In this document: piece by piece, positions 1-64,000 of the stretch
Layout of the letters: each line of letters opens with the position of its first letter
How positions within the stretch are numbered: the stretch's first letter is position 1
Sequence record: NC_054930.1
Reading direction: 5' to 3' (one strand)
DNA length: 64,000 bases
Source: Escherichia phage PP01
The notes under the pieces: model-generated
Databases searched by the model: none
Told to the model about the DNA's origin: nothing
The model's input: the letters and a program-made list of their open reading frames with translations, nothing else
Position numbers and translations under genes: made by a program

Positions 1-244
1 TTTTTTCATCTTCAACTGTATTAACAAAGTCGTCAAATGAATCAAATTTAGCATGAGATTTATTATACAGTTTTCCATCTACTGCATAATTATATCCTTG
101 TACATCCATCTCAACTTCTGTACCATCATCTAATACAGCAGTAATTTTCTGTCCTTTTTTAAATTTCAAAAGATCAGTAAAAGATTCAGCAATAATTTGA
201 GAATTAATAGCTGCTTCAGTAATAAATTCTTGATATGTTTTCAT
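1..244 (-). CDS. Internal head protein-like gene, N-terminal part only (gene runs off the window start)
   Basis: ATG at 242-244 (reverse); translated N-terminus MKTYQEFITEAAINSQ matches the T4 internal-protein capsid-targeting sequence MKTYQEFIAE; downstream of gene e as ipIII/ipII are in T4. Confidence 0.55.
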   Translation of the reverse strand, partial: MKTYQEFITEAAINSQIIAESFTDLLKFKKGQKITAVLDDGTEVEMDVQGYNYAVDGKLYNKSHAKFDSFDDFVNTVEDEK

Positions 245-260
245 GTGTATCCTTTAATTT

Positions 261-578
261 TTATTCTTTAGGGAAGTTTTTAGAATATGCATCATAAAGC
301 TTATTTCCAATACGGCGGAAAACTCTAGCCGCAAAACGATTTTCTGGGTTTTTAATCATGATTTGCATCATATAAGTACCCGCGTCAGAAAGAGCTTCTT
401 CATAGTACCCGTTAATTTCTTTAAGAGTCCTACGTTTACCGCCAGGACCATCAACAGTGATTTTCCATTTACCTGTAGAAGTGCGACTTGGCGGCTCAAC
501 TTGTTCAATCCAGATATAACCGCCTTCTACACGTTGTCCTGCAGCAGATTCTGCAATAAATTCTTGATAGGTTTTCAT
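261..578 (-). CDS. Internal head protein-like (105 aa) with capsid-targeting sequence
   Basis: ORF begins MKTYQEFIAESAAG, the canonical CTS ending in the L/I-x-E motif cut by prohead protease; position corresponds to the T4 ipIII/ipII locus but length and body differ from what I recall for T4. Confidence 0.6.
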   Translation of the reverse strand: MKTYQEFIAESAAGQRVEGGYIWIEQVEPPSRTSTGKWKITVDGPGGKRRTLKEINGYYEEALSDAGTYMMQIMIKNPENRFAARVFRRIGNKLYDAYSKNFPKE

Positions 579-632
579 GTGTTTCCTTTAAATATTTTAA
601 TTAGTAATTTGTCTCTTCAAGCAACTGTGAAT

Positions 633-662
633 ATACTATCACAATTCCAAGAGAAAGTAAAC
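633..662 (-). promoter_or_regulatory. T4 early-type sigma70 promoter (-35 GTTTAC, extended -10 TGaTAGTAT)
   Basis: Minus-strand read GTTTAC-N18-TAGTAT with TG upstream of the -10; same architecture recurs at three other sites in the window. Confidence 0.4.
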
Positions 663-666
663 AGCT

Positions 667-1635
<969 letters not shown>

Positions 1636-1654
<19 letters not shown>

Positions 1655-1998
1655 TCACTCACAAACTCTTTCATTGATTCATTTTCAATATAAGACATGT
1701 AGCTATTATATTCTTTTAATTGTATTTTGTAATCCTTTTTTCTTTGCCAATTTATTTTAAAATTATCATAATGAAAATATAACATGGTACCAAAGAATGA
1801 AAATAATGAAATAATTTTAGTATAGTGAAGTTCACTCCAAACTTCTGTTATATTTACTGTGCCGTCGATGTTTAAAATAAGACAGTCAATTAACAATCCA
1901 AAAAGACTACCCGCAAGAGCTGCAGCCAACGCCACAGCAAAAATTAAAAATGACTCAGGAAGCGAATATTTGGCTTTATTTAGTTTTGGCTTTTGCAT
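1636..1998 (-). CDS. Hypothetical small membrane protein (e.2-e.8 region)
   Basis: 120 aa ORF with a hydrophobic stretch (FLIFAVALAAALAGSLFGLLI); overlaps neighbours by a few codons in T4 style. Confidence 0.5.
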
Positions 1999-2393
1999 CG
2001 TGATTCCTTAACAAATTTCATAATTTCATCAAATTCATACGCAGCAAGTTTAAGCTGATATTCCTTTTTAATCTTTTTACACTGTGCTTTCCAATCACGT
2101 ACGCGTTTACGATAATGCCTTCCTTGATACCAGTATCCTACCCAATTTACAGGTACTAATAAAAATGGAACTATTAATGGAAGAATTAGCATTAATACAA
2201 GTATTTCGCCAGAATCAATATCAGTCATAACATCTAAAACACCTCCAATAATCAATAGAATTACAAATGATATGAGTATAACAGGACCTATTAATACATC
2301 AGTAGAAATTAGCTGGCGCTTTAATTCATACTTCAAAGGTTTACTTGGAAGGTATAGTGATGGCTTTGACATATTCTCTACATTCCTTAACAA
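1980..2393 (-). CDS. Hypothetical membrane protein, two predicted TM helices
   Basis: 137 aa; hydrophobic segments VLIGPVILISFVILLIIGGVL and ILVLMLILPLIVPFLLVPV; true start may be an internal Met. Confidence 0.45.
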   Translation of the reverse strand: MLRNVENMSKPSLYLPSKPLKYELKRQLISTDVLIGPVILISFVILLIIGGVLDVMTDIDSGEILVLMLILPLIVPFLLVPVNWVGYWYQGRHYRKRVRDWKAQCKKIKKEYQLKLAAYEFDEIMKFVKESRCKSQN

Positions 2394-2949
2394 ATTTTTC
2401 TAGTAATAAATCGCTTTCAAAATTAGGATTTTCCACGAATTTATCAAAAAGATCATCAACGATAGTTAAGATATTCTTTTTATTAAGAATACGCTTATTT
2501 TCATATTTTGTTTCAGAATCAACTATAAGAGTAAAGAAATATTTCTTGCCCCGAAATTTTACAGTAGTATCAATATAGAATAAATTTGACTTTTGTAAAT
2601 TACGTTTAAACCATGCATCACTTAAACTATAAACGCCGAGATAATCATAATCGTCGTTTAAATAACAGACCGTCCATTCAGGAGAAACAAAATCAGTAAA
2701 TTCAACGTCAAAATCGCATGTTAATAAATGAATTGATTCAATGCTGTTAATAAGTATTCCAGGACGTATTAAAGACTTTTTACCTCTAGAAAATCTTCCA
2801 GAAAGACTTTCATCAGTTTCATATGAAGAACCCCAATAATAATTACGCCCTTCTGCCATACGTTTAAGAGCATTTAGTAATTGGTCTGGAACATCAACCT
2901 GTCTTTGGAACTCTTCAAACATTGAATTGAAATCACTTTGCATTTTCAT
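2341..2949 (-). CDS. Hypothetical protein
   Basis: 202 aa ORF in the operon frame and orientation of the e-proximal early region. Confidence 0.5.
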   Translation of the reverse strand: MKMQSDFNSMFEEFQRQVDVPDQLLNALKRMAEGRNYYWGSSYETDESLSGRFSRGKKSLIRPGILINSIESIHLLTCDFDVEFTDFVSPEWTVCYLNDDYDYLGVYSLSDAWFKRNLQKSNLFYIDTTVKFRGKKYFFTLIVDSETKYENKRILNKKNILTIVDDLFDKFVENPNFESDLLLEKFVKECREYVKAITIPSK

Positions 2950-2970
2950 TCCTATTTACTCCAAGTAATA

Positions 2971-2984
2971 GGGGCCGAAGCCCC
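2971..2984 (-). terminator. GC hairpin (ggggccGAAGcccc) between ORFs, possible terminator or RNA-stability stem-loop
   Basis: Perfect 5-bp G/C stem with GAAG loop; the same hairpin family recurs at 34131, 44441 and 48131. Confidence 0.35.
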
Positions 2985-2990
2985 TTATCA

Positions 2991-3584
2991 TTATTTCAGA
3001 GAATTAATATATTCCTGAACATCGGCAGAGGTAGTTTCAACCCCAGAAATATTACCATTAAAGGTTTCAACTCGAGCAAGGGTATCTTCAATATCAACCT
3101 TAGTCAGTGCTGCAATTTCAACTACATCATCAGCAGTACTAATTCCAAGGGCATTTGCTGCGCGAGTTTCACGGATATATTCCAATTTAACTGCGAGTTC
3201 TTGACGAGCATCATCTAACTCAACTACTTTCTTGGCGATTTCAATTCGCATTTCAGCATAACCGTCAGCTTTAGTAGTCAACTGCTCAGCTGTTCGACGA
3301 TATAGTAAACCGAGTTTAGCATGCATTGTTACATCTTGACCTTCGGAAAGAAGTTTACGAATTTCACGCTCTTTTGATTCGGCTTGTCGATTCTTTTCGA
3401 CAATAAGTTCACGAATACGCTTTTCTTCATTAATAGATTTAACGGAAGCAGTTTTTAGATCTTTAATCTTATCAAGTAGTTTTGCTGCCGCAGCAGTATA
3501 CTGTTCTTCAACAGATAGATTTTTAGCCATAGCAGAACCAAGTTTAGTGCGAATAAACTCAACAATTTTCTTCAGTGTGTTCAT
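2991..3584 (-). CDS. Hypothetical coiled-coil protein (possibly PspA/IM30-like)
   Basis: 197 aa, heptad-like charged/Leu-rich sequence ([14 protein letters not shown]...[20 protein letters not shown]); PspA resemblance is by eye only. Confidence 0.5.
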
Positions 3585-3640
3585 AGTATTTCCTTAGGTT
3601 GGTATAATTAGATAATATCACGTTTTAATAGATTGTAAAC

Positions 3641-3976
3641 TTATTCTTCGTCTAGCTCGTCGATAAAGACGTTGATGGCCTCGATAACGGCATCATTGAT
3701 AGCCAATAAAATAAAATCATCGTCAGTACCTTTAGAAGATTCTAAAGCATTGATATATGCTTGGTTGGCGAGTTCCCAAGCCTTTTTAAAATAAGGAGCT
3801 TCATCATCAGGACAAATATCCCGCACGCCTTCAAAGATACGTTTGGCATAATCTAACACCCATTGTACAGGCATGTTTTGAGAACGTTCGTTAAACTCTT
3901 TAAAGTCCTTAGATTCAAAAAGCTCTTCAGGATAATTATTTCTATTACAAAAAGCTTTACTAAAGTTACGTTTCAT
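3641..3976 (-). CDS. Hypothetical protein
   Basis: 111 aa ORF, acidic C-terminus. Confidence 0.5.
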   Translation of the reverse strand: MKRNFSKAFCNRNNYPEELFESKDFKEFNERSQNMPVQWVLDYAKRIFEGVRDICPDDEAPYFKKAWELANQAYINALESSKGTDDDFILLAINDAVIEAINVFIDELDEE

Positions 3977-4032
3977 AATGTTTTCCTCATTTGTATAGGC
4001 TCATAATATCTCAATCATGAGCCTATGTAAAC

Positions 4033-4308
4033 TTATTTCATATTATTGAAATATTCTTCTGCGATTTCGTCGTTATCATGGTAAACTTTAGAAGACAGTT
4101 TAACATAACTTTCAGCAGTGAACATGTTAATCACAACCTTTACAGTATACCACTGACCGTCTTCATTGCCCATTACCGCATAAGTTTCAAACATCGGATG
4201 ATCAGGACCGATAACTTTAATATCATTCACTGTACGACCGAAATCTTCTGAAACACATTTCATAAAGAAGTTGAACAGTTCGCCGTAATTATCCATTTCG
4301 TTCTCCAA
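4033..4308 (-). CDS. Hypothetical protein
   Basis: 91 aa ORF directly downstream of an early-promoter copy. Confidence 0.5.
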   Translation of the reverse strand: MENEMDNYGELFNFFMKCVSEDFGRTVNDIKVIGPDHPMFETYAVMGNEDGQWYTVKVVINMFTAESYVKLSSKVYHDNDEIAEEYFNNMK

Positions 4309-4339
4309 GTTGTTTTCTGTATCAGTAGTTGATAGTTGT

Positions 4340-4369
4340 ATAGTACCATGGAAGAACAGGGATGTAAAC
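4340..4369 (-). promoter_or_regulatory. T4 early-type promoter (GTTTAC -35, TGgTACTAT -10)
   Basis: Minus-strand tttcacaaaactGTTTAC-N18-TACTAT, about 30 nt upstream of the ORF starting at 4308. Confidence 0.4.
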
Positions 4370-4501
4370 AGTTTTGTGAAAAATTTTTAAAAAATTTTAG
4401 AGAATTCTAGGGTCAGGAGGGGCAATTAAAAGGTAGGATAATATATTATAAAGGGTATAAACCAAATGATGCCTAGAGAGGCCCGGAAAGGCCTAGATAC
4501 C

Positions 4502-4529
4502 AAAAAGCCCCAACCTTTCGGCTGGGGCT
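4502..4529 (-). terminator. Rho-independent terminator (copy 1 of a duplicated 30-nt element)
   Basis: Plus strand aaaaagccccaacctttcggctggggct; on the minus strand a GC hairpin followed by a U-run, immediately after the stop of the 4537..5010 gene. Confidence 0.55.
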
Positions 4530-4536
4530 AAGAATG

Positions 4537-5010
4537 TTATTTGATTTGTTTAGCAGACCAAATGCGGTCTTTAATAATTTTTTGGATGTCTTCAACATAC
4601 TCTAGGTCATGAGCATGTGGATTATCTTTGAAACTATAAGCACGAGCTAGCTTTTGGCCTTCAGTTTTGATTACTAAAAGCTCTTTAAGGATAGCTTCAT
4701 ATCTGGAGATAATTCCTTTAACAATATTTTTTTCTTGTGCAGCTTTAGGATCTGCTTTAGGAGCAGGTTTACCCGAAGCCTTTGCAAAAGCAGCGCCAGT
4801 AGCAACTAGACTTTTCCAGGCCATACTAACCGCATTTCCTGTAAATCCTTCTGCTTTCATGCCGCGAGCAAATTGGAATCGCGATTCGTCAGAAGCATCT
4901 TTATAAGAATATTTACCCGCTGCAATGGCTGCTTTTGCGACAGCTTGAATTTCGGTGCTAGATGCTTCATTTAACACCGCTTCATTTAAAAATTGAGTAT
5001 ATGATTTCAT
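4537..5010 (-). CDS. Internal-protein-like gene with a variant capsid-targeting sequence (158 aa)
   Basis: The track ORF (to 5187) runs through a terminator; the realistic start is ATG at 5008-5010 giving MKSYTQFLNEA, similar to the CTS MKTYQEFIAE with the L-x-E cleavage motif; own late promoter upstream; Ala/Lys-rich body. Confidence 0.55.
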   Translation of the reverse strand: MKSYTQFLNEAVLNEASSTEIQAVAKAAIAAGKYSYKDASDESRFQFARGMKAEGFTGNAVSMAWKSLVATGAAFAKASGKPAPKADPKAAQEKNIVKGIISRYEAILKELLVIKTEGQKLARAYSFKDNPHAHDLEYVEDIQKIIKDRIWSAKQIK

Positions 5011-5048
5011 CTTATTTCCTGTTTTAATTCGTGGATTTAATATACTAA

Positions 5049-5056
5049 TATTTATA
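5049..5056 (-). promoter_or_regulatory. T4 late promoter TATAAATA
   Basis: Plus-strand tatttata; on the coding strand TATAAATA about 39 nt upstream of the ATG at 5010. Confidence 0.5.
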
Positions 5057-5058
5057 CT

Positions 5059-5087
5059 AAAAAGCCCCAACCTTTCGGTCGGGGCTA
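5059..5087 (-). terminator. Rho-independent terminator (copy 2 of the duplicated 30-nt element)
   Basis: aaaaagccccaacctttcggtcggggct, near-identical to 4502-4529; lies downstream of the stable-RNA region. Confidence 0.55.
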
Positions 5088-5089
5088 AG

Positions 5090-5400
5090 CCTTGCGGCAA
5101 CCTTGTCGGGGTTCCACCTGCTAAGGCAAGTGTTTGTACGAAACGCCGGGATTCGAACCCGGTTATTAAGTAGTTGACGCTACTCAATATTTTTAAAAGG
5201 CCATATCTCGACCATATCCGAACGTTCCGTCAAAAACGCTACTCGGCTTATGGCAAAGATATTTCCTCGAATCGATAATTCGGTGCGCCGTTTCTGCTGT
5301 GATATAAGGGGGCATTAACAAAACATAAAGATTTATTAATGCCAGTCCTTACCCAGGGAACATCAGTCCGACGACTTACCGGTAGCGACCCGGTTTCTTG
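5090..5400 (-). ncRNA. Candidate small stable RNA gene(s), T4 RNA C / RNA D-like region
   Basis: No ORF; contains a tRNA-like T-arm (ccgggTTCGAATcccgg, reverse strand) and several stems; position next to tRNA-Arg matches where T4 encodes its two stable RNAs; boundaries not resolved. Confidence 0.3.
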
Positions 5401-5402
5401 TT

Positions 5403-5479
<77 letters not shown>

Positions 5480-5482
5480 TAA

Positions 5483-6148
5483 TTAAAATTTCATTTTTCG
5501 ACCTTTAAACCATCCTTCTGGAATTGGGTCAGTTTTCTTAATACGTTTAGAAACTTTTTCATCCAATGAATGAATCCACATCATGCCAAATTGGGAATTC
5601 TTTTCACCTTGTTGGTGTTTATTTCTGGCGTGAGATTCTTTCATTTTATTAATAGTTTCAGGAGTATGGGTCTTACCCAAGAAAGATTTAGTATTTAAAA
5701 ATTTCTCTCTATACTTAGGATTATCCCAAAGCTGTTTAAACCTTTCTGAACCCATTTTACGATATTTTTCTTTAAGGTCTGGGTCGTTCTCAAATCTGGT
5801 TTTAAAAGCGGCAGCTCCTTTTAAGGAAGCTTCTTTCTTTTTATCCAAATATTCTTTAGTGTTTAAATGGTCCCAACCACCTTCACCACCTAATTTCAGA
5901 TTATAAACATCAGGGCGCTTTAAAAACTCTTCAGTCACAATATTCTTTTCTGACTCAAACATAGAGGTTTTATCGTCAAAGAACTCTAATATTTCTTTAG
6001 AAAAATTTTCTATACCATATTTATCTTGGGCTCTTTTTAATAATTTACCAGAACCCATATATCCATCATCTAAATTTTCGGTAGAATGAGCGCCTATATA
6101 GATTTTATTATTAATTTTATTTGTTATTTTATAAATGTAATGGAACAT
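5483..6148 (-). CDS. segB: GIY-YIG homing endonuclease SegB
   Basis: 221 aa; N-terminal GIY-YIG module (YIYKITNKINNKIYIGAHS...GYMGSG); embedded in the tRNA cluster as T4 segB is. Confidence 0.88.
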   Translation of the reverse strand: MFHYIYKITNKINNKIYIGAHSTENLDDGYMGSGKLLKRAQDKYGIENFSKEILEFFDDKTSMFESEKNIVTEEFLKRPDVYNLKLGGEGGWDHLNTKEYLDKKKEASLKGAAAFKTRFENDPDLKEKYRKMGSERFKQLWDNPKYREKFLNTKSFLGKTHTPETINKMKESHARNKHQQGEKNSQFGMMWIHSLDEKVSKRIKKTDPIPEGWFKGRKMKF

Positions 6149-6189
6149 AAATATCTCCTATTTCTAAGAGTATTTATGTTCCCAAAATA

Positions 6190-6261
6190 TGGCCCTGGGT
6201 GGAATTGAACCACCATCTGGCGATTATGAGTCGCTTGCTTGAACCTTCCAGCTACAGGGCC
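6190..6261 (-). tRNA. tRNA with CAU anticodon (T4 tRNA-Ile type)
   Basis: Acceptor GGCCCTG/CAGGGCC, T-arm GGTGG-TTCAATT-CCACC, anticodon loop CTCATAA; T4 encodes a CAU-anticodon tRNA-Ile that is modified to read AUA. Confidence 0.75.
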
Positions 6262-6267
6262 TTGATA

Positions 6268-6340
6268 TGCTGATTGACGGAATCGAACCGCCGACGTCCT
6301 CATTACAAGTGAGGTGCTCTACCTACTGAGCTAAATCAGC
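6268..6340 (-). tRNA. tRNA-Thr (UGU)
   Basis: Canonical cloverleaf GCTGATT-TA-GCTC..GAGC-CCTCA-CTTGTAA-TGAGG..GGCGG-TTCGATT-CCGTC-AATCAGC. Confidence 0.85.
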
Positions 6341-6347
6341 GAAATTA

Positions 6348-6434
6348 CGGAGGCGATAGGATTTGAACCTATGAGTCGCCGGAGCGACTGCCGGTTTTCA
6401 AGACCGGTGCATTAAACCACTCTGCCACGCCTCC
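6348..6434 (-). tRNA. tRNA-Ser (UGA), long variable arm
   Basis: GGAGGCG acceptor, anticodon loop CTTGAAA, extended variable arm, T-arm CATAGG-TTCAAAT-CCTAT. Confidence 0.85.
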
Positions 6435-6436
6435 AG

Positions 6437-6510
6437 TCTCCGCGGCAGGATTTGAACCTGCGACATTCTGCTCCCAAAGCAGACGCTCTACCAAACTGAG
6501 CTACACGGAG
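6437..6510 (-). tRNA. tRNA-Pro (UGG)
   Basis: CTCCGTG-TA-GCTC-AGTTTGGTA-GAGC-TCTGC-TTTGGGA-GCAGA..GCAGG-TTCAAAT-CCTGC-CGCGGAG. Confidence 0.88.
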
Positions 6511-6522
6511 TAAATTAAATTT

Positions 6523-6594
<72 letters not shown>

Positions 6595-6600
6595 AAACTT

Positions 6601-6687
6601 TGGTACGAGAAGTGGGACTCGAACCCACAAGGAAATCATTCCGCAGCATTTTAAGTGCTGTGCCTTTACCAATTTGACCATTCTCGC
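6601..6687 (-). tRNA. tRNA-Leu (UAA), long variable arm, CCA encoded
   Basis: GCGAGAA acceptor, anticodon loop CTTAAAA, variable arm CGGAATGATTTCCTT, T-arm GTGGG-TTCGAGT-CCCAC, 3' ACCA. Confidence 0.85.
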
Positions 6688-6688
6688 G

Positions 6689-6761
6689 CTGGGAATAAAG
6701 GACTCGAACCTTTGCATCCTGGAATCAAAATCCAGTGCCTTACCAACTTGGCTAATTCCCA
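6689..6761 (-). tRNA. tRNA-Gln (UUG)
   Basis: TGGGAAT-TA-GCCA..GGCA-CTGGA-TTTTGAT-TCCAG..AAAGG-TTCGAGT-CCTTT-ATTCCCA; first in the T4 order Gln-Leu-Gly-Pro-Ser-Thr-Ile-Arg. Confidence 0.85.
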
Positions 6762-6858
6762 ATTATTAACAAAGGCTCTCTAACAAGAACCCTTGATGAT
6801 AGAGGGTATTAATCAGTGCGGTATGAGTTAATAATAACAAATAATTCTTAAAGCATAT

Positions 6859-7146
6859 TTACCATTTATGATAATACATATTTACGATGCATTCAAGACC
6901 TAAAGGATTCTTGAAAATATCATATTCAAGAGGACCTTTTTCCGTTTCAATAAAGAAATCAAAGTTAACTGTATTAAATTTACGGTCTTCCTTCACTAAT
7001 TTAACTTGAGAAGATGAACGGTCAATGTAAACCTTTTCAACTTCAAAACATGTTAAAACGCCATAATCATCAATCAAGGCTTTAGCCGCGTCTTGATCAT
7101 ATTTATATCCATTTTCAATGGACGATACTTTAGCATAAAGAATCAT
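6859..7146 (-). CDS. Hypothetical protein
   Basis: 95 aa ORF; its ATG sits 3 nt after the stop of the upstream frameshifted ORF. Confidence 0.5.
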   Translation of the reverse strand: MILYAKVSSIENGYKYDQDAAKALIDDYGVLTCFEVEKVYIDRSSSQVKLVKEDRKFNTVNFDFFIETEKGPLEYDIFKNPLGLECIVNMYYHKW

Positions 7147-7148
7147 TA

Positions 7149-7558
7149 TCAGCCTTCATCAACAATAGTATGAGTGTGGGCATTTACGATTTGCCACCAG
7201 TCGAAACGATTGGAACCATAATCTGGTTTATTTTCATTTTCTTTAATGATATCACGCAGTTTATCTTCTGTTTCAGCATACGCAATTAAATCATCATATC
7301 CGCCACAAGGATAATAATTATCACCTGCGAATAAAAGAAAATTTACCTTAGATGGATTTACGTAATAATGGTCTTTAGGATATTTAGTTCCTCTCCAATC
7401 AGTTACTTCAACATAACGGTAAGAAAATCCATTTTTACTTTCAATCCAACTCCACGCTTCAAAAGGAGTATTAAAAACTTTATCAGGTATTAAATTACCT
7501 TCAAAATGAGAAGGATTTGCATAATCCCAGCATAAACATAGTATTCGTTAATACTCAT
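7149..7558 (-). pseudogene. Frameshifted ORF (about 135 codons), absent from the ATG-based track
   Basis: ATG at 7556-7558 opens a frame that stops after 22 codons; a different frame continues stop-free for about 130 codons (WDYANPSHFEG...GDNYYPCGGYDDLIAY...WWQIVNAHTHTIVDEG) to a stop at 7149-7151 but has no ATG/GTG/TTG start. Confidence 0.4.
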
Positions 7559-7744
7559 CTATTCACCTTTAGAAATTTTATCCATAACGATAGCGATTAA
7601 ACCAATTAAAAATGCTACTACAAGCGAAAACACATTTTCTGCTGTAGTTAATAATCCGCATATAAATCCAACAAACATTGAAAAACTAAAAGCGGAAGCA
7701 GAAATTGCAATAGCAACATTTCGAATTAATTCACAACGTTTCAT
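7559..7744 (-). CDS. Small hydrophobic membrane protein (61 aa)
   Basis: Start taken at the internal ATG (7742-7744) preceded by GAGGAG; the track ORF begins at a TTG; sequence MKRCELIRNVAIAISASAFSFSMFVGFICGLL is strongly hydrophobic. Confidence 0.45.
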   Translation of the reverse strand: MKRCELIRNVAIAISASAFSFSMFVGFICGLLTTAENVFSLVVAFLIGLIAIVMDKISKGE

Positions 7745-7772
7745 TTTATTCTCCTCAGTAGTTGATAGGGTA

Positions 7773-7802
7773 ATAGTATCACTACTAAAACCCCGTGTAA
7801 AC
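7773..7802 (-). promoter_or_regulatory. T4 early-type promoter copy (GTTTAC -35, gTGaTACTAT -10) overlapping an inverted repeat
   Basis: Minus strand aaataatttcacaaagttGTTTACacgggg...gtgaTACTAT; 49-nt block shared with the copy at 8104-8133. Confidence 0.4.
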
Positions 7803-7814
7803 AACTTTGTGAAA

Positions 7815-8072
7815 TTATTTTAAATCTTCTAATCGTTTCTTCATCTTAGAACCATTTTTAGCGATTTCTCCTGCGTCAGAGCATAATGCTAAAAGTGCTT
7901 TAACTTTAGTTTGGTCTCCTTTAAAAGACGAAGGATCGACTGCAGCAGCAAGTTCTTTAATACGAGAGAAAAGACGCTCAGCTTCAGCTAAAGCCATTCC
8001 AAGCTTTACTTCCATACCATGAGAAGATTCAGTGATAATAGTTTCTGTAGCAAACTCTTTATAAGTTTTCAT
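7815..8072 (-). CDS. Internal protein I-like (85 aa) with CTS
   Basis: MKTYKEFATE N-terminus (CTS variant); adjacent to 57B as ipI is in T4; the body differs from what I recall of T4 IPI. Confidence 0.65.
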   Translation of the reverse strand: MKTYKEFATETIITESSHGMEVKLGMALAEAERLFSRIKELAAAVDPSSFKGDQTKVKALLALCSDAGEIAKNGSKMKKRLEDLK

Positions 8073-8103
8073 TTTATTTTTCCTAATTAATTTTGATGAG
8101 GTA

Positions 8104-8133
8104 ATAGTATCACTACCTCATCAGTGTGTAAAC
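8104..8133 (-). promoter_or_regulatory. T4 early-type promoter copy (GTTTAC -35, gTGaTACTAT -10)
   Basis: Same 49-nt block as at 7773-7802; hairpin ctgatgaggta...tacctcatcag overlaps the -10; drives the ipI-like gene. Confidence 0.4.
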
Positions 8134-8145
8134 AACTTTGTGAAA

Positions 8146-8842
<697 letters not shown>

Positions 8843-8843
<1 letters not shown>

Positions 8844-9568
8844 TATAGTACCTTTAGTGTATTTTTAATTTTAGAAAAAAGTTCTTCAAGAGAACCATCG
8901 TTTGTAATTACTAAATCGCCATCACGAATTGGCAATCCAGCTTCTGTAATATGTGTATCATTGGATTTTTGACCAGGACGAACTACATGAATTACTGTAG
9001 CACCCATCGCCCTAGCCGCATCCATTTCATGATCTTGACGGGTATCAGGAACGATATAATAATCATAACCTGAGTTAAATTTATCAAGATAATCTAAAGC
9101 AAATAATTTTACCCAGTACATGCGGTCGAAGTTATTAACAATCAAATCCGTACCTAGGGCTTGCATCAGACGACGGACTGACCATTGATCTTCAATATTA
9201 TTTATAACGTCAATAATCTTGTTAAATGCTACGAAATTAACTGATTCTTGTCCTTCGTCATCAAAAACAAACACACCTTTAATTGGGCTTTTACCATTAA
9301 GATAGCAAAATGCTTGTTCCATAATGGTGATTACTTCTAATTTAGTCAGATTTAAATTAGTCTCACGATCATAGTCAATTCCTTCAAACTCTTTACGAGT
9401 TAAGCAAGGATAGTCAGTGTTTGCTGCAAATACTCCCCATGCATAAGCCAATGCATCCTTAATAGGACCAGCAAGTTGATATTTAACTGCAGAATAATTA
9501 TTCATAATAAAATCTGCAGTAGTATCTTTTCCACTACGCTTTACACCACTTAAAAAGATTAGTTTCAT
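8843..9568 (-). CDS. 1: Deoxynucleoside monophosphate kinase (gene 1)
   Basis: Start at ATG 9566-9568 gives 241 aa as in T4; P-loop GVKRSGKDT near the N-terminus. Confidence 0.88.
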
Positions 9569-9617
9569 ATGTTTCTCCTCAAATTTAATTAAGATTATAA
9601 CACACAAAACTGAAGCA

Positions 9618-10148
9618 TTAAACTTCTGCTATAATTTTTCCATCTTTTTCTACTTGAAAATACGTATAAGGAATCGTTGCTGTACATACTAAAGCCGGGT
9701 CTGAATCTTCTGTGTAGCTAAATTCTACTTCAGACAGGTCAGAAACCCAGGGCTTATAAAAATTTATTGACATCACGATTTCAGTTTTACTATTATCTAA
9801 AATGTAAAGCGTAATGTATTCAGGACCTGTTTTTTGGGCAGTATTTTCGCCTGTAAGATAGTTACTAGTTCCTAGCATCCATTCATACATTCCTATCCAT
9901 GACTTAAGCTCTTCATCAACTATAAATCTCACGATGAGTGGATCATACTCGAATGTAACACCTGGACGTTGTGCTCGGCCCAGTCCAAACGGCCCAGTCA
10001 CGGTATCAGTAACAGGTATTCTAATTCCTGGAATAGGAACTGACTGAGCATTTAAAGTAAAAGCAGATGTAGTATTACTATGTGGTATTGATACTACAAA
10101 GTTAGTTGTATTTGCTTGGTTAAAAATTTGTTGCAGAGCTTGCGACAT
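9618..10148 (-). CDS. 3: gp3 tail tube terminator / sheath stabiliser
   Basis: Start at internal ATG (10146-10148) gives 176 aa as in T4; between genes 1 and 2. Confidence 0.82.
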   Translation of the reverse strand: MSQALQQIFNQANTTNFVVSIPHSNTTSAFTLNAQSVPIPGIRIPVTDTVTGPFGLGRAQRPGVTFEYDPLIVRFIVDEELKSWIGMYEWMLGTSNYLTGENTAQKTGPEYITLYILDNSKTEIVMSINFYKPWVSDLSEVEFSYTEDSDPALVCTATIPYTYFQVEKDGKIIAEV

Positions 10149-10254
10149 ATATTCCTCATAATGCTTTATAACTGTTGGTGGTATAATGGGTCTAAGTCCC
10201 TTCCATTCAATTCCATTTAGAACAAACAACAGAAAAGAATGGAAGATAATAGAA

Positions 10255-11079
10255 TTAGATATTTGACCAGACTTTGTTTGCAGAGAAACGTTTTCCTTTT
10301 GAAACGAACTGCTGAAGTGGCATCAACACAACGTTCGCCCAGTCTTTCGGGGCGATTTCAACAAGGCTACCCATAATATTACCAGGTATATATGCCTTAA
10401 TCATTTGGTCTGCACCCCTAAATCCTTTCACTTGACTCCAATCAATTTTTAATTTCGTTTTATTAGTAATAGTAGGTGTATTTGAATATTGCTTTAAAAG
10501 CTCTTCTAGGAATTGCTGACGAGCTTTAGGTGGAATATAGTGCAAGTTTAATCCGTACATTAAATTATGCTTACCTAAACCAAGGTAAATTATCAAAGGA
10601 AATTTATCCCAGTAAGGAAGAGTTTCCTTGTGTTTAGCATCATAAGCAAAAGCATATATTCGTCCCGGCTGCGGGCGAACAACTTTATGCCCTTTTACTT
10701 GCTTAATAGTTTCAGCAAACCACTTTCTGGTTTTATTATTAATTGCTGCGCCTTCATTACGAATTTTATCGCGCAATGTTTGTCTGAATGAATTTATCAT
10801 AAGCAGTTGTCTTTCTTGCTTATTGAGTTTATTCATTGGTTTTGATTCAAGCTTTTGAATCTTTTCAGCCGTTTTAATTCCTGAAGCATATTTTGACATT
10901 GCTGAAGTAAACGTAGAGTATTTGATTCCTCTTTCTTCAGCAAATTGCTTTCCTGTCATTCCTTTTGCTTTGGCCTTTTTATATTCAAGACCTATCTGAA
11001 TCCATTTCTTTTCGTTTAATGATTGCTTAACCTTTGGAACTTGAGGAGTGCTTTCATTAATTATTTGAAAAATAGCCAT
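10255..11079 (-). CDS. 2: gp2 DNA end-protector protein
   Basis: 274 aa as in T4, basic protein, position between 3 and 4. Confidence 0.88.
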
Positions 11080-11531
11080 TATGCCCCCTTAAAGCCAAGA
11101 GCTCGTAATCCATCTTCTGTTAGAATTCTAAATTTTATTCCACGCTTTTCAGCTAAAGATTGTGCTGCTTTCCATTTGTCAGTATTAACAGAATATGTAT
11201 AAATTTCATTCATAAATCTTTTCTTCGCTGCAGTTGTTAGATGTGCCGGTTTAACTGGTGGTTGTGTTTCTTTTTTAGGTTTTATTTCAATAAAAAATTC
11301 TTGTCCAGAAGAATCTTTCATCCAAATATCCATGAAGTATCTACGTTTTTTCCCTTCTGCATTACAAAAATAAGGAATTACTGCTGTTTCACTACCCCAT
11401 GCAATAATTTCTGGATTTTTATCTAACCATTCAAAAAAGAATTTTTCCCAATTTGATCTATACGTAATTTTTTTAGGGTCACCTCTATACTTTGATATAT
11501 TTTTAGGAACCCATTTTCCAGAATATGCCAT
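11079..11531 (-). CDS. 4: gp4 head completion protein
   Basis: 150 aa as in T4; divergent from gene 53. Confidence 0.88.
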
Positions 11532-11542
11532 TGGATTCTCCT

Positions 11543-11550
11543 TATAAATA
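11543..11550 (+). promoter_or_regulatory. Late promoter TATAAATA for gene 53
   Basis: Exact TATAAATA 29 nt upstream of the gene 53 ATG. Confidence 0.6.
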
Positions 11551-11557
11551 GATAATA

Positions 11558-11565
11558 TATTTATA
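11558..11565 (-). promoter_or_regulatory. Late promoter TATAAATA for gene 4 (divergent)
   Basis: Plus-strand tatttata, i.e. TATAAATA on the minus strand 27 nt upstream of the gene 4 ATG. Confidence 0.6.
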
Positions 11566-11578
11566 AACAGGAGGGCCC

Positions 11579-12169
11579 ATGCTCTTTACATTTTTTGATC
11601 CGATTGAATATGCGGCCAAAACGGTGAATAAAAACGCGCCGACTATTCCTATGACAGATATTTTTAGAAACTATAAAGACTATTTTAAACGCGCTCTTGC
11701 GGGATACCGCTTACGTACTTATTATATCAAAGGTTCACCACGCCCGGAAGAATTAGCAAATACTATATATGGAAATCCACAGTTGTATTGGGTTTTATTG
11801 ATGTGTAATGATAATTATGATCCATATTATGGATGGATTACTTCGCAAGAAGCTGCTTATCAAGCATCTATACAAAAATACAAAAATGTAGGTGGAGATC
11901 AAATAGTATATCACGTGAATGAGAATGGTGAAAAATTTTATAATTTAATATCATACGATGATAATCCATATGTTTGGTATGACAAAGGTGATAAAGCTAG
12001 AAAATATCCTCAATATGAAGGAGCACTTGCTGCGGTCGATACGTATGAAGCGGCTGTTCTTGAAAATGAAAAACTTCGTCAAATAAAAATAATAGCAAAA
12101 TCAGACATCAATTCATTTATGAACGACCTTATACGTATAATGGAGAAATCTTATGGAAATGATAAGTAA
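11579..12169 (+). CDS. 53: gp53 baseplate wedge protein
   Basis: 196 aa as in T4; precedes gene 5. Confidence 0.9.
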   Translation: MLFTFFDPIEYAAKTVNKNAPTIPMTDIFRNYKDYFKRALAGYRLRTYYIKGSPRPEELANTIYGNPQLYWVLLMCNDNYDPYYGWITSQEAAYQASIQKYKNVGGDQIVYHVNENGEKFYNLISYDDNPYVWYDKGDKARKYPQYEGALAAVDTYEAAVLENEKLRQIKIIAKSDINSFMNDLIRIMEKSYGNDK

Positions 12170-13880
12170 TAACCTTAATTGGTTTGTTGGTGTTGTTGAA
12201 GATAGAATGGACCCATTAAAATTAGGTCGTGTTCGTGTTCGTGTGGTTGGTCTGCATCCACCTCAAAGAGCACAAGGTGATGTAATGGGTATTCCAACTG
12301 AAAAATTACCATGGATGTCAGTTATTCAACCTATAACTTCTGCAGCAATGTCAGGAATTGGAGGTTCTGTTACAGGGCCAGTAGAAGGAACTAGAGTTTA
12401 TGGTCATTTTTTAGACAAATGGAAAACTAACGGAATTGTCCTTGGCACGTATGGTGGAATAGTTCGCGAAAAACCGAATAGACTTGAAGGATTTTCTGAC
12501 CCAACTGGGCAGTATCCTAGACGTTTAGGAAATGATACTAACGTACTAAACCAAGGCGGAGAAGTAGGATATGATTCCTCTTCTAACGTTATTCAAGATA
12601 GTAACTTAGACACCGCAATAAATCCCGATGATAGACCACTATCAGAGATTCCAACCGATGATAATCCAAATATGTCAATGGCTGAAATGCTTCGCCGTGA
12701 TGAAGGATTAAGATTAAAAGTTTATTGGGATACCGAAGGATATCCGACAATTGGTATTGGTCATCTTATCATGAAACAGCCAGTTCGTGATATGGCTCAA
12801 ATTAATAAAGTTTTATCAAAACAAGTTGGTCGTGAAATTACTGGAAACCCAGGTTCTATTACGATGGAAGAGGCGACGACTTTATTTGAGCGTGATTTGG
12901 CTGATATGCAACGTGATATTAAATCACATTCTAAAGTAGGACCAGTCTGGCAAGCTGTCAACCGTTCTCGTCAAATGGCGTTAGAAAATATGGCATTTCA
13001 GATGGGTGTTGGTGGTGTAGCTAAATTTAACACAATGTTAACTGCTATGTTAGCAGGAGATTGGGAAAAAGCATATAAAGCCGGTCGTGATTCATTGTGG
13101 TATCAACAAACAAAAGGCCGTGCATCCCGTGTTACTATGATTATTCTTACGGGAAATTTGGAATCATATGGTGTTGAAGTGAAAACCCCAGCTAGGTCTC
13201 TATCAGCAATGGCTGCTACTGTAGCTAAATCTTCTGACCCTGCTGACCCTCCTATTCCAAATGACTCGAGAATTTTATTCAAAGAACCAGTTTCTTCATA
13301 TAAAGGTGAATATCCATATGTTCACACAATGGAAACTGAAAGCGGTCATATTCAAGAATTTGATGATACCCCTGGGCAAGAACGATACAGATTAGTTCAT
13401 CCGACAGGAACATATGAGGAAGTATCACCGTCAGGAAGAAGAACAAGAAAAACTGTTGATAATTTGTATGATATAACCAACGCTGATGGTAATTTTTTGG
13501 TAGCCGGTGATAAAAAGACTAACGTCGGTGGATCAGAAATTTATTACAACATGGATAATCGTCTTCACCAAATAGATGGAAGCAATACAATATTTGTACG
13601 TGGCGACGAAACTAAGACGGTTGAAGGTAATGGAACTATCCTAGTTAAAGGTAATGTTACTATTGTAGTTGAAGGCAATGCTGACATTACAGTTAAAGGA
13701 GATGCTACCACTTTAGTTGAAGGAAATCAAACTAACACAGTAAATGGAAATCTTTCTTGGAAAGTTGCTGGGACAGTTGATTGGGACGTTGGTGGCGATT
13801 GGACGGAAAAAATGGCATCTATGAGTTCTATTTCATCTGGTCAATACACAATTGATGGATCGAGGATTGACATTGGCTAA
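12153..13880 (+). CDS. 5: gp5 baseplate hub / cell-puncturing protein with lysozyme domain
   Basis: 575 aa as in T4; N-terminal OB domain, central lysozyme domain (MAEMLRRDEGLRLKVYWDTEGYPTIGIGH), C-terminal beta-helix VxGxxxxx repeats. Confidence 0.97.
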   Translation: MEMISNNLNWFVGVVEDRMDPLKLGRVRVRVVGLHPPQRAQGDVMGIPTEKLPWMSVIQPITSAAMSGIGGSVTGPVEGTRVYGHFLDKWKTNGIVLGTYGGIVREKPNRLEGFSDPTGQYPRRLGNDTNVLNQGGEVGYDSSSNVIQDSNLDTAINPDDRPLSEIPTDDNPNMSMAEMLRRDEGLRLKVYWDTEGYPTIGIGHLIMKQPVRDMAQINKVLSKQVGREITGNPGSITMEEATTLFERDLADMQRDIKSHSKVGPVWQAVNRSRQMALENMAFQMGVGGVAKFNTMLTAMLAGDWEKAYKAGRDSLWYQQTKGRASRVTMIILTGNLESYGVEVKTPARSLSAMAATVAKSSDPADPPIPNDSRILFKEPVSSYKGEYPYVHTMETESGHIQEFDDTPGQERYRLVHPTGTYEEVSPSGRRTRKTVDNLYDITNADGNFLVAGDKKTNVGGSEIYYNMDNRLHQIDGSNTIFVRGDETKTVEGNGTILVKGNVTIVVEGNADITVKGDATTLVEGNQTNTVNGNLSWKVAGTVDWDVGGDWTEKMASMSSISSGQYTIDGSRIDIG

Positions 13881-13914
13881 TATACTTCCAATGAGCGCTG
13901 ATTTAGGAGAATCC

Positions 13915-14409
13915 ATGGAAGGTTCTTCTATCGACGTCACCTTTACCGCTCAATTAGAAACAGGTGAAACGTTAGTATCTATAAATATAACTAGTTACGA
14001 AGAAACTCCTGGGGTTTTAGTAGAAGAAAATCGCTTATATGGAACATATGAATCTGTATTTGGTTTCGGAAATGACGCGTTGAAATATCGTTTAGGCGAT
14101 GAATTTAAAACTGCTGCTTCATGGGAAGAACTTCCTACTGATTCTGATACTCAGCTGTATTTGTGGAAAGCTCCTCAAAATCTCCAGAAGACATTCACTT
14201 ACGAAGTAACATTAATATATGACTACCAAGAACAAAGTGAATCTGGAGGTTCTGGCAGTAATTCTAGGTCATCTTCTGATACTACTGAACCGACAGATCC
14301 TCCTGCTCCAGTAAGAAAAACACTTGTTAAAAATTATACTAAAACTATAGTTGGAAATTGGAGTCGTTGGGCTAATAAATTGAGAAGCTATGTATATGAG
14401 AGGCCATAA
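13915..14409 (+). CDS. gp5.1-like protein
   Basis: Start chosen at ATG 13915 with SD AGGAGA 4 nt upstream (the track ORF begins at an upstream TTG inside gene 5); between 5 and 5.4. Confidence 0.6.
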   Translation: MEGSSIDVTFTAQLETGETLVSINITSYEETPGVLVEENRLYGTYESVFGFGNDALKYRLGDEFKTAASWEELPTDSDTQLYLWKAPQNLQKTFTYEVTLIYDYQEQSESGGSGSNSRSSSDTTEPTDPPAPVRKTLVKNYTKTIVGNWSRWANKLRSYVYERP

Positions 14410-14703
14410 ATGTCAGGATTAAGTTATGATAAGTGTGTTACTGCTGGCCATGAAGCTTGGCCTCCAACAGCTGTGAATGCCACACAAAGTAAAGTATTCA
14501 CTGGAGGAATTGCTGTTCTAGTAGCAGGCGATCCAATTACAGAACATACAGAAATTAAAAAGCCATATGAAACACATGGCGGAGTGACACAACCTAGAAC
14601 TTCTAAGGTATATGTCACTGGAAAGAAAGCTGTTCAAATGGCTGATCCAATATCATGCGGTGATACTGTGGCTCAGGCATCATCTAAAGTATTCATTAAA
14701 TAG
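14410..14703 (+). CDS. 5.4: gp5.4 PAAR-repeat spike tip protein
   Basis: 97 aa as in T4 gp5.4; small Cys/His-containing protein directly after the gene 5 module. Confidence 0.8.
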
Positions 14704-14711
14704 GATTTAAA

Positions 14712-16694
14712 ATGGCAAATACCCCTGTAAATTATCAATTAACAAGAACAGCAAATGCTATTCCCGAGATATTCGTCGGGGGTACGTTTGCTGAAATAAA
14801 ACAAAACCTCATTGAATGGCTTAATGGCCAAAATGAATTTTTGGATTATGATTTTGAAGGCTCAAGATTAAACGTTCTGTGTGACCTTTTGGCTTATAAT
14901 ACGCTGTACATTCAACAGTTTGGTAATGCTGCTGTATATGAAAGCTTTATGCGTACTGCTAACTTACGAAGTTCAGTTGTTCAAGCTGCACAAGATAACG
15001 GATATTTACCTACGTCAAAATCTGCTGCGCAGACCGAAATTATGTTAACATGCACTGACGCATTGAATAGGAATTACATTACAATTCCTCGCGGAACTCG
15101 CTTTTTAGCATATGCAAAAGATACTTCTGTTAATCCATATAACTTCGTTTCTACCGAAGACGTTATTGCTATTCGTGATAAAAATAACCAATATTTTCCG
15201 CGTTTAAAATTGGCCCAGGGACGTATAGTAAGAACTGAAATCATTTATGATAAATTAACGCCTATTATCATTTATGATAAAAATATTGATAGAAACCAGG
15301 TTAAATTATATGTTGATGGAGCGGAATGGATTAACTGGACGAGAAAGTCAATGGTTCATGCTGGTTCAACATCAACGATTTATTATATGAGTGAAACTAT
15401 TGATGGAAACACTGAATTCTATTTTGGTGAAGGTGAAATTTCTGTTAATGCTTCTGAAGGAGCTTTGACCGCTAATTATATTGGAGGTCTTAAACCTACT
15501 CAGAACTCTACGATTGTTATTGAGTACATCAGTACTAATGGTGCTGACGCGAACGGAGCAGTCGGATTTTCATACGCAGATACATTAACAAATATAACTG
15601 TCATCAATATTAATGAAAATCCAAACGGTGACCCAGATTTTGTTGGGGCAGATGGAGGCGGTGATCCAGAAGATATTGAGCGTATTCGCGAATTGGGTAC
15701 TATTAAACGCGAAACCCAGCAACGATGCGTAACTGCGACTGACTATGATACATTCGTTTCAGAGAGATTCGGTTCTATTATTCAGGCAGTTCAGACTTTC
15801 ACTGATTCTACTAAACCTGGGTATGCATTTATTGCTGCTAAACCTAAATCAGGTCTGTATTTAACTACCGTACAGCGTGAAGATATTAAAAATTATCTCA
15901 AAGACTATAATTTGGCTCCTATTACACCATCAATTATTTCTCCTAATTATCTTTTTATTAAGACTAATTTAAAAGTCACATATGCTTTAAATAAACTGCA
16001 AGAATCCGAGCAGTGGCTTGAAGGTCAAATAATTGATAAAATTGATCGCTATTATACCGAAGATGTAGAAATTTTTAACTCGTCTTTCGCTAAATCTAAG
16101 ATGTTAACTTATGTAGATGATGCAGATCATTCTGTCATTGGTTCATCAGCGACTATTCAAATGGTTCGTGAAGTACAAAACTTCTATAAAACACCTGAAG
16201 CAGGTATTAAATACAATAATCAAATAAAAGATCGTTCTATGGAATCTAATACGTTTTCATTTAATTCTGGACGAAAGGTTGTAAATCCTGATACTGGTTT
16301 AGAAGAAGATGTATTATATGACGTTCGTATAGTATCAACAGACCGAGATTCTAAAGGAATTGGTAAAGTTATTATTGGTCCATTTGCTTCTGGCGATGTT
16401 ACAGAAAATGAAAACATTCAGCCATATACAGGCAATGATTTTAATAAATTAGCAAATTCTGATGGACGCGACAAATACTATGTTATCGGTGAAATAAATT
16501 ATCCGGCTGACATGATTTATTGGAATATCGCTAAAATTAATTTAACATCTGAAAAATTTGAGGTTCAGACTATTGAATTATATTCTGACCCAACCGATGA
16601 TGTTATCTTTACTCGCGATGGTTCACTGATTGTATTTGAAAATGACTTACGTCCACAATACTTAACTATCGATTTGGAGCCTATATCACAATGA
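14712..16694 (+). CDS. 6: gp6 baseplate wedge protein
   Basis: 660 aa as in T4; gene order. Confidence 0.93.
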   Translation: MANTPVNYQLTRTANAIPEIFVGGTFAEIKQNLIEWLNGQNEFLDYDFEGSRLNVLCDLLAYNTLYIQQFGNAAVYESFMRTANLRSSVVQAAQDNGYLPTSKSAAQTEIMLTCTDALNRNYITIPRGTRFLAYAKDTSVNPYNFVSTEDVIAIRDKNNQYFPRLKLAQGRIVRTEIIYDKLTPIIIYDKNIDRNQVKLYVDGAEWINWTRKSMVHAGSTSTIYYMSETIDGNTEFYFGEGEISVNASEGALTANYIGGLKPTQNSTIVIEYISTNGADANGAVGFSYADTLTNITVININENPNGDPDFVGADGGGDPEDIERIRELGTIKRETQQRCVTATDYDTFVSERFGSIIQAVQTFTDSTKPGYAFIAAKPKSGLYLTTVQREDIKNYLKDYNLAPITPSIISPNYLFIKTNLKVTYALNKLQESEQWLEGQIIDKIDRYYTEDVEIFNSSFAKSKMLTYVDDADHSVIGSSATIQMVREVQNFYKTPEAGIKYNNQIKDRSMESNTFSFNSGRKVVNPDTGLEEDVLYDVRIVSTDRDSKGIGKVIIGPFASGDVTENENIQPYTGNDFNKLANSDGRDKYYVIGEINYPADMIYWNIAKINLTSEKFEVQTIELYSDPTDDVIFTRDGSLIVFENDLRPQYLTIDLEPISQ

Positions 16695-19600
16695 CAGTAA
16701 AAGCACCTTCAGTCACTAGTCTCAGAATTTCCAAGTTATCCGCAAATCAGGTGCAAGTACGCTGGGATGACGTTGGTGCTAATTTCTACTATTTTGTAGA
16801 AATCGCTGAGACAAAAACAGACTCGGGGGAAAATCTCCCGAGCAATCAATACCGATGGATTAATTTAGGATATACAGCAAATAATAGTTTCTTTTTTGAT
16901 GATGCTGATCCACTAACATCATACATCATTAGAGTAGCTACGGCGGCGCAAGATTTTGAGCAGTCTGATTGGGTTTATACAGAAGAGTTTGAAACTTTTG
17001 CTACGAATGCTTATACATTTCAAAACATGATTGAAATGCAATTAGCCAATAAATTCATTCAGGAAAAATTTACTCTTAATAATTCTGATTATGTTAATTT
17101 TAATAATGATACTATAATGGCTGCATTGATGAATGAATCGTTCCAATTCAGCCCATCATATGTTGATGTTTCATCAATCAGTAATTTTATTATTGGTGAA
17201 AATGAGTATCATGAAATACAAGGTTCCATTCAGCAAGTATGTAAGGATATTAACCGAGTTTATTTGATGGAATCAGAAGGGATTCTATATCTTTTTGAGC
17301 GCTATCAACCCGTAGTTAAAGTATCTAATGATAAAGGACAAACCTGGAAAGCTGTAAAGCTCTTCAATGACCGTGTAGGATATCCTTTATCTAAGACAGT
17401 ATATTACCAATCTGCAAACACAACATACGTTCTAGGATACGACAAGATTTTCTACGGCCGCAAATCTACTGATGTTAGATGGTCAGCTGATGATGTCAGA
17501 TTTAGTTCACAGGATATAACATTCGCTAAACTTGGCGACCAATTACATCTAGGATTTGATGTAGAAATTTTTGCCACTTATGCGACTTTACCAGCGAATG
17601 TATACCGCATCGCAGAAGCTATTACTTGCACCGATGATTACATTTACGTTGTCGCCAGAGACAAAGTTAGATACATAAAAACGAGTAATGCACCTATAGA
17701 TTCTGATCCATTATCTCCGACATATTCGGAAAGACTTTTTGAACCTGATACCATGACTATAACCGGAAATCCTAAAGCAGTATGCTATAAAATGGATTCT
17801 ATCGGTGATAAAGTTTTTGCTCTTATTATTGGTGAAGTTGAAACATTAAATGCTAATCCGAGAACTTCAAAAATAATTGATTCTGTTGATAAAGGAGTAT
17901 ATGTTTTAAATCATGACGAAAAAACATGGAAAAGAGTTTTCGGTAATACCGAAGAAGAAAGAAGACGTATTCAACCCGGATATGCGAATATGTCAACTGA
18001 CGGTAAATTAGTTTCTCTATCTTCGAGTAATTTTAAATTTTTAAGTGATAACATTGTTAATGACCCTGAAACTGTGGTGAAATACCAGTTAATCGGTGCT
18101 GTTAAATATGAATTTCCTCGTGAATGGTTAGCTGATAAGCATTATCATATGATGGCATTTATAGCGGATGAAAAATCTGATTGGGAGACTTTTACTCCTC
18201 AACCAATGAAATACTACGCAGAACCGTTCTTTAACTGGTCTAAAAAATCTAACACACGTTGTTGGATAAACAACTCTGATAGAGCTGTAGTAGTTTATGC
18301 TGATTTAAAATACACCAAAGTTATAGAAAATATTCCGGAAACATCACCAGATAGATTAGTTCATGAATATTGGGATGATGGTGATTGTACTATAGTAATG
18401 CCAAATGTTAAATTCACTGGATTTAAAAAATACGCATCAGGAATGCTTTTCTACAAATCCTCTGGTGAAATAATTTCTTACTATGATTTTAACTATCGTG
18501 TGAGAGATACAGTAGAAATTATTTGGAAGCCAACTGGTGTATTTTTAAAAGCATTTTTACAAAACCAAGAGCATGAGACTCCTTGGTCACCAGAAGAAGA
18601 GCATGGATTAGCTGATCCTGATTTAAGACCATTGATTGGCACAATGATGCCTGATTCTTATTTGCTACAGGATTCGAATTTTGAGGCATTTTGCGAAGCA
18701 TATATTCAGTATCTTTCTGATGGATATGGAACTCAGTATAACAATTTACGAAATTTAATTCGTAATCAGTATCCACGAGAAGAGCATGCATGGGAATATT
18801 TGTGGTCAGAGATATATAAAAGAAACATTTATTTAAATGCTGACAAACGTGATGCTGTTGCGAGATTCTTTGAATCGCGTAGCTATGATTTTTATTCTAC
18901 TAAAGGAATTGAAGCATCATACAAGTTTCTTTTTAAAGTTCTTTATAATGAAGAAGTTGAAATTGAAATTGAATCTGGGGCTGGTACTGAATATGACATA
19001 ATCGTTCAATCTGATTCTTTAACTGAAGATTTAGTAGGACAAACGATTTATACAGCCACAGGAAGATGTAATGTTACTTATATAGAAAGAAGTTATTCTA
19101 ATGGTAAATTGCAATGGACCGTAACTATTCATAATCTTTTGGGAAGATTAATTGCTGGTCAAGAAGTTAAAGCAGAAAGACTCCCTAGTTTTGAAGGCGA
19201 AATTATTCGTGGGGTTAAAGGAAAGGATTTGCTTCAAAACAATATAGACTATATTAATAGAAGTAGATCATACTATGTAATGAAAATTAAATCCAATTTA
19301 CCTTCTTCCCGCTGGAAATCTGACGTTATTCGTTTTGTTCATCCAGTAGGATTTGGATTTATAGCAATTACTCTTTTAACGATGTTTATTAATGTTGGTT
19401 TAACTCTTAAACACACAGAGACTATAATTAATAAATACAAAAACTATAAATGGGATTCTGGATTACCTACTGAATATGCTGATAGAGTAGCTAAATTAAC
19501 TCCAACCGGTGAAATTGAGCATGATTCAGTAACAGGCGAAGCAATTTATGAGCCTGGCCCAATGGCTGGTGTAGAATATCCTCTTCCTGATGACTATAAT

Positions 19601-19789
19601 GCTGAAAATAATAATTCAATATTTCAAGGTCAATTGCCGTCTGAACGACGTAAATTAATGAGTCCTCTATTTGATGCTTCTGGAACAACATTTGCGCAAT
19701 TTAGAGATTTAGTTAATAAACGTCTAAAAGACAATATAGGAAATCCAAGAGACCCTGAAAATCCAACACAGGTTAAAATAGATGAATGA
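16691..19789 (+). CDS. 7: gp7 baseplate wedge protein
   Basis: 1032 aa as in T4; gene order. Confidence 0.93.
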   Translation: MTVKAPSVTSLRISKLSANQVQVRWDDVGANFYYFVEIAETKTDSGENLPSNQYRWINLGYTANNSFFFDDADPLTSYIIRVATAAQDFEQSDWVYTEEFETFATNAYTFQNMIEMQLANKFIQEKFTLNNSDYVNFNNDTIMAALMNESFQFSPSYVDVSSISNFIIGENEYHEIQGSIQQVCKDINRVYLMESEGILYLFERYQPVVKVSNDKGQTWKAVKLFNDRVGYPLSKTVYYQSANTTYVLGYDKIFYGRKSTDVRWSADDVRFSSQDITFAKLGDQLHLGFDVEIFATYATLPANVYRIAEAITCTDDYIYVVARDKVRYIKTSNAPIDSDPLSPTYSERLFEPDTMTITGNPKAVCYKMDSIGDKVFALIIGEVETLNANPRTSKIIDSVDKGVYVLNHDEKTWKRVFGNTEEERRRIQPGYANMSTDGKLVSLSSSNFKFLSDNIVNDPETVVKYQLIGAVKYEFPREWLADKHYHMMAFIADEKSDWETFTPQPMKYYAEPFFNWSKKSNTRCWINNSDRAVVVYADLKYTKVIENIPETSPDRLVHEYWDDGDCTIVMPNVKFTGFKKYASGMLFYKSSGEIISYYDFNYRVRDTVEIIWKPTGVFLKAFLQNQEHETPWSPEEEHGLADPDLRPLIGTMMPDSYLLQDSNFEAFCEAYIQYLSDGYGTQYNNLRNLIRNQYPREEHAWEYLWSEIYKRNIYLNADKRDAVARFFESRSYDFYSTKGIEASYKFLFKVLYNEEVEIEIESGAGTEYDIIVQSDSLTEDLVGQTIYTATGRCNVTYIERSYSNGKLQWTVTIHNLLGRLIAGQEVKAERLPSFEGEIIRGVKGKDLLQNNIDYINRSRSYYVMKIKSNLPSSRWKSDVIRFVHPVGFGFIAITLLTMFINVGLTLKHTETIINKYKNYKWDSGLPTEYADRVAKLTPTGEIEHDSVTGEAIYEPGPMAGVEYPLPDDYNAENNNSIFQGQLPSERRKLMSPLFDASGTTFAQFRDLVNKRLKDNIGNPRDPENPTQVKIDE

Positions 19790-20786
19790 TTCAAGTGTTA
19801 TCTATCGTGCGATAGTTACTTCAAAATTTAGAACAGAAAAAATGTTGAATTTTTATAATTCAATTGGAAGTGGTCCGGATAAAAACACTATCTTTATCAC
19901 ATTTGGAAGATCAGAACCGTGGTCATCAAATGAAAATGAGGTGGGCTTTGCCCCACCTTATCCAACCGATTCTGTATTAGGAGTAACTGACATGTGGACG
20001 CATATGATGGGAACAGTAAAAGTTCTTCCATCAATGCTTGATGCAGTTATTCCTCGTCGAGATTGGGGAGATACTAGATATCCGGATCCGTATACATTTA
20101 GAATTAACGATATTGTAGTGTGTAACTCAGCTCCTTACAACGCTACTGAATCAGGCGCAGGCTGGTTAGTATATCGTTGTTTAGATGTTCCTGATACCGG
20201 AATGTGCTCAATAGCATCTTTAACTGATAAGGATGAATGCCTTAAATTAGGCGGAAAATGGACACCTTCTGTTAGGTCAATGACTCCTCCTGAAGGTCGA
20301 GGAGATGCTGAAGGAACAATTGAACCTGGGGACGGGTATGTATGGGAATATCTTTTTGAGATTCCGCCTGATGTATCTATAAATAGATGCACGAATGAAT
20401 ATATCGTGGTTCCTTGGCCTGAGGAATTAAAAGAAGACCCGACTAGATGGGGATATGAAGATAATCTCACTTGGCAACAAGATGATTTTGGATTAATTTA
20501 CCGTGTTAAGGCAAATACTATCCGTTTTAAAGCATATTTAGATTCAGTTTATTTTCCTGAAGCTGCATTGCCAGGAAATAAAGGATTTAGACAAATATCA
20601 ATAATCACGAATCCTCTTGAAGCTAAAGCTCATCCAAATGACCCAAACGTTAAAGCTGAAAAGGATTATTATGACCCAGAAGATTTAATGAGGCATTCGG
20701 GCGAAATGATTTATATGGAAAATAGGCCACCTATTATTATGGCAATGGATCAAACAGAAGAAATCAATATTCTGTTTACATTTTAA
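19782..20786 (+). CDS. 8: gp8 baseplate wedge protein
   Basis: 334 aa as in T4. Confidence 0.93.
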   Translation: MNDSSVIYRAIVTSKFRTEKMLNFYNSIGSGPDKNTIFITFGRSEPWSSNENEVGFAPPYPTDSVLGVTDMWTHMMGTVKVLPSMLDAVIPRRDWGDTRYPDPYTFRINDIVVCNSAPYNATESGAGWLVYRCLDVPDTGMCSIASLTDKDECLKLGGKWTPSVRSMTPPEGRGDAEGTIEPGDGYVWEYLFEIPPDVSINRCTNEYIVVPWPEELKEDPTRWGYEDNLTWQQDDFGLIYRVKANTIRFKAYLDSVYFPEAALPGNKGFRQISIITNPLEAKAHPNDPNVKAEKDYYDPEDLMRHSGEMIYMENRPPIIMAMDQTEEINILFTF

Positions 20787-20791
20787 ATTAA

Positions 20792-20816
20792 GGGAGCCCA
20801 TGGGCTCCCTTTTTTC
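20792..20816 (+). terminator. Rho-independent terminator after gene 8
   Basis: gggagcccatgggctccc hairpin followed by TTTTTT. Confidence 0.7.
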
Positions 20817-20818
20817 TT

Positions 20819-20826
20819 TATAAATA
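20819..20826 (+). promoter_or_regulatory. Late promoter TATAAATA for gene 9
   Basis: Exact TATAAATA 25 nt upstream of the gene 9 ATG, directly after the terminator. Confidence 0.6.
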
Positions 20827-20850
20827 TTATAAACTCATAAGGAAACCGCT

Positions 20851-21717
20851 ATGTTCATTCAAGAACCAAAGAAATTGATTGATACCGGCGAAATTGGTAA
20901 CGCTTCTACTGGTGATATCTTATTCGACGGTGGTAATAAAATTAATAGTGATTTTAACGCAATTTATAATGCGTTTGGCGATCAGCGTAAAATGGCAGTA
21001 GCAAATGGCACCGGAGCTGATGGTCAAATTATCCATGCTACTGGATATTATCAAAAACACTCTATTGCTGAGTATGCAACTCCAGTAAAAGTTGGCACTA
21101 GACATGATATTGATACCTCTACTGTAGGTGTTAAAGTTATTATTGAAAGAGGAGAACTTGGCGATTGTGTTGAATTCATTAACTCTAATGGATCAATATC
21201 AGTTACTAATCCTTTAACGATTCAGGCTATTGATTCAATTAAAGGTGTTTCAGGTAATTTAGTAGTAACTACTCCATATAGTAAAGTTACTTTACGCTGT
21301 ATTTCATCTGATAATTCTACGTCGGTTTGGAATTATTCTATTGAAAGCATGTTTGGTCAAAGGGAATCACCAGCTGAAGGTACATGGAATATTTCTACAT
21401 CCGGATCAGTTGATATTCCACTATTTCATCGCACTGAATACAATATGGCTAAATTGTTAGTTACATGCCAGTCAGCAGATGGAAGAAAAATTAAAACAGC
21501 AGAAATAAATATTCTTGTAGATATTATTAATTCAGAGGTCATTTCTTCTGAATATGCTGTCATGCGAGTTGGGAATGAAACCGAAGAAGACGAAATCGCT
21601 AATATTGCATTTAGTATTAAAGAAAATTATGTAACGGCGACTATAAGTTCTTCAACTGTCGGTATGAGAGCAGCAGTTAAAGTTATCGCTACGCAGAAAA
21701 TCGGGGTGGCTCAATAA
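20851..21717 (+). CDS. 9: gp9 baseplate protein (long tail fibre socket)
   Basis: 288 aa as in T4. Confidence 0.93.
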   Translation: MFIQEPKKLIDTGEIGNASTGDILFDGGNKINSDFNAIYNAFGDQRKMAVANGTGADGQIIHATGYYQKHSIAEYATPVKVGTRHDIDTSTVGVKVIIERGELGDCVEFINSNGSISVTNPLTIQAIDSIKGVSGNLVVTTPYSKVTLRCISSDNSTSVWNYSIESMFGQRESPAEGTWNISTSGSVDIPLFHRTEYNMAKLLVTCQSADGRKIKTAEINILVDIINSEVISSEYAVMRVGNETEEDEIANIAFSIKENYVTATISSSTVGMRAAVKVIATQKIGVAQ

Positions 21718-23522
21718 TGAAACAAAATATTAATATCGGTAATGTTGTAGATGATGGTACCGGTGACTACCTGCGTAAAGGTGGTATAAAAATAAATGAA
21801 AACTTTGATGAGCTTTATTACGAGCTTGGTGACGGTAATGTTCCATATTCAGCTGGTGCCTGGAAAACTTATAATGCTTCATCAGGACAAACATTAACAG
21901 CAGAATGGGGAAAATCATATGCCATTAACACTTCATCTGGAAGAGTAATTCTACAACTTCCTAAAGGAACTGTTAATGATTATAATAAAGTAATTAAAGC
22001 TAGGGATGTATTTGCAACATGGAATGTTAATCCAGTTACTCTAGTAGCCGCTTCCGGTGATACTATTAAAGGATCATCGTCATCAGTTGAAATTAATGTT
22101 CAATTTAGCGATTTAGAATTAGTTTATTGTGCTCCAGGACGTTGGGAATATGTCAAAAACAAACAAATTGACAAAATTATTAGTTCAGATATTAGTAATG
22201 TAGCACGTAAAGAATTTTTAGTCGAAGTTCAAGGACAAACAGACTTTTTAGATGTTTTCCGTGGAACTAGCTATAATGTTAATAACATCCGAGTAAAACA
22301 CCGCGGTAATGAATTATATTATGGCGATGTATTTAGTGAAAACAGTGACTTTGGCTCTCCTGGGGAAAATGAAGGAGAATTGATTCCTCTTGATGGATTT
22401 AATATTAGGTTAAGACAGCCTTGTAATATTGGTGACACTGTTCAAATTGAAACATTTATGGATGGTGTATCACAATGGAGAAGTTCATATACAAGACGCC
22501 AAATAAAAGTATTAGATTCAAAATTAACGTCAAAAACTTCTTTAGAAGGAAGTATTTACGTTACTGATTTATCAACAATGAAATCAATTCCATTCTCTGC
22601 ATTTGGATTAATTCCTGGAGAACCTATTAATCCTAATTCTCTTGAAGTTCGTTTTAATGGAATTTTACAGCAACAAGCTGGAACAGCCGGATATCCTCTG
22701 TTTTTGTGTGAAGGTGCTAATTCAGATACGCAAGCAGGATGTATATCTCTTGGTGGTGAATGGAAAGAATCGAATACAGATTATTCTATAGAATATGAAG
22801 ATGGAAAACCTGTCAGTCTTTTATTTGATAGAAAATTTGAATCCGGCGATATAATCGTTATAACATGGTTCAATAATGATTTAGGAACTCTTTTAGAAAA
22901 AGATGACATTATTGAATTAACTGATGACCGTTATGTTAGTAAAGGATCATCTACTGAAGTTACTGGTGATGTAGCCTTAACAGATTTTGATAAAATCGGT
23001 TGGCCAAATGTTGAAAAAGTTGATTCTTATACTAGAACGTATAATTCAATATCATCTATTTTCGATAGCATTTATCCTGTTGGTTCAATTTATGAAAATG
23101 CTATAAATCCAAATAATCCAGTGACTTATATGGGATTTGGTTCATGGAAATTATTTGGTAAAGGGCAGGTTTTAGTAGGATGGAATGATGATGTTACAGA
23201 TCCAAACTTTGCATTAAACAATAATGATTTAGATTCTAGCGGAAATCCTTCACATACCGCCGGTGGAACAGTTGGTACAACATCAGTAACGCTTGAAAAC
23301 GCAAATCTTCCTGCGACTAAAACTGATGAAAGAGTTTTAATTGAAGACGAAAATGGATCAGTTATTATTGGAGGATGTCAATATGACCCAGACGAAACTG
23401 GTCCTATATATACAAAATATCGTGAAGACTACGCAACAACAAACTCTTCACATACTCCTCCTGCTAATATTAGTAATATTCAACCGTCTATTACTGTATA
23501 CCGTTGGATAAGGATTGCATAA
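21717..23522 (+). CDS. 10: gp10 baseplate wedge / short-fibre attachment protein
   Basis: 601 aa (T4 602). Confidence 0.93.
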
Positions 23523-24181
23523 TGAGTTTACTTAATAATAAAGCGGGAGTTATTTCCCGCTTAGCAGATTTTCTTGGTTTTAGAACTAAGAAAAATGATA
23601 TTTCGGTTATGAATAATCAGCCGGTAGGCGCTGTAACAATTTCACAAATAGCAAAAGGTTTTTATGACCCAAATGTAGAATCTGCTATCAATGATGTTAG
23701 AAATATGGCAGAGCAACAGGTTGGAGCTGTATTAATTAATATAAGTGGCGTATCTCCTACCGGAGTGCAACAAACAGACTATTGGTCATTTGAAGGAACT
23801 GTTACTGATACTTCAGCCAAACCAGGTGACCCAGTTATTGTTAACATGTTTGGTATTCCAGTTAAAGCTACTAACGGAATGACTTCAATTGAATTTACCA
23901 GTGCCGTTAGAATAGCTCTACAGGAAATGGTTGCAAAATTTATTGCAATTGATTCATTTGAAGACCATCCTACCATAGGAAATAAAATACAAGTTAAGTA
24001 TTTGGATAACCAAGAACATATCTTAGAGCAATACTCTGATAAAGGAATTACTTTCAAACAAGAAATAATTTCTCCTTCTAAACCTGGATATGGAACTTGG
24101 CAATTATTAGGTGCGCAAACTGTCACGTTAGATAGTCACACACAACCTACAGTATTTTATTATTTTGAGAGAATAGCATGA
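23522..24181 (+). CDS. 11: gp11 baseplate wedge protein
   Basis: Start at ATG 23522 (TAATG overlap with the gene 10 stop) gives 219 aa as in T4; begins [20 protein letters not shown]. Confidence 0.92.
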
Positions 24182-25734
24182 GTAATAATACATATCAGCA
24201 CGTATCAAATGAATCAAAATATGTTAAATTCGATCCAGTGGGATCGAATTTTCCTGACACTGTTACGACGGTGCAGTCTGCATTATCAAAAATAAGTAAT
24301 ATCGGCGTAAATGGTATTCCTGATGCATCTATGGAAGTTAAAGGAATAGCAATGATTGCATCAGAGCAAGAGGTTTTAGATGGAACAAATAATTCTAAAA
24401 TCGTTACACCAGCTACATTAGCAACAAGATTATTGTATCCAAATGCTACTGAAACTAAATATGGTTTAACGCGTTATTCAACAAATGAAGAAACATTAGA
24501 AGGCTCAGATAATAATTCATCAATAACACCGCAAAAACTGAAATACCATACTGATGATGTGTTCCAAAATAGATATTCGTCTGAGTCGTCAAACGGGGTT
24601 ATTAAAATATCATCTACACCTGCAGCTTTGGCTGGAGTTGATGATACTACGGCAATGACTCCATTAAAAACCCAAAAACTTGCAATAAAATTAATTTCAC
24701 AAATAGCTCCTTCCGAAGATACTGCATCAGAATCTGTGAGAGGTGTAGTTCAATTATCTACTGTTGCGCAAACTCGTCAAGGAACTCTCCGCGAAGGATA
24801 TGCAATTTCTCCGTATACCTTTATGAATTCTGTTGCAACACAAGAATATAAGGGTGTTATACGTTTAGGAACACAATCGGAAATTAACAGTAATTTAGGA
24901 GATGTTGCAGTAACAGGTGAAACACTAAATGGTCGAGGAGCTACTGGTTCTATGCGTGGAGTCGTCAAATTAACGACGCAGGCCGGTATTGCCCCCGAAG
25001 GTGATAGCTCTGGAGCATTAGCATGGAACGCAGATGTAATTAATACTCGCGGTGGACAAACTATTAATGGTTCTTTAAATTTAGATCATCTTACAGCAAA
25101 CGGAATCTGGTCGCGCGGCGGAATGTGGAAAAATGGCGATCAACCTGTTGCCACTGAAAGATATGCGTCAGAAAGGGTTCCAGTTGGAACTATTATGATG
25201 TTTGCGGGAGATTCAGCACCTCCGGGTTGGATTATGTGCCACGGTGGAACAGTGTCAGGAGATCAATATCCTGATTATAGAAACACAGTTGGAACAAGAT
25301 TTGGTGGTGATTGGAATAATCCAGGGATTCCTGATATGCGAGGTCTTTTCGTCAGAGGAGCGGGCACCGGCGGTCATATTTTAAATCAACGAGGACAAGA
25401 TGGTTATGGGAAGGATAGACTTGGTGTAGGATGTGATGGAATGCATGTTGGCGGTGTTCAAGCACAACAAATATCATACCATAAACATGCTGGTGCCTGG
25501 GGTGAAAATGGAAATAACAGAGGTTATGCACCGTTTGGCGCATCTAATGGCAGTGGATATTTAGGCAATGGTAGAAGCGCCGACTGGGACAACCATTTGT
25601 TCTTTACTAATGACGGATTTGAAATGGGTGGTCCTCGTGACTCGTTCGGCACGTTAAATCGCGAAGGATTAATTGGTTATGAAACTAGACCATGGAATAT
25701 ATCATTAAACTATATTATTAAAATTCATTACTAA
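24178..25734 (+). CDS. 12: gp12 short tail fibre
   Basis: 518 aa (T4 527); Gly/Ser/Thr-rich fibre repeats and a His-rich C-terminal receptor-binding region. Confidence 0.92.
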
Positions 25735-25743
25735 GGATTACAA

Positions 25744-27201
25744 ATGATTGAATTAAAAGATTTACCTTTTGTTGATAGCGTTCCTGGCGAAGGTCAGGAA
25801 CGTATTTCATGGATTAAAAATGGTGAAGAAATACTAGGAGCTAGTACTAAGTATGGAAACGATGGATCAATGAATAGACCAACTGTTTCCGTGTTTAAAA
25901 ATGTCGAAGTTCTTGATGAAAATGTGGGAATTCTTAAAACTGCCGTTGAAACATCACAGGAAGATATTAAAACAATTCAAGGCATTTTAGATGTATCAGG
26001 AGATATAGAAGCACTATCGCAGATCAGCGTTAATAAAAATGATATATCAAATTTAAAGACACTCACAAATGAACACACTGATATATTAAATGGTACAAAT
26101 ACTACAGTTGATCGCATTCTTTCTGATATAGGTCCATTTAATGAGCAAGCAAATTCAGTTTATAGAACGATTAGAAATGATTTGCTGTGGATTAAAAGGG
26201 AATTAGGACAATATGCTGGACAAGATATTAATGGTCTTCCTGTTGTAGGAAATAGCAGCACGGGAATGAAGCATCGTATCATTAATAATACAGATGCTAT
26301 AACTTCCCAAGGAATACGTCTAAGCGATTTGGAAGAAAAATTTATTGAATCTGATGTAGGTTCACTGACAATTGAAGTCGGAAATCTTAGACAAGAACTT
26401 GGACAAAGACCATCTTCATTCAGTGAAAGCATATATTCACGTGTGCATAATTTAGATCAATCTCAGATTAATCTTAGTTCCGAAATTAAATCTATCAAAA
26501 CTTCTATTGGATATCCAGGAAATACTTCAATAATCACAGATGTCAATGTCAATAGTCAAGAAATTTCAGCTTTAAATGATGAACTAAATAAAAGCGGAGG
26601 TGTTAAACAACGATTAACTATTATTGAAACATCGATTGGTTCAGATGATATTCCTTCTAGTATTAAAGGTCGAATTAAAGATAATACTACTTCTATTGAA
26701 TCTTTAAATGGAATTGTAGGTGAAAACACCTCGTCTGGTTTAAGAGCCAATGTTTCATGGTTAAACCAAATTGTTGGAACTGATTCTAGCGGTGGACAAC
26801 CTTCTCCTCCTGGGTCTCTTTTAAATAGAATTTCAACAGTTGAAACTTCCGTTAATAGATTGAACAATGATGTTCAAAACTTACAAGTTGAAATTGGTAA
26901 TAACAATTCCGGAATTAAAGGACAAGTTGTAGCATTAAATAAATTAGTAAATGGAACAAATCCAAATGGCTCAACTGTCGAAGAACGCGGATTGACTAAT
27001 TCAATAAAAGCTAATGAGACTAACATTGCTTCAATTAATCAAGAGATTCGTAGCATTAAAAGCGATGTATCTTCATTACAAAGGGATGTCCAGACTTTAC
27101 AGGAAGCCGGTTATATTCCTGAAGCTCCAAGAGATGGGCAAGCTTACGTTCGTAAAGACGGCGAATGGGTATTGCTTTCTACCTTTTTATCACCAGCATA
27201 A
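25744..27201 (+). CDS. wac: Fibritin (whisker antigen control)
   Basis: 485 aa; coiled-coil repeats and C-terminal foldon [27 protein letters not shown]. Confidence 0.95.
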
Positions 27202-27204
27202 CAT

Positions 27205-27220
27205 GGGGCCGCAAGGCCCC
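27205..27220 (+). other. GC stem-loop (ggggccGCAAggcccc) after wac
   Basis: Perfect 6-bp stem; not followed by a clean U-run, so possibly a processing or stability element rather than a terminator. Confidence 0.35.
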
Positions 27221-27232
27221 AAAGGATTTTAA

Positions 27233-28934
<1,702 letters not shown>

Positions 28935-28975
28935 TAAATATTATAAACTAATTAAAGCCCAGATTAGGAGAAGTC

Positions 28976-32116
<3,141 letters not shown>

Positions 32117-32144
32117 TATTAAAGCATATTAAAGAGGATTAAAA

Positions 32145-34124
32145 ATGACTTTATTATCTCCGGGCATTGAGCTCAAAGAAACTACGGTTCAAAGCACCGT
32201 GGTTAATAACTCTACTGGTACAGCAGCTTTGGCCGGTAAATTCCAGTGGGGTCCTGCTTTTCAGATTAAACAGGTTACAAACGAAGTAGATTTAGTTAAT
32301 ACTTTTGGTCAACCAACCGCTGAAACTGCTGACTATTTTATGTCTGCGATGAATTTCTTACAGTACGGAAATGACTTACGAGTAGTTCGTGCTGTTGATA
32401 GAGATACCGCTAAAAACTCATCTCCGATTGCTGGTAATATTGAATACACAATTTCTACCCCAGGTAGTAACTACGCGGTTGGAGATAAAATCACGGTCAA
32501 ATATGTTTCAGATGATATTGAAACTGAAGGTAAAATTACTGAAGTAGACGCAGATGGAAAAATTAAGAAAATTAATATTCCTACTGCAAAAATTATCGCT
32601 AAAGCGAAAGAAGTAGGTGAATATCCAACACTAGGTTCTAACTGGACTGCGGAAATTTCTTCATCTTCCTCTGGTTTAGCTGCAGTAATAACTCTTGGAA
32701 AAATTATTACTGATTCTGGTATTTTATTAGCTGAAATTGAAAATGCTGAAGCTGCTATGACAGCGGTTGACTTTCAAGCAAATCTCGAAAAATACGGAAT
32801 TCCAGGAGTAGTAGCTCTTTATCCAGGCGAATTAGGCGATAAAATTGAAATTGAAATCGTATCTAAAGCTGACTATGCAAAAGGAGCTTCTGCATTACTC
32901 CCAATTTATCCAGGTGGTGGTACTCGTGCATCTACTGCCAAAGCAGTGTTTGGATATGGACCACAAACTGATTCACAGTATGCTATTATAGTTCGTCGTA
33001 ATGATGCTATTGTTCAAAGCGTTGTTCTTTCAACTAAGCGCGGTGAAAAAGATATTTACGATAGTAACATCTATATCGATGACTTTTTCGCAAAAGGCGG
33101 CTCAGAATATATTTTTGCAACTGCACAAAACTGGCCAGAAGGCTTCTCTGGAATTTTAACTCTGTCTGGTGGATTATCATCAAATGCTGAAGTAACAGCA
33201 GGAGATTTGATGGAAGCTTGGGACTTCTTTGCTGACCGTGAATCTGTTGACGTTCAGCTGTTTATTGCGGGTTCTTGTGCCGGTGAATCTTTAGAAACAG
33301 CATCTACTGTTCAAAAACACGTCGTTTCAATTGGGGATGCTCGCCAAGATTGCTTAGTATTGTGCTCTCCTCCGCGTGAAACTGTAGTTGGAATTCCTGT
33401 AACTCGTGCTGTTGATAACTTAGTCAATTGGAGAACTGCAGCAGGTTCATACACTGATAATAACTTTAATATCAGTTCAACCTACGCAGCAATTGATGGT
33501 AACTACAAGTATCAGTATGACAAATATAATGATGTGAATCGTTGGGTTCCATTAGCAGCTGATATTGCTGGTTTATGTGCAAGAACTGATAACGTTTCTC
33601 AGACTTGGATGTCACCAGCTGGTTATAATCGTGGCCAAATTTTGAACGTTATTAAACTGGCTATTGAAACTCGCCAGGCTCAGCGCGACCGTTTATACCA
33701 AGAAGCTATCAACCCAGTAACTGGTACAGGTGGTGATGGTTACGTATTGTATGGTGATAAAACAGCTACTTCTGTTCCTTCTCCATTTGATCGTATTAAC
33801 GTTCGTCGTCTGTTTAATATGTTGAAAACGAACATCGGACGTAGTTCAAAATATCGTTTGTTCGAATTAAACAACGCGTTTACTCGTTCATCATTCCGCA
33901 CAGAAACTGCCCAGTACTTACAGGGAATTAAAGCTCTCGGTGGAATTTATGAATATCGTGTAGTTTGCGATACAACAAATAACACTCCGTCAGTAATTGA
34001 TAGAAATGAGTTTGTTGCAACATTCTACATCCAACCGGCTCGTAGTATAAATTATATCCAACTTAATTTCGTCGCAACTGCTACTGGTGCAGATTTTGAT
34101 GAGTTAACTGGTCTTGCAGGTTAA
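32145..34124 (+). CDS. 18: gp18 contractile tail sheath protein
   Basis: 659 aa as in T4. Confidence 0.96.
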   Translation: MTLLSPGIELKETTVQSTVVNNSTGTAALAGKFQWGPAFQIKQVTNEVDLVNTFGQPTAETADYFMSAMNFLQYGNDLRVVRAVDRDTAKNSSPIAGNIEYTISTPGSNYAVGDKITVKYVSDDIETEGKITEVDADGKIKKINIPTAKIIAKAKEVGEYPTLGSNWTAEISSSSSGLAAVITLGKIITDSGILLAEIENAEAAMTAVDFQANLEKYGIPGVVALYPGELGDKIEIEIVSKADYAKGASALLPIYPGGGTRASTAKAVFGYGPQTDSQYAIIVRRNDAIVQSVVLSTKRGEKDIYDSNIYIDDFFAKGGSEYIFATAQNWPEGFSGILTLSGGLSSNAEVTAGDLMEAWDFFADRESVDVQLFIAGSCAGESLETASTVQKHVVSIGDARQDCLVLCSPPRETVVGIPVTRAVDNLVNWRTAAGSYTDNNFNISSTYAAIDGNYKYQYDKYNDVNRWVPLAADIAGLCARTDNVSQTWMSPAGYNRGQILNVIKLAIETRQAQRDRLYQEAINPVTGTGGDGYVLYGDKTATSVPSPFDRINVRRLFNMLKTNIGRSSKYRLFELNNAFTRSSFRTETAQYLQGIKALGGIYEYRVVCDTTNNTPSVIDRNEFVATFYIQPARSINYIQLNFVATATGADFDELTGLAG

Positions 34125-34130
34125 TTGATA

Positions 34131-34146
34131 AGGGGCTTCGGCCCCT
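34131..34146 (+). other. GC stem-loop with UUCG loop (aggggcTTCGgcccct) after gene 18
   Basis: Perfect 6-bp stem, UUCG tetraloop; marks the upstream edge of the HNH insertion. Confidence 0.4.
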
Positions 34147-34162
34147 ATTCTCGAGGAATCAA

Positions 34163-34768
34163 GTGATTATTTCTAAGTTTGTTACAATAAAACCAAGAAA
34201 TCATTCAAAAATGTGGTCGACAATTCTGGGATATAAAGTATCATATCATGATACAGTATCTGTTCCAATAGAATTAATGCCAAAGAATAGTAATAAAATA
34301 GTTGACGCTAAATGTGATTTGTGTGGTATTAAATTTAGTAGAAGCATTCAGCTTTTAAATAGAACACCAACGCATGCATGTAGAAAATGTAGCATTAAAC
34401 AAGTTGCTATTAAAAATTCGGAAGTTCAATCTGGAATAAGTAGACCATGGCAAAGAGGTGATAAACATCCTCGATGGACTGGTAAAAGAAAAGAGTTTGC
34501 ATTATATGCTAGTAGAGTTCATTCTATAACTAAGTCAGCTAAAATAAGAAAAATCTGGTCAAAATGGCCAAATGCTGATAAAATAGGAGTGTGTGGCGTA
34601 GAAGGTGCTTACCAACTCGATCATAAAGTATCTATCAAATATGGATTTGATAATTTAATTCCGCCGGAAATTATAGCAAGCGTAAAAAATTTAGAAATAA
34701 TCACTTGGGAATCTAACCGAGAAAAATCAAAAAGAAATAGCGTAGATCTTTGGGATTTACTAGAATGA
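34163..34768 (+). CDS. Freestanding HNH homing endonuclease
   Basis: 201 aa; GTG start with SD GAGGA 5 nt upstream; Cys-pairs (CDLCG, CRKC) and C-terminal HNH-type motif YQLDHKVSIKYGFDN...NLEIITWESNREKS; T4 has no gene between 18 and 19. Confidence 0.7.
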   Translation: MIISKFVTIKPRNHSKMWSTILGYKVSYHDTVSVPIELMPKNSNKIVDAKCDLCGIKFSRSIQLLNRTPTHACRKCSIKQVAIKNSEVQSGISRPWQRGDKHPRWTGKRKEFALYASRVHSITKSAKIRKIWSKWPNADKIGVCGVEGAYQLDHKVSIKYGFDNLIPPEIIASVKNLEIITWESNREKSKRNSVDLWDLLE

Positions 34769-34775
34769 TTCTAAA

Positions 34776-34802
34776 GGCCTGTTTCGGCAGGCCATATAAA
34801 TA
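34776..34802 (+). promoter_or_regulatory. Hairpin plus late promoter TATAAATA (first of two upstream of gene 19)
   Basis: ggcctgtttcggcaggcc hairpin followed at once by TATAAATA (34795-34802). Confidence 0.5.
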
Positions 34803-34834
34803 CACTATATCCTTAATTCTTTAATTCTATATGC

Positions 34835-34861
34835 CCTAGGTTAAACATAGGGATATAAATA
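34835..34861 (+). promoter_or_regulatory. Hairpin plus late promoter TATAAATA (second, proximal to gene 19)
   Basis: ccctaggttaaacataggg stem-loop followed by TATAAATA (34854-34861), 15 nt before the gene 19 ATG. Confidence 0.55.
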
Positions 34862-34875
34862 CTACAGAGGCTAAT

Positions 34876-35367
34876 ATGTTTGTAGATGATGTAACACGAG
34901 CGTTTGAATCTGGTGATTTTGCTCGACCTAACTTATTCCAAGTAGAAATTTCTTATCTTGGACAAAATTTTACGTTTCAATGTAAAGCCACTGCTTTACC
35001 AGCTGGTATTGTAGAAAAAATTCCAGTTGGATTTATGAACCGTAAAATTAACGTAGCAGGCGATCGTACATTCGATGACTGGACTGTTACAGTAATGAAC
35101 GATGAAGCTCATGATGCTCGCCAGAAGTTCGTTGATTGGCAAAGCATTGCTGCGGGGCAAGGAAACGAAATTACTGGTGGAAAACCTGCAGAGTATAAAA
35201 AGAGCGCTATCGTTCGTCAATATGCTCGTGACGCTAAAACAGTAACAAAAGAAATTGAAATTAAAGGTCTGTGGCCTACTAACGTGGGTGAACTTCAATT
35301 AGATTGGGATTCAAACAACGAAATCCAAACATTTGAAGTAACTCTTGCTCTCGATTATTGGGAATAA
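34876..35367 (+). CDS. 19: gp19 tail tube protein
   Basis: 163 aa as in T4. Confidence 0.95.
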   Translation: MFVDDVTRAFESGDFARPNLFQVEISYLGQNFTFQCKATALPAGIVEKIPVGFMNRKINVAGDRTFDDWTVTVMNDEAHDARQKFVDWQSIAAGQGNEITGGKPAEYKKSAIVRQYARDAKTVTKEIEIKGLWPTNVGELQLDWDSNNEIQTFEVTLALDYWE

Positions 35368-35372
35368 AATGA

Positions 35373-35390
35373 ATGGGGAGAAATCCCCAT
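35373..35390 (+). other. Stem-loop after gene 19 (atggggaGAAAtccccat)
   Basis: 7-bp stem with GAAA loop; followed by the gene 20 late promoter. Confidence 0.4.
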
Positions 35391-35399
35391 CCTGCTTAA

Positions 35400-37024
<1,625 letters not shown>

Positions 37025-37025
<1 letters not shown>

Positions 37026-37264
37026 TGGAAGGTTTAATTGAAGCTATTAAATCAAACGACCTCGTAGCCGCTCGTAAATTATTTGCTGAAGCCATGGCTG
37101 CAAGAACGATTGATTTAATTAAAGAAGAAAAAATCGCTATCGCTCGTAATTTCTTAATCGAAGGTGAAGAACCTGAAGACGAGGATGAAGATGATGACGA
37201 AGATAGCGATGATAAAGACGACAAAAAAGACAAAGACTCTGACGAAGACGAGGATGATGAATAA
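37025..37264 (+). CDS. 67: gp67 prohead core protein
   Basis: 79 aa with a highly acidic C-terminus; between 20 and 68 as in T4. Confidence 0.85.
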
Positions 37265-37689
37265 TGCTTCTGATCCCTGAAACTCATGAATTAGTTCTCG
37301 AGAATGTCGAAGCACTTATTCCTGAAGCACAGGGTCGCTTTGACGAATTGTCTTCTGCTTTAAATAAAGACGATATAAATACAATTGTCGAGAATATGCT
37401 TGATGATGAAACTGATTTAGCGGTTGCATTAGCTTCTATTAATGAAAATATGCCGTTAAATGAATTCATCGTTAAACATGTTTCTGCCCGTGGTGAAATT
37501 ACTCGCACTAAAGATCGCAAAACCCGCGAACGAAATGCATTTCAAACCACTGGGTTGTCTAAAGCAAAACGTAGACAAATTGCTCGTAAAGCTACCAAAA
37601 CGAAGATTGCCAATCCAGCAGGTCAATCTCGTGCTCAGCGTAAGCGTAAAAAAGCTCTTAAACGCCGTAAAGCATTAGGATTAAGCTAA
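37264..37689 (+). CDS. 68: gp68 prohead core protein
   Basis: 141 aa as in T4; basic C-terminus. Confidence 0.85.
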
Positions 37690-38327
37690 TGAATGAACCC
37701 CAATTACTAATTGAAACTTGGGGTCAACCTGGCGAAATTATTGATGGCGTACCAATGCTTGAATCTCATGATGGAAAAGACTTAGGTTTAAAACCGGGTT
37801 TATACATCGAAGGAATATTCATGCAAGCGGAAGTCGTCAATAGAAATAAACGTCTTTATCCAAAACGTATATTAGAAAAAGCGGTAAAAGACTATATTAA
37901 TGAGCAAGTTTTAACTAAACAAGCTCTCGGAGAATTAAATCATCCTCCACGCGCTAATGTTGACCCGATGCAAGCCGCTATCATTATAGAAGATATGTGG
38001 TGGAAAGGAAATGACGTATACGGACGAGCTCGTGTTATTGAAGGTGACCATGGTCCTGGAGATAAATTAGCAGCTAATATTCGTGCCGGATGGATTCCAG
38101 GAGTTTCTTCTCGTGGATTAGGTTCATTGACTGACACAAATAAAGGTTATCGTATCGTAAACGAAGGATTCAAATTAACTGTAGGTGTTGATGCAGTATG
38201 GGGTCCAAGTGCTCCAGATGCATGGGTAACTCCTAAGGAAATTACCGAATCACAGACGGCGGAAGCCGATACAAGTGCCGATGACGCCTATATGGCTCTC
38301 GCAGAGGCCATGAAAAAAGCGTTATAA
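37689..38327 (+). CDS. 21: gp21 prohead core scaffold protein and protease
   Basis: 212 aa as in T4. Confidence 0.95.
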   Translation: MNEPQLLIETWGQPGEIIDGVPMLESHDGKDLGLKPGLYIEGIFMQAEVVNRNKRLYPKRILEKAVKDYINEQVLTKQALGELNHPPRANVDPMQAAIIIEDMWWKGNDVYGRARVIEGDHGPGDKLAANIRAGWIPGVSSRGLGSLTDTNKGYRIVNEGFKLTVGVDAVWGPSAPDAWVTPKEITESQTAEADTSADDAYMALAEAMKKAL

Positions 38328-38330
38328 ATA
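38323..38330 (+). promoter_or_regulatory. Late promoter TATAAATA for gene 22
   Basis: Exact TATAAATA overlapping the gene 21 stop, 28 nt before the gene 22 ATG. Confidence 0.55.
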
Positions 38331-38357
38331 TTATTATCTAAACAACAGGACTACAAA

Positions 38358-39167
38358 ATGCTTAAAGAACAACTGATTGCCGAAGCACAGAAAATTGATG
38401 CTTCCGTTGCTCTTGATAGTATTTTCGAATCAGTTAATATTTCTCCGGAAGCAAAAGAAACTTTCGGCACTGTATTCGAAGCTACCGTCAAGCAGCACGC
38501 CGTTAAATTAGCTGAATCTCATATCGCTAAAATTGCTGAAAAAGCAGAAGAAGAAGTAGAAAAAAATAAAGAAGAAGCCGAAGAAAAAGCTGAGAAGAAA
38601 ATCGCTGAGCAAGCTTCTAAATTCATTGACCATCTTGCAAAAGAATGGCTCGCTGAAAATAAATTAGCAGTTGATAAAGGCATCAAAGCCGAACTGTTTG
38701 AATCCATGCTTGGTGGATTAAAAGAGCTCTTTGTTGAACACAACGTTGTTGTTCCAGAAGAATCAGTTGATGTTGTAGCTGAAATGGAAGAAGAGCTGCA
38801 AGAACATAAAGAAGAATCAGCTCGTCTGTTCGAAGAACTCAATATGCGCGACGCATATATCAATTATGTGCAGCGTGAAGTGGCATTGAGCGAAAGTACT
38901 AAAGATCTGACTGAGTCTCAAAAAGAAAAAGTCTCTGCTCTGGTCGAAGGTATGGATTATTCAGATGCATTCTCAAGTAAATTGAGTGCAATCGTAGAAA
39001 TGGTGAAGAAATCTAATAAAGATGAAAGCACTATTACTGAGGGTATAAATACTCCTGATACTGAAGCAGCCGGACTAAATTTCGTCACTGAAGCTGTAGA
39101 AGATAAAGCTGCACAGGGTGCAGAAGATATTGTAAGTGTATATGCGAAAGTCGCATCTCGTTTCTAA
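38358..39167 (+). CDS. 22: gp22 major prohead scaffolding core protein
   Basis: 269 aa as in T4; Glu/Lys-rich coiled coil. Confidence 0.95.
   Translation: MLKEQLIAEAQKIDASVALDSIFESVNISPEAKETFGTVFEATVKQHAVKLAESHIAKIAEKAEEEVEKNKEEAEEKAEKKIAEQASKFIDHLAKEWLAENKLAVDKGIKAELFESMLGGLKELFVEHNVVVPEESVDVVAEMEEELQEHKEESARLFEELNMRDAYINYVQREVALSESTKDLTESQKEKVSALVEGMDYSDAFSSKLSAIVEMVKKSNKDESTITEGINTPDTEAAGLNFVTEAVEDKAAQGAEDIVSVYAKVASRF
39044..39051 (+). promoter_or_regulatory. Late promoter TATAAATA inside the 3' end of gene 22 (candidate gene 23 promoter)
   Basis: Exact TATAAATA about 135 nt upstream of the gene 23 ATG. Confidence 0.4.
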
Positions 39168-39185
39168 TTTTAAAGGTTAACACAA

Positions 39186-40751
39186 ATGACTATCAAAACT
39201 AAAGCTGAACTTTTGAACAAATGGAAGCCATTACTGGAAGGTGAAGGTTTACCGGAAATTGCTAATAGCAAACAAGCGATTATCGCTAAAATCTTTGAAA
39301 ACCAGGAAAAAGATTTCCAGACAGCTCCGGAATATAAAGACGAAAAAATTGCTCAGGCATTCGGTTCTTTCTTAACAGAAGCTGAAATCGGTGGTGACCA
39401 CGGTTACAATGCTACTAACATCGCTGCAGGTCAGACTTCTGGCGCAGTAACTCAGATTGGCCCAGCTGTTATGGGTATGGTACGTCGTGCTATTCCTAAC
39501 CTGATTGCTTTCGATATTTGCGGTGTTCAGCCGATGAACAGCCCGACTGGCCAGGTATTCGCACTGCGCGCAGTATATGGTAAAGATCCAATCGCTTCCG
39601 GTGCTAAAGAAGCATTCCACCCAATGTATGGTCCAGATGCAATGTTCTCTGGTCAGGGTGCTGCTAAGAAATTCCCAGCTCTGGCTGCTAGCACACAAAC
39701 CGTTGTAGGTGATATCTATACTCACTTCTTCCAGGAAACTGGTACCGTGTATCTGCAAGCTTCAGCTGTAGTAACAATCGATGCTGGTGCGACTGATGCT
39801 GCTAAATTAGATGCCGAAGTTAAGAAACAAATGGAAGCTGGTGTACTGGTAGAAATCGCTGAAGGTATGGCTACTTCTATCGCTGAACTTCAGGAAGGTT
39901 TCAACGGTTCTACCGATAACCCATGGAATGAAATGGGCTTCCGTATCGATAAACAAGTTATCGAAGCTAAATCTCGTCAGCTGAAAGCTGCTTACTCTAT
40001 CGAATTAGCACAAGACCTCCGCGCTGTTCACGGTATGGATGCTGATGCTGAACTGTCTGGTATTCTGGCTACAGAAATTATGCTGGAAATTAACCGTGAA
40101 GTTGTTGATTGGATTAACTACTCAGCTCAGGTTGGTAAATCTGGTATGACCCTGACTCCGGGTTCTAAAGCTGGTGTATTTGACTTCCAGGACCCAATCG
40201 ATATTCGTGGTGCTCGCTGGGCAGGTGAATCCTTTAAAGCTCTGTTGTTCCAGATTGACAAAGAAGCAGTTGAAATTGCTCGTCAGACTGGTCGCGGCGA
40301 AGGTAATTTCATTATCGCTTCCCGTAACGTAGTTAACGTTCTGGCTTCAGTTGATACTGGCATTTCTTATGCTGCACAGGGTCTGGCTACCGGCTTCAAC
40401 ACTGATACTACCAAGTCAGTATTTGCTGGTGTTCTGGGTGGTAAATACCGCGTATATATCGACCAATATGCTAAACAGGATTATTTCACTGTAGGTTATA
40501 AAGGTCCGAACGAAATGGATGCTGGTATTTACTATGCTCCATATGTAGCTCTGACTCCACTGCGTGGTTCTGATCCGAAGAACTTCCAACCGGTAATGGG
40601 ATTCAAAACTCGTTACGGTATCGGTATCAACCCATTTGCAGAATCCGCTGCTCAGGCTCCGGCTTCTCGCATCCAGAGCGGTATGCCTTCTATTCTGAAT
40701 AGCCTTGGTAAAAACGCTTACTTTAGACGTGTATATGTTAAAGGTATCTAA
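39186..40751 (+). CDS. 23: gp23 major capsid protein
   Basis: 521 aa as in T4; codon usage typical of a highly expressed gene. Confidence 0.98.
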   Translation: MTIKTKAELLNKWKPLLEGEGLPEIANSKQAIIAKIFENQEKDFQTAPEYKDEKIAQAFGSFLTEAEIGGDHGYNATNIAAGQTSGAVTQIGPAVMGMVRRAIPNLIAFDICGVQPMNSPTGQVFALRAVYGKDPIASGAKEAFHPMYGPDAMFSGQGAAKKFPALAASTQTVVGDIYTHFFQETGTVYLQASAVVTIDAGATDAAKLDAEVKKQMEAGVLVEIAEGMATSIAELQEGFNGSTDNPWNEMGFRIDKQVIEAKSRQLKAAYSIELAQDLRAVHGMDADAELSGILATEIMLEINREVVDWINYSAQVGKSGMTLTPGSKAGVFDFQDPIDIRGARWAGESFKALLFQIDKEAVEIARQTGRGEGNFIIASRNVVNVLASVDTGISYAAQGLATGFNTDTTKSVFAGVLGGKYRVYIDQYAKQDYFTVGYKGPNEMDAGIYYAPYVALTPLRGSDPKNFQPVMGFKTRYGIGINPFAESAAQAPASRIQSGMPSILNSLGKNAYFRRVYVKGI

Positions 40752-40777
40752 TCTCTAACGATAGAAACACAATTTTA

Positions 40778-40800
40778 GGGAACCTTCGGGTTCCCTTTTT
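40778..40800 (+). terminator. Rho-independent terminator after gene 23
   Basis: gggaaccttcgggttccc hairpin followed by TTTTT. Confidence 0.75.
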
Positions 40801-41501
40801 CTATTTTATACGATAGCAATCAGGCATATCATCCGCATTTATCCAATTGCGAATAGTTTTAGGACTAACTTTAAAATGCTCCGCTGCGTAATCAGGATTA
40901 TCAAATTTAACGCCCTTTATACATATTGGAATAAATTTTTTAATACCACCAAGTTTTTCAGAAATAGCTTTACGGTGTGAAATCGATATAGGTTTATTTT
41001 TTCGTGGATGAACATGTGTTTTATAATATTCATTGCGCCCTTTAACTCGCTTCGCAATAGTTTCATCAGATTGCTTAACGCCTGTTTTTGCCTTTGATAT
41101 TTTTCGTTTAGCTTCCACAGTCATTCCTTCTTTTGTTCGTATTGATAACATATTACGATATGAAGGATCTTGCAAATGAACTATAACTGGATTTCCTCTG
41201 CCACCAATAGCAGCATTATAGGTATCAGTTCTCATAACGAATTCCTCATTGACTAGTAAAGCTTCCATTTTATACATCTCCTCAGATGAGGAGAAAGAAT
41301 AAAGAATTTCTTTTTAAAGTTATGAATACCATATTTTTTGATGGATTTTTTGATGTTTACGCCAGAACCCATATAACCATCGTTTTCGTCAAGAGTAGCA
41401 TGAGCTCCGATGTAAATTTTTCCATTGATGATATTAGTAATTTGATATATTAAATATTTCATTTTAAACATCGCTCCGTTTGTATATGAATATAATATCA
41501 T
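40801..41501 (-). pseudogene. segD: segD GIY-YIG homing endonuclease gene split by a frameshift
   Basis: 82-aa ORF (41253..41501) carries the GIY-YIG module [21 protein letters not shown]...GYMGSG and ends [10 protein letters not shown]; the 158-aa ORF (40801..41277) continues in another frame; the frame switch sits in the run ctttaaaaagaaattc, where SegB reads NFSKEIL. Confidence 0.6.
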
Positions 41502-41526
41502 ATTACTTTGGTCTTGTAAATAACTT

Positions 41527-41534
41527 TATAAATA
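41527..41534 (+). promoter_or_regulatory. Late promoter TATAAATA for gene 24
   Basis: Exact TATAAATA 28 nt upstream of the gene 24 ATG. Confidence 0.6.
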
Positions 41535-41561
41535 GTATTATATTTCAACAAGGAAAATACA

Positions 41562-42845
41562 ATGGCTAAAATCAACGAACTTCTGCGCGAATCAACCACA
41601 ACGAATAGCAACTCAATCGGTCGCCCAAATCTCGTTGCTTTGACTCGCGCTACCACTAAATTAATATATTCTGACATTGTAGCAACGCAAAGAACTAATC
41701 AACCTGTTGCTGCTTTTTATGGTATCAAATACCTTAACCCAGACAACGAATTTACATTTAAAACTGGTGCTACTTACGCTGGCGAAGCCGGATATGTAGA
41801 CCGAGAACAAATCACAGAATTAACAGAAGAGTCTAAATTAACTCTCAATAAAGGCGATTTATTCAAATATAATAATATCGTTTATAAAGTATTAGAAGAT
41901 ACTCCATTTGCTGATATTGAAGAAAGCGACTTAGAGTTAGCTCTTCAGATTGCAATTGTTCTTTTAAAGGTTCGTCTATTTTCTGACGCAGCGTCAACAA
42001 GCAAATTTGAAAGCTCTGATAGTGAAATTGCGGATGCTAGATTCCAGATTAATAAATGGCAAACCGCGGTTAAATCTCGTAAACTTAAAACTGGCATCAC
42101 AGTTGAATTAGCGCAAGATTTAGAAGCAAATGGATTCGATGCTCCTAATTTCTTGGAAGATTTGCTTGCAACTGAAATGGCAGATGAAATCAATAAAGAT
42201 ATTCTGCAGTCTTTGATTACAGTGTCAAAACGCTATAAAGTTACAGGAATTACTGATAGTGGATTCATCGATTTGAGTTATGCATCTGCACCTGAAGCGG
42301 GTCGTTCATTATATCGAATGGTATGTGAAATGGTTTCGCATATCCAAAAAGAATCAACTTATACAGCAACGTTCTGTGTTGCTTCAGCTCGTGCCGCTGC
42401 GATTCTTGCTGCATCAGGTTGGTTAAAACATAAACCAGAAGATGATAAATATCTTTCACAAAATGCCTACGGGTTCTTAGCTAATGGTTTACCGCTTTAT
42501 TGCGATACTAACAGTCCATTAGATTATGTAATCGTTGGCGTAGTAGAAAATATCGGCGAAAAAGAAATTGTTGGATCAATTTTCTATGCTCCGTATACAG
42601 AAGGTCTCGACTTAGATGACCCTGAACATGTAGGTGCATTTAAAGTTGTTGTTGATCCAGAAAGCTTACAACCGTCTATCGGTTTATTAGTTAGATATGC
42701 TTTATCAGCAAATCCTTATACCGTAGCAAAAGATGAAAAAGAAGCAAGAATAATTGATGGTGGAGACATGGATAAAATGGCGGGTCGTTCAGATTTGTCT
42801 GTTTTATTAGGTGTTAAATTACCAAAAATTATTATTGATGAATAA
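41562..42845 (+). CDS. 24: gp24 capsid vertex protein
   Basis: 427 aa as in T4; gp23-like fold. Confidence 0.95.
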   Translation: MAKINELLRESTTTNSNSIGRPNLVALTRATTKLIYSDIVATQRTNQPVAAFYGIKYLNPDNEFTFKTGATYAGEAGYVDREQITELTEESKLTLNKGDLFKYNNIVYKVLEDTPFADIEESDLELALQIAIVLLKVRLFSDAASTSKFESSDSEIADARFQINKWQTAVKSRKLKTGITVELAQDLEANGFDAPNFLEDLLATEMADEINKDILQSLITVSKRYKVTGITDSGFIDLSYASAPEAGRSLYRMVCEMVSHIQKESTYTATFCVASARAAAILAASGWLKHKPEDDKYLSQNAYGFLANGLPLYCDTNSPLDYVIVGVVENIGEKEIVGSIFYAPYTEGLDLDDPEHVGAFKVVVDPESLQPSIGLLVRYALSANPYTVAKDEKEARIIDGGDMDKMAGRSDLSVLLGVKLPKIIIDE

Positions 42846-42850
42846 AACAA

Positions 42851-42873
42851 AGGGACCGAAAGGTCCCTTTTTA
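42851..42873. terminator. Bidirectional terminator between gene 24 and rnlB
   Basis: agggaccgaaaggtccct hairpin flanked by an A-run upstream and a T-run downstream. Confidence 0.7.
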
Positions 42874-42874
42874 T

Positions 42875-43882
42875 TTAGCTCACCAACTCAATCCAAGCTG
42901 GACGAAGTACATCTTGTACCATTTTAACTAATTCCTTTTTAATCAAAGAAGGATTATCTGCTTGAGTTAGAGTAATACCTTCACGAGAAGTTTCTTCCAA
43001 AATATCTTGAACAGTTAGCCCCATCACCTTTCCAAAATCCTTTGGACCAATTTCGCCAATTTTAGAAATAACGTTATTTACGCGGTTTAGTGTAACGTAA
43101 CAAGCTAAAATTCCAACCAATTTGTTATCAGCTTCTGATAGTTCAACTTTAGCTTTAATAGGCTTATCAGACTTTTTCTTTTCACTAAATTTAGAGTTCT
43201 TGCATTTAATCGCTACACGAGCACCGTTTGGCAGCCATTTAGGGAAACAAGGCTTCAGAACATAACCTTCTGCAGTATTATCACCAATAACATTAGCATC
43301 AAATACACAATTATTTGCTTCGACAAGGTCTTCCGATGCCGTAACGTTATAAGCGGCTAAGACGGAATCAAGGTCGTTTGGAATCATGATAAGAGCATCA
43401 AATGTTCCACGTCCAAGCATTGGTGCCATTTTAAAACCAAACGTATTACAGAAATCTTGCATTTCGTAATCACTCATGTAATAAGTATCACCGCTTTCCG
43501 TGTTTATGATGATATCGAATACATAGAAATCTTTTTCACCGTAGTCAACACCTTTCTGAATTCCACCACCAGCGAATTCACCAAAGACTTGATATGTCAC
43601 CGGCACTGAAGTTGAAATACTGTCCATGACTTCTTGAACGCCTTTAATAGCTTTATCATACTTTTTGAGTACTATTTCATAGCCATAAAAATCTTCTGCT
43701 GGAAGAATAGGGCCAGTACGTTTAGCGCAAGTTACTTTATCACGCTCAATAATCAATGAGAAATTTGTACCATGAATCTTTTCACGAGCTACCCACTCCC
43801 CACCAGTCAATCCCAAGCTATAAAGTTTTTCAATAAATTTAGAGTTGTAATGATTTTCAAGACTGCTATACTTTTTAAACAT
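42875..43882 (-). CDS. rnlB: RNA ligase 2
   Basis: 335 aa; N-terminus [43 protein letters not shown] matches T4 Rnl2 including the KxHGxN adenylation motif. Confidence 0.96.
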
Positions 43883-43891
43883 AATTAATCC

Positions 43892-44170
43892 TCAAAATGT
43901 AATTTCTAACCAATCACCATCACGCTGATCACTATTGACTTTAAAGCTGAATCCTTCTTTTCTCAGCCAATCACCAATTTCTTCAGTAATCAATTTATCA
44001 CGAGCAATACAATAATAATTAAAATGTGTTTTACCTTGTTCAGCTGCTTTATTAGCAAGTTCCGAAAAATCTTTAATAAAACATTCTAGCTTAAACTGTT
44101 TACTTTTGAATGCTTTTTCGCGTAATTGATTAGCAAAAGATTCATTTTCATAAAGATCATACTGTTCCAT
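43892..44170 (-). CDS. Hypothetical protein (24.2-like position)
   Basis: 92 aa ORF between rnlB and hoc. Confidence 0.5.
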   Translation of the reverse strand: MEQYDLYENESFANQLREKAFKSKQFKLECFIKDFSELANKAAEQGKTHFNYYCIARDKLITEEIGDWLRKEGFSFKVNSDQRDGDWLEITF

Positions 44171-44372
44171 TTTTCACCTTTTTATTGATATGTCTTTTTC
44201 TATAGACAACTTTTTCTCGAGTTTCAAATTTATTCTTAGCAGTCATAGCTCGAGCCCATAATACAGCCACTTCTTTTGCCTGTAAGTTCAATTCACGAGC
44301 AATTTCAATGAATGACTTTCCAGACTCATGGAGTGTAAACACCACAACCTCAGTTCTCATAATCAATCTCAT
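44157..44372 (-). CDS. Hypothetical small basic protein (24.3-like position)
   Basis: 71 aa ORF; possible helix-turn-helix (GKSFIEIARELNLQAKEVAVLW). Confidence 0.45.
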   Translation of the reverse strand: MRLIMRTEVVVFTLHESGKSFIEIARELNLQAKEVAVLWARAMTAKNKFETREKVVYRKRHINKKVKNGTV

Positions 44373-44430
44373 GTTATCGAGTTGATGCCATTATATACAC
44401 CGTTTTCTGATTGTGTTTTATGTGCTTTCA

Positions 44431-44456
44431 AAATGAAGAAAGGGGCCGAAGCCCCT
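44431..44456 (-). terminator. Terminator after hoc
   Basis: aggggccgaagcccct hairpin with a U-run on the minus strand (plus-strand gaagaaa). Confidence 0.55.
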
Positions 44457-44460
44457 GAGA

Positions 44461-45879
44461 TTATGGATAGGTATAGATGATACCAGTTTCTAAAGCAGTT
44501 TTATGAATGATGTATCCATTGCGCGATTCTTGAACATCAACTTCTGGATAGTCTTTCATCATCTTCTGAAGAGTGTAACGATGCAAGTAGTATTTACTAT
44601 CTGGATCTTCAGTTTTCCAATCTTTACCTTCTTCAGTCATTTTTTGGATTTCATCCATAACCCACCAACCGCACCAGATATAAGCTGAGCTACGATGTGG
44701 AAGAGGATGAACATAAGGTAATTCACCTTCTGGTTCCGGAGCAACTTTATCAGTCACTTGAACTTGACCTGTGGCTTTAACTGTTTTACTATCATAGTCA
44801 GTTGCTGTAACGACAGCAGTAACTTCAATAGTTTGACTTCCAATAGATGATGTATCAACGGTGTATACATTAGTTGACCCTTCTACAGGAGAAGAATCTT
44901 TCTTCCATGAATACGTAATTTGTGCTTCTTCCGGAGCATCCGTAACGTTAGCAGTAAATGTAGCCGAAGCATCTTGCTGAACATTAATAGAAGGAGGAGT
45001 CAATGTAACCTGTGGATTCATTGTCTTCTTATTAACTGTCAATGATACTTCATTGGAAGTAACTTCCTTTTCATTATAATTTTCTGCAGTTACTTGGGCT
45101 ACGCATTTAATTCTTTTTACTCCACTTGTAGTTGGAGTATAGTTAAATGTAGAGTTAGTTTCTCCACCAACTTGTGAATCATCTACATACCACTGATACG
45201 TGGCAGACGCTCCATCGGGTTGAGAAGCTAAGGCAGCAGTAAATTGAACCGGAGTTCCAATTACTCCAGCAGCAGGACTAGCAGGAGTTACTGCCAAGGT
45301 AGTTGTCTGCGTCTTTTTATTAACCGTCAATGATACTTCATTAGAAGTAACGCTCAATGCATCATAATCTGTCGCAGTTACTTGAGCTACACACTTGATT
45401 TTTTTAACTCCGCTTGTGGAAGGAGTGTAATTGAATGTAGCGTCAGTTGCTTCGTCTACAGGAGAACCGTCAACATACCATTGATACGTAGCAGATGCGC
45501 CCGATGGCTGTGAAGCTAAGGCAGCAGTAAATTCAACGGCTGTTCCGATTACTCCTTCTGGAGGACTATTAGGAGTTACAGCTAAGGTAGTTGTCTGTGT
45601 CTTATTTTGAACTGTGATAGTTGTACTAATTTCAGCTGTTTCAGCTTCAGCTTCTGGAACTGTATTTGTTGCAACCACTTTAATAGTCTTTTGACCAGCA
45701 GGTCCTTTTAATACATAATTAAAGGTTGCTTCAGCTCCATCCTGTGGAACATTATCTACGCTCCAAGCATAGGTAATAGTTCCACCTCCAGTTTCACCAC
45801 TGGGTGTAGCAGTAAACTGCTTGGTTTCATCAATAACCCCTGTTGGTGTTTTAGGAGTTATATCAACTGTAAAAGCCAT
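44461..45879 (-). CDS. hoc: Hoc outer capsid decoration protein, extended (472 aa)
   Basis: Ig-like domain repeats and the C-terminal capsid-binding region ...WCGWWVMDEIQKMTEEGKDWK...; about 96 aa longer than T4 Hoc (376 aa) owing to a tandem domain duplication. Confidence 0.9.
   Translation of the reverse strand: MAFTVDITPKTPTGVIDETKQFTATPSGETGGGTITYAWSVDNVPQDGAEATFNYVLKGPAGQKTIKVVATNTVPEAEAETAEISTTITVQNKTQTTTLAVTPNSPPEGVIGTAVEFTAALASQPSGASATYQWYVDGSPVDEATDATFNYTPSTSGVKKIKCVAQVTATDYDALSVTSNEVSLTVNKKTQTTTLAVTPASPAAGVIGTPVQFTAALASQPDGASATYQWYVDDSQVGGETNSTFNYTPTTSGVKRIKCVAQVTAENYNEKEVTSNEVSLTVNKKTMNPQVTLTPPSINVQQDASATFTANVTDAPEEAQITYSWKKDSSPVEGSTNVYTVDTSSIGSQTIEVTAVVTATDYDSKTVKATGQVQVTDKVAPEPEGELPYVHPLPHRSSAYIWCGWWVMDEIQKMTEEGKDWKTEDPDSKYYLHRYTLQKMMKDYPEVDVQESRNGYIIHKTALETGIIYTYP
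45028..45603 (-). repeat. Tandem direct repeat, 2 x 288 bp, inside hoc (duplicated Ig-like domain)
   Basis: Two consecutive 96-codon units with highly similar protein sequence (NKKTQTTTLAVTP.SP..GVIGT.V.FTAALASQP.GASATYQWYVD...FNYTP.TSGVK.IKCVAQVTA...VTSNEVSLTV). Confidence 0.8.
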
Positions 45880-45888
45880 AAGTTATCC

Positions 45889-46569
45889 TTATTTTAATGT
45901 TACGAAAGAAGAATTGCGTGTTTCACGAATTAGAACTGATCCGTCACGATTAATGTAGTAAATTAAGCTAAACAAAGTTTGATGCGCAGATGCATGTTCA
46001 AAACTAGTTGGGTGAGATTTCCAATTCGGAGTTTCAGCAATCCACTGGTAAATCCACCAAGGAACAGTGCAGAATCCTGGATTTTTTCCAATCAACTGAA
46101 GATTCGGACTAAAGTTTTCCGGAAGAGTGAATACAGACGGCTTTTCAGATTCAATAATCTCAGCTACAGCCTGTTCGAATTTTTCTTCAACAAAAGGAGT
46201 ATCTTCAATCAAAACATCGGTATTTTCGGGAATTTTATCCGTTTCTACTACTTCAATTTTAATGTCAGATTTAACCGGAGAATCAATCAGAAGTGCTGCT
46301 TCTGGATTGACCTCTTCATCGTCATATTTTAACCCCTCTGCAGCATCAGCAGCATCGATTAAGTCTTTAATAGATAACCCATCAGTCTCTGGCATAGGTT
46401 CATTAGCGAGCTTCTGGAGGGCTTCTTCAATATCAATAACGATATTATCAAAAGATTTATTCTTTTTGACCTTTATACCAAACTGTTCAGCATATTCAGC
46501 TAATTTAGCCTTAGCTTCTTTATTATCATCAAGAGCCTTCAGCTCTGCAATATAATCTTTATCTATCAT
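45889..46569 (-). CDS. inh: Inh, inhibitor of prohead protease
   Basis: 226 aa as in T4; adjacent to hoc. Confidence 0.85.
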   Translation of the reverse strand: MIDKDYIAELKALDDNKEAKAKLAEYAEQFGIKVKKNKSFDNIVIDIEEALQKLANEPMPETDGLSIKDLIDAADAAEGLKYDDEEVNPEAALLIDSPVKSDIKIEVVETDKIPENTDVLIEDTPFVEEKFEQAVAEIIESEKPSVFTLPENFSPNLQLIGKNPGFCTVPWWIYQWIAETPNWKSHPTSFEHASAHQTLFSLIYYINRDGSVLIRETRNSSFVTLK

Positions 46570-46582
46570 AATATTTCCTCAG

Positions 46583-46590
46583 TATAAATA
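46583..46590 (+). promoter_or_regulatory. Late promoter TATAAATA for uvsW
   Basis: Exact TATAAATA 30 nt upstream of the uvsW ATG. Confidence 0.55.
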
Positions 46591-46619
46591 TAGATATATT
46601 TATTACATGGTATTTAGAC

Positions 46620-48131
46620 ATGACTGACATTAAAGTACATTTTTACGATTTTAGTCACGTGAGAATTGATTGTGAAGAAAGTACATTTCATGAACTCCGT
46701 GATTTCTTTAGCTTTGAAGCTGATGGGTATCGTTTTAATCCGAAATACAAATATGGTCACTGGGATGGACGAATCCGTCTTTTAGATTATAATCGCCTTC
46801 TTCCATTCGGTTTAGTTGGGCAAATTAAAAAGTTCTGTGATAACTTTGGCTATAAAGCCTGGATTGACCCGCAAATTAATGAAAAAGAAGAATTATCAAG
46901 AAAAGATTTTGATGAATGGATTTCTAAATTAGAAATCTATTCAGGAAATAAAAGAATTGAACCACACTGGTATCAAAAAGATGCAGTGTTCGAAGGATTA
47001 GTTAATCGTCGTAGAATTCTTAATCTTCCAACATCCGCAGGTAAATCTTTAATTCAAGCTTTGCTTGCACGTTATTATTTGGAAAATTATGAAGGTAAAA
47101 TTCTTATCATTGTTCCAACAACTGCTTTAACAACTCAGATGGCTGATGACTTTGTTGACTATCGTTTATTCAGTCATGCAATGATAAAGAAAATCGGTGG
47201 TGGAGCATCAAAAGATGATAAATATAAAAATGATGCACCAGTCGTTGTGGGTACATGGCAAACTGTAGTAAAACAACCAAAAGAATGGTTTTCCCAATTT
47301 GGTATGATGATGAATGATGAATGCCATCTTGCTACAGGAAAAAGTATTTCATCTATCATATCGGGTTTAAATAACTGCATGTTCAAATTCGGTTTGTCTG
47401 GTTCATTACGTGATGGAAAAGCCAATATCATGCAGTATGTTGGAATGTTTGGTGAAATATTTAAGCCAGTAACGACTTCTAAATTAATGGAAGATGGGCA
47501 AGTAACTGAGCTAAAAATTAATAGTATTTTTCTTCGCTATCCTGATGAGTTCACTACTAAATTAAAGGGAAAAACTTACCAAGAAGAAATAAAAATTATT
47601 ACTGGACTCAGTAAAAGAAATAAATGGATTGCTAAATTAGCTATTAAACTTGCACAAAAAGATGAAAACGCTTTTGTCATGTTTAAGCATGTATCACATG
47701 GTAAAGCTATTTTCGATTTAATTAAAAATGAATACGATAAAGTTTATTACGTATCAGGGGAAGTTGATACCGAAACACGCAACGTAATGAAAACCTTAGC
47801 TGAAAACGGTAAAGGAATAATTATAGTAGCTAGTTATGGTGTATTTTCTACTGGTATTTCAGTTAAAAATCTGCATCACGTTATTTTAGCGCACGGTGTT
47901 AAATCTAAAATTATTGTATTGCAAACAATAGGTCGCGTATTACGTAAGCATGGTTCTAAAACAATCGCAACGGTCTGGGACCTCATAGATGATTGTGGTG
48001 TTAAGCCAAAATCTGCTAATACGAAAAAGAAATATGTTCATTTGAACTATCTTTTAAAACACGGCATTGATCGTATTCAGCGCTACGCAGATGAAAAATT
48101 TAATTACGTAATGAAAACAGTTAATTTATAA
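46620..48131 (+). CDS. uvsW: UvsW RNA-DNA / DNA helicase
   Basis: 503 aa; SF2 helicase motifs (PTSAGKS Walker A, DECH box); matches T4 UvsW. Confidence 0.96.
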   Translation: MTDIKVHFYDFSHVRIDCEESTFHELRDFFSFEADGYRFNPKYKYGHWDGRIRLLDYNRLLPFGLVGQIKKFCDNFGYKAWIDPQINEKEELSRKDFDEWISKLEIYSGNKRIEPHWYQKDAVFEGLVNRRRILNLPTSAGKSLIQALLARYYLENYEGKILIIVPTTALTTQMADDFVDYRLFSHAMIKKIGGGASKDDKYKNDAPVVVGTWQTVVKQPKEWFSQFGMMMNDECHLATGKSISSIISGLNNCMFKFGLSGSLRDGKANIMQYVGMFGEIFKPVTTSKLMEDGQVTELKINSIFLRYPDEFTTKLKGKTYQEEIKIITGLSKRNKWIAKLAIKLAQKDENAFVMFKHVSHGKAIFDLIKNEYDKVYYVSGEVDTETRNVMKTLAENGKGIIIVASYGVFSTGISVKNLHHVILAHGVKSKIIVLQTIGRVLRKHGSKTIATVWDLIDDCGVKPKSANTKKKYVHLNYLLKHGIDRIQRYADEKFNYVMKTVNL

Positions 48132-48144
48132 GGGCTTCGGCCCT
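48131..48144 (+). other. GC stem-loop (agggcTTCGgccct) between uvsW and uvsW.1
   Basis: 5-bp G/C stem with UUCG loop. Confidence 0.35.
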
Positions 48145-48387
48145 TTGGAGAAAAAGATGTTACTAGAATTTAAACAATTTCTTTATGAAGCTTCTATTGA
48201 TGAATTTATGGGTAAAATTGCCTCTTGTCAAACATTAGAAGGTTTAGAAGAACTTGAAGCTTATTATAAGAAAAGAGTCAAAGAAACTGAATTAAAAGAT
48301 ACTGATGACATCTCTGTGAGAGATGCTTTGGCAGGAAAAAGAGCTGAATTAGAAGATTCAGATGATGAAGTAGAAGAAAGCTTTTAA
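48145..48387 (+). CDS. uvsW.1: UvsW.1
   Basis: 80 aa acidic protein immediately after uvsW as in T4. Confidence 0.8.
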   Translation: MEKKMLLEFKQFLYEASIDEFMGKIASCQTLEGLEELEAYYKKRVKETELKDTDDISVRDALAGKRAELEDSDDEVEESF

Positions 48388-48442
48388 ATTAAAAAAGGCC
48401 CAACCAAAAAGGAAGGGCCAAAACTATAGACTAAAGGTCACA

Positions 48443-48610
48443 CTATAGCAAAAGTTGTGTTTCATTTAATTGTTCTTCCGAACTTTCTGAAACTGGTAGT
48501 TCTTTAATGTAATTATAGCAAGGCCCAGGATGTACAGGACCTTTGTCTGTTTCAACAACCAATGCAGAATCGATTGGAGTTTTACAGACAACACAAATCT
48601 TATCTGACAT
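48443..48610 (-). CDS. Small Cys-containing protein (55 aa), below the ORF-track length cutoff
   Basis: ATG at 48608-48610, stop at 48443-48445; MSDKICVVCKTPIDSALVVETDKGPVHPGPCYNY has a CxxC ... PC zinc-ribbon-like arrangement. Confidence 0.4.
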   Translation of the reverse strand: MSDKICVVCKTPIDSALVVETDKGPVHPGPCYNYIKELPVSESSEEQLNETQLLL

Positions 48611-48733
48611 GATTGTCTCCTCTGAATTATATATCTATTTATAACCCCATCTTAAAACGCATTTCTTGTACACGCTTTAAACATGCTTCCATTTCTGCTA
48701 AAAGTCTAAATACTTCTTTATAATTTGTCATAT

Positions 48734-48961
48734 TTACCCCATATCTCTCATATGCATATCAATGCCCATATCTTTAGAATAAAAATATTCATCAAGATAT
48801 CCGGCAAATTTTCCTTTAATATAAAGGACATCTTCACCACACGGGTGGTCGGCCAGGATACGAATATCCTGACGCTTGAGATTATACTTTTTCATTAAGA
48901 ATTGAATTTCCGTTTCAAATTCTTCTTCATAATTAAAAGCATCATCAATGCTATATCTCAT
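48734..48961 (-). CDS. Hypothetical protein (uvsY.-2 position)
   Basis: 75 aa ORF whose start overlaps the uvsY stop. Confidence 0.6.
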   Translation of the reverse strand: MRYSIDDAFNYEEEFETEIQFLMKKYNLKRQDIRILADHPCGEDVLYIKGKFAGYLDEYFYSKDMGIDMHMRDMG

Positions 48962-49374
48962 TATTTTCCAGCCTCAAATGCTCGCATGTCTTGAATATGC
49001 TTAATAGCAAATCCACGTGATTTAATAGCATCAAGAGCTCCGCTACAGAAATCTAATAAAATCCCCCAATACTGTAACGAGGTATCAACCTTTAAAACAT
49101 CCTTATCAGCTGATAGAACTGTCTTCATTTCTGATTTCTCGTAACGATCCATACTAAATTCATCACCATCTCCTCGTCCCGAGTAGTAGTCTAATTTAGC
49201 TTTAAGAGCAACTTTTTTCTGTGCTTCAATTCTAAGCATTTCCTTTTTAATACTTGAATGCTTATTAAGCCATTTACTATATAACATCACATTATTAGCT
49301 GCTTCATATTGTAATTTAGTCGAATCTATAAACACATCTTTCTTCAATTCTTCTTGAAGATCTTCTAATTTCAT
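48961..49374 (-). CDS. uvsY: UvsY recombination mediator
   Basis: 137 aa as in T4. Confidence 0.93.
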   Translation of the reverse strand: MKLEDLQEELKKDVFIDSTKLQYEAANNVMLYSKWLNKHSSIKKEMLRIEAQKKVALKAKLDYYSGRGDGDEFSMDRYEKSEMKTVLSADKDVLKVDTSLQYWGILLDFCSGALDAIKSRGFAIKHIQDMRAFEAGK

Positions 49375-49440
49375 ACTGTTCTCTATTCAATTGTTATTGG
49401 ATGGACTTAGATTCATTATACCACGTTTATACGTGAAGCA

Positions 49441-49839
49441 TTATACTCTATTACTGGAAGCCAGTTGCAGTTTTATCTGCTCAATATCATCAGGGTTATC
49501 AATGACCGAAAAGCGTATTTCTACTATCAGAGTATAATCATCATAAACCGGTATTACATTAACTGCTAATTTATCAATACGTGGCTCATAGTTTCTTACT
49601 GCGCTTTCGATGTTACGCTCAACCGTATCAGCAGTAAGAGGAGTCATATTTTCAAAAAGCTGATCTGATAAATCACATCCAAATTCAGGGTCAAACGGTC
49701 TTGAACCTTTTCTTGTTGTAATAATTCCTAAAAGACTGTTTTTAATTGACCTTAATCCAAGCGATCTGGAAACGTCTTTGTTCCAATCCATTTTCATTTC
49801 CGGGTCAATGTCAGAATAAAGCTTATTAATATTTGCCAT
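49441..49839 (-). CDS. 25: gp25 baseplate wedge protein (lysozyme-fold)
   Basis: 132 aa as in T4. Confidence 0.93.
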   Translation of the reverse strand: MANINKLYSDIDPEMKMDWNKDVSRSLGLRSIKNSLLGIITTRKGSRPFDPEFGCDLSDQLFENMTPLTADTVERNIESAVRNYEPRIDKLAVNVIPVYDDYTLIVEIRFSVIDNPDDIEQIKLQLASSNRV

Positions 49840-50465
49840 TATAGTAACTCAAAGAACTCTTTGAGGCCTCTTATTACGTGAGCATGGGTTTTTCCACACT
49901 CTGGACACTTAATTGGAACAGCCAAATAAACGGTAGGTTTTAAAAGCATATCTTTTATAGCTACAATATCTGACTCTGTGATGATAGAATATAAATCTTC
50001 TAGTTCCTTTTCATTTAAGTCTTCAACTGGAATGCTTTCCCCGTTAGCATGAATCGTTTCTATGCATGATACTATCATGTGGGCTATATTTTTATCATCA
50101 AAAATTTTAGGGTATCGGAATTTAATTTTAATGTCACCCAGTGTATACCAGAGGTCTTCTGGTGCATCTATTTGTGTATGTAATAGATTTATATGGGTTG
50201 GTATTTCAGTTCCACAGGTGCACTTCCAGGAGTTTTCGTGATTAACTTCGCCGAGAGAATGTGCCCATAAATGAATCAACAATAGTTCTGATTCTTGGCG
50301 GTTTAAATCTTTTGCATTTGTGCAGTCTTTGATTAGCTTTTTAACAATTACTTCTACGGAACCATTATTTTTGGCAGTAATAAGTTCTAGATATTCTTTA
50401 AGCGTGAATGCGCGACAATTGATTATTTTAGAACCAACTCTCACATCAAATTTGTATTCATACAT
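49839..50465 (-). CDS. 26: gp26 baseplate hub protein
   Basis: 208 aa as in T4. Confidence 0.9.
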
Positions 50466-50487
50466 ATTTTAGCTCCTTTATTTATCA

Positions 50488-50495
50488 TATTTATA
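50488..50495 (-). promoter_or_regulatory. Late promoter TATAAATA for genes 26-25 (divergent)
   Basis: Plus-strand tatttata, 23 nt upstream of the gene 26 ATG on the minus strand. Confidence 0.55.
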
Positions 50496-50499
50496 AATA
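50492..50499 (+). promoter_or_regulatory. Late promoter TATAAATA for gene 51
   Basis: Exact TATAAATA 18 nt upstream of the gene 51 ATG; overlaps the divergent minus-strand box. Confidence 0.55.
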
Positions 50500-50516
50500 G
50501 AATAAAAGGAGCATCT

Positions 50517-51266
50517 ATGGCAAACATTATTCGTTGTAAATTACCAGATGGTGTTCATCGTTTTAAACCATTTACGGTAGAAGATTATCGAGATTTTTTG
50601 TTAGTTCGAAACGATATAGAACATCGGTCACCACAAGAACAAAAAGAAATAATTACTGATTTAATTGATGATTATTTTGGAGACTATCCGAAGACTTGGC
50701 AACCATTTATATTTTTGCAGGTATTTGTAGGGTCAATAGGTAAAACTAAAGTACCGGTCACATTTGTATGTCCAAAATGTAAAAAAGAAAAGACAGTTCC
50801 ATTTGAAATATATCAAAAAGAATTAAAGGAACCTGTTTTTGATGTAGCTAATGTTAAAATTAAATTAAAGTTTCCTTCTGAGTTTTATGAAAATAAAGCA
50901 AAGATGATTACTGAAAATATTCATTCCGTCCAAGTAGATGAAATTTGGTATGATTGGAAGGAAATTAGCGAGTCCAGTCAAATAGAACTAGTTGACGCCA
51001 TCGAGATAGAAACATTAGAAAAAATTCTCGATGCAATGAATCCTATTAATTTAACTCTACATATGTCATGCTGTAATAAGTACATTAAAAAATACACTGA
51101 TATAGTAGACGTGTTTAAGCTATTAGTTAACCCAGATGAGATATTTACTTTTTATCAAATTAATCACACACTCGTAAAAAGTAATTATAGCTTAAATTCA
51201 ATAATGAAAATGATTCCTGCCGAGCGCGGATTCGTATTAAAACTGATTGAGAAGGATAAACAATAA
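50517..51266 (+). CDS. 51: gp51 baseplate hub assembly protein
   Basis: 249 aa as in T4. Confidence 0.9.
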
Positions 51267-52441
51267 TGAGTATGTTGCAACGCCCCGGATATCCAAATCT
51301 CAGCGTTAAATTATTTGATAGCTACGACGCTTGGAGTAATAATAGATTTGTTGAATTAGCTGCTACTATTACCACATTAACTATGCGGGATTCTCTTTAT
51401 GGCCGAAATGAAGGAATGCTGCAGTTTTATGATTCTAAAAACATCCATACAAAAATGGATGGAAATGAAATAATTCAGATTTCTGTAGCTAATGCAAACG
51501 ATATTAATAATGTTAAAACAAGAGTTTATGGATGTAAGCATTTTTCCGTGTCAGTAGATTCAAAGGGTGATAACATCATTGCTATTGAATTGGGAACTAT
51601 TCATTCTATAGAAAATCTTAAATTTGGTAGACCGTTTTTCCCTGATGCAGGTGAATCTATAAAGGAAATGCTTGGCGTCATTTATCAAGATCGCACATTA
51701 TTAACTCCAGCAATAAATGCTATAAATGCTTATGTTCCTGATATTCCGTGGACTAGCACATTTGAAAACTATTTGTCATATGTCAGAGAAGTTGCTCTAG
51801 CTGTAGGAAGTGACAAATTTGTATTTGTATGGCAAGACATCATGGGAGTTAACATGATGGACTATGATATGATGATAAATCAAGAACCGTATCCAATGAT
51901 TGTCGGTGAGCCATCTTTAATAGGTCAATTCATCCAAGAATTAAAATATCCATTGGCATATGATTTCGTTTGGTTGACTAAATCGAATCCTCACAAACGT
52001 GACCCAATGAAAAATGCTACTATCTATGCGCATTCATTTTTAGATTCTTCAATACCAATGATTACTACAGGAAAGGGTGAAAACTCTATTGTAGTGTCAA
52101 GGTCAGGTGCTTATTCTGAAATGACTTATAGGAATGGATATGAAGAAGCTATTCGTCTTCAAACTATGGCACAATATGACGGCTATGCTAAATGTTCTAC
52201 TGTCGGTAATTTTAACTTGACTCCTGGTGTTAAAATTATTTTTAATGATAGTAAAAACCAATTTAAAACAGAATTTTACGTTGATGAAGTTATTCATGAA
52301 TTATCCAATAATAATTCAGTAACTCATCTATATATGTTCACTAATGCAACGAAACTGGAAACAATAGACCCAGTTAAGGTTAAAAATGAATTTAAATCTG
52401 ATACTACCACTGAAGAAAGTAGTTCTTCCAATAAGCAATAA
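51266..52441 (+). CDS. 27: gp27 baseplate hub protein
   Basis: 391 aa as in T4. Confidence 0.95.
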
Positions 52442-52919
52442 AGAAGTTTCTATTCCTAAAATGGGTCTTAAACACTATAACATTTTAAAAGATGTTAAAG
52501 GACCTGATGAAAATTTAAAACTTCTTATTGATTCTATTTGTCCGAATTTATCACCGGCAGAAGTTGATTTCGTTTCTATTCATTTATTGGAATTTAATGG
52601 AAAGATTAAATCTCGTAAAGAAATAGATGGCTATACTTATGACATTAATGATGTTTATGTGTGCCAAAGATTAGAATTTCAATACCAAGGAAATACATTT
52701 TATTTTAGACCTCCTGGAAAATTTGAACAATTTTTAACGGTGAGCGATATGTTATCCAAGTGCTTGCTTAAGGTCAATAATGAAGTTAAAGAAATTAATT
52801 TTCTTGAGATGCCAGCATTCGTTTTAAAATGGGCAAATGACATTTTTACAACTTTAGCAATTCCTGGCCCTAATGGTCCAATAACCGGAATTGGCAATAT
52901 TATTGGATTATTTGAATGA
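52386..52919 (+). CDS. 28: gp28 baseplate hub distal protein
   Basis: 177 aa as in T4; overlaps the 3' end of gene 27. Confidence 0.85.
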
Positions 52920-54688
52920 AAAAGCCACAAGAAATGCAAACGATGCGTAGAAAAGTTATTTCAGATAATAAACCAACACAGGAAGCGGCTAAATCCGCTT
53001 CCAATACTTTATCTGGACTTAACGATATATCTACGAAATTGGATGATGCTCAAGCTGCTTCTGAATTAATTGCTCAAACTGTCGAAGAAAAATCGAATGA
53101 AATAATTGGAGCAATTGACAATGTAGAAAGCGCAGTGAGTGATACTACTGCTGGTTCTGAGTTAATTGCTGAAACTGTTGAAATTGGCAACAATATTAAT
53201 AAAGAAATCGGTGAATCGCTCGGGAGTAAATTAGATAAATTAACGAGTTTATTAGAGCAAAAAATTCAGACAGCTGGAATTCAACAAACAGGAACCAGTT
53301 TAGCCACTGTTGAAAGCGCTATTCCTGTTAAAGTTGTTGAGGATGATACAGCTGAATCTGTGGGTCCTTTATTACCGGCTCCTGAAGCAGTTAATAATGA
53401 TCCTGACGCTGATTTTTTCCCTACCCCTCAGCCAGTTGAACCTAAACAAGAATCACCAGAAGAAAAACAGAAAAAAGACGCATTTAACTTAAAATTATCT
53501 CAAGCTTTAGATAAATTAACAAAGACTGTTGATTTTGGATTTAAGAAATCCATTTCAATTACTGATAAAATATCAAGCATGTTATTTAAGTATACCGTCA
53601 GTGCTGCTATTGAAGCCGCTAAAATGACTGCAATGATATTGGCTGTTGTTGTTGGAATAGACCTGTTGATGGTTCATTTCAAATATTGGTCAGATAAATT
53701 TTCGCAGGCTTGGGATTTGTTTAGTACAGACTTTACTAAATTCTCTAGCGAAACCGGAACATGGGGTCCTTTATTACAGAGCATCTTTAGTTCTATTGAT
53801 GAAATTAAAAAATTCTGGGAAGCGGGAGATTGGGGCGGTTTGACAGTAGCTATTGTAGAAGGACTTGGAAAGGTTCTTTATAATTTAGGTGAACTTATTC
53901 AACTTGGAATGGCTAAATTATCTGCTGCAATTCTTCGAGTCATTCCTGGAATGAAGGATACTGCTGATGAAGTAGAAGGAAGAGCACTAGAAAATTTCCA
54001 AAATTCTACTGGAGCATCTCTCAATAAAGAAGACCAGGAAAAAGTTGCAAATTATCAAGATAAACGAATGAATGGAGACCTCGGTCCAATAGCAGAAGGA
54101 CTAGATAAAATTGCGAACTGGAAAACTCGTGCATCTAACTGGATTCGTGGTGTTGATAATAAAGAAGCACTAACTACCGACGAAGAACGTGCAGCGGAAG
54201 AAGAAAAATTAAAGCAACTTTCGCCGGAAGAAAGAAAAAATGCTTTAATGAAGGCTAATGAAGCTCGTGCCGCGATGATTCGCTTTGAAAAATATGCTGA
54301 TTCAGCTGATATGAGTAAAGACTCAACGGTTAAATCAGTTGAAGCTGCCTATGAAGACCTTAAAAAACGGATGGATGACCCGGATTTAAATAATTCACCG
54401 GCAGTTAAAAAAGAACTTGCTGCTAGATTTTCTAAAATTGATGCTACTTATCAAGAACTCAAGAAAAATCAGCCTAATGCCAAACCTGAAACTTCTGCTA
54501 AATCGCCAGAAGCAAAACAAGTCCAGGTTATTGAAAAGAACAAAGCACAACAAGCTCCTGTTCAACAAGCATCTCCTTCAATCAATAATACTAATAATGT
54601 TATTAAGAAAAATACTGTCGTTCATAATATGACACCCGTAACGAGCACGACTGCTCCTGGTGTATTTGATGCGACTGGAGTTAATTAA
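52916..54688 (+). CDS. 29: gp29 tail tape-measure / baseplate hub protein
   Basis: 590 aa as in T4. Confidence 0.93.
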   Translation: MKKPQEMQTMRRKVISDNKPTQEAAKSASNTLSGLNDISTKLDDAQAASELIAQTVEEKSNEIIGAIDNVESAVSDTTAGSELIAETVEIGNNINKEIGESLGSKLDKLTSLLEQKIQTAGIQQTGTSLATVESAIPVKVVEDDTAESVGPLLPAPEAVNNDPDADFFPTPQPVEPKQESPEEKQKKDAFNLKLSQALDKLTKTVDFGFKKSISITDKISSMLFKYTVSAAIEAAKMTAMILAVVVGIDLLMVHFKYWSDKFSQAWDLFSTDFTKFSSETGTWGPLLQSIFSSIDEIKKFWEAGDWGGLTVAIVEGLGKVLYNLGELIQLGMAKLSAAILRVIPGMKDTADEVEGRALENFQNSTGASLNKEDQEKVANYQDKRMNGDLGPIAEGLDKIANWKTRASNWIRGVDNKEALTTDEERAAEEEKLKQLSPEERKNALMKANEARAAMIRFEKYADSADMSKDSTVKSVEAAYEDLKKRMDDPDLNNSPAVKKELAARFSKIDATYQELKKNQPNAKPETSAKSPEAKQVQVIEKNKAQQAPVQQASPSINNTNNVIKKNTVVHNMTPVTSTTAPGVFDATGVN

Positions 54689-54696
54689 GGAATAAT

Positions 54697-55791
54697 ATGG
54701 CAATTGTTAAAGAAATAACTGCTGATTTAATTAAAAAGTCCGGTGAGAAAATTTCAGCCGGACAGAGTACTAAATCAGAAGTAGGAACTAAAACATACAC
54801 AGCCCAGTTTCCAACTGGGCGTGCTAGTGGTAATGACACTACAGGGGACTTCCAGGTAACAGATCTATATAAGAATGGATTATTATTTACTGCATACAAT
54901 ATGTCATCTAGGGATTCTGGAAGTCTTAGATCGATGAGATCTAACTACTCTTCTTCATCTTCGAGTATTTTACGTACAGCCAGAAACACTATCAGTAATA
55001 CAGTATCAAAACTGTCAAATGGATTAATATCAGATAATAATTCAGGAACAATAAGTAAAGCCCCTGTTGCAAATATTCTTTTACCAAGATCTAAATCTGA
55101 TGTTGATACATCATCACATAGATTTAATGATGTTCAAGAAAGTCTTATCAGCAGAGGCGGAGGTACTGCTACTGGTGTGCTAAGTAATATTGCTTCAACT
55201 GCAGTATTTGGAGCACTGGAAAGTATAACACAAGGTATAATGGCTGATAATAATGAACAGATTTATACGACAGCCAGAAGTATGTATGGCGGCGCTGAGA
55301 ATAGAACTAAAGTGTTTACATGGGATTTGACTCCACGTTCAACAGAAGATTTAATGGCTATTATTAATATCTATCAATATTTTAACTATTTTTCTTATGG
55401 TGAAACGGGTAAATCTCAATACGCTGCTGAAATAAAGGGGTATTTAGATGATTGGTATCGTTCTACGTTAATTGAACCTTTATCTCCGGAAGACGCAGCT
55501 AAAAATAAAACACTATTTGAGAAAATGACATCGAGTTTAACTAACGTCCTAGTAGTTTCAAACCCGACAATTTGGATGGTGAAAAACTTTGGTGCAACAT
55601 CTAAGTTTGATGGAAAAACGGAAATATTTGGCCCATGCCAAATACAGAGCATCAGATTTGATAAAACACCTAATGGTAACTTTAACGGATTAGCTATTGC
55701 TCCAAACCTCCCTAGTACATTTACTCTTGAGATTACTATGAGAGAAATTATCACGTTAAACCGTGCTTCTTTATATGCGGGGACTTTTTAA
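54697..55791 (+). CDS. 48: gp48 baseplate / tail tube junction protein
   Basis: 364 aa as in T4. Confidence 0.93.
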   Translation: MAIVKEITADLIKKSGEKISAGQSTKSEVGTKTYTAQFPTGRASGNDTTGDFQVTDLYKNGLLFTAYNMSSRDSGSLRSMRSNYSSSSSSILRTARNTISNTVSKLSNGLISDNNSGTISKAPVANILLPRSKSDVDTSSHRFNDVQESLISRGGGTATGVLSNIASTAVFGALESITQGIMADNNEQIYTTARSMYGGAENRTKVFTWDLTPRSTEDLMAIINIYQYFNYFSYGETGKSQYAAEIKGYLDDWYRSTLIEPLSPEDAAKNKTLFEKMTSSLTNVLVVSNPTIWMVKNFGATSKFDGKTEIFGPCQIQSIRFDKTPNGNFNGLAIAPNLPSTFTLEITMREIITLNRASLYAGTF

Positions 55792-56756
55792 TGTATTCTT
55801 TAGAGGAATTTAATAATCAAGCAATAAACGCAGATTTCCAACGTAATAATATGTTTAGCTGCGTTTTTGCGACAACTCCATCAACTAAAAGCTCTTCGTT
55901 GATAAGTTCAATTAGCAACTTTTCTTATAATAACTTGGGTCTAAATTCAGATTGGTTAGGATTGACTCAAGGCGATATTAATCAGGGAATTACCACGCTA
56001 ATTACAGCTGGCACACAAAAACTGATAAGAAAATCAGGGGTTAGTAAATATCTTATTGGTGCCATGAGTCAACGTACAGTTCAAAGTTTATTAGGCTCAT
56101 TTACAGTTGGTACATATTTAATTGACTTCTTTAACATGGCATATAACTCATCTGGATTGATGATATACTCCGTAAAAATGCCAGAGAATAGATTATCCTA
56201 TGAAACTGACTGGAACTATAATTCTCCTAATATTCGTATAACTGGGAGAGAATTAGACCCTTTGGTTATTTCATTTAGGATGGATTCAGAAGCATGTAAC
56301 TATCGTGCAATGCAAGACTGGGTTAACGCTGTTCAAGACCCAGTAACTGGACTGCGTGCTTTGCCACAAGATGTCGAGGCAGACATTCAAGTTAATCTTC
56401 ATGCTCGTAATGGATTACCTCATACTGCTGTGATGTTCACCGGATGCATTCCAGTGTCAGTGAGCGCTCCTGAGTTATCATATGATGGAGATAATCAAAT
56501 AACTACATTTGATGTTACTTTTGCGTATAGAGTCATGCAGGCTGGAGCAGTTGATAGACAAGCTGCGCTTGAATGGCTTGAATCTGCTGCTATAAATGGC
56601 ATTCAAAGCGTTCTCGGAAATAGTGGAGGTGTTACTGGACTATCTAATTCGCTTTCACGACTTAGTAGATTAGGAGGAACTGCAGGAAGCATTTCAAACA
56701 TTAATACTATGACGGGAATTGTCAACTCGCAAAGTAAAATATTAGGAGCAATATAA
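55791..56756 (+). CDS. 54: gp54 baseplate / tail tube initiator protein
   Basis: 321 aa (T4 320). Confidence 0.93.
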   Translation: MYSLEEFNNQAINADFQRNNMFSCVFATTPSTKSSSLISSISNFSYNNLGLNSDWLGLTQGDINQGITTLITAGTQKLIRKSGVSKYLIGAMSQRTVQSLLGSFTVGTYLIDFFNMAYNSSGLMIYSVKMPENRLSYETDWNYNSPNIRITGRELDPLVISFRMDSEACNYRAMQDWVNAVQDPVTGLRALPQDVEADIQVNLHARNGLPHTAVMFTGCIPVSVSAPELSYDGDNQITTFDVTFAYRVMQAGAVDRQAALEWLESAAINGIQSVLGNSGGVTGLSNSLSRLSRLGGTAGSISNINTMTGIVNSQSKILGAI

Positions 56757-56760
56757 CAAT

Positions 56761-56790
56761 GGGGACCTTTCGGTCCCCGTGTTTTTATTT
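56761..56790 (+). terminator. Rho-independent terminator after gene 54
   Basis: ggggacctttcggtcccc hairpin followed by gtgtttttattt. Confidence 0.7.
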
Positions 56791-57075
56791 ACGGAATGAA
56801 ATAAAAGCAGCAACTGAAGCAACTAAACTGTCTTCAATATAAACTTCAATTTTTACCGGAGCTTCTGACTCAAATTTACCTGTTACTACACCTTGGAAAA
56901 TGCTTTCAGTCTGCTCTGGCTTTGAAAAATTTTCAGAAGGAAAAATTCCGAACTTTTTATCTGTTCCAAAAATTTTGATAAATTCATCATAAACTGCTTC
57001 ATTAAAAGCGTTATCAGCAGGAATAACGCCTTCAACTACGAGTTCTTGACCTAAAAAGCGCAAAGAAGATTTCAT
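56785..57075 (-). CDS. Hypothetical protein downstream of the alt pair
   Basis: 96 aa ORF, last gene of the minus-strand alt transcription unit. Confidence 0.5.
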   Translation of the reverse strand: MKSSLRFLGQELVVEGVIPADNAFNEAVYDEFIKIFGTDKKFGIFPSENFSKPEQTESIFQGVVTGKFESEAPVKIEVYIEDSLVASVAAFISFRK

Positions 57076-57135
57076 TTTGTGTTCCTCATGTTATGTCAGT
57101 AAGATTATTATAACACAACACGAGGGACTTGTAAA

Positions 57136-59193
57136 CTACATTTTGAACTTTTTAGACATTCCGTTGATGTTAACCAAAGAAGCCAAGATTTGAGAAACTT
57201 CATTTTCCTCTTCTTTTGATTCTTCTACAAGGAATTGATTAAATCCAGCCATTGGACGAACTTCACCAGTTTCCATTAGATGGTCGCCATCATATACCGA
57301 TTCTTTTAATTGTTCAGAAGGAGGAACGATTGTGCCTTCGATTAAATACTTATTATAAGCAGTTTCTTTCATCATGTACGTACTCACTTTATTAATCTTC
57401 AGCAAAATTCCACGCGGTAAAATAACTTCAGCTTCTGACGGAAATCCTGATAAATGCCCTGGAACGATAACTTTGATTCGCTCAGCTCCTTTAATTACCA
57501 TACCCACGCTAGTTTCAGCATCTTCATTCGCATAAGCAGAATGACTGCCCATATGCATTAAATCTTCAGCATCAACGGAACCTTCTCCTTCACCAGAAAA
57601 TACTGCACCGGAATCATCTAGAGCCATATAGTTTTTACCATACTCACCGAAGATATTTGGTTTAAGCGATGTGGATACGAAGTTCTTGAAATAGAACATT
57701 TTATTTTCAATATTATGACGTAAAGTTTTAAAGGTAACTTCTTGTCCACGGTAAAGTGTAGTTCCTGGAGGAAGAACTGATCCTTTGGCAAAGGCAGAAT
57801 CCATTGTCTCGATGTGTTTAATAGCTCGTTCCATGTATTCTTCACGTGTAGAATCCGGTTTACCTAAAAGGAACGAGTTCATTTCAACATATGAATCTGC
57901 ACAATAATCTTCAATTACATCAGACTCAGCCTGAGTTAATCCTTTTGGAGTTACTTCAGTACTTGCATATTCATACGCTTGAGAAGCAGACTCATTAATC
58001 AATTTATAAACGCCATTCATGACAAATTGAATAATAGCTACCTTTTCATCTGGCGTGGCTTTAGAACCTTTAACTAAATCATTGACGATTTTCTTAATAA
58101 CATCAAAGCTATTAGAAATATTAATGTCAGCAAGATCGCTTAAAATTTTATCAGTTTTATAATCAAAAAATTCTTTATTCTTTAAATATTCTTGAGAACC
58201 TTGATATGTTATATCGCTCTGTAACTTGATAGATGGATCACGTAAACGTGCATGAGCCAATGCAATATGATTTCGGAAGCTTTCTAGTTCATAATCACTA
58301 GATTTAAAACGAGAAGCACTTCTCATACCACCGATAGCTCCTTTGCTGAAGTTTGAACCAACCTGAATAACGCCGGAGTTCATTGGTCCTTCTGCTTTAT
58401 ATACCGGAACTTTAGATTCAAACTCTTGGTATTTCTTAGCAGCGAAGCTATCACCCTGAAGTGAAGCATCGACGGTAGAGTATTGAGCTTGTGCTGCTAA
58501 TCGACGACTAATTTTAGTTTTCTGAATAACAGCTTGATCCGTGCGCTTATCATTTTCTAAAGCAATAGAAGCGGCAACAGCGACAGCTTTAGGAACAGCA
58601 TTACCTGTTTTAACATCTACATAAACATCACCAACCTTTGATTCAACTTTTGTGAATAACTCAGTTGAAATAGGAGGTACACCTGGAATGTCTTCTAAAT
58701 TGGCATTTTTACGGTAAACCATAATATATGCATATTTCTTATCATAGTCCCAGATTTCCTTTAAAAGAACATATCGACCTGCTCCTTTAGTACGTACTAA
58801 ACGGTCGGCAATAACTTGCATTTGACGAGCTGCGCCATTTGTTTTACTCTTTAGTACGCGGAATAAGCATGCGTCAATTTTGTACTGTTTCATTGTCTGA
58901 AGAGCAGTATCAAAAACCGCATTAATGACACCAATTGGATTTCCACCCAAGTTTTTAAGTTTAACTAATGATAGTTTCTCATTAACACCTATCATTACGA
59001 TATGCATCATTTTATCGCCTGGCTTAACGTTTTTATTCGTATCACCGCCAGAGGTGTATGTACAAAATCTAAATCCAGGAAGCACGCTTTCTTCGCCTGC
59101 TTGAATAGCAAAAATTTGAGGTATTTTATGCTTAGGATTTAAGTTAACAACCGGCGCCGAAGCGCCGTCAAATAATTCTGTAATAAGTTCCAT
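57136..59193 (-). CDS. Alt-like ADP-ribosyltransferase, second tandem paralogue (685 aa)
   Basis: N-terminus MELITELFDGASAPVVNLNPKHKIPQIFAIQ parallels the upstream paralogue; C-terminal ART signature: Arg (LYRGQ), STS motif (FVSTSL), Glu-rich catalytic region (EAEVILPRG). Confidence 0.8.
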   Translation of the reverse strand: MELITELFDGASAPVVNLNPKHKIPQIFAIQAGEESVLPGFRFCTYTSGGDTNKNVKPGDKMMHIVMIGVNEKLSLVKLKNLGGNPIGVINAVFDTALQTMKQYKIDACLFRVLKSKTNGAARQMQVIADRLVRTKGAGRYVLLKEIWDYDKKYAYIMVYRKNANLEDIPGVPPISTELFTKVESKVGDVYVDVKTGNAVPKAVAVAASIALENDKRTDQAVIQKTKISRRLAAQAQYSTVDASLQGDSFAAKKYQEFESKVPVYKAEGPMNSGVIQVGSNFSKGAIGGMRSASRFKSSDYELESFRNHIALAHARLRDPSIKLQSDITYQGSQEYLKNKEFFDYKTDKILSDLADINISNSFDVIKKIVNDLVKGSKATPDEKVAIIQFVMNGVYKLINESASQAYEYASTEVTPKGLTQAESDVIEDYCADSYVEMNSFLLGKPDSTREEYMERAIKHIETMDSAFAKGSVLPPGTTLYRGQEVTFKTLRHNIENKMFYFKNFVSTSLKPNIFGEYGKNYMALDDSGAVFSGEGEGSVDAEDLMHMGSHSAYANEDAETSVGMVIKGAERIKVIVPGHLSGFPSEAEVILPRGILLKINKVSTYMMKETAYNKYLIEGTIVPPSEQLKESVYDGDHLMETGEVRPMAGFNQFLVEESKEEENEVSQILASLVNINGMSKKFKM

Positions 59194-59196
59194 GAT

Positions 59197-61293
59197 TTAT
59201 CCTTGAACGAACTTGTAAGGCATGTTTGTAATATCTATGCAAGACGCAATAATTCCAAGAGATGATTCTACTTTCTGTTTAATATTTGATGAAACAAATG
59301 ATGCAAAGTCAACTCTGTCTTCTATTTCAATATCATCTGTCATTGCAACTACTTCGCCGGTTTCCATTAGACGGTCACCGTCATAAATTACTGATTCGGT
59401 GAGTTCTTCCGTAGTCATAACTTCAGCTTGAATGAGTTTTGTATTATTAGATGTTGTTCCGTCATTATTAGAAGCATCAGTTATTTTATTAACTTTGACC
59501 ATCAATCCGCGTGGTAGAATAACTTCAGCTTCTGTTGCTATTCCGAGACTTCCTGGATATACAACATTAACTTTATGAGCTCCATCAATTGCCCATCCTA
59601 TTTGAACTTTAACGTATTCAGGATTTTCTTTATACGCTCTTATTTCGTTTGGATTGATAGTTATTCCTTCTTCATTTTTATCAACTGTTAATTCATTACG
59701 AGCTTCTGGTTCTAAAAGACCTATACCAGCATGTGTAATTCCAAAACGTCCAAAAATGATAGGAGTTAAAGAAGTAGATACAAAATTTCTGAAATAGAAC
59801 ACTTTATTTTTAACTAGTGCTTCGTATATAGGAGCAGTCATGCTTTGAGCACGATAAACTGTAATGCCTTCTGGTATACGGTCACCATTTTCAAAAGCTG
59901 AATCTAAATTATTTATCGCAGATTCAATTTCTTTTTCACTCATTACATCATATCGTTCTGGATTGTAGCGGCCTAAAAGAAGATTATTGATGTCAGTATA
60001 TCCTGATCCACAATACTCTCTAATGCCGCGCTTTTGCGATGGAGTATATTTAGAACCATCACGTGCAATGGTAATATCAATCATTGGACCTGCACCAATT
60101 CCAGAAAAGCTATAAATCATTCGTTTGAGGAATTTAGTTTTTGCTGCGTTCCAGGAATTTTTAGTTATTTCTTCCCAGACTTCATCTGGCTGCCCTTTAC
60201 GAGTTTTATTATGTTTATCAAGCCAATTATCTTTATATTCTTCAAAGAATTGATTAACAGCTGCTGCGTATTTCTCTAAACATTTTATTGAAGTAGTTGG
60301 TTCATTTTTAATCGCATTAAGAATTACATCTTTAATTTTTTCAGAAACTTCATTAACCTCACTTTTTGAAAAGAATTTATAATCATAGTGAAGTTCATCT
60401 GCAGTTCCTTCAGCAATAATTTTTGCTGCCTTAGTTTTAGAAGCTAATGAATTAATTCCAAGTTTCATTTCTTCTGCTTCAGGAATTAAAGGAGCTGTAG
60501 CAGGTTTATTGAAATTAGCTGCGGTAGATTCATACTTCTGGAATAATTCACTTTCAAATCTAGAAGATTCTAATGATTGACTTTGCGCAATTGCTCTACG
60601 GGAAATTTTAACTTTAACGATTACAGCTTGGTCAGAACGTTTATCATTTTCTTGTGCAATAGAAGCAGCAATTGCCTCATTTTTAGTTACTTGAGCTCCA
60701 GTATCTTTATTAATATAAACATCGCCGACTTTCGATTCAACTTTAGTAAAGAGCTCGGTACTAATTTCCGGAACTCCTGGAATGTCTTCTAGTGATACAT
60801 TTTTGCGATGTATAAGAATATATGCATACTTTTTATCATAATCCCAGAGTTCCTTAAGAAGGACGTATCTGCCACCTGAACGACTACGGATAAGTCTATC
60901 AGCAATAACTTGAATTTGTCGAGCTTGACCAGCAGTTTTAGACTTAAGAATACGAAGCATGCAGGCATCAATTTTATACTGACGCATTGTTTGCATTGCA
61001 ATAGTAAAAACTGAATTGATATAATTAATTGGGCTTGGACCGAGACCTTTTAATTTAGCAATTGAACCTTTAGCAGTTAATGTAAAAGGAACAATATGCA
61101 TCATTTTATCGCCCATTTTTAAATCGCGATTAGTATCACCTCCAGATGTATAGGTACATAAACGAAAGCCTGGTTGTTCAATTGCGTCATCAACGTGAAC
61201 TGAAAAAATTTGTGGTATTTTCTTCTTTGGATTTAAGTTTGTAATCGGAAGAGTAGTATCTTCGTCAAATAATTCTGTAATAAGTTCCATCAT
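59197..61293 (-). CDS. alt: Alt ADP-ribosyltransferase (698 aa), packaged head protein
   Basis: N-terminus MMELITELFDEDTTLPITNL... as I recall for T4 Alt; ART signature VYRAQ, FVSTSL, EAEVILPRG; own late promoter. Confidence 0.8.
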   Translation of the reverse strand: MMELITELFDEDTTLPITNLNPKKKIPQIFSVHVDDAIEQPGFRLCTYTSGGDTNRDLKMGDKMMHIVPFTLTAKGSIAKLKGLGPSPINYINSVFTIAMQTMRQYKIDACMLRILKSKTAGQARQIQVIADRLIRSRSGGRYVLLKELWDYDKKYAYILIHRKNVSLEDIPGVPEISTELFTKVESKVGDVYINKDTGAQVTKNEAIAASIAQENDKRSDQAVIVKVKISRRAIAQSQSLESSRFESELFQKYESTAANFNKPATAPLIPEAEEMKLGINSLASKTKAAKIIAEGTADELHYDYKFFSKSEVNEVSEKIKDVILNAIKNEPTTSIKCLEKYAAAVNQFFEEYKDNWLDKHNKTRKGQPDEVWEEITKNSWNAAKTKFLKRMIYSFSGIGAGPMIDITIARDGSKYTPSQKRGIREYCGSGYTDINNLLLGRYNPERYDVMSEKEIESAINNLDSAFENGDRIPEGITVYRAQSMTAPIYEALVKNKVFYFRNFVSTSLTPIIFGRFGITHAGIGLLEPEARNELTVDKNEEGITINPNEIRAYKENPEYVKVQIGWAIDGAHKVNVVYPGSLGIATEAEVILPRGLMVKVNKITDASNNDGTTSNNTKLIQAEVMTTEELTESVIYDGDRLMETGEVVAMTDDIEIEDRVDFASFVSSNIKQKVESSLGIIASCIDITNMPYKFVQG

Positions 61294-61313
61294 ATCCTCT
61301 CTAGTGTTTATTC

Positions 61314-61321
61314 TATTTATA
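61314..61321 (-). promoter_or_regulatory. Late promoter TATAAATA for the alt operon
   Basis: Plus-strand tatttata, 21 nt upstream of the ATG at 61293. Confidence 0.55.
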
Positions 61322-61325
61322 AAAT

Positions 61326-61343
61326 TAAAGGCCCGAAGGCCTT
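61326..61343 (-). terminator. Hairpin terminator between the 61343..61531 ORF and alt
   Basis: aaaggcccgaaggccttt hairpin with a U-rich tract on the minus strand. Confidence 0.5.
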
Positions 61344-61531
61344 TAATAATCTAGTGGTAAGAGAGTACGGTATATTTCAAACTTTGGCCCTTTTTCATAG
61401 GCATCAAATGTTTCTGTAAATTTATTATAAGCATACGCATCTACAAATTCGAGAATGACTTGCGATACCGAAGTAGAAACATCTCCACCTTCTTTTTGAG
61501 CTATAACAATTGTTTCTAAGTAAGCTTTCAT
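61343..61531 (-). CDS. Hypothetical small protein (30.9-like position)
   Basis: 62 aa ORF whose start overlaps the ligase stop (ATGA). Confidence 0.5.
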   Translation of the reverse strand: MKAYLETIVIAQKEGGDVSTSVSQVILEFVDAYAYNKFTETFDAYEKGPKFEIYRTLLPLDY

Positions 61532-62988
61532 AGACCAGTTACCTCATGAAAATCACCAAATACATCCTCGAATGTATTAGCTTTAGTTTTATCTTCACGT
61601 AAACGAATCGCAATCGGAAGAAATAATTTAACGTAATCAGTGCGGCCATCAGATTTTAACCAACCATTGCATTCGCACTCTAGAATTTTTCCAATATAAT
61701 AATTTTGGTTTTCCATAATGCGAGTACGGTCAAGTTCATGTGATTTTACACCGGCTTTATCTTTTAAGCCTGAACCTGCATTTACTTTAATTTTTCCACA
61801 CTCTGATTCAAGAATAAATCCACCCGCTTTAGTAGGGTCTTTACGGTGAGGATAAATTCCTACAATTTTTAAATCAACATCAATTACTTCTTTAAATTTA
61901 TAGAGATTTTTTGAACGAGCATTTTCCCACAATCCATCGGTATTTTTGAGAATAATACCTTCAAGACCTTGGTCAATATATTTTTTATAAATTACCTTAG
62001 CTTCATCTAGGTTATTTACTACCTGGTTTTCAATTAAAATTACTTTATCATATCCTGATGCCATTTGTTCTAGTTTAGAAAAACGTACATCATATTTTAA
62101 ACGAAACGCCGGAAGACCGTATATTTCTACCAACGGAACATAATCCCAGACCTGAAACTTCATGCATTTGGCTTCTTTTTCTGAAATAGTTCCCTTTAAA
62201 GATTTATTGGCGATTCCATTAGAAGCAGTACGAGATTCAGCTACTTCGGCAAACTCTTTAGCTTTACTGATTTCAGGAGCATCAAAAAGAAAATCTAGGC
62301 CTTCTGGTTCCTTTTCAACTTGCTCATGGTATACCAATTCGCCATCAATTAACACACCTTCTGGATGAATCTGGCGGGCTTCAGCAGTCATTTTGATTAA
62401 CTCTTCCTTAAGAAGATCTAATCCTAAATATTCATTACCAGCTCGCGATAAAAGACGAACATCATCTAATTCATCGCCTCGGACTTCAGCAAAACACCGA
62501 GCTCCATCAGCTTTTAACTGTGCAAAAGCTGGAAACTTGATATTCTTACTAATGCCTTTTTCATCATAAGAACTTGCAAGCATTTGAGGTTGTTCAGGAA
62601 TTAAACCTGGCCAAACTTTGTTTGCAATAGATACTGAAGCACCGCATTCAAGGTCTCGCATCATAACTCGACGCAAAACTTCAACATCATCCTTTTTACC
62701 ATCGGTGATATATCCAGTTAATTCCTCAATTGCTGCATTGCCAGTTAATTTCCGAGTAGCTAACGTGAATTCAATGAAGTCAAGCATATCGGTAATAGTC
62801 AACATTCCAAAACTCTGGGTAGCAATACCAGGTTTAGGCCATTTCTTGATATAATATTGTAACCCACGAGAATAAGTCAGACGATATACTCGTTTAAGCA
62901 ATTCATTATCTTTATTCTTTTCAAGAATTGCTTGCTTCTGTTTAGTTGATCCAATAGATGCTATTTCATTCAGAATTTTAAGAATCAT
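61528..62988 (-). CDS. 30: ATP-dependent DNA ligase (gene 30)
   Basis: 486 aa; N-terminus MILKILNEIASIGSTKQKQAILEKNKDNELLKRVYRLTY matches T4 DNA ligase; adenylation Lys in AQLKADGAR. Confidence 0.96.
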   Translation of the reverse strand: MILKILNEIASIGSTKQKQAILEKNKDNELLKRVYRLTYSRGLQYYIKKWPKPGIATQSFGMLTITDMLDFIEFTLATRKLTGNAAIEELTGYITDGKKDDVEVLRRVMMRDLECGASVSIANKVWPGLIPEQPQMLASSYDEKGISKNIKFPAFAQLKADGARCFAEVRGDELDDVRLLSRAGNEYLGLDLLKEELIKMTAEARQIHPEGVLIDGELVYHEQVEKEPEGLDFLFDAPEISKAKEFAEVAESRTASNGIANKSLKGTISEKEAKCMKFQVWDYVPLVEIYGLPAFRLKYDVRFSKLEQMASGYDKVILIENQVVNNLDEAKVIYKKYIDQGLEGIILKNTDGLWENARSKNLYKFKEVIDVDLKIVGIYPHRKDPTKAGGFILESECGKIKVNAGSGLKDKAGVKSHELDRTRIMENQNYYIGKILECECNGWLKSDGRTDYVKLFLPIAIRLREDKTKANTFEDVFGDFHEVTGL

Positions 62989-63254
62989 TGCTCATCCTTC
63001 AAGGTTTGGTTTACAGCTCTATTATAAATCAATTCATCATTAAGCTCAGGCAAAGACTTATGATATGTAGTTCTAACTTTATTTCCTTGCATCCAGTGCT
63101 TGACGTAAATGAAACCTTGCTCTACACATTTTTTAAAAATTCGTTCGTCTTTTTGAGCTCGGAATTCTGGATTGCATCTAAAAAATTGATTTACGTGACC
63201 GTAATCACGTGTAGTATTACCTTCATTTTCATAAATAGTGTGAACGACAAACAT
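62985..63254 (-). CDS. Hypothetical protein (30.1 position)
   Basis: 89 aa ORF immediately upstream of ligase in the same operon. Confidence 0.6.
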   Translation of the reverse strand: MFVVHTIYENEGNTTRDYGHVNQFFRCNPEFRAQKDERIFKKCVEQGFIYVKHWMQGNKVRTTYHKSLPELNDELIYNRAVNQTLKDEQ

Positions 63255-63985
63255 TAGAATGCTCCTTGAAAAATATTATCACCACTAGTAGGTCTATTAT
63301 ACAAATACTCTATGCCACCAGGTTTAATATAGTTCCATGTCTGAAACGGATGTGTCTGATATGGATGATATGGATGATTATAAGGATTAAATCCAGGCGT
63401 TCTCCAGGTAGTGTTCCAAGGAAAAGAATCGTTTTTAACCATCTTCTCAATTACATCTTTTATAGCTTTTTCACTATCAAAACTTTCTTTATTTTCCTTT
63501 GGTGAAAAAAGCTTATTTTCTACATCATTCCATGTATAAACTCGCTGCGCAGTTTTTGGAATATTGTCACGCTCTCCTCGAGCCATCCAATAAACTGGAA
63601 CATTTAATATTTCACTCGCATGATCGCAGTGATGAGCGAGATCGTCAATATAACAAATTACGTTATATTTCTCTTTTGCCTTTTTGAACAGCTCTTCTTT
63701 TGAAGAATCATGACCACACATCATTACTTCTGAGAAGGCACCGGGAAAAAGAGCATTCAAATTAAATTGACGATTCAACAGAGCGTCAATAGAATCACCC
63801 AATGCTGTAACAGCTACAAAATTATAATCTTCCTTTAATTTGTTAATTACACACAGGGCATCTTTATACGGAGACAAGTAACGAATAAAATCTGAACGAT
63901 TGTATTTTTCAATTAACTTGACGCCAAGTTCTTCGTCACAATTAAAGAGTTTACCTGGAGAAATAAATTTCTCATCTTGGATCAT
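63254..63985 (-). CDS. Hypothetical protein (30.2 position)
   Basis: 243 aa ORF; His/Pro/Tyr-rich segment NPYNHPYHPYQTHPFQTW near the C-terminus. Confidence 0.6.
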   Translation of the reverse strand: MIQDEKFISPGKLFNCDEELGVKLIEKYNRSDFIRYLSPYKDALCVINKLKEDYNFVAVTALGDSIDALLNRQFNLNALFPGAFSEVMMCGHDSSKEELFKKAKEKYNVICYIDDLAHHCDHASEILNVPVYWMARGERDNIPKTAQRVYTWNDVENKLFSPKENKESFDSEKAIKDVIEKMVKNDSFPWNTTWRTPGFNPYNHPYHPYQTHPFQTWNYIKPGGIEYLYNRPTSGDNIFQGAF

Positions 63986-64000
63986 TTTTAAAATATGTTC

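Follow-up and report, generated by a model that had tools for sequence, protein, structure and literature searches.

Phage T4 packs internal proteins into its head together with its DNA. A leader, the CTS, directs T4 proteins into the prohead scaffolding core (PMC3012670; PMC12373910). Around 1000 internal-protein molecules are embedded in the T4 DNA and are injected with it (PMC3012670). After T4 lysozyme, the genes are ordered e, ipIII (193 aa), ipII (100 aa), denV and vs.8. Three internal proteins, Ip1, Ip2 and Ip3, each inhibit one specific GmrSD enzyme (Silas et al. 2025, PMC12373910). The CTS protein Bas37_0260 inhibits McrBC (bioRxiv 10.1101/2025.11.20.689424). Papers that cite Repoila et al. 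(1994) credit that study with describing the shuffling of cassettes at T-even ip loci (PMC3012670, PMC4122927). As relayed in this later, review-level literature, variability of the ip locus behind a conserved CTS leader has been known since 1994. Work on promoter-stem-loop (PeSL) elements extended the idea of cassette shuffling (Comeau et al. 2014, PMC4122927).

We analysed a window of 64,000 nucleotides from Escherichia phage PP01 (NC_054930.1). The window is a mosaic Tequatrovirus segment; it is ~96-97% identical to many T-even phages of E. coli, Shigella and Yersinia and is identical to none of them. The minus strand carries all genes in the first 9 kb. Downstream of the lysozyme gene e is a gene of the Ip10 family, followed by ip4, which is cut by the window edge (Table 1). 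Homology thus identifies the interval after e as two known T-even internal-protein (ip) genes. Their position is that of an ip locus: they lie directly 3′ of e, and the flanks are collinear with those of T4, T2, Sf25, RB69, VR20 and CC31. In at least 63 phage records, a single piece covers at least 80% of the 1.2 kb from e through ip10 to ip4. Hence the locus is an ordinary one for T-even phages, though unlike T4 itself. A search of positions 1..9000 for RNA elements returned eight tRNAs and nothing else, and no Rfam family matched the e-ip region.

Table 1. Features of the e-ip locus and of the other CTS-type genes, as assigned from the nucleotide sequence of the window.
Feature	Position	Strand	Remarks
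ip4, 5′ part	2..244	(-)	81 codons, from translation; runs off the window edge; 157 aa in relatives
CTS stretch of ip4, MKTYQEFITE	215..244	(-)	I-T-E at residues 8-10
Downstream copy of the 37-nt repeat	221..257	(-)	before ip4; 35/37 positions match the upstream copy
Ip10-family internal-protein gene, complete	261..578	(-)	ORF of 105 aa; phrog_3966 match
CTS stretch of the Ip10-type gene, MKTYQEFIAE	549..578	(-)	ends in I-A-E, fits the gp21 prohead-protease site
Upstream copy of the 37-nt repeat, ribosome-binding site + ATG + CTS (TTAAAGGAAACACATGAAAACCTATCAAGAATTTATT)	555..591	(-)	from alignment
e-to-ip intergenic region	579..666	(-)	homologous to the T4 e-ipIII intergenic region
Lysozyme gene e	667..1161	(-)	conserved anchor of the e-ip locus
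Two exact T4 late-promoter octamers, TATAAATA	1175..1195	(-)	upstream of e
Repeats around the 157-aa gene	4497..4532 and 5054..5089		
157-aa gene, RB32ORF132c type, CTS-like leader MKSYTQFLNE	4537..5010	(-)	phrog_2280, no function assigned
Late-promoter octamer near the 157-aa gene, TATAAATA	5049..5056		
ip5, 85 aa, leader MKTYKEFATETIITE	7815..8072	(-)	position of T4 ipI

The initial annotation had described two consecutive genes after e that start with a CTS, and at least four CTS-tagged proteins in the window. Both observations hold. The two genes after e open with the leaders MKTYQEFIAE and MKTYQEFITE. In a six-frame translation of the 64-kb window, the motif MK[ST][YF].[EQ]F..E occurs four times (starts 578, 244, 8072 and 5010). 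Every occurrence is on the minus strand and at the start of an ORF; the number expected was 0.0003, and none appeared in 200 shuffles. The count of four is far beyond chance, with the leader of the 157-aa gene being more divergent than the others.

Scanning for the gp21-type motif (L/I)-x-E located it at residues 8-10 of both proteins encoded after e, as I-A-E in the Ip10-type protein and I-T-E in Ip4. The ip4 product has a second I-A-E motif at residues 18-20. The T4 prohead protease, gp21, cleaves after the Glu of (L/I)-x-E. The predicted mature forms are 95 aa with a pI of 9.6 (Ip10-type) and 147 aa with a pI of 9.1 (Ip4), each with a net charge of about +4; after cleavage they would begin at Ser11 and Ala11, respectively. 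They are basic like T4 IPI*, IPII* and IPIII*, for which the pI is 9.0-9.65. Taken together, the leader with its cleavage motif, the position in the genome and the basicity of the mature protein mark both genes as probable internal-protein genes by every property that sequence can reveal. Our literature search found no virion proteomics report for Ip4 or Ip10.

The 105-aa product can be assigned to the Ip10 family. It matches phrog_3966 over residues 1-105 (E=3e-34) and shares 71% identity with the Shigella phage SP18 protein named ‘Ip10’ (100% coverage, E=5e-43). Identity is also 71% with the VR20 protein recorded as ‘ip10: putative internal head protein’. An identical protein (100%) forms cluster P0001, seen on 60 contigs. 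No Pfam family covers this protein. Homologues of the body are found in 188 phage records from four Tevenvirinae genera, including RB69 (ORF124c), VR20 and Enterobacter phages such as CC31 (~50%). In all genomes inspected (RB69, VR20, CC31 and Sf25), the gene sits between e and vs.8. Its partners vary in RB69, VR20 and CC31, and include ip5, ip7 and denV. The form of the gene in the window is a Tequatrovirus/RB69-type allele, which is 95-100% identical in 130 records. Most annotations call this allele ‘hypothetical protein’ or mislabel it as IpII or IpIII.

The truncated gene at the window edge is identified by homology as ip4, of the Ip4/DUF7412 family. Its 81 visible codons match gp251 of Shigella phage Sf25 (157 aa) at 100%. 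Full-length gp251 scores 319 bits against Pfam DUF7412 (PF24183; E=6e-96, gathering cut-off 27), and it also matches phrog_3155, ‘internal virion protein’. Members of the ip4 cluster carry PF24183. Distribution was measured by tblastn using the mature body, residues 11-157 of Sf25 gp251, as the query. Matches occurred in 469 phage records. The gp251 body is 100% identical in T2 and 99.3-100% identical in records naming Ip4 or ipIV (RB51, Shfl2, GiZh and ECML-363). ‘Ip4’ of Salmonella phage S16, and the proteins of many Klebsiella phages, are ~71% identical to it. Among 12 sequences, taken from phages that infect E. coli, Salmonella, Klebsiella or Serratia, 68 of the 157 columns are invariant. 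The invariant positions include motifs containing His, Asp and Glu (LMAxGHxRI and GEDNFAL), kept over the four host genera; His64, Asp90, His99, Glu111 and Asp112 are among the invariant residues.

The two genes occupy the positions of T4 ipIII and ipII, and the Sf25 and SH7 GenBank records attach the labels ‘IpII’ and ‘IpIII’ to such proteins. Hence, they might be read as diverged orthologues of T4 IPII and IPIII. The two records assign the labels opposite ways round. In BLASTP comparisons with T4 IPI, IPII and IPIII, similarity of both window proteins was limited to the first 10-17 residues. When the leaders were removed and eight mature bodies were compared pairwise, the best match had E=0.07, which is meaningless in a database of eight sequences. 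The PHROG and Pfam families of the window proteins also differ from those of T4 IPII and IPIII. With no similarity past the leader, and with DNA homology ending 13 codons into the gene, we reject orthology and give it almost no chance of being right. The initial annotation, which found the 105-aa body unlike T4 IPIII or IPII, was correct on this point. No full-length identity to the T4 proteins emerged, yet the locus is conserved, and its genes are named, in the wider T-even family.

The breakpoints with T4 were placed at the nucleotide level. Positions 539..1300 of the window align with positions 4377..5137 of the T4 locus at 95.7% identity (blastn); this span takes in e, the DNA between e and ipIII with the ipIII promoter and ribosome site, and 13 codons at the start of ipIII. 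Homology ends at position 539, just inside the Ip10-type gene and after the CTS. The sole other similarity to T4 within 1..538 is a stretch of 45 nt at 213..257, which is 91% identical to the 5′ ends of T4 ipII and ipIII (ribosome site and CTS). In Sf25, where the whole arrangement is present, T4 homology resumes at the ip4 stop codon. The ipIII, ipII and denV bodies are therefore replaced by the ip10 and ip4 bodies. Compared with T2, in which ip4 alone follows e, the window has 285 bp of inserted DNA, the ip10 body, and ~49 nt of T2 align on both sides of this insertion. This footprint fits a role for the conserved 5′ element, consisting of ribosome site and CTS, as a homology arm for the gain, loss and exchange of cassettes. 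The recombination itself we infer from the breakpoints.

The octamer TATAAATA matched 23 times in the window, against 10 expected. Neither ip gene has an exact late-promoter consensus immediately before it, which weighs against our overall explanation; the closest copies are those upstream of e. We found no terminator-like site in 1..1300, including between e and ip4. Late read-through from upstream of e is therefore plausible, as is late co-transcription of e, ip10 and ip4 from these octamers.

Two further CTS-type genes lie elsewhere in the window. The four genes are spread over three separate loci: e-vs.8, e.8-tRNA and tRNA.4-57B. The 85-aa product of ip5 matches phrog_3499, ‘internal head protein’ (E=4e-50), and is 100% identical to ‘Ip5’ of RB14 and 98.6% identical to the T2 protein. 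The name Ip5 is given to the homologue in the RB51 annotation, and Ip5 is present in RB14, RB51, T6 and T2. DNA upstream of ip5 aligns closely with DNA upstream of T4 ipI. The 157-aa gene occurs in 510 records; among the matches listed, every annotated feature is a ‘hypothetical protein’ and none is an internal protein. For its homologue, RB51 carries the note ‘flanked by 34 bp imperfect direct repeat’. We consider this gene related to the CTS set, and a candidate rather than an established internal protein. It could possibly encode one more injected protein that has escaped recognition, on a module with a terminator and late promoter of its own.

Searches for distant relatives of the two proteins encoded after e gave little. 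A HMMER search of 1.84 billion representatives with the Ip10-type body retrieved one true relative (52%) and five large repetitive proteins. The latter are mutually unrelated by Pfam (RTX, filamin, Calx-beta/CBM60 and SdrD repeats) and were rejected as homologues. Each of these scores adds up numerous short matches to repeats, and the hits were therefore treated as spurious. No credible match came from sequence searches of the PDB, and no NCBIfam family scored above its cut-off. The AlphaFold models are of moderate confidence. In that of the Ip10-type protein (pLDDT 64), three strands are accompanied by a helix and a weak fourth strand. Ip4 is modelled (pLDDT 74) as two parts rich in beta structure, with helices connecting them. 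With either model as the Foldseek query, no PDB entry reached E<=0.001 and no TM-score exceeded 0.42, a weak test at such pLDDT values. Against BFVD, the Ip10-type model matched only its own homologue, from Cronobacter phage Pet-CM3-4. These searches detected no enzyme family or fold for either protein.

The best overall explanation is that these are known ip genes, whose products undergo CTS-directed packaging, cleavage and injection, and whose bodies are exchanged as cassettes. We put the probability of this at roughly 85%. As in T4, the CTS would guide the Ip10-type protein and Ip4 into the prohead scaffolding core. There, gp21 would remove the leader after Glu10 to leave the basic mature proteins. 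These would lie with the packaged DNA and enter the host alongside it. Once in the host, their most probable job, with odds only slightly better than even, would be stoichiometric inhibition of a modification-dependent (type IV) nuclease that attacks hypermodified T-even DNA. Recombination through the ribosome-site and CTS DNA, and through the conserved flanks e and vs.8, would allow ip bodies to be swapped or inserted.

All four characterised CTS cargo proteins block type IV restriction. The same role is therefore favoured for the Ip10-type protein and Ip4; by this analogy, we lean slightly towards their being inhibitors of a modification-dependent restriction nuclease. Several observations bear on a different reading, that the proteins are packaged and injected and act on something other than a type IV restriction enzyme, with a target outside the GmrSD family that may be another class of early defence or a host function. 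In the screen of Silas and co-workers, none of ip4-10 reproducibly inhibited any of the eight active GmrSD systems (Supplementary Fig. 9, PMC12373910). The GmrSD family is very diverse (PMC12373910), so that the negative screen sampled only part of it. The ip4-10 construct sequences are absent from the supplements of that study (PMC12373910), and the ‘ip10’ screened may not be the allele in the window. T2 carries Ip4 and is nonetheless subject to restriction by GmrSD from ECOR21 and from ECOR17 (PMC12373910), so that Ip4 does not block those two enzymes. The Ip10 family is found in phages with different hypermodifications, glucosyl-hmC in Tequatrovirus and arabinosyl-hmC in RB69 (PMC6024577), and so its target need not read one particular sugar. 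Strong conservation of Ip4 fits a rapidly co-evolving inhibitor less well and leaves room for another role. Given the invariant His, Asp and Glu motifs, Ip4 might even be an enzyme, a reading that sits poorly with the failure to detect any enzyme family or fold. Neither AlphaFold model resembles a solved structure, and the inhibitor role is therefore without structural support. With every characterised CTS cargo protein directed at type IV restriction, we regard a target of another kind, or an enzymatic Ip4, as possible and distinctly less likely than type IV inhibition.

The proteins could also be mainly physical cargo that neutralises DNA charge, or that aids packaging or ejection, with no specific host target. 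In small size and basicity, their mature forms resemble the internal proteins of T4. Lysines of the T4 proteins contact DNA phosphates, and the many molecules per head are embedded in the DNA (PMC3012670). Such a generic charge role leaves unexplained why unrelated bodies are swapped while the leader alone is kept. It does not account for Bas37, which has no ip gene between e and vs.8, and is hard to square with the specific target of each T4 Ip. We consider this improbable. Inhibition of a type IV nuclease remains our preferred function for the Ip10-type protein and Ip4.

The initial annotation proposed a hyperplastic locus of injected anti-defence proteins carrying non-T4 cargo. Conserved leaders, non-T4 bodies and the literature (PMC3012670, PMC4122927, PMC12373910) agree with a set of injected proteins. 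The genes occupy three loci, not one, and an anti-defence function for Ip4 and the Ip10-type protein is drawn by analogy. Any novelty implied for the cargo falls away, as these proteins already have names (Ip4, Ip10-type and Ip5). The e-Ip10-Ip4 locus is an ordinary example of known variability. The finding itself matters little, as both genes already have names and the stretch is shared, wholly or for the most part, by at least 63 sequenced phages. By their record counts, Ip4 (469) and the Ip10 family (188) are very widespread for predicted injected phage proteins. Since they are so widespread, and since type IV restriction is blocked by each of the four relatives characterised, they make reasonable probes for new modification-dependent defences in wild Enterobacteria. 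Database labels are inconsistent, with ‘IpII’ and ‘IpIII’ placed on proteins that are not homologous.

With T4 IPI*, IPII and IPIII, the window proteins share the CTS leader, the (L/I)-x-E motif, the loci and small, basic mature forms. The DNA upstream of the window genes is ~95% identical to that upstream of T4 ipIII. They differ in that the window mature bodies are unrelated to those of T4, and no PDB structure matches their models at E<=0.001. Ip10 of SP18 and VR7/VR20 (phrog_3966) is the closest named relative of the 105-aa protein, with full-length homology of 71-72%, the same leader and the same e-vs.8 interval; the window gene is the Tequatrovirus/RB69-type allele, ~29% diverged from it. 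For Ip4, comparison with T2, RB51, Shfl2 and S16 (DUF7412, phrog_3155) reveals the same leader, the same position beside vs.8 and no detectable difference, the window simply truncating the gene. The arrangement is distinct from that of T2, where Ip4 is alone after e; in the window, an Ip10-type gene lies between e and ip4.

Bas37_0260, the sequence of which is from phage KarlGJung, resembles the window proteins in being a small protein from an ip locus, with a CTS leader and a body that is otherwise unrelated. Its gene sits at the ipI locus, not after e. The window does not carry this McrBC inhibitor: a homologue of its body is absent and only the leaders match. From Bas37_0260 it is clear that GmrSD is not the only type IV enzyme that CTS cargo can target. 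In its pattern of exchange, the locus resembles PeSL or conserved-flank shuffling (Repoila 1994; Arbiol 2010; Comeau 2014), where unrelated ORFs are exchanged between short conserved regulatory or 5′ sequences and the breakpoints coincide with these. It differs from PeSL in that the repeated element is a ribosome site with CTS coding sequence, rather than an early promoter with a stem-loop.

The interval between lysozyme e and vs.8 varies in gene content in nearly all genomes inspected (window 1..666; loci L001, L003, L004, L005-L008 and L010). T4 carries ipIII-ipII-denV at this site and T2 carries ip4. The arrangement is ip10-ip4 in Sf25 and SH7, and denV-ip4 in RB51. Longer arrays are found in RB69 (ip5-like, denV, internal head protein, ip10, ORF) and VR20 (ip5, denV, ip10, ORF, ip7). 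The CC31 interval contains an ORF, denV and ip10; that of Bas37 contains denV only, with no ip genes. The denV gene too acts like a shuffled cassette of this interval. It is missing from the closest relatives of the window.

Database labels for the Ip10-type and Ip4 proteins conflict. In the Sf25 GenBank record the 157-aa protein is 'IpIII' and the 105-aa protein is 'IpII'; conversely, the SH7 record applies these names the other way round. Past the leader, neither protein has homology to T4 IPII or IPIII. The name 'IpII internal head protein' has been passed on in UniRef for the Ip10-type cluster.

The query alignment to the Ip10-family gene of RB69 (1771..2083 of the RB69 locus) is split into two pieces, and the annotated product, RB69ORF124c, has only 90 aa. 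Together, these observations suggest a frameshift or a different C-terminus in RB69. A metagenomic cluster of the family (P0004, 68 aa) looks frameshifted as well.

The part of Ip4 encoded in the window (2..244) covers residues 1-81 of the family alignment. Across phages of four host genera, identity in this alignment is 60-82%, which is unusually high for an accessory protein. Three blocks are invariant: GYNYxxxGKLYNKxHAKF, LMAxGHxRI and GEDNFALxGYQxGK. This degree of sequence conservation hints at a constrained function, possibly catalytic or multi-contact. The AlphaFold model of Ip4 (pLDDT 74) had no match among solved structures.

Upstream of the Ip10-type gene lies a TGCTTGA sequence that resembles the MotA box found in middle promoters of T4 and could mark a candidate promoter of this class. 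The TAATTA found 13 nt after it is a poor −10 element. This stretch is also conserved in front of ipIII in T4.

Features of the window and of related loci
Feature	Sequence	Coordinates	Strand	Remark
MotA-like box TGCTTGA	window	617..623	minus	5' of Ip10-type gene
Equivalent of window 1..578	Sf25 (L001)	2771..3578
Equivalent of window 1..578	SH7 (L002)	2771..3578
Cassette gene	window	4537..5010	minus	157 aa, CTS-like leader; cassette with flanks 4497..5089
36-nt direct repeats	window	4497..4532 and 5054..5089		around cassette gene; 92% identical
Late-promoter octamer TATAAATA	window	5049..5056		exact; at cassette
221-aa ORF	window	5483..6148	minus	666 bp; within tRNA cluster 5403..6761

The cassette gene encodes a product with a leader (MKSYTQFLNE|AVLNE|A) that is divergent but like the capsid-targeting sequence (CTS) of internal proteins. 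The computed pI of the mature form is 9.6. Read on the minus strand, both repeats contain a GC-rich hairpin followed by a T-run. Using the mature body as the query, tblastn matched 510 phage records; among the matches listed, every annotated feature was a 'hypothetical protein' and none was an internal protein. The product may be an unrecognised injected protein, carried on a self-contained terminator/late-promoter cassette. The RB51 annotation names the counterpart RB32ORF132c and describes it as 'flanked by 34 bp imperfect direct repeat'.

The cassette gene occupies the interval between e.8 and tRNA-Arg, whereas the same interval of T4 has no gene. The nearby 221-aa ORF has tRNA-Arg on one side and the other seven tRNA genes on the opposite side. 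At this position T4 carries the homing endonuclease gene segB, which is of identical length. The window tRNA with anticodon CAT, called as Met by ARAGORN, sits at the position of T4 tRNA-Ile.

Follow-up and report, generated by a model that had tools for sequence, protein, structure and literature searches.

The 64-kb stretch of DNA analyzed here (the window) comes from a T4-like phage of the genus Tequatrovirus. Comparison with T4 showed that the first 10 kb of the window follow the T4 map, with all genes on the minus strand, running from two canonical internal-protein (Ip) ORFs and e lysozyme through nudE and the e.x genes to rnaC/rnaD, segB, seven tRNAs, an Ip5-like ORF, and 57B (Table 1). 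rnaC and rnaD were recognized by aligning the window with the annotated T4 and RB33 sequences, and an Rfam search of positions 3500-8500 returned tRNAs only and no further RNA family. Between e.8 and rnaC lies a gene, referred to below as the cassette gene, which a preliminary description of this DNA had given a length of 158 aa; its coordinates hold, and the length is corrected to 157 aa plus a stop codon. The encoded protein, which starts with MKSYTQFLNE/AVLNE/ASS (slashes mark candidate cleavage sites), has a computed mass of 17.2 kDa as the precursor and 15.5-16.0 kDa as the predicted mature form, with a pI of approximately 9.5 for the latter.

Table 1. Features of the cassette locus and its surroundings (positions in the window).
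Feature	Position	Strand	Remarks
Two canonical internal-protein ORFs	..244 and 261-578	minus	
e lysozyme	667-1161	minus	
nudE and e.x genes, ending with e.8	4033-4308 (e.8)	minus	
e.8 early promoter-like site	4368-4340	minus	
36-nt direct repeat, left copy	4497-4532		bounds the 557-bp presence/absence unit
Downstream intrinsic terminator	4501-4529	minus	stem-loop 4506-4529, U-tract 4501-4505; -20.6 kcal/mol
Cassette gene	4537-5010	minus	ORF, 157 aa plus stop codon, begins MKSYTQFLNEAVLNEASS
A7 homopolymer	4727-4733	minus	codons 93-95, at the boundary of the Lys/Pro/Ala linker and the C-terminal helical half
15-nt tandem duplication	4964-4989	minus	makes a second L-N-E/A (residues 13-15); repeat 11/11 identical, spacing 15
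CTS-like leader MKSYTQFLNE	4981-5010	minus	codons 1-10; candidate prohead-protease site L-N-E/A at its end
Shine-Dalgarno AGGA	5017-5020	minus	6 nt upstream of the ATG
T4-type late promoter motif TATAAATA	5049-5056	minus	38 nt upstream of the ATG, directly after the upstream terminator U-tract
36-nt direct repeat, right copy	5054-5089		bounds the 557-bp presence/absence unit
Upstream intrinsic terminator	5058-5086	minus	stem-loop 5063-5086, U-tract 5058-5062; -20.3 kcal/mol
rnaC/rnaD and tRNA-Arg	5403-5479 (tRNA-Arg)	minus	
segB	5483-6148	minus	
Seven tRNAs	6190-6761	minus	
Ip5-like ORF	7815-8072	minus	
57B	8146-8601	minus	

The cassette gene is a genuine coding gene under constraint. Comparison with five orthologs (RB33, fD1, fPS-2, Phaginator, and 310Ecol104PP) gave dN/dS values of 0.03-0.11, with dS reaching 0.56 and dN not exceeding 0.025, and peptides of the fD1 ortholog were detected by mass spectrometry; a non-coding or spurious ORF is ruled out by these two results. 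The homopolymer within the gene differs in length among the deposited genomes: it is A7 in the window, fPS-2, PhAPEC2, and 310Ecol104PP, A8 in vB_EcoM-G28, and A9 in ECO4, the latter two alleles leading to 97-aa and 112-aa products. Frameshifted alleles of this gene are common among deposited genomes.

The cassette gene is enclosed by two intrinsic terminators, in each of which a stem of 10 bp carries a GAAA loop and is followed by a U5 tail. Both hairpins have a z of about -4.1 against shuffled sequences, and none of 200 shuffles folded as well. A terminator scan of positions 3500-8500 found three sites only, two of which are these hairpins. The earlier report of two near-identical hairpin terminators is confirmed as to their presence, with ends slightly shifted to those in Table 1, and both terminators are conserved in orthologs. 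The upstream terminator corresponds to the sole terminator-type hairpin in the rnaC-e.8 spacer of T4. The hairpins are located inside the two copies of the 36-nt direct repeat, which are 92% identical, and the 28-nt core of this repeat occurs exactly twice in the window (0 expected).

The late promoter proposed earlier is an exact TATAAATA, a motif present in 23 copies in the window against 10.0 +/- 3.4 expected. Its placement is conserved in orthologs: in 7/7 Tequatrovirus loci (the window and six others), the exact motif stands right after the terminator U-tract and 35-38 nt upstream of the ATG. The same terminator-promoter junction is found in Klebsiella phage KP1 (Jiaodavirus), and fHe-Yen9-01 (Tegunavirus) carries two family members in tandem with a terminator and TATAAATA ahead of them. 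The AGGA motif is likewise identical in all Tequatrovirus orthologs compared. Only 48 nt lie between the upstream terminator stem and the start codon, too few to accommodate an early or middle promoter, and the cassette gene therefore appears to be expressed late only. At its other end, the downstream terminator would stop late transcription before the e.8 early promoter-like site is reached.

The N-terminal leader of the protein is a candidate capsid-targeting sequence (CTS). According to a review of the experiments of Mullaney and Black (PMC9026906), targeting by the CTS depends mainly on residues 4 and 7, and processing on residues 8 and 10. MKSYTQFLNE shares 5/10 residues with the canonical leader MKTYQEFIAE, from which it differs at positions 3, 5, 6, 8, and 9, and it retains M1, K2, Y4, F7, L8, and E10. 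The two targeting determinants, Y4 and F7, are thus present, and in all variants of the family position 4 is aromatic and position 7 is Phe. A putative gp21-type site, in which (L/I)-x-E precedes a small residue, is seen at L8-N-E10/A and again at L13-N-E15/A. When the 64-kb window was searched in six frames for the pattern MK.Y..F..E, four matches were obtained, each of them at the start of an ORF, namely the cassette gene and the three canonical internal-protein ORFs; in fHe-Yen9-01 the leader pattern gave seven matches in 49 kb, at ORF starts only. A PSSM built solely from annotated Ip leaders, without the cassette family, ranked this leader 4th among 487 ATG starts, directly behind the three canonical Ip ORFs. 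Its score was 12.7 bits, compared with 34-37 bits for the canonical Ips and 8.7 bits for the next unrelated ORF. The leader is clearly diverged, as the preliminary description had stated in pointing to its L-x-E motif, and the PSSM score alone is not decisive.

Further evidence comes from variation within the family, whose leaders include MKSYAQFLNE, MKTYNEFLNE, MKTYNEFLMTE, MKSYAEFLTE, MLEYSEFLKE, MLKFNEFLAE, and MKFKEFLAE. Positions 4, 7, 8, and 10 are fixed across these leaders and the remaining positions vary, and variants such as MKTYNEFLNE and MKSYAEFLTE would bridge the leader of the cassette protein to the canonical MKTYQEFIAE. In fHe-Yen9-01, the IPII and IPIII homologs, which are annotated as internal virion proteins, begin with MKSYNEFITE and MKTYNEFIFE, and further small ORFs begin with MKSYQEFITE, MKTYIEFINE, and MKTYVEFLSE; from these starts, Ser3 is found in an annotated Ip and Leu8 in other CTS-like leaders. 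The sequence FLTE/A is also the maturation site of gp23 in T4. The junction behind the leader reads FLNE/ASAS (without the duplication), FLNE-VVLNE/ASAS, or FLMTE/ASAS in orthologs, in which the 15-nt duplication is polymorphic, and E/A-S-[AS] is kept in every ortholog compared despite the changes in leader length. A constant junction of this kind is what a conserved cleavage site would predict. Taken from the sequences, the view that the leader is a diverged CTS of an FL-x-E subtype is supported.

A different account of the leader is that the cassette protein is made late, resides in the cytoplasm, and is never packaged, its leader being a relic derived from the ip genes through descent or recombination and no longer functional in targeting. 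The five substituted positions, 3, 5, 6, 8, and 9, would agree with such drift, as would a locus that is not one of the two recognized Ip loci and the absence of a CTS flag from expert library curators (see below). On the other hand, the experimentally important positions 4, 7, 8, and 10 are exactly those that the family conserves, the E/AS junction outlasts leader indels where a relic would be expected to decay, and the promoter appears to be late only; on balance, an unpackaged protein with a relic leader is unlikely.

Virion proteomics of an ortholog bears on the same question. The product g140 of Yersinia phage fD1, 97% identical to the cassette protein, is listed as particle-associated (ProteomeXchange PXD026812), having passed in purified virions a strict LC-MS/MS threshold that 113 phage and 672 host proteins passed in all. 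The paper on fPS-2/65/90 contains no proteomics. The canonical-CTS proteins g129 and g146 of fD1 are listed in the same dataset, which also includes NudE, DenV, and thymidine kinase. The detection shows expression and fits packaging, with a likelihood ratio of only about 3 because many non-structural and host proteins are listed; the many contaminating non-structural proteins in this virion proteome would also suit an unpackaged protein.

The body of the protein was modeled with AlphaFold2 from a shallow alignment of seven sequences, giving a mean pLDDT of 72.7. In the model, the leader forms a short helix at residues 4-9, and residues 11-15 are disordered. Next come an N-domain of three helices that is well supported (18-75, pLDDT 83-89), the Lys/Pro/Ala linker at 76-87, and a helical hairpin at 88-154. 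A third site of the L-x-E type, L-K-E, occurs inside the body at residues 108-110. A Pfam search gave sub-threshold noise only, a sequence search of the PDB gave a single coiled-coil match (E = 0.26), and Foldseek searches with the model gave no match below E = 1 in the PDB and orthologs only in BFVD. Similarity to Ip1-3 is limited to the leader. None of these searches revealed homology of the body to a non-packaged protein, a finding that, according to the preliminary description, would have argued against an injected internal protein. An assignment of function from homology was rejected, as Pfam, PDB, Foldseek, and BFVD give no functional clue.

The cassette protein belongs to a known protein family. 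It matches phrog_2280 in the PHROGs profiles with E = 4.6e-59 over residues 1-157, and this functionally unannotated group also holds the RB69ORF149c-like proteins (e.g., Phaginator gp134 and PhAPEC2 gp133), gp153 and gp154 of Tegunavirus, and KP1_122; paralogs and distant members match the profile at E = 1e-53 to 1e-59. The 510 phage records in which a tblastn search located the gene include 395 with an identity of at least 80%, and the RB69ORF149c-like protein, with leader MKTYAEFLTE, is present in 165 records. Carriers of the cassette gene include RB32, RB33, AR1, and Bas42 of the BASEL collection. When 1.8 billion representative proteins were scanned, the family had only nine matches. The full-length homologs P0011-P0014 and P0016 resemble proteins of T4-type phages. 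Of the other matches, P0009 and P0010 are chimeric, and P0015 was treated as spurious; it is a repeat protein of 2315 aa rich in Thr and Gly. The RB69ORF149c-like proteins and gp153/gp154 share the architecture of the cassette protein, namely a leader (MKTYAEFLTE, MLQYNEFLKE, and MLEYSEFLKE), a helical domain, a K/P/A linker, and a helical C-terminus, and are encoded at the same locus in terminator-delimited cassettes. Identity of the cassette protein is 24-27% to the ORF149c-like proteins and gp154, and 55% to gp153 over the N-domain, and the C-terminal halves differ. The annotation of the tblastn matches is "hypothetical protein" or blank wherever shown, and all names in NCBI and UniRef are "hypothetical" or "uncharacterized". 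The sequence is already in the databases, so that the protein is not new as had been supposed; what is new is its reading as an internal protein.

All of the phrog_2280 genes named above occupy one syntenic spot, between the tRNA/rnaC region and the e.8/e.6 genes, and same-site family members occur in four Tevenvirinae genera (Tequatrovirus, Mosigvirus, Jiaodavirus, and Tegunavirus). Alignment showed that the arrangement in RB33 is identical to that of the window, and that the 557 bp missing in T4 correspond exactly to the gene and one repeat copy. The number of cassettes at the site is zero in T4, T2L, and PST, one in the window, RB33, fD1, and fPS-2, and two in Phaginator and PhAPEC2. The gene is thus non-essential and variable among relatives. 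Since PST lacks the gene, the Krisch-lab annotation of that phage is uninformative on it. With the terminators numbered T1-T3, the order in Phaginator is T1, cassette gene, T2, ORF149c-like gene, T3. The downstream terminator of the window combines a T2-type stem with a T3-type flank, and the single terminator of T4 combines a T1 stem with a T3 flank. These combinations fit a stepwise loss of cassettes by recombination between terminators. The T4 terminator was also considered as a diagnostic hybrid, and this was rejected, since the left copies of fD1 and fPS-2 already have a "right-type" stem; it is consistent with such loss and not diagnostic of it.

The preliminary description had regarded the gene as an extra, autonomous cassette inserted at this position. 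A recently inserted mobile cassette or moron with its own promoter and terminators would explain the clean 557-bp indel against T4 within a 36-nt direct repeat, as well as the promoter and terminator that the unit carries. It is very improbable, however, given that all four genera named above have homologs of the same architecture at this site and that the gene is present in approximately 500 phage records. The unit also lacks a transposase or homing endonuclease, the repeat is the operon's own terminator (92% identical between copies, too long for a target-site duplication), and the stem/flank combinations would fit serial deletion from a two-cassette array. The occurrence at one site in four genera, together with these combinations, points to an ancient cassette, T4, T2L, and PST more likely being deletion derivatives. 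The comparison with T4 hence upholds the indel and reverses its presumed direction: T4 most likely lost the cassette by recombination between terminators. Gain of a cassette by the same inter-terminator route is possible.

The cassette protein can be compared with the internal proteins of T4 and its relatives. The three Ips of T4 occupy two loci, and at least 10 Ips have been found via their signal sequence; the GmrSD enzymes inhibited by Ip1, Ip2, and Ip3 differ from one Ip to the next, and none of Ip1-10 inhibited another five active groups among the 15 GmrSD groups of that work (Silas et al. 2025, PMC12373910). Like the cassette protein, T4 Ip1 (IPI*), Ip2, and Ip3 and T-even Ip4-Ip10 have a leader with an aromatic residue at position 4, Phe at 7, and (L/I)-x-E at 8-10; they are small and non-essential, their bodies lack homologs, and their presence varies among close relatives. 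Their genes share with the cassette gene an 8-kb region that surrounds the tRNA cluster. There are also differences. The leader MKSYTQFLNE is of the FL-x-E subtype, in contrast to MKT[YF][QK]EF[ITA]xE of the T4/T-even Ips. The gene is located between e.8 and rnaC, outside the two recognized Ip loci, ipI (57B-proximal) and ipII/ipIII (e/denV-proximal); location in a recognized locus is a customary criterion for an Ip and is not mechanistically defining. Unlike the Ip genes, the cassette gene is boxed between terminators and seemingly late only. Another relevant protein is Bas37_0260, a CTS protein encoded at the ipI locus, which inhibits McrBC (HIDEN-SEQ preprint, 10.1101/2025.11.20.689424). 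Similar to the cassette protein, it is a T-even accessory protein recognized by its N-terminal signal only, and it demonstrates that uncharacterized CTS proteins can inhibit type IV systems beyond GmrSD (10.1101/2025.11.20.689424). It differs in its locus, in that its function was shown experimentally, and in that no body homology is noted in its paper.

So far, the cassette gene has been treated as an accessory gene of no assigned function and not as an Ip gene. Its product is not among the proteins of PMC12373910 or the HIDEN-SEQ study, and its sequence is absent from their supplements. In RB33, other Ips are annotated as Ip4/5/7/9, and the ortholog RB33_134 carries no such note. A truncated ortholog (UDP0069, from ECO4; frameshifted, 112 aa) is contained in the accessory-gene library of a 2023 preprint (Silas et al.), in which its "capsid targeting site" field is blank, while canonical leaders in the same library are flagged. 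UDP0069 is unmentioned in the text of the paper on the 200-gene counter-defense/toxicity screen. This silence is weak negative evidence, because the allele is truncated, it was expressed together with its leader, and the host panel was limited. A literature search by locus-tag names of the gene gave nothing relevant.

Taken together, these comparisons favor, with a probability of approximately 0.6, the interpretation that the product of the cassette gene is a T4-type internal head protein that is made late, targeted by its CTS, processed by gp21, and encoded at a third locus. Transcription, judging from the motifs, would be late only and would start from TATAAATA behind the terminator of the tRNA/rnaC operon, and the gene's own terminator would insulate it from the e.8 early unit. 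Considering its sequence and the published CTS genetics, MKSYTQFLNE would act as a CTS and bring the precursor into the scaffolding core of the prohead, where the gp21 prohead protease would cut after L-N-E10 and probably also after the duplicated L-N-E15. Cleavage would leave a basic protein of approximately 15.5 kDa beginning with ASSTEIQ. The predicted N-terminal peptides of the mature form are ASSTEIQAVAK or AVLNEASSTEIQAVAK, and SYTQFLNEAVLNEASSTEIQAVAK would be that of an uncleaved protein. The mature protein is predicted to fold into the three-helix N-domain, the Lys/Pro/Ala linker, and the C-terminal helical hairpin and, by analogy, would remain in the head with the DNA and enter the host together with it. 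The repeated terminators may serve as recombination points at which the cassette and its paralogous second cassette are lost or gained.

If the protein is packaged, it may still serve as a structural or DNA-associated component of the head core instead of a defense inhibitor. As a basic, helical, K/P/A-linked protein it could organize the scaffold core or the condensed DNA, or it could be degraded to internal peptides, as are gp22, gp67, and gp68. The mature pI of approximately 9.5 and the Lys/Pro/Ala linker, the long helices that make up the C-terminal half, and the internal L-K-E at residues 108-110 all suit a core component, and so do the strong purifying selection on a family spread over four genera and the silence of the accessory-gene screen paper on the included ortholog. 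Against it, the gene is dispensable, being missing from T4, T2L, and PST and commonly frameshifted, similarity to scaffold proteins is lacking (the sole PDB sequence match is the coiled coil at E = 0.26), and all CTS proteins of known function so far are inhibitors of type IV restriction (PMC12373910, 10.1101/2025.11.20.689424). A role in the core is accordingly rated as quite unlikely, somewhat below that of an unpackaged protein. For an injected internal protein, the most likely role would be the neutralization of host defense, which is put forward tentatively, at less than even odds, from the precedents of the GmrSD inhibitors Ip1-3 and the McrBC inhibitor Bas37_0260. Strong purifying selection and cross-genus conservation are less typical of arms-race effectors and count against an anti-defense effector. 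It is doubtful, though conceivable, that the e.8-rnaC interval constitutes a third T-even Ip locus at which phrog_2280 proteins with an FL-x-E CTS are injected inhibitors of defenses lacking a known counter-measure, with the A7/A8/A9 tract as a possible on/off switch for the C-terminal half. An example of such defenses is provided by the five active GmrSD groups against which Ip1-10 failed (PMC12373910).

T-even internal proteins have recently been a productive source of injected anti-restriction factors, and several active GmrSD variants are without a known inhibitor. Ips have so far been sought by the canonical MKTYQEF leader and at two loci. With the cassette family, a further leader subtype and a further locus, both missed by such searches, would be added in several hundred sequenced phages, and would extend where Ip-type effectors can be sought. 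Many of the carriers are candidates for phage therapy, and the family offers a concrete set of proteins that can be tested cheaply. Should the protein prove unpackaged, its leader would help to define the limit of CTS drift, which is relevant to T4 head-packaging vectors.

With respect to the cassette structure, the nearest published mechanism would be the promoter/stem-loop (PeSL) shuffling described by Krisch and co-workers (PMC4122927). In PeSL cassettes (PMC2839356; Comeau et al. 2014, PMC4122927), as in the unit described here, the variable ORFs of a hyperplastic region stand between near-identical regulatory stem-loops, and in both cases the end-points of indels fall inside the repeats. 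PeSLs contain an early promoter, whereas the repeat at the cassette locus is a strong intrinsic terminator, one copy of which is joined to a late promoter. An early promoter is not part of this repeat, and approximately 130 nt separate its other copy from the early promoter-like site of e.8.

Regarding the gene for the candidate internal head protein (leader MKSYTQFLNE), comparison of its orthologs revealed that the length of a homopolymer at codons 93–95 varies between deposited genomes. The tract is A7 and in frame in the window, fPS-2, PhAPEC2 and 310Ecol104PP; the vB_EcoM-G28 ortholog carries A8, which leads to a 97-aa product ending in EKKYC, and the ECO4 ortholog carries A9 (112 aa). Clusters of truncated +1-type products occur on three distinct sequence backgrounds, namely P0020, P0035 and P0037 (nine, six and three contigs, respectively). 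These differences in A-tract length reflect either sequencing errors that recur or genuine hypermutability of the tract. In the latter case, changes in its length would remove the C-terminal helical half of the protein. The leader is also variable among the orthologs, as the L-N-E|A site is present in one copy in a 152-aa form and in two copies in a 157-aa form, and a third form of 153 aa has an FLMTE variant. P0010, a 94-aa protein encoded on a 2.9-kb contig, ends with the final 31 residues of the candidate protein's family (ENPHAHSLEYVEDIQKIIKDRIWSAKQIK) behind an unrelated N-terminus (Pfam PF26894); this fusion arose either by domain shuffling in nature or as an artefact of assembly. A comparable chimera, involving the N-domain, seems to be present in P0009.

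Positions of the features discussed in the window and in comparison loci
Feature	Genome	Position	Description
Homopolymer, codons 93–95	window	4727–4733	T7 on plus strand, A7 in gene
15-nt tandem duplication in leader	window	4964–4989	doubles L-N-E|A protease-type site
Second terminator-delimited cassette	Shigella phage Phaginator	937–1503	adjoins ortholog
Second terminator-delimited cassette	PhAPEC2	3089–3652	adjoins ortholog
Ip4-like canonical CTS ORF	window	1–244	MKTYQEFITE; incomplete at window edge
Canonical CTS ORF, 105 aa	window	261–578	MKTYQEFIAE; phrog_3966, "unknown function"
Ip5-like canonical CTS ORF	window	7815–8072	MKTYKEFATE; phrog_3499
CTS-like small ORF, 52 aa	fHe-Yen9-01	25644–25802	MKTYIEFINE; immediately upstream of phrog_2280 pair
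CTS-like small ORF, 78 aa	fHe-Yen9-01	30056–30292	MKTYVEFLSE; 57A/gene 1 interval
GC-rich imperfect inverted repeat	window	4460–4500	immediately downstream of left terminator
tRNA	window	6190–6261	tRNA-Met (CAU) by ARAGORN

The product of the second cassette is an RB69ORF149c-like protein with the leader MKTYAEFLTE|AAK, which belongs to the same PHROG as the candidate protein. It is contained in 165 phage records, with the name "hypothetical" throughout the records listed, and the motif upstream of its gene is GATAAATA or AATAAATA, not TATAAATA. The window itself contains three canonical capsid-targeting sequence (CTS) ORFs, and position 8 of the Ip5-like leader is Ala instead of Ile/Leu. In Yersinia phage fHe-Yen9-01, neither of the two small CTS-like ORFs is among the annotated Ip genes. 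CTS-type leaders may be more dispersed in T4-like genomes than a two-locus picture implies.

Alignment indicated that the inverted repeat (GCCTAGAGAGGCCCGGAAAGGCCTAGA) is kept in T4 and RB33 with substitutions. At the position equivalent to the tRNA gene, T4 is annotated with tRNA-Ile, presumably the CAU-anticodon tRNA read as Ile once modified, and RB33 with tRNA-Met.

Follow-up and report, generated by a model that had tools for sequence, protein, structure and literature searches.

A single missing G splits trna.3 into two reading frames in the genome record of the T4-like phage PP01

We analysed 64,000 nucleotides of the genome of Escherichia phage PP01 (NC_054930.1; hereafter the window) and find that the small gene trna.3 is divided there between two overlapping reading frames, only the first of which has a start codon. 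Using ortholog alignment, allele queries, a comparison of homopolymer runs and a search for recoding signals, we trace the split to one base missing from a run of G. The locus is an ordinary single-base frameshift, by mutation or by consensus error, in a known T4 gene, and it is neither a recoding site nor a new element. We consider it probable that the deletion in the G4 run is real and that this phage alone carries a recently arisen null allele of an accessory gene taken to be dispensable.

Results

Genomic context of the locus

By its sequence, the window belongs to a Tequatrovirus (T4-like) genome and is colinear with that of T4 between genes e and 30.2; the closest phage record to it reaches only 97.4% identity over 24 kb. 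The local gene order is trna.4, trna.3, trna.2 and tRNAs (Table 1), with an eight-gene tRNA cluster, containing segB, downstream of the trna.3 locus. The X03016 annotation of T4 places the early promoter PE1 directly ahead of trna.4, from where three ORFs lead into the tRNA genes, and it shows further middle and late promoters downstream of trna.3. The promoter-like site of the window sits at the position of PE1, upstream of trna.4-trna.3-trna.2, and trna.3 is the middle gene of this early unit, which reads into the tRNA cluster. The last gene of the unit, trna.2, carries a Shine-Dalgarno-like motif, GAAGG, of its own.

An internal-protein gene and 57B are also found near trna.3. The 57B gene (window 8146-8601, minus strand) encodes a protein 99.3% identical to T4 gp57B, and Pfam assigns its orthologs in relatives an Acb1 domain (PF23474, anti-CBASS nuclease family). 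In place of T4 ipI, the window encodes at 7815-8072 (minus strand) an internal head protein of another type (85 aa; phrog_3499), which corresponds to Ip5 in T6 and RB51; the identical 85-aa protein is present in at least 23 other contigs.

Further departures from T4 lie elsewhere in the window. An inserted ORF of 201 aa with a GTG start (34163-34768, plus strand) separates the tail sheath gene 18 from the tail tube gene 19, which in T4 are only 116 bp apart; T6 has T6ORF160 at this place. The C-terminal part of the 201-aa ORF resembles, by eye, an HNH-type endonuclease. Two full-length tandem paralogs of alt (RNA polymerase ADP-ribosylase; 57145-59193 and 59200-61290, minus strand) are 42% and 70% identical to T4 Alt, whereas T4 has one alt gene and the remnants alt.-1 and alt.-2. 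The hoc gene (44464-45879, minus strand) is longer than that of T4, and T4 Hoc yields two overlapping tblastn alignments to it, which suggests an extra Ig-like repeat. Indels of 1 or 2 nt relative to T4 that are compensated within about 10 nt occur at 32586/32596 (gene 18), 50748/50754 (gene 51) and 56441/56451 (gene 54); each patch changes two or three residues and leaves the gene unbroken.

Two overlapping frames between trna.4 and trna.2

An ATG that directly follows the TAG stop of trna.4 opens a frame of 22 codons with the product MSINEYYVYAGIMQILLILKVI*. When aligned to the Trna.3 proteins of T4, T6 and teqskov, residues 1-11 of this product are the authentic N-terminus, MSINEYYVYAG, followed by 11 out-of-frame codons. 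The second frame overlaps the first over 55 nt (7547-7493) and lacks ATG, GTG and TTG throughout its 132 codons. From 7526 onward it comprises 125 codons, which correspond to Trna.3 residues 12-136 (DYANPSHFEG...WWQIVNAHTHTIVDEG). This arrangement agrees with the preliminary description of the locus, which had reported the 22-codon frame, an overlapping frame open for about 130 codons and the lack of the three start codons in the latter. Two of its measures need adjustment: the ORF that it put at about 135 codons is an open stretch of 132, of which the 125 from 7526 are homologous to Trna.3, and the spacer between the TGA of the long frame and the ATG of trna.2 (7146-7144) is 2 nt, not 3 nt.

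The long frame is more than a chance opening, because a stop-free run of 132 codons has a probability of about 8e-5 per position at 35.9% GC, because among the 80 stretches of the window that run for 100 codons or more without a stop it alone (1/80) is startless, and because it is 98.4% identical to T4 Trna.3 over residues 12-136 (tblastn). As written, it is presumably untranslated.

Table 1. Coordinates of the features discussed, as positions in the window
Feature	Position	Strand	Remarks
trna.2, 95 aa, intact	6859..7146	(-)	94.7% identity to T4; phrog_2023
Stop-free -1 frame of trna.3, 132 codons + TGA	7149..7547	(-)	open 7547-7152, TGA 7151-7149
Residual 22-codon ORF of trna.3	7490..7558	(-)	authentic ATG 7558-7556, TAA stop 7492-7490
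G3 run, site of the one-base deletion (CCC on + strand)	7526..7528	(-)	relatives all G4
trna.4, 61 aa, predicted membrane protein	7559..7744	(-)	100% identical to T4 Trna.4; phrog_1692
Promoter-like site (TTTACA, 17-nt spacer, TACTAT, upstream TG)	7773..7801	(-)	consensus match only
segD, A5 vs A6 in T4/T6	T-run 41311-41315 on + strand; gene 40801-41501	(-)	private one-base deletion

Identity of the split gene and its family

Sequence similarity identifies the split locus as the ortholog of T4 trna.3 (136 aa). Restoring one G yields a continuous, conventional gene of 136 codons, which is the one-base repair that the preliminary description had proposed to look for by alignment with orthologs. 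The restored 136-aa protein is 98% identical to T4 Trna.3 and matches phrog_1411 with E = 2.6e-51 over positions 2-127 of 129. The gene is ORF3 of the original T4 tRNA-region sequence X03016, with the UniProt-style name Y07C_BPT4, and PF26894 (Phage_T4_Y07C) is carried by 20/20 database homologs of Trna.3. By family similarity and by its place ahead of the tRNA cluster, flanked by trna.4 and trna.2, the locus thus belongs to trna.3, but with the frame split at 7526-7528 no continuous ORF with a start spans it. Similar to the locus in the window, T4 trna.3 lies between trna.4 and trna.2 downstream of PE1, has a start context in which TAG/TAA directly precedes the ATG, and stops 2 nt before trna.2. 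In contrast to T4, the window is one G short at codons 11-12, which leaves the 22-codon ORF and the startless 132-codon frame. As written, trna.3 of the window therefore reads as a disrupted family member, that is, a pseudogene or apparent pseudogene.

Trna.3 and phrog_1411 are annotated as a conserved protein of unknown function, and our literature searches found no functional study of trna.3 or Y07C. The family is small and, in a search of 5.8 billion proteins, confined to T4-like phages, with 20 clusters. Full-length members comprise 122-136 aa. Their N-terminal half is variable across the family, and the conserved core consists of the C-terminal ~63 residues (NFLLFAGDNYYPxGGYxDL...FDWWQIVNAxTHTIVDEG). 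This core also stands alone in natural proteins of 60-100 aa that have their own ATG. A profile search with the core returned 334 representative clusters at E <= 0.001, only 6 of them at <= 1e-10. In one member of the core family (P0071), the core is fused to an N-terminal helix-turn-helix domain, and a protein of 2,031 aa (P0044) contains 10 partial matches to positions 62-92. Trna.3 is under clear purifying selection and is intact in all of the more than 120 relatives.

One G is missing from a conserved G4 run

The relatives read GC(C/T) GGG GAT (Ala10-Gly11-Asp12) where the window reads GCT GGG ATT. In alignments with T4, T6, teqskov and the three independent assemblies L010, L011 and L009, a single gap falls in the G run and no other frame disturbance is seen; the long frame contains no base private to the window and no further decay. 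The preliminary description had suspected a 1-nt indel near 7500-7540, and the G run that is one base short of all relatives lies within this interval. With G4 as the ancestral state in all relatives, the change to G3 is the loss of one homopolymer unit, as in replication slippage. It resembles the Streisinger frameshifts known from the classical T4 rII hotspots in that exactly one unit has been lost in a T4-type genome, and the change from A6 to A5 in segD of the window is alike in this respect. It differs from them in that the run is short and in that the event is deduced from relatives and looks here the same as a base-calling error.

Only the window shows the split layout, which none of the relatives shares. 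A query of 76 bases spanning the site detected the G3 allele in 0 of about 125 phage records: none of the 125 reached 99% identity, and the matches listed each span at least 77 bases. As a control, the same type of query gives 100% matches for shared alleles elsewhere in the window. With the 22-residue peptide, tblastn gave, among the matches listed, only two-piece alignments spanning 67 nt, that is, two frames. A continuous trna.3 ORF with a usable start was present in 21/21 fetched relatives, among them metagenome contigs and Logan assemblies located via exact matches to neighbouring proteins. The orthologs start conventionally and share the downstream frame, the outcome which the preliminary description had said would point to a simple indel or sequencing error and away from recoding. 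Scans of metagenome and genome contigs contained no G3 word, the denominator being small as the G4 control matched only 3 metagenome contigs, and IMG/VR, in which neither the G3 nor the G4 word is present, is a collection without this sequence. One relative, L010, had appeared to lack trna.3; this is a gap in its gene table, and its DNA is identical to that of L011, with an intact G4 gene.

Mutation or consensus error?

Is the G absent from the phage, or only from its published sequence? In the case of an artefact of sequencing or assembly, the true phage sequence would be GGGG with an intact Trna.3 of 136 aa, and the A6 run of segD would have been under-called likewise. Neither exact look-ups of the two segD fragments nor searches of E. 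coli genome and plasmid collections turned up a second assembly of the phage. We compared about 80 annotated T4 proteins to the window by tblastn and found frame breaks in three genes, trna.3, segD and uvsW. The break in uvsW was rejected as a defect: it is the natural two-gene junction of uvsW and uvsW.1, annotated likewise in e11/2, and consists in the window (48128-48165) of a TAA, the GC-rich hairpin GGGCTTCGGCCC, GGAG and an ATG. Essential genes, by our own classification from classical T4 genetics, are frame-intact in 37/37 cases (57A, 1-8, 9-20, 67, 68, 21-30), over 38.5 kb or about 60% of the window.

We further compared the length of all runs of at least 3 nt, anchored by their flanks, with the references T4, e11/2 and T6. 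Among 2,537 comparable runs, 4 differ from every reference. The run lengths at 8077-8081 and 50467-50470, both intergenic, are ordinary polymorphisms, as they recur with 100% identity in 15 and 30 other phages, respectively. The other two (2/2,537) are private, namely the G4 to G3 change in trna.3 and the A6 to A5 change in segD, and both are one-base deletions that cause frameshifts. The A5 allele, seen in 0/51 phage records, splits the segD homing-endonuclease gene into ORFs of 82 and 158 aa; segC and segE are missing from the window altogether.

How do these data bear on an artefact? An assembly with so few private runs, and with none in the ~38.5 kb of essential coding sequence, is otherwise very clean, and a run of 4 bases is short for a homopolymer error at the consensus level. 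However, G3 and A5 are each unique among all public relatives, and both changes are single-base deletions inside mononucleotide runs. One-base under-calls in homopolymers are a classic signature of consensus error on 454, Ion Torrent and Nanopore platforms, and a G/C run in a T4-like phage would presumably consist of glucosyl-hydroxymethylcytosine DNA, which is hard for some platforms. In addition, the broken trna.3 shows no private substitution or other decay, and a natural knockout is unexpected in a gene that is otherwise universally intact and under purifying selection.

Frame artefacts from sequencing errors have also been seen before in T4 records. In the same T4 region, the length of segB was corrected on re-sequencing (606 vs 666 bp in X03016; PMC2330249), and the T4 record AF158101.6 fuses uvsW and uvsW.1 into a CDS of 587 aa, with small indels at which the reference is the odd one. 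Similar to the case of trna.3, a single-base difference alters the apparent gene structure in these records. There, however, the reference is wrong and other phages are right, whereas here it is the window that departs from every other record.

The location of the two private deletions speaks, weakly, for real mutations that have been filtered by selection. Both hit genes that we take to be dispensable from general knowledge of T4, trna.3 as an ORF of the tRNA region and segD as an optional seg gene, as selection on real mutations predicts. Yet the chance that two random errors would both miss the essential genes is about 0.19, and those who deposit genomes may be more apt to correct errors in well-known genes, so that a chance of 19% is weak evidence. 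We therefore rejected the contrast between essential and dispensable genes as a decider, since at P ~0.19 it is too weak alone to separate mutation from artefact. Weighing these points, we regard an artefact as a possibility of some weight that falls short of being probable, and we infer that the phage DNA itself, beyond its assembly, probably lacks the G.

Alternative starts and recoding signals

Could some functional Trna.3 be made from a real G3 allele, either by -1 slippage of tRNA-Gly at GCU GGG A or by reinitiation at UAAUA? Such leaky recoding would tune down, and not abolish, a strictly conserved accessory gene, but we hold it to be very unlikely. By termination-reinitiation or a non-canonical start, the long frame could be entered at, for instance, the AUA at 7490-7488, to give an N-terminally truncated Trna.3 that retains the C-terminal module. 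This AUA overlaps the UAA of the 22-codon ORF (UAAUA, 7492-7488) and has a GAAGG 7 nt upstream, and as the core is known from stand-alone proteins of 60-100 aa, the truncated product could in principle fold. However, E. coli ribosomes initiate very poorly at AUA codons. Moreover, the bases of the AUA/GAAGG motif are identical in relatives with an intact trna.3; because of this, the motif is a coincidence of the coding sequence and was not selected for the purpose. Taken by itself, we give this route even less credence.

The preliminary description had offered a programmed frameshift as the other reading of the locus. Its layout indeed recalls genes with programmed -1 frameshifting (lambda G/GT, dnaX), in which the frames overlap in the -1 register and the upstream short ORF carries the start, but the window has no heptamer, structure or conserved layout of this kind, and the relatives have a single ORF. 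No X_XXY_YYZ heptamer occurs at the 22 zero-frame positions of the 55-nt overlap, which contain two half-matches at 7507 and 7504. RNA of the 96 nt that follow the G run is no more stably folded than its shuffled versions (pseudoknot-free folding; MFE -16.9 kcal/mol, mean of the shuffles -15.8, z = -0.35). The two-frame architecture is absent from the 21 fetched relatives and from the ~125 phage records, whereas programmed sites are conserved. Transcriptional slippage needs runs of about 8 or more A/T, and the G3 run is far too short. Programmed frameshifting is not supported because heptamer, structure and conservation all fail; so even though the long frame lies in the right (-1) register, a second reading of one G behind Gly11 would yield the conserved AGDYANP exactly, and a slip of tRNA-Gly from GGG to UGG would keep 2/3 base pairs, restoration of full-length Trna.3 by ribosomal frameshifting or transcriptional slippage at GCU GGG A is the least credible of all the explanations.

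Discussion

A real deletion in the G4 run is, in our judgement, probably what gave rise to the split trna.3. Replication slippage of the Streisinger type would have deleted one G at codons 11-12. Ribosomes would then start at the authentic trna.3 ATG, shift out of frame after Gly11 and stop after 22 codons, and the remaining 125 codons would stay untranslated because the long frame has no start codon. Full-length Trna.3 would consequently not be made.

What are the consequences for the neighbouring genes? As written, about 340 nt are left untranslated between the stop of the short ORF and trna.2. Polarity effects on downstream genes are nevertheless likely to be limited, because trna.2 has its own GAAGG motif and the T4 tRNA genes have additional downstream promoters. 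As for the function of the lost protein, trna.3 adjoins known counter-defence genes, namely the internal-protein locus and 57B, and this neighbourhood makes a counter-defence role a reasonable guess.

In conclusion, the appropriate annotation of the locus is trna.3 with a frameshift, flagged as a pseudogene or a possible sequencing error; recoding site and novel startless ORF are both unsuitable labels. Should the deletion prove real, PP01 would be a natural trna.3 knockout, while the small protein is intact in each of the other sequenced Tequatrovirus genomes examined, and plaque formation on the isolation host would not require Trna.3. The phage would then provide a ready-made mutant for probing the role of Trna.3, for example by comparing its host range with that of a G4-restored derivative.

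Follow-up and report, generated by a model that had tools for sequence, protein, structure and literature searches.

The gene considered here has its closest described counterparts among the freestanding HNH homing endonucleases of T4 (MobA-E), whose genes are, like the one at this locus, small promoter-less cassettes lodged between conserved T-even genes and patchily distributed. In phages that lack the cassette, members of this Mob class are believed to nick or cleave the adjacent gene, so that flanking markers are carried over as well (MobE, characterised in PMC2790892; review, PMC2988022). They have HNH_3 at the N-terminus and a zinc finger at the C-terminus (PMC10448857). Also among the closest known systems are the I-HmuI-type 'HNN' nicking endonucleases and the minimal HNH nickases (Gme HNH, 4h9d; GVE2 HNH, 5h0o), as well as F-CphI of the T4-like cyanophage S-PM2, the product of a freestanding homing endonuclease gene whose C-terminal His-Me-finger domain is likewise missed by standard HNH profiles (PMC6083498). 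Furthermore, several phage nuclease genes (I-TevI, I-TevII, I-TevIII, segB and Aeh1 mobE) keep the start of a potentially toxic nuclease, encoded on abundant polycistronic RNAs, hidden in RNA structure; in the T4 family these RBS-sequestering hairpins are local, formed with upstream sequence and relieved by a late promoter within the structure (PMC2988022).

Here we analyse ORF201, which lies between the tail sheath and tail tube genes of Escherichia phage PP01 (positions refer to the window, the whole 64,000-nt stretch of NC_054930.1 that was analysed). We consider it reasonably probable that ORF201 encodes an HNH-like endonuclease of the homing type, that the gene is freestanding and site-specific, and that it contains an unusual translational lock, a reading in which cleavage and mobility are presumed. 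The family is large and uncharacterised, and its ~200-aa members keep to the sheath/tube slot across T4-like phages. The features of the locus are as follows.

32145..34124, + strand: gene 18 (tail sheath), left flank; a 659-aa ORF with tail-sheath annotation in matching records
34035..34080, + strand: silent-site hypervariable block at the gene 18 3' end, 45-90 nt before the stop, its haplotype tracking the ORF allele
34125..34768, + strand: optional cassette of hairpin, Shine-Dalgarno (SD) sequence and ORF, from alignment with T6, Sf22, T4T and T2 and junction extraction at 18 loci
34131..34146, + strand: UUCG-tetraloop hairpin AGGGGC-UUCG-GCCCCU, part of the cassette; fold -13 kcal/mol
34148..34185, + strand: 5' arm of the predicted long-range helix (UUCUCG, part of the SD, CAA, GTG, codons 2-8), from the inverted repeat and the MFE and centroid folds
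34163..34768, + strand: ORF201, 201 codons, GTG start
34619..34717, + strand: codons of the putative catalytic core (D153-H154, 34619-34624; N176, 34688-34690; N185, 34715-34717)
34682..34723, + strand: 3' arm of the predicted helix, codons V174-W182 (NLEIITW) plus CGAGAA (R186-E187), from the inverted repeat and the full-mRNA fold
34769..34875, + strand: native 18-19 intergenic region, outside the insert and including the gene 19 SD; identical in T4T and T2
34776-34793, + strand: native UUCG hairpin, before the TATAAATA late promoter at 34795-34802
~34833-34852, + strand: second native hairpin, before the TATAAATA late promoter at 34854-34861
34876..35367, + strand: gene 19 (tail tube), right flank; an ORF with this annotation in matching records

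The alignment with ORF-less relatives that an earlier note on this DNA had proposed fixes the borders of the insert, a cassette of 644 bp that stands in place of 9 nt, TACGGTGCA, at empty sites; the filler and the junction are the same in all nine empty sites examined. The 201-aa ORF described in that note is present, preceded by a good SD (GAGGA, 34153-34157), and its GTG start is upheld by an N-terminus, M/V-I-I-S-K, that is found family-wide. Its statement that T4 has no gene here agrees with T4T and T2, in which nothing is annotated between genes 18 and 19; T4 has no homologue of ORF201 at E<1e-3.

The UUCG hairpin reported upstream of the ORF is also there, at 34131-34146. It is labelled as a terminator in the G2133 record, and other genera have a hairpin at the equivalent position; it probably stabilises the 3' ends of gene 18 transcripts or terminates them weakly. 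The two downstream units of a stem-loop followed by TATAAATA exist as well, although the suggestion that the insertion duplicated them or brought them in does not survive comparison, as T4T and T2 carry both base for base. The 107-nt stretch containing them is near-constant among 18 Tequatrovirus loci, singletons aside, and two promoters are annotated within it in the ORF-less relative Lutter. Nor are the units sequence duplicates of one another, since a repeat search finds only the 10-mer ATATAAATAC in common; duplication by insertion is thus ruled out by alignment and repeat search together. The paired hairpins and late promoters are T4's own gene 19 leader, not an insertion scar, which corrects a tempting misreading of the locus. 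The window contains 23 copies of TATAAATA, where 10 +/- 3.4 would be expected; none lies between 32117 and 34794, and no promoter was found inside ORF201. A late-promoter-like TATAAATT within gene 18 (34046-34053) was considered as a promoter for the cassette; because it is also present in empty genomes, and as TATAAAT is not kept in other genera, this is a mere possibility. A scan for sigma-70 promoters was uninformative (6 found, 5.1 expected), no candidate in an intrinsic-terminator scan satisfied the T-run rule, and a search of 33900-35000 against Rfam returned no family, a sub-threshold snoRNA match being the single hit.

The protein encoded by the cassette has an N-terminal beta/Zn-finger domain followed by a C-terminal HNH-like domain. 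As the earlier note had remarked, it carries both Cys pairs and a C-terminal HNH-type motif: C51/C54 and C73/C76 are almost invariant in the family, and the motif reads YQLDH...N...NLEIITWESNR. D153, H154, N176 and N185 are invariant in 35/35 full-length homologues, and no other column is invariant in the more diverse C-terminal alignment A5. This is the residue order of HNH nucleases: a His usually preceded by Asp, a central Asn, and then a His or Asn. A predicted model (pLDDT 89) shows a beta-beta-alpha core with strands at 150-154 and 177-181 and a helix at 182-190. Foldseek returned no significant match to this model in the PDB; among solved structures, HNH nickases associated with terminases come nearest in fold, and the structural neighbours in BFVD include proteins named HNH or homing endonuclease. 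In relatives, the C-terminal domain is fused to HTH or DUF7487 modules.

Profile searches of the kind the earlier note had suggested did not identify the protein as HNH: it was matched by none of the curated HNH profiles (Pfam HNH, HNH_3, HNH_4 and others; NCBIfam), and a single one of 35 family members matched HNH_4, at E 0.078. Searches of the PDB with phmmer and with full-length and C-terminal profiles gave zinc fingers or leucine-rich-repeat (LRR) matches only, the latter spurious and arising through an 'NLxxL..N' pattern of the C-terminal profile. The best PHROG match is 5104 (E 6e-83), itself of 'unknown function', and at E<=1e-3 the family comprises 6345 cluster representatives. Existing annotation labels its members 'hypothetical', 'gp19.1', 'holin' or 'head morphogenesis'; our literature searches found no description of the gene, nor a report that any member of the family cleaves DNA or homes, and one 'other HNH' counted in T6 was left unnamed (Petrov et al., 2010). 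In KMB17 and Bp7, the ORF that separates gene 19 from gene 20 was considered as a paralogue; it proved unrelated and gave only a weak SegE/GIY-YIG hint.

We infer that ORF201 is an HNH-like nuclease of the His-Me finger 'HNN' variant, whose N-terminal module most likely recognises DNA and whose C-terminal domain cuts or nicks it. That the protein is instead no nuclease but a small zinc-finger protein which binds nucleic acid and regulates late gene expression would accord with profile matches limited to weak treble-clef or zinc-ribbon domains; we regard this as highly improbable, given that the invariant set is the C-terminal D-H...N...N and not the cysteines alone, and that the structural neighbours are nucleases. 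As an HNH-like nuclease, ORF201 differs from the Mob class in its reversed order, with the Cys pairs (51-76) before the catalytic motif (153-185), and in the unmatched HNH_3. It differs likewise from the DHHRN or Endo VII-motif family, in which DHDH is flanked by CX2-4C and CX2C and the central Asn is missing (PMC6083498); ORF201 has L-D-H-K-V, an invariant central N176 and no Cys pairs in the catalytic domain, where C144 is the single near-invariant Cys.

Within Tequatrovirus, the ORF region is found in 107 records and the empty junction in 382, an occupancy of about 22%; T6 has the cassette, with its ORF160 as the counterpart of ORF201; T4 and T2 do not, and all 9 of the 9 Tequatrovirus copies examined are intact. 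The same slot holds homologues in Karam-, Jiaoda-, Gapriver-, Gelderland- and Dhakavirus, in Acinetobacter, Aeromonas, Shewanella and Sinorhizobium phages and in metagenomic contigs, and is filled in at least 10 divergent phage groups. The earlier note's picture of a mobile insert between essential genes stands as regards an optional insert at a fixed site. The note had named orthologues at this position in T4 and close relatives as weakening that picture; T4 and T2 lack the gene, but distant relatives carry homologues in the same slot, which makes it an old occupant of one specific site in the T4 superfamily and not the product of a recent, one-off invasion.

Residence of this kind could reflect an ancestral T4-superfamily gene, vertically inherited and many times deleted, its patchiness being loss. 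The deeply conserved position, and an ORF identity that in several genera drops roughly with gp18/gp19 divergence, speak for such descent, which we nonetheless find distinctly improbable in view of the alleles. The T6-type and Sf22-type alleles share 89% identity in the C-terminal domain and only 34% in the N-terminal domain, with flanks that are ~97% identical between the genomes concerned; each N-terminus is nearer to another genus (the T6 type to Karamvirus, 55%; the Sf22 type to Jiaodavirus, 62%, then to a Shewanella phage, 58%). Gaprivervirus shows three states, with an empty site and at least 2 different alleles; all empty sites share one 9-nt filler and one junction; and the flank haplotypes linked to the ORF are localised. 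Thus, presence/absence polymorphism at one precise site among close relatives is found in both Tequatrovirus and Gaprivervirus, as is incongruence with the flanking genes (mosaic alleles in the former, several alleles in the latter); from sequence comparison, the mosaic alleles and localised flank divergence indicate lateral replacement.

In both genera, divergence between occupied and empty genomes is focused in the final ~100 nt of gene 18. The block at 34035-34080 has the highest diversity of the gene (pi 0.193 against a gene 18 mean of 0.039, ~5-fold), with changes that are almost all synonymous, and is a candidate co-conversion tract or recognition region. The exact T6-type flank haplotype occurs in 0/382 empty-site records, the best being RB14 with 3 mismatches, and the 15-mer AATTTCGTCGCAACT (34065-34079) is present in 9/9 ORF-bearing loci and 0/10 empty loci examined. 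Similarly, the occupied Gaprivervirus VR26 differs from the empty VR25 and L019 by 15, 9 and 11 mismatches per 60 nt directly around the insert, against 0-3 per 60 nt elsewhere nearby. Allele-linked haplotypes and divergence spikes are thus limited to ~50-120 nt beside the insert in the two genera, in a sample of 18 + 3 non-independent genomes. No single flank polymorphism separated all occupied from all empty genomes; the ORF-less T2 and RB14 lie 2-3 nt from ORF-linked haplotypes, and so no polymorphism fully diagnostic of an 'immune' state was found.

The same observations bear on whether the nuclease might be domesticated or beneficial, nicking competitor or host DNA or aiding late DNA processing, and spreading by ordinary recombination only. 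A slot conserved across subfamilies and the intactness of all copies examined are as compatible with a resident gene that is useful as with a selfish one, the control of expression described below is elaborate and conserved, the nearest solved folds are terminase-associated nickases, and HNH genes beside packaging genes can be functional partners (PMC10448857). Absence from about 78% of Tequatroviruses, T4 and T2 included, shows the gene to be dispensable, and together with alleles that are mosaic across genera and divergence that spikes tightly about the insert leads us to judge a beneficial role unlikely. T4-type terminases, moreover, have their own nuclease.

The second unusual aspect of the gene is a predicted helix of 26-35 bp in which the start region, from the SD flank through the GTG to the eighth codon, pairs with the codons of the catalytic motif, about 496-520 nt downstream within ORF201. 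The underlying inverted repeat (I1) spans 26 nt at 92% complementarity, and folding of the full mRNA recovers the helix in the MFE as well as in the centroid structure (z -4.3), with 18/20 nt of the translation initiation region (TIR) paired to distant sequence in the MFE and a P(unpaired) of 0.15. Its duplex energy is -31.6 kcal/mol, whereas 50 other ORFs of the window give -18.1 +/- 2.5 for their TIRs, with a minimum of -23.1. In all 12 of 12 homologues, the 3' arm is the best partner of the TIR inside the ORF and the helix is stronger than at least 99.5% of synonymous recodings, which average -14 to -21 kcal/mol; the conserved peptides on both arms account for some of the helix conservation.

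Comparative evidence further supports the pairing. RNAalifold recovers the same helix, 73.9% of alignment cells are paired against at most 46% with the partner slid, and the covariation score exceeds 500/500 shuffles (IMG/VR and JGI metagenome scans yielded few close relatives, and the extra DNA for covariation came from exact-protein look-ups and phage records). Compensatory changes include ATT/GAA to ATC/GAG, CAAGTG/CACTTG to CATGTG/CACATG, and S4D with E178S. In a second subclade (class II), SD and ATG are instead paired, in a different register, with the codons for DNHI(V/T)PE at -34 to -35 kcal/mol, with compensatory changes of their own and a TIR P(unpaired) of 0.01-0.02. We put at about even the chance that the family holds an undescribed self-limiting switch, in which the nuclease start site is paired over ~0.5 kb with the gene's own catalytic-motif codons; as a part of that proposal, and with the same balanced confidence, the lock architecture may have arisen in two registers in sister subclades. 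Because the start is paired with catalytic codons, RNA pairing would constrain the protein at both gene ends, as seen in the unusual conservation of MIISK at the N-terminus, in the GTG start and in the covariation of S4D with E178S.

In having a predicted stable structure that includes the SD and start codon, in class I and class II alike, the ORF201 mRNA resembles the RBS-sequestering cases of T4. It differs in that the partner lies downstream, inside the gene's own catalytic codons, so that every full-length ORF201 transcript carries it, and in that no internal promoter was found. A further parallel in mechanism comes from the RNA phage MS2, where, for the maturation gene and in the coat-replicase 'Min Jou' interaction, a start site pairs with a distant segment, confining initiation to nascent chains or to a ribosome opening the partner. 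The likeness is an analogy of mechanism only, as genome type and genes differ.

The helix might alternatively serve as an RNase III-type processing site that excises the ORF from the late polycistronic RNA, an option compatible with the lock. In such a model the ORF201 mRNA would be destroyed, gene 18 RNA would end at the UUCG hairpin and gene 19 RNA would keep its native leader. The helix is long, nearly perfect and encloses almost the whole ORF, with stabilising hairpins on either side, and RNase E processing of transcripts containing homing endonuclease genes is known for segG and segB (PMC2988022). We find a processing role quite unlikely, however, since G.U wobbles and internal mismatches are tolerated and since the helix of class II is confined to SD and ATG and sits deeper inside the ORF, which start-site occlusion fits better.

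Taking ORF201 as a homing-type nuclease gene with a translational lock, we infer cleavage, homing, a target site and a regulatory effect of the helix as follows. In mixed infection, the enzyme would damage ORF-less genomes at or near the gene 18/gene 19 junction, the candidate target being either the empty junction GGTTAA-TACGGTGCA-TTCTAAAGG or the conserved final ~100 nt of gene 18. Repair off an ORF-bearing genome would then copy the cassette together with ~50-120 nt of adjoining gene 18. Lacking its own promoter, the cassette would be transcribed by read-through of gene 18 late transcripts past the UUCG hairpin, and the helix, acting over a ~0.5-kb range, would throttle translation of ORF201. 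With the start region buried in the helix from the SD flank to the eighth codon, the start would be open only on nascent RNA or while a ribosome unwinds the 3' arm.

This analysis defines a large family of probable nucleases, of thousands of clusters, whose ~200-aa members are loyal to one intergenic slot, and which offers a good natural system for studying the persistence of homing-type genes and the swapping of recognition modules. T6 versus T4 or T2 is a classic marker-exclusion set-up, for which candidate target sequences are now named. If the proposed lock is true, the mRNA would be translatable only while nascent or already under translation, and a built-in dose limiter would move with the mobile cassette into any new genome. 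If confirmed, the lock would be a new addition to the ways in which phage endonuclease genes are known to be regulated, and a clear case in which RNA structure influences the choice of amino acids at a catalytic motif.

By megablast this region of the window belongs to Tequatrovirus, with identity of up to 98.9% to sequenced coliphages and of 98.0% to T6. Each element that the earlier note had placed between the tail sheath and tail tube genes, namely an ORF with a GTG start and SD, a UUCG hairpin upstream and two hairpin-plus-TATAAATA units downstream, was found in the sequence:

30281-32113, gene 17
32145-34124, gene 18 (tail sheath)
34131-34146, UUCG hairpin, AGGGGC-UUCG-GCCCCU
34153-34157, GAGGA
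34163, GTG start of ORF201
34163-34768, + strand, ORF201 (201 codons)
34776-34793, hairpin, then TATAAATA at 34795-34802
34854-34861, TATAAATA, preceded by a second, weaker hairpin
34876-35367, gene 19 (tail tube)
from 35439, gene 20

Aligning the window with T6, Sf22, T4T and T2 set the insertion borders, as the earlier note had expected of a comparison with endonuclease-free relatives: the insert spans 34125-34768 (644 nt), and each of the nine empty sites examined has one and the same 9-nt sequence, TACGGTGCA, in its place. The proposal that the insertion duplicated or brought in the hairpin-plus-late-promoter unit is contradicted by the same alignment. From TTCTAAAGGCC (34769) to the gene 19 ATG, both hairpins and both TATAAATA boxes included, the ORF-less phages T4T and T2 are identical to the window; the 107-nt stretch upstream of gene 19 has just three singleton differences among 18 Tequatrovirus loci; and a repeat search found only ATATAAATAC to be common to the two units. 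The units are therefore the native gene 19 leader, and two promoters are annotated there in the ORF-less phage Lutter. Save for the duplication, the original observation is real.

The occupied configuration was found in 107 phage records and the empty junction, counted with a synthetic empty-site query, in 382, an occupancy of about 22%. Tequatrovirus has two ORF201 alleles, the T6 type carried by the window (68 records at at least 95% protein identity) and the Sf22/RB3 type, whose protein is about 50% identical to it overall; copies are intact in 9 of 9 examined. Outside this genus, the same slot, immediately 3' of the sheath gene and 5' of the tube gene, holds homologues in Karamvirus, Jiaodavirus, Dhakavirus, Gaprivervirus and Gelderlandvirus, in phages of Citrobacter, Erwinia, Acinetobacter, Aeromonas and Shewanella, and in eight metagenomic contigs; in Sinorhizobium phiM12 the homologue comes after the sheath gene. 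An exhaustive profile search returned 6345 cluster representatives at E<=1e-3 (1628 at E<=1e-10), some of them longer, with the N-terminal domain replaced by HTH or DUF7487 modules. Our literature search found no paper that describes the gene. Its public labels range from hypothetical protein, gp19.1, gp67, holin and putative head morphogenesis protein to type II restriction endonuclease, homing endonuclease and HNH endonuclease, and it is wholly unannotated in Aplg8 and RB6. In the Gelderlandvirus S16, a Salmonella phage, the gene may have been truncated or be decaying: BFVD entry M1HDJ8 is a 106-aa protein with 59% identity to ORF201's C-terminal half and a TM-score of 0.89 on the target, whereas the relative STP4-a has the full-length gene.

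Curated profiles give no HNH match for the ORF: Pfam returned only sub-threshold treble-clef zinc-finger matches, NCBIfam nothing, and PDB sequence searches, with the single sequence and with profiles, only zinc fingers or LRR artefacts; the best PHROG, 5104, is of 'unknown function'. The C-terminal HNH-type motif of the earlier note nonetheless holds up on alignment, catalytic residues included. Across 35 full-length members the invariant set includes Y150, Q151, D153, H154, N176, L177, W182, N185, R186 and K188, and when the C-terminal alignment is made more diverse, the invariant set shrinks to D153, H154, N176 and N185. This fits the published definition of the HNH motif (PMC6083498), with Asn in place of the last His. 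With the motif present, the fold suggestive and the curated profiles silent, we conclude that the C-terminal domain is a divergent His-Me-finger nuclease domain. The order of modules, zinc finger N-terminal and nuclease C-terminal, is opposite to that of the T4 Mob class, and ORF201 has neither the DHDH nor the Cys pairs that mark the F-CphI/DHHRN family.

The two Tequatrovirus alleles are mosaic: T6-type and Sf22-type proteins share 34% identity over residues 1-130 and 89% over 131-201. The nearest relative of the T6-type N-terminal domain is in Karamvirus KMB17 (55%), and those of the Sf22 type are in Jiaodavirus Merci (62%) and Shewanella phage Thanatos-2 (58%). The genes flanking the two alleles, by contrast, are about 97% identical to each other. 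Different genera have therefore swapped recognition-domain cassettes at this one site. Gaprivervirus shows this pattern again: some sites are empty, VR26 has an allele with 33% identity to ORF201, and VR7/RZ have another, 'gp19.1' (59%).

The flanks diverge as well. In Tequatrovirus gene 18, nucleotide diversity averages pi 0.039 and is highest, at 0.193, in the stretch that lies 45-90 nt ahead of the stop codon. Differences there are nearly all synonymous, and the haplotypes are allele-specific. The T6-type haplotype occurs in none of the 382 empty records, the nearest being RB14, different at three positions; of the loci examined, all 9 occupied ones but none of the 10 empty ones contain the 15-mer AATTTCGTCGCAACT (34065-34079). 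T2 and RB14, the empty genomes with flanks nearest to the ORF-linked haplotypes, differ from this 15-mer in its last base alone. That base, window 34079 (-46 from the gene 18 stop), is G (ACG) in both and T (ACT) in all nine occupied genomes; it is a candidate for a position that confers sensitivity or resistance to the putative endonuclease. In Gaprivervirus, mismatches between occupied VR26 and the empty genomes VR25 and L019 number 0-3 per 60 nt along the final 700 nt of gene 18, but 15 and 9 in its last two 60-nt bins and 11 in the 60 nt that open gene 19. Between VR25 and L019 themselves the same three bins have 1, 8 and 1, so VR26 shows a clear excess in the first and third bins and none at -60 to -1. 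Such divergence would be the expected trace of co-conversion from divergent donors, but does not prove that an endonuclease initiated it. The main rival explanation is a useful resident nuclease spread by ordinary recombination only. The gp18 C-terminus (FYIKPARSINYI.LNFVATATGADFDEL) is conserved across genera and hence a plausible candidate for a long-lived target. Also within the gene 18 3' end, TATAAATT (34046-34053) matches the late-promoter box at 7 of 8 positions and could drive cassette transcription; it is present in ORF-linked haplotypes and some empty ones, and T4 has CATTAACT instead.

A repeat search further revealed a 26-nt inverted repeat of 92% complementarity that the earlier note did not report:

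34160-34185, arm 1: CAA, GTG start and codons 2-8
34682-34707, arm 2: codons V174-W182, the NLEIITW strand of the catalytic core

In a whole-mRNA fold this helix appears in both the MFE and centroid structures (z-score -4.3), with a predicted outward extension that runs through part of the SD and on to UUCUCG (34148-34153), which pairs with CGAGAA (34718-34723, R186-E187). Of the 20 nucleotides of the translation initiation region (TIR), 18 are predicted to pair more than 300 nt away. The best TIR-to-internal duplex reaches -31.6 kcal/mol, against -18.1 +/- 2.5 (minimum -23.1) for 50 other window ORFs. For each of 12 homologues tested, no other segment inside the ORF pairs better with the TIR than the true 3' segment, and the native duplex is better than at least 99.5% of synonymous recodings. 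Duplex energies are bimodal over 39 homologue DNAs, 14 of which, every one with a GTG start, lie at -22 to -38 kcal/mol. This GTG-start clade keeps the helix, with compensatory changes: ATT/GAA to ATC/GAG (Merci, L131, Ursula, STP4-a, Thanatos-2), CAAGTG/CACTTG to CATGTG/CACATG in L128, where a non-coding base pairs with a Thr third position, and TCT to GAT (S4D) with GAA to TCT (E178S) in L211. On the named structure 73.9% of cells are paired, against at most 46% with the partner slid; the covariation score exceeds 500 of 500 shuffles, and RNAalifold independently returns the same 16 pairs. G.U pairs are frequent in the helix, which points to RNA of the sense strand.

A sister subclade with ATG starts (L209, L212, L213) is without this register. 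Its SD, spacer and ATG (TTTCAGGAACAATATGATTAT) are instead paired with the DNHI(V/T)PE codons at -34 to -35 kcal/mol, with P(unpaired) of 0.01-0.02 and a compensation of its own (GGAACAAT/ATTGTTCC to GGAGTAAT/ATTACTCC, with a Val-to-Thr change); this other register would serve the same purpose. Known endonuclease genes of the T4 family have local hairpins bypassed by late promoters (PMC2988022), whereas the predicted inhibitory arm of ORF201 is downstream and intragenic, and a late-promoter box search of the window found no internal promoter in the ORF. The helix could alternatively be an RNase III-type processing site. On our preferred reading, a lock on the start site, initiation would occur only on nascent RNA or while a ribosome melts the 3' arm, and the nuclease dose would be kept low.

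Some other genera also have an optional ORF of about 193-206 aa, unrelated to ORF201, in the next intergenic slot, between gene 19 and gene 20 (portal):

L005 3746-4327, KMB17
L009 3769-4350, Bp7
L043 1345-1965

In Bp7 this ORF carries the annotation HNH endonuclease, but shows only a weak SegE/GIY-YIG hint. The conserved junctions between late genes look as if nuclease cassettes had landed there repeatedly. Directly 3' of the Bp7 ORF the portal gene is annotated as two adjoining ORFs, gp20' and gp20 (L009 4408-4731 and 4737 onward), which could reflect a split gene or else a sequencing frameshift beside a putative endonuclease gene. The large terminase of Thanatos-2 is called as two ORFs (L042 1-2980), the first matching a Tn7 TnsA-like endonuclease N-terminal domain and Terminase_6N, which suggests another nuclease insertion or fusion, in a packaging gene. 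P0046, a DUF7487-plus-HNH-like member of the family in large uncultured phage contigs, adjoins a further local presence/absence polymorphism: 3' of it, L038 5868-6405 and L039/L040 5869-7023 differ by an extra small-ORF block in otherwise identical contigs.

We infer, rather than show, nuclease activity, a target site, homing and an effect of the helix. The observations are best explained if ORF201 is a hitherto uncharacterised homing-type endonuclease gene, freestanding, HNH-like and site-specific, that carries an unusual long-range translational lock and is one of a large family bound to the sheath/tube junction of T4-like phages.

Follow-up and report, generated by a model that had tools for sequence, protein, structure and literature searches.

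The segD locus of phage PP01

The window, by which we mean the whole 64-kb stretch of PP01 DNA analysed here, is a segment of a Tequatrovirus (T4-like) genome with ~96-97% identity to T4, PST, ECML-134 and T6 over 25 kb. No record identical to the window was found in the phage collection. The segD gene is on the minus strand, antisense to its neighbours, genes 23 and 24, and has the same locus and orientation in T4 (Table 1). The bounds of the segD cassette are set by contigs that have an identical gp23 and no segD, which align with the window through position 40762 and again from position 41550. Among the 641 phage records that match the window, 51 contain segD, and its distribution is patchy even among close relatives, some with identical gp23, as expected of a dispensable mobile gene.

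Table 1. Coordinates of segD, its flanking genes and signals, and of trna.3 in the window
Feature	Position	Strand	Remarks
trna.3	7152-7558	-	G3 near 7526, where T4 has G4
Gene 23	39186-40751	+	flanks segD
Free-standing segD cassette	40763..41549	-	787 bp; ~60 bp instead in segD-less relatives
Gene 23 intrinsic terminator hairpin	40777..40796	+	abuts the segD stop codon
3' ORF	40801-41277	-	158 aa; starts MYKMEALLV
segD 3' part, -1 frame	40801..41313	-	170 codons (Lys54-Lys223) and stop
5' ORF	41253-41501	-	82 aa
segD 5' fragment from T4-type start	41253..41471	-	54 native codons with GIY and YIG, 18 out-of-frame codons, TAG at 41253-41255
7-bp hairpin UCUCCUC-AUCU-GAGGAGA	41277..41294	-	begins 15 nt downstream of the AAG codon; in MFE and centroid folds
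Lesion, A5 (T5 on the plus strand)	41311-41315	-	A6 in intact segD, from alignment with T4 and RB18
GGAG ribosome-binding sequence	41474..41477	-	2 nt 5' of ATG 41471, 11 nt 5' of ATG 41462
Putative sigma-70-like promoter, consensus match only	41492..41520	-	TTTACA, 17 nt, TATTAT, upstream TG (TG-n-TATTAT); 10/12 positions
Gene 24	41562-42845	+	flanks segD

The GGAG sequence upstream of the segD start agrees with the ribosome-binding sequence described for this gene (PMC2988022). Farther upstream lies a match to the sigma-70 promoter consensus, whose hexamers and TG are unchanged in the alignment with T4. No recognised segD promoter is reported in PMC2988022, where segD is said to lie antisense to genes 23 and 24 and to be, probably, barely transcribed. 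On the opposite strand, the T4 late-promoter consensus TATAAATA is found at 41527-41534 (+), 27 nt upstream of gene 24 and within the segD cassette. Since this position falls within 40763-41549, gene 24, which is essential, seems to have its promoter on the mobile cassette.

The window also differs from T4 at other loci of this kind. Orthologues of T4 segC, segE, 5.3, e.2 and ipI were not found anywhere in the window (for example at 14406-14410 and 46569-46626). segB is present, with just 83% identity to T4 SegB; the gene is intact (5486-6148) and its product is BBC14473.1 of PP01. Together, the missing seg orthologues and the divergent segB indicate a homing-endonuclease complement unlike that of T4. 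In T4, genes 18 and 19 are separated by no more than a 117-nt spacer; in the window, an ORF of 201 aa (34163-34768, +) lies between them. It matches phrog_5104 (unknown function), has a weak match to a homing-endonuclease PHROG and none in Pfam, and by eye contains CxxC pairs and an HNH-like motif. From these motifs, it is probably another free-standing endonuclease cassette. Elsewhere in the window, two full-length alt (ADP-ribosyltransferase) paralogues are arranged in tandem on the minus strand (57145-59193 and 59200-61290). In T4, just the alt.-1/alt.-2 remnants are left of the second copy, while T2 has two alt genes, like the window.

segD lacks one base in an A-run

In the deposited sequence, segD appears as two ORFs of 82 and 158 aa in different frames, both of which are present as the initial annotation had it. 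When T4 SegD is used as a tblastn query, residues 1-57 match in one frame and residues 54-223, with 100% identity, in the adjacent frame, so that the split segD is not a chance pattern of ORFs. The split had been ascribed to the loss of one base from a homopolymer, and an alignment against intact T4 segD had been proposed to verify this. Indeed, in an alignment of 901 nt with RB18 and T4 exactly one base is missing, in a run that has five A residues here and six in intact segD, and putting one A back restores an ORF of 223 aa whose product is 100% identical to the SegD proteins of T4 and RB18. The run quoted in the initial annotation, ctttaaaaagaaattc, is the affected one, and its location "around 41300" was ~12 nt off (Table 1). 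The comparison with the intact SegB of the window, from which the loss had been deduced, also holds (ENFSKEIL in SegB, HNFKKEIL in SegD). Across the lesion, the 0-frame reads UUU AAA AAG AAA.

The only other difference from RB18 in the 901 nt is a single synonymous change at 40976, and segD is 99.2-99.8% identical at the DNA level to its counterparts in T4 and RB18. Apart from A5 and this one change, segD shows no sign of decay, with no extra stop codons, indels or amino-acid changes. As restoring the A gives a protein without a single amino-acid change relative to T4 and RB18 SegD, the lesion, if real, is very recent.

All 51 other segD records have A6 at this site (62 nt aligned to the 61-nt query, with 98.4% identity). 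Exact-pattern scans for the A5 allele in IMG/VR, the JGI metagenomes and the GTDB genomes gave no match; the A6 controls in these three collections gave 0, 1 and 0 matches, so that these negatives carry no weight. The segD 5' product was not found in a collection of 15 billion proteins. Several Logan contigs encode the exact 155-aa product and were considered as independent sightings of A5. They were rejected because all have A6 at the site, segD being broken elsewhere in them or truncated by adapter sequence. In exact look-ups with gp23 and gp24, the closest contig returned was at most 98.9% identical to the window, and none was identical in this region.

segD contains five A/T runs of at least 6 in 672 nt, compared with a window mean of 0.66, and three of its five A6 runs lie within 52 nt. 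One-base changes in segD also occur in public read sets. In contigs from SRR34076308 (near contig position 2930) and ERR11565041 (near contig position 155), the second A-run of segD, located ~30 nt upstream of the window lesion, is A7 instead of A6, which breaks the gene in two different sequence backgrounds, and a third contig has yet another one-base deletion in segD. On all three contigs, the genes beside segD have normal lengths.

The break lies within the GIY-YIG domain

The T4-type start of segD is at 41471 (MFKMKY...) or 41462, and the 5' product would consequently be 72 or 69 aa long rather than the 82 aa of the initial annotation. This annotation had also equated the 5' ORF with the GIY-YIG catalytic module and the 3' ORF with the remainder of the protein; the break in fact falls after Lys54, inside the GIY-YIG domain. 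Intact SegD matches Pfam GIY-YIG over residues 5-76 and SegE_GIY-YIG over residues 33-84, and in the 5' fragment the matches to GIY-YIG (PF01541) and SegE_GIY-YIG (PF19835) are partial and below threshold. The 5' fragment retains the motifs KYLIYQ...GKIYIG, with the invariant Tyr, Tyr and Gly columns that are common to I-TevI and SegB/C/E in our alignment. The invariant Glu and Tyr-Asn columns of the alignment with I-TevI, SegB, SegC and SegE come after the break, in the other frame. There, the 3' part of segD encodes these conserved residues of the GIY-YIG domain and a candidate NUMOD3/HTH-like DNA-binding region, for which the NUMOD3 and HTH matches are all weak and under the Pfam cut-offs; similarity to the DNA-binding domain of I-TevI (1i3j) is also weak (E=0.43). 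With the frameshift after Lys54, no single polypeptide contains the complete domain (GIY, YIG, Glu and Asn). Judging from the distribution of these residues, neither product should be an active nuclease, since the GIY-YIG domain is cut in two by the frameshift.

The product of the 158-aa ORF is identical to BBC14515.1 / YP_010073548.1, which is named "SegD homing endonuclease [Escherichia phage PP01]" (PP01 accession LC348379, as cited in PMC11237537). The 3' arm of the predicted hairpin downstream of the lesion contains an SD-like GAGGAG that immediately precedes the in-frame ATG at 41277; the ATG at 41268 follows it at a distance of 9 nt. The sequence of this hairpin is the same in intact T4 segD.

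Frameshifts elsewhere in the window

We surveyed the window for frameshifts by tblastn with 85 T4 proteins and by a DNA-level indel scan against T4. Among the 70 T4 genes that have orthologues in the window, two carry uncompensated coding frameshifts, namely segD and trna.3. Every other indel relative to T4 that is not a multiple of three is either intergenic or compensated, and ~40 kb of essential structural genes are without any uncompensated frameshift. The broken trna.3 consists of a 22-aa ORF (7490-7558) followed by 125 intact codons that have no start codon and are 98% identical to T4. In a comparison of several hundred T-even records, no other had this G3 allele.

At uvsW (48120-48160, +), the window has a TAA codon, then a GC hairpin, a GGAG sequence and a separate uvsW.1 ORF, while the RefSeq T4 genome (NC_000866.4) has a fused uvsW of 587 aa with a "sequence discrepancies" note. 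The uvsW split was considered as another lesion of the window and rejected, since both T2 records share the two-gene layout, which makes the T4 reference the odd one.

Origin and consequences of the A5 allele

The explanation that we prefer, with a probability of about 0.5, is that segD in PP01 is a genuine and very recent null allele. One A would have been lost from the A6 run by replication slippage, and translation from the normal start would yield 54 native residues and then 18 nonsense residues before it ends. The two halves of the domain, one with GIY/YIG and one with Glu/Asn, would then no longer be part of one chain, and the endonuclease would be dead. Because segD is a selfish, dispensable, free-standing homing-endonuclease cassette, the phage would lose nothing by this knockout, which may represent the first step of pseudogene decay. 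This explanation is consistent with the richness of segD in slippage-prone runs and with the +/-1 changes found nearby in other read sets. Furthermore, segD and trna.3 are both dispensable in T4, and the occurrence of both frameshifts in dispensable genes, with the essential structural genes spared, favours real mutations that are tolerated. This argument would be weakened if the submitters had corrected well-known essential genes by hand. What counts against a null allele is that both frameshifts in the window are unique one-base deletions in homopolymers without further decay, and a sequencing undercall would look alike.

Sequencing or assembly error is the main alternative, and this and a pseudogene or null allele, both of which the initial annotation had put forward, are viable. 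In this case, segD of PP01 would truly be intact, with A6, and one base of the homopolymer would have been missed in the deposited sequence, which we regard as a credible possibility at rather less than even odds. It would fit with the uniqueness of A5 (0 of 51 other segD records), with its absence from three further sequence collections (which hold almost no segD), with the missing 5' product among the 15 billion proteins and with the lack of accompanying decay, as well as with a second unique homopolymer deletion in the same window, the G4 to G3 change that breaks trna.3. A control is provided by the T2 record LC348380, which belongs to PP01's BBC protein-accession series and has a unique A4 to A3 change at the nudE stop in addition to an A7/A8 discrepancy. 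Compared with an independent T2 sequence (MH751506) over 100 kb, LC348380 shows 4 substitutions and 2 one-base homopolymer indels, the latter at positions 63535 (nudE stop, A4 to A3) and 158390 (A8/A7) of LC348380.1. Of 504 records, two other T2 genomes among them, only LC348380 has the nudE-stop deletion, which results in an implausible 972-nt "nudE" CDS that overlaps gene e. About 2 such discrepancies per 100 kb would be a rate sufficient to explain both PP01 frameshifts, and an undercall is therefore plausible. On the other hand, the implied error rate is low, and the essential genes are unbroken although the majority of the 380 A/T runs of at least 5 are located in them. Were errors random, two out of two would be expected to fall outside the ~63% essential part in ~14% of cases, an estimate based on which genes are essential in T4. 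Real differences between stocks could equally account for the T2 discrepancies. Spontaneous mutation spectra of T-even phages are rich in homopolymer frameshifts, so that the T2 control is not decisive.

Two further explanations assign a function to the split gene. According to the initial annotation, expression of segD might need a frameshift; full-length SegD would then be produced when tRNA-Lys, paired with AAG at UUU_AAA_AAG, slips by -1 to AAA, or from transcripts to which the polymerase has added an A, and the arrangement could act as a throttle on a potentially self-cutting nuclease. A -1 slip on A_AAG would give the exact wild-type sequence ...NFKKEILY..., a stable hairpin lies downstream of the slip site, among the tetramers of E. 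coli A_AA.G is the one that shifts most readily (PMC4066793), and there is a precedent in "savior indels", which are compensated by frameshifting at trace levels, as in the thymidine kinase of herpesvirus (PMC5009743). However, the two-frame arrangement is not conserved, with A5 in 0 of 51 relatives, and the heptamer is U_AAA_AAG rather than X_XXZ_ZZN, which leaves just the A_AAG tetramer. Tetramers without stimulators shift at ~0.15%, compared with a background of 0.11% (PMC4066793). Here, the hairpin is located 15 nt past the site instead of the usual 5-9 nt, the fold has no significant excess of stability over shuffled sequences (z = -1.4), and the sequence has no SD ~10 nt upstream of the slip site. 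Efficient slippage by RNA polymerase needs runs of about 7-9 or more, and A5 is far under this length. Examples of transcriptional slippage are reviewed in PMC5009743. Trace read-through is possible, whereas an evolved expression mechanism is not supported, and with a weak site and no properly spaced stimulator we consider regulated recoding of segD highly improbable.

The other functional explanation, which we consider very unlikely, holds that the 3' ORF is made alone from ATG 41268 or 41277 behind GAGGAG, as a DNA-binding protein of 155-158 aa that lacks nuclease activity and has a role of its own, such as in site binding, repression or protection. The spacing of GAGGAG from ATG 41268 would suit such initiation, and internal starts are annotated in T4 genes 17, 21 and 26'. 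The 3' fragment also keeps the candidate NUMOD3/HTH-like region and weakly resembles the DNA-binding domain of I-TevI, an enzyme that doubles as a transcriptional autorepressor (PMC2988022). Nevertheless, intact segD has the same internal ATGs and SD-like sequence, so that nothing in this arrangement is specific to A5, and the GAGGAG is predicted to be sequestered in the hairpin. The Pfam matches of the 3' fragment all remain under threshold, and the 3' ORF alone shows no conservation signal. Even taken together, functional recoding and an independently functional 3' fragment are improbable. A variant that we regard as a long shot would have the five A6 runs of segD serve as reversible on/off switches of an endonuclease able to cut the genome that carries it, with the A5 "off" state leaking trace amounts of wild-type SegD by a -1 slip of tRNA-Lys at U_AAA_AAG, as a phage-encoded "savior indel". 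The +/-1 changes at other segD A-runs in unrelated read sets would be compatible with such a switch, and equally with neutral mutation at hot spots or with sequencing error.

Whether it is a null allele or an undercall, the segD finding is ordinary and involves no new mechanism. The truncated segD ORF is already public in the GenBank annotation of PP01, as the 158-aa ORF only, and the case would at most add one more dispensable homing-endonuclease gene knocked out by homopolymer slippage. For curation, segD and trna.3 in this record should be flagged as frameshifted or verified. The 158-aa "SegD homing endonuclease" entry should not be taken as a functional enzyme, and SegD activity should not be assumed when PP01 is used in T-even crosses.

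Comparison with known systems

The PP01 gene corresponds to that of T4 SegD (NP_049788), a free-standing GIY-YIG homing endonuclease encoded at the same locus in the same antisense orientation and identical in sequence once the A is restored. The two differ in that T4 segD has A6 and is intact, whereas segD in the window has A5 and an ORF that is split after Lys54. T4 SegD has reportedly been studied by Sokolov et al. in Virology in 2018.

The lesion also resembles homopolymer under-calls in deposited phage genomes, such as the nudE stop in T2 LC348380 and the historical discrepancy at uvsW/uvsW.1 in the T4 reference, in that a one-base difference unique to a single record produces an odd ORF. 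The T2 case differs from that of PP01, since independent sequences of the same phage disagree with LC348380, and a second sequence of PP01 was not found. With the -1 frameshifting sites of dnaX and IS911/IS3 (A_AAA_AAG with stimulators), segD shares a shift-prone AAG lysine codon after a run of A's. Unlike those sites, its heptamer starts with U, has no upstream SD and a hairpin that is 15 nt off, and is not conserved.

The A-runs of T4 provide a parallel to a null allele. The A6 runs of rII are frameshift hot spots in T4, and segD shows, in one of its A6 runs, the same kind of +/-1 change as these Streisinger-type sites; by analogy, replication slippage may likewise have been responsible here. 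Finally, I-TevIII of T4, annotated as a "defective DNA endonuclease" with a deletion in its proximal half, is a selfish gene inactivated in an otherwise functional phage, as segD would be in PP01. Homing-endonuclease genes pass through a cycle of gain, fixation and decay. I-TevIII lost a large segment long ago, whereas segD in the window has a single fresh lesion of one base, which may not be real.

Follow-up and report, generated by a model that had tools for sequence, protein, structure and literature searches.

Two diverged Ig-like units in the Hoc decoration protein of Escherichia phage PP01, a common allele that is very probably one state of an old copy-number polymorphism

The Hoc protein of T4 and its relatives is a monomeric fibre, with a C-terminal domain at the centre of a gp23* hexamer and a string of Ig-like domains that projects from it. 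Variation in the number of these domains is already known from published work. A set of 650 Hoc homologues keeps Ig-like strings, with up to 10 domains in phage Muldoon, and the protein is dispensable under laboratory conditions (Fokine et al. 2023, PMC10385173). What such variants, Muldoon included, have in common is the capsid anchor, while the number of Ig-like domains mounted on it varies. Mucin binding and retention in the gut have been traced to Hoc domains (PMC11150434, PMC11853027, PMC9271167). For example, domain 2 of the three-domain Hoc of phage PNJ-9 binds fucosylated MUC2 through S183, L184 and T185 (PMC11853027), and in the Hoc of PNJ-6 residues E29 and G33 are reported as MUC2 contacts. 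Shorter and longer forms can both be found. The published PNJ-9 'variant Hoc' (PMC11853027) is without domain 3, and the 283-aa Hoc of AV112 has the same architecture. A parallel case came to light in the present analysis: in Klebsiella phage Marfa and some T4-like Klebsiella phages, an Ig-like tandem duplication brings Hoc to about 471 aa, compared with about 375 aa in relatives. For a two-unit Tequatrovirus Hoc, or a series of one to four units, no description was found in the literature searched; Sathaliyawala 2010 and Fokine 2011 may mention one.

The hoc gene analysed here lies in a stretch of 64,000 nt from Escherichia phage PP01 (NC_054930.1), referred to below as the window. Its open reading frame encodes 472 aa plus stop, compared with 376 aa for T4 Hoc, and its features are collected in Table 1. 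The product matches PHROG 1149, 'Hoc-like head decoration' (E 1.8e-141), as well as PHROG 21694, and a phmmer search against the PDB returns five T4 Hoc entries, 5vf3_Z among them, at E 1e-221. Pfam gives a PKD match above the gathering threshold (E 1.9e-10) and weaker matches to Ig_2, Ig_3 and I-set. When the ORFs and their PHROG matches are set against the T4 annotation, hoc is seen to be flanked by inh and by 24.3, 24.2 and rnlB (RNA ligase 2), as in T4; uvsW follows at 46620, and the T4 gene order, near gene 24 and uvsW, is kept. The 20 kb around hoc is 96-97% identical in nucleotides to Tequatrovirus genomes. Three marks of a T4-type Hoc are present, namely the capsid-binding domain, the N-terminal string of Ig-like domains of PKD/I-set type and the conserved locus. 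By these similarities the gene is identified as the hoc of a Tequatrovirus, or T4-like phage, in agreement with a sequence-only reading of the same DNA that had named it and given both protein lengths correctly. The hairpin that follows the stop codon is GC-rich, and the records of G2133, fPS-90 and ATK47 annotate a terminator in this position.

Table 1. Features of hoc in the window (positions are those of the 64,000-nt stretch; aa numbers are those of the window protein unless T4 is named).
Feature	Position	Strand	Basis
hoc coding sequence, with four predicted Ig-like domains and a C-terminal capsid-binding domain	44461..45879	-	ORF list; PHROG 1149; PDB 5vf3_Z; Pfam
Domain 1, Ig-like, aa 1-92	45604..45879	-	AlphaFold2 beta-sandwich, pLDDT 81-92; 81/92 aa identical to T4 domain 1
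Unit A, first domain-2-type Ig-like unit, aa 93-188; extra relative to T4	45316..45603	-	Repeat finding; codon register
Unit B, second domain-2-type Ig-like unit, aa 189-284; corresponds to most of T4 domain 2	45028..45315	-	89/96 aa identical to T4 domain 2
Domain 3, Ig-like, aa 285-376	44752..45027	-	AlphaFold2 beta-sandwich, pLDDT ~90; Pfam Ig_3 and I-set, aa 289-374; 81/92 aa identical to T4 domain 3
Linker and C-terminal capsid-binding domain, aa 377-472, with stop codon	44461..44751	-	94/96 aa identical to T4 Hoc 281-376
Intrinsic-terminator-like hairpin AGGGGCTTCGGCCCCT with T-rich tail	44431..44456	-	Consensus scan and sequence; 4 nt past the hoc stop

The phmmer alignment to T4 Hoc falls into two blocks, in which residues 1-103 correspond to T4 1-103 and residues 185-472 to T4 89-376, and this implies exactly one extra unit in the window gene. 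Counting Ig domains by structure prediction, a check that the sequence-only reading had proposed, gives four: the AlphaFold2 model (57-sequence alignment, mean pLDDT 83) has four beta-sandwich domains across residues 1-377, with pLDDT of about 85-95. The C-terminal alpha/beta domain is modelled with low confidence, but it is nearly identical to the T4 domain of solved structure, and this establishes the fold. The best PDB matches found with Foldseek are strings of four Ig domains, namely Dscam1 Ig1-4, Sidekick Ig1-4 and ICAM-5 D1-D4. On this model, the window Hoc is made up of four Ig-like domains and a T4-type capsid-binding domain, whereas T4 Hoc has three Ig-like domains. Protein identity to T4 Hoc is 88% in each of domains 1 and 3 and 98% in the capsid-binding domain. 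All 14 of the gp23*-contacting residues listed by Fokine et al. 2023 (PMC10385173) are kept (Y293, H295, R300, Y304, W306, W309, W310, Q354 and E355-Y360), and the ESRNG loop is likewise conserved. With an anchor this nearly identical, the window Hoc would be expected to sit as a monomer at the centre of each gp23* hexamer. Both proteins are acidic, with a pI of 4.56 for the window Hoc and 4.74 for T4 Hoc, and both are linear Ig-like strings; the window Hoc has a mass of about 50.7 kDa, compared with 40.4 kDa, and one additional domain-2-type unit.

The extra unit is part of a tandem repeat. Tandem Repeats Finder reports a period-288 array of 2.0 copies at 45023-45603, with 78% matches and no indels, and a gap-free repeat search places the copies at 45023-45310 and 45311-45598, with 78% identity. 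In codon register the in-frame 2 x 288 nt repeat runs from 45028 to 45603, exactly as the sequence-only reading had it. The loop patches quoted there (NSPPEG/ASPAAG, DGSPVDEATDA/DDSQVGGETNS and TDYDALS/ENYNEKE) are all found, and the substitutions are clustered in loops as claimed: the amino acid differences between the units form 8 clusters (permutation p = 0.003), and predicted loops hold 16 of the 21, with five in strands (Fisher p = 0.001). What does not hold is the description of a near-exact second copy. Units A and B differ at 64 of 288 nt (77.8% identity) and at 21 of 96 aa (78.1% identity), with a dS of 0.83, a dN of 0.14 and a dN/dS of 0.17 (Nei-Gojobori), and the longest identical run common to both is 22 nt. 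The further claim that Hoc had been enlarged by an Ig-like duplication stands in that the 96 extra residues are one domain-2-type Ig-like domain, but the event is neither recent nor peculiar to the PP01 genome. The earlier observation was real and correctly identified, but overstated.

Sequence divergence also gives an indication of the age of the two units. Unit B is 90% identical in nucleotides to T4 domain 2 with a dS of 0.29, like the remaining gene, where dS between the window hoc and T4 is 0.26-0.33 in domains 1, 3 and 4. Unit A is 81% identical to T4 domain 2, with a dS of 0.76. A recent tandem duplication can be recognised by copies that are near-identical and closer to one another than orthologues in sister genomes are, which is not what is seen here. 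These comparisons identify A and B as old, diverged paralogues or alleles of one domain and not as a new duplication.

The pattern of change points to purifying selection on both units. Their nucleotide differences fall 13, 13 and 38 at codon positions 1, 2 and 3, and the 75 framework codons, which specify the same amino acid in A and B, hold 30 synonymous and 0 non-synonymous differences. Across 30 units, 52 of the 96 codons are invariant in protein despite a pS of about 0.4. Positive selection on the units was not detected in averaged ratios, since dN/dS lies below 1 overall (0.17), in strands (0.12) and in loops (0.20-0.26); with loop averages below 1, diversifying selection is not demonstrated. 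Non-synonymous diversity exceeds the mean synonymous level at only 7 codons, a count that is not a formal test. The target of a diversity-generating retroelement, where differences between the repeats would be confined to adenines of one copy and a reverse transcriptase would lie nearby, was also considered. This candidate was rejected: the differences show no adenine bias (A/C/G/T 19/17/13/15) and comprise 33 transitions and 31 transversions, and no reverse transcriptase is found among the neighbouring hoc-region ORFs, which match the inh, 24.3, 24.2 and rnlB families.

Among sequenced relatives, the two-unit gene is far from rare. GenBank holds 677 phage records that match the window gene, and the best 40 of the 677 are all of the 1419-1425 bp form. 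The population share was taken from 60 records sampled at even steps down the ranking of these matches. About 20 of them have two units (19 span 1418-1425 bp in one piece), about 35 have the T4 form of 1131 bp, and slur03 has four units. In a collection of 5.8 billion proteins, the best 120 protein clusters include 80 at 376 aa, 29 at 472 aa and 7 at 568 aa. The Hoc lengths of 376, 472, 568 and 664 aa correspond to 1, 2, 3 and 4 domain-2 units, with UGKSEcP1 (568 aa) as an example of three and slur03 (664 aa) of four; at the other extreme are the PNJ-9 and AV112 proteins that lack domain 3. For instance, the 472-aa Hocs of phage 132, vB_EcoM_SP1, G2133, BF15, IME340, pSs-1 and fPS-90 share the architecture, length and A-then-B order of the window Hoc. 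Deposited 472-aa Tequatrovirus Hocs are 93-97% identical to the window hoc in nucleotides, with allelic differences only. The moskry record already annotates a repeat region inside hoc, and the exact window protein is not on record, the nearest protein cluster being 97% identical. The two-unit hoc is a common allele, present in about a third of sequenced relatives, and is real but ordinary. Phage FL33 is the best match to the 20-kb backbone (96.9%), yet has a one-unit hoc, which indicates that copy number varies independently of the genome backbone. A scan of IMG/VR gave 21 loci, mostly distant, which serve as outgroups and not as a measure of frequency. The Marfa-type duplication arose independently, in a lineage whose protein identity is only about 50%, and there the third Ig-like domain is duplicated (offset 94 aa, 80% identity), compared with the second in the window Hoc.

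Searching other units for their state at the 64 nucleotide sites that discriminate A from B reveals a mosaic pattern. The T4 unit has a B head of about 225 nt and an A tail of about 60 nt. RB33 has an A head and a B tail with the switch near nt 215-225, FL33 changes from A to B after about 40 nt, and the units of three- and four-unit genes are further A/B mosaics. The single units of PYPS2T and ATK47 are A-type almost throughout. Of the informative site pairs in a set of 30 units, 54% do not pass the four-gamete test, and Rmin is 30 (Hudson-Kaplan); with synonymous sites near saturation, recurrent mutation may explain part of this incompatibility. Neighbouring sites are less incompatible than in permutations (PHI-like test, p < 0.0005), and the block mosaics of A-type and B-type sequence suggest unequal recombination and gene conversion. 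Units of the same gene are well diverged: across 38 multi-unit protein clusters their amino acid identity is 0.56-0.85, with no near-identical pair, and dS between units within multi-unit genes is 0.55-1.55. The linkers that flank the array both carry the motif ACAGTT..AA..AAGACA, and a founding junction between such similar inter-domain linkers is plausible. A and B themselves may be either the products of an ancient duplication within the gene or diverged alleles joined by unequal exchange during co-infection.

Taken together, the gene is very probably a functional hoc with domain 2 as a two-unit array, and one state of an old, recombining copy-number polymorphism of one to four units. The number of units segregates among closely related phages, and purifying selection retains both units as folded domains with differences mostly in the loops. 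The conserved beta-strand framework could provide the homology that unequal crossing-over and gene conversion require, both between units and between the alleles of co-infecting phages. Such unequal exchange would alter the number of units and shuffle loop variants. Two other phage systems offer analogies, each in a different protein and fold. In the T-even tail-fibre adhesin locus, for which Tetart, Desplats and Krisch reportedly described conserved-motif recombination in 1998 (cited in PMC3012670), modules can be exchanged through conserved segments on either side of variable patches. In crAss-like phages, where de Jonge and colleagues are said to have found tandem repeats of BACON domains in 2019 (cited in PMC9271167), a carbohydrate-binding beta-sandwich varies in copy number within a structural protein.

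Other accounts of the locus must be weighed against this polymorphism. The sequence-only reading had raised the concern that the second unit was produced by mis-assembly, which would have expanded a domain present only once. At least one assembly has met difficulty here: in the unverified GenBank record of Shigella phage KNP5, a gap of 990 Ns falls exactly in this part of hoc. However, assemblers neither create nor collapse copies that are 22% diverged and share so short a run, to which the concern does not apply; the reading frame is intact with protein-level constraint on both units, and the same 1419-bp architecture occurs in hundreds of independently sequenced phages. With the divergence of A and B and the independent genomes, an assembly artefact is effectively refuted and can be given practically no credence. 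Only slightly more credible, and still highly improbable, is a recent, lineage-specific duplication by which a four-domain Hoc of T4 type was enlarged, the history that the sequence-only reading implied. In its favour are the perfect head-to-tail tandem, in frame and with a 288-nt unit, and the single unit of the reference T4. Against it, the dS between A and B is well above that between the window hoc and T4 elsewhere in the gene, and also above allelic dS in domains 1 and 3, which averages 0.31 over 13 hoc genes with maxima of 0.53-0.71. In addition, none of the 38 multi-unit clusters has near-identical units, and A-type units stand alone in other phages.

The direction of change is a harder matter. 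The multi-unit gene may be the older form, with the one-unit genes of T4, RB33 and FL33 as deletion derivatives produced by unequal crossing-over and T4 Hoc as a shortened protein, a history to which we would give somewhat less than an even chance. The units of RB33 and FL33 have exactly the form predicted for a two-unit gene after a single A x B unequal crossover, and divergence between units exceeds allelic divergence in the remaining gene. The T4 unit, on the other hand, has its blocks in the reverse order, so that deletion would need a further event or a parent with three or four units. A and B may also have begun as diverged one-unit alleles that were joined by unequal recombination, and the data do not polarise these events. 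Deletion is compatible with the copy-number polymorphism preferred here, which takes in expansion and contraction alike; and since some one-unit genes resemble deletion products of two-unit genes, to speak of a Hoc 'enlarged' relative to T4 is a mere choice of reference. It can be argued, too, that variation in unit number and loops is a neutral length polymorphism without functional consequence. Hoc is dispensable in the laboratory (PMC10385173) and the GenBank records of T2 and T6 have a frameshifted hoc, from which it follows that unit number could be nearly neutral, and every relative with between 2 and 6 Ig-like domains seems viable. Neutrality is nevertheless rather unlikely. The low dN/dS and the invariant codons described above reflect strong purifying selection on both units, which implies that the protein is maintained, including its extra unit, and published work gives Hoc a role in mucin binding and gut retention (PMC11150434, PMC11853027, PMC9271167).

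The sequence-only reading suggested that domain number could change display length or binding specificity, which is a reasonable proposal, and what the extra unit may do for the phage can be considered from its residues and its size. SLT, the MUC2-binding triplet of PNJ-9, is kept at matching positions in both window units, 183-185 and 279-281, and domain 1 of the window Hoc carries E29 and G33. The SLT motif sits in a conserved beta-strand, however, and is found too in Hocs whose MUC2 binding maps to domain 1. Such wide conservation means that these residues allow no prediction of binding specificity. The extra unit is a second copy of a domain type for which binding to fucosylated MUC2 has been shown in a relative, and it is plausible that it provides an added glycan-binding module. 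The effect on length can be estimated by scaling. The Hoc fibre has a published length of 180 A for four domains, and one more Ig domain, if collinear with the others, would plausibly lengthen it by about 4-4.5 nm (roughly 45 A). A more ambitious proposal is that the domain-2 array acts as a recombination-driven cassette system built on an invariant beta-strand framework. Loop variants and unit number (1-4) would be reshuffled during co-infection, with diverged units always paired, and the capsid surface would in this way be matched to the mucosal niche in its glycan specificity, avidity, reach or antigenicity. We regard this as speculative and, at present, doubtful. If it were true, the duplication of another Ig-like domain in T4-like Klebsiella phages would be a convergent strategy.

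The window hoc is a normal member of a well-populated allele class, for which annotators already use the names Hoc or PKD-domain protein. Its value is as a modest point of comparative genomics, comprising one to four diverged domain-2 units, mosaic exchange among them and a parallel duplication in another lineage. To a literature in which variable domain number was already described, the picture of a recombining array is a tidy but unsurprising addition. The pattern nonetheless bears on work on phage-mucus adherence and on the engineering of T4 Hoc for display. Nature provides Hocs of five, six and seven domains on one capsid anchor, which shows that extra Ig-like modules are tolerated in the fibre, and these natural length variants form a ready-made set with which the effects of length and domain content on mucin binding can be tested.

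Genes around hoc also differ among these phages. The homologue of gene 24.3 encodes 71 aa in the window and 56 aa (171 nt) in T4, and it is annotated at 186 to 216 nt in relatives; because these annotated sizes differ, either the start or the length of this small gene is variable. Between inh and uvsW, both T4 and FL33, the relative with the closest genome backbone, have segE, which encodes a GIY-YIG homing endonuclease; in the window phage the gap at this position is only about 50 nt, so segE is missing. A scan of the full window for the late-promoter motif of T4, TATAAATA, gave 23 occurrences versus 10 expected, a count reached in 0 of 100 shuffles. The same whole-window scan found no minus-strand copy directly upstream of hoc or inh.

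Coordinates of features in the window and in loci extracted from relatives (L-numbers)
Feature	Source	Position	Length	Remark
Gene 24.3 homologue	window	44157-44372	71 aa	
inh-uvsW gap	window	46570-46619	~50 nt	inh end 46569, uvsW start 46620
Late-promoter motif TATAAATA	window	46583-46590		plus strand, ahead of uvsW
Marfa hoc	Klebsiella phage Marfa, MN044033, L007	1501-2907		
AV112 Hoc	L039	301-1152	283 aa	
T2 hoc	PV648363, L034	301-1417	1117 nt	disrupted
T6 hoc	AP018814, L035	301-1432	1132 nt	disrupted

Hoc is found in other architectures as well. Among relatives of Marfa, hoc matches span either ~1085-1137 nt, corresponding to one unit, or ~803-853 nt. In AV112 Hoc, domain 2 is joined directly to the capsid-binding domain without domain 3, the same architecture as that of the published PNJ-9 variant Hoc. 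Several hoc records are disrupted or incomplete. For example, in the GenBank records used here the gene of phage T2 can be read only with frame switches and has three CDS annotated across it, and in that of phage T6 a single frameshift is present, with two CDS annotated. In the unverified record of Shigella phage KNP5 (KX452698, L038), a run of 990 Ns begins inside hoc at the end of domain 1, and the domain-2 region is unassembled. Several Hoc protein clusters (P0015, P0012, and P0008) derive from entries that give Escherichia coli or Shigella sonnei as the organism and are probably phage contigs within bacterial assemblies; one of these clusters carries the name ‘endonuclease’, probably a misannotation.

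A Tequatrovirus-type hoc is also present in phages classed as Mosigvirus, namely moskry (L029), ATK47 (L036), and AV112, with 87 to 90% nucleotide identity across the whole gene. The match to hoc of RB69, which is also listed under Mosigvirus, is limited to the last ~273 nt. Because the match covers the whole gene in the first three phages and only this terminal stretch in RB69, the sequence comparison suggests that the Ig-like part of hoc has been exchanged across genera.
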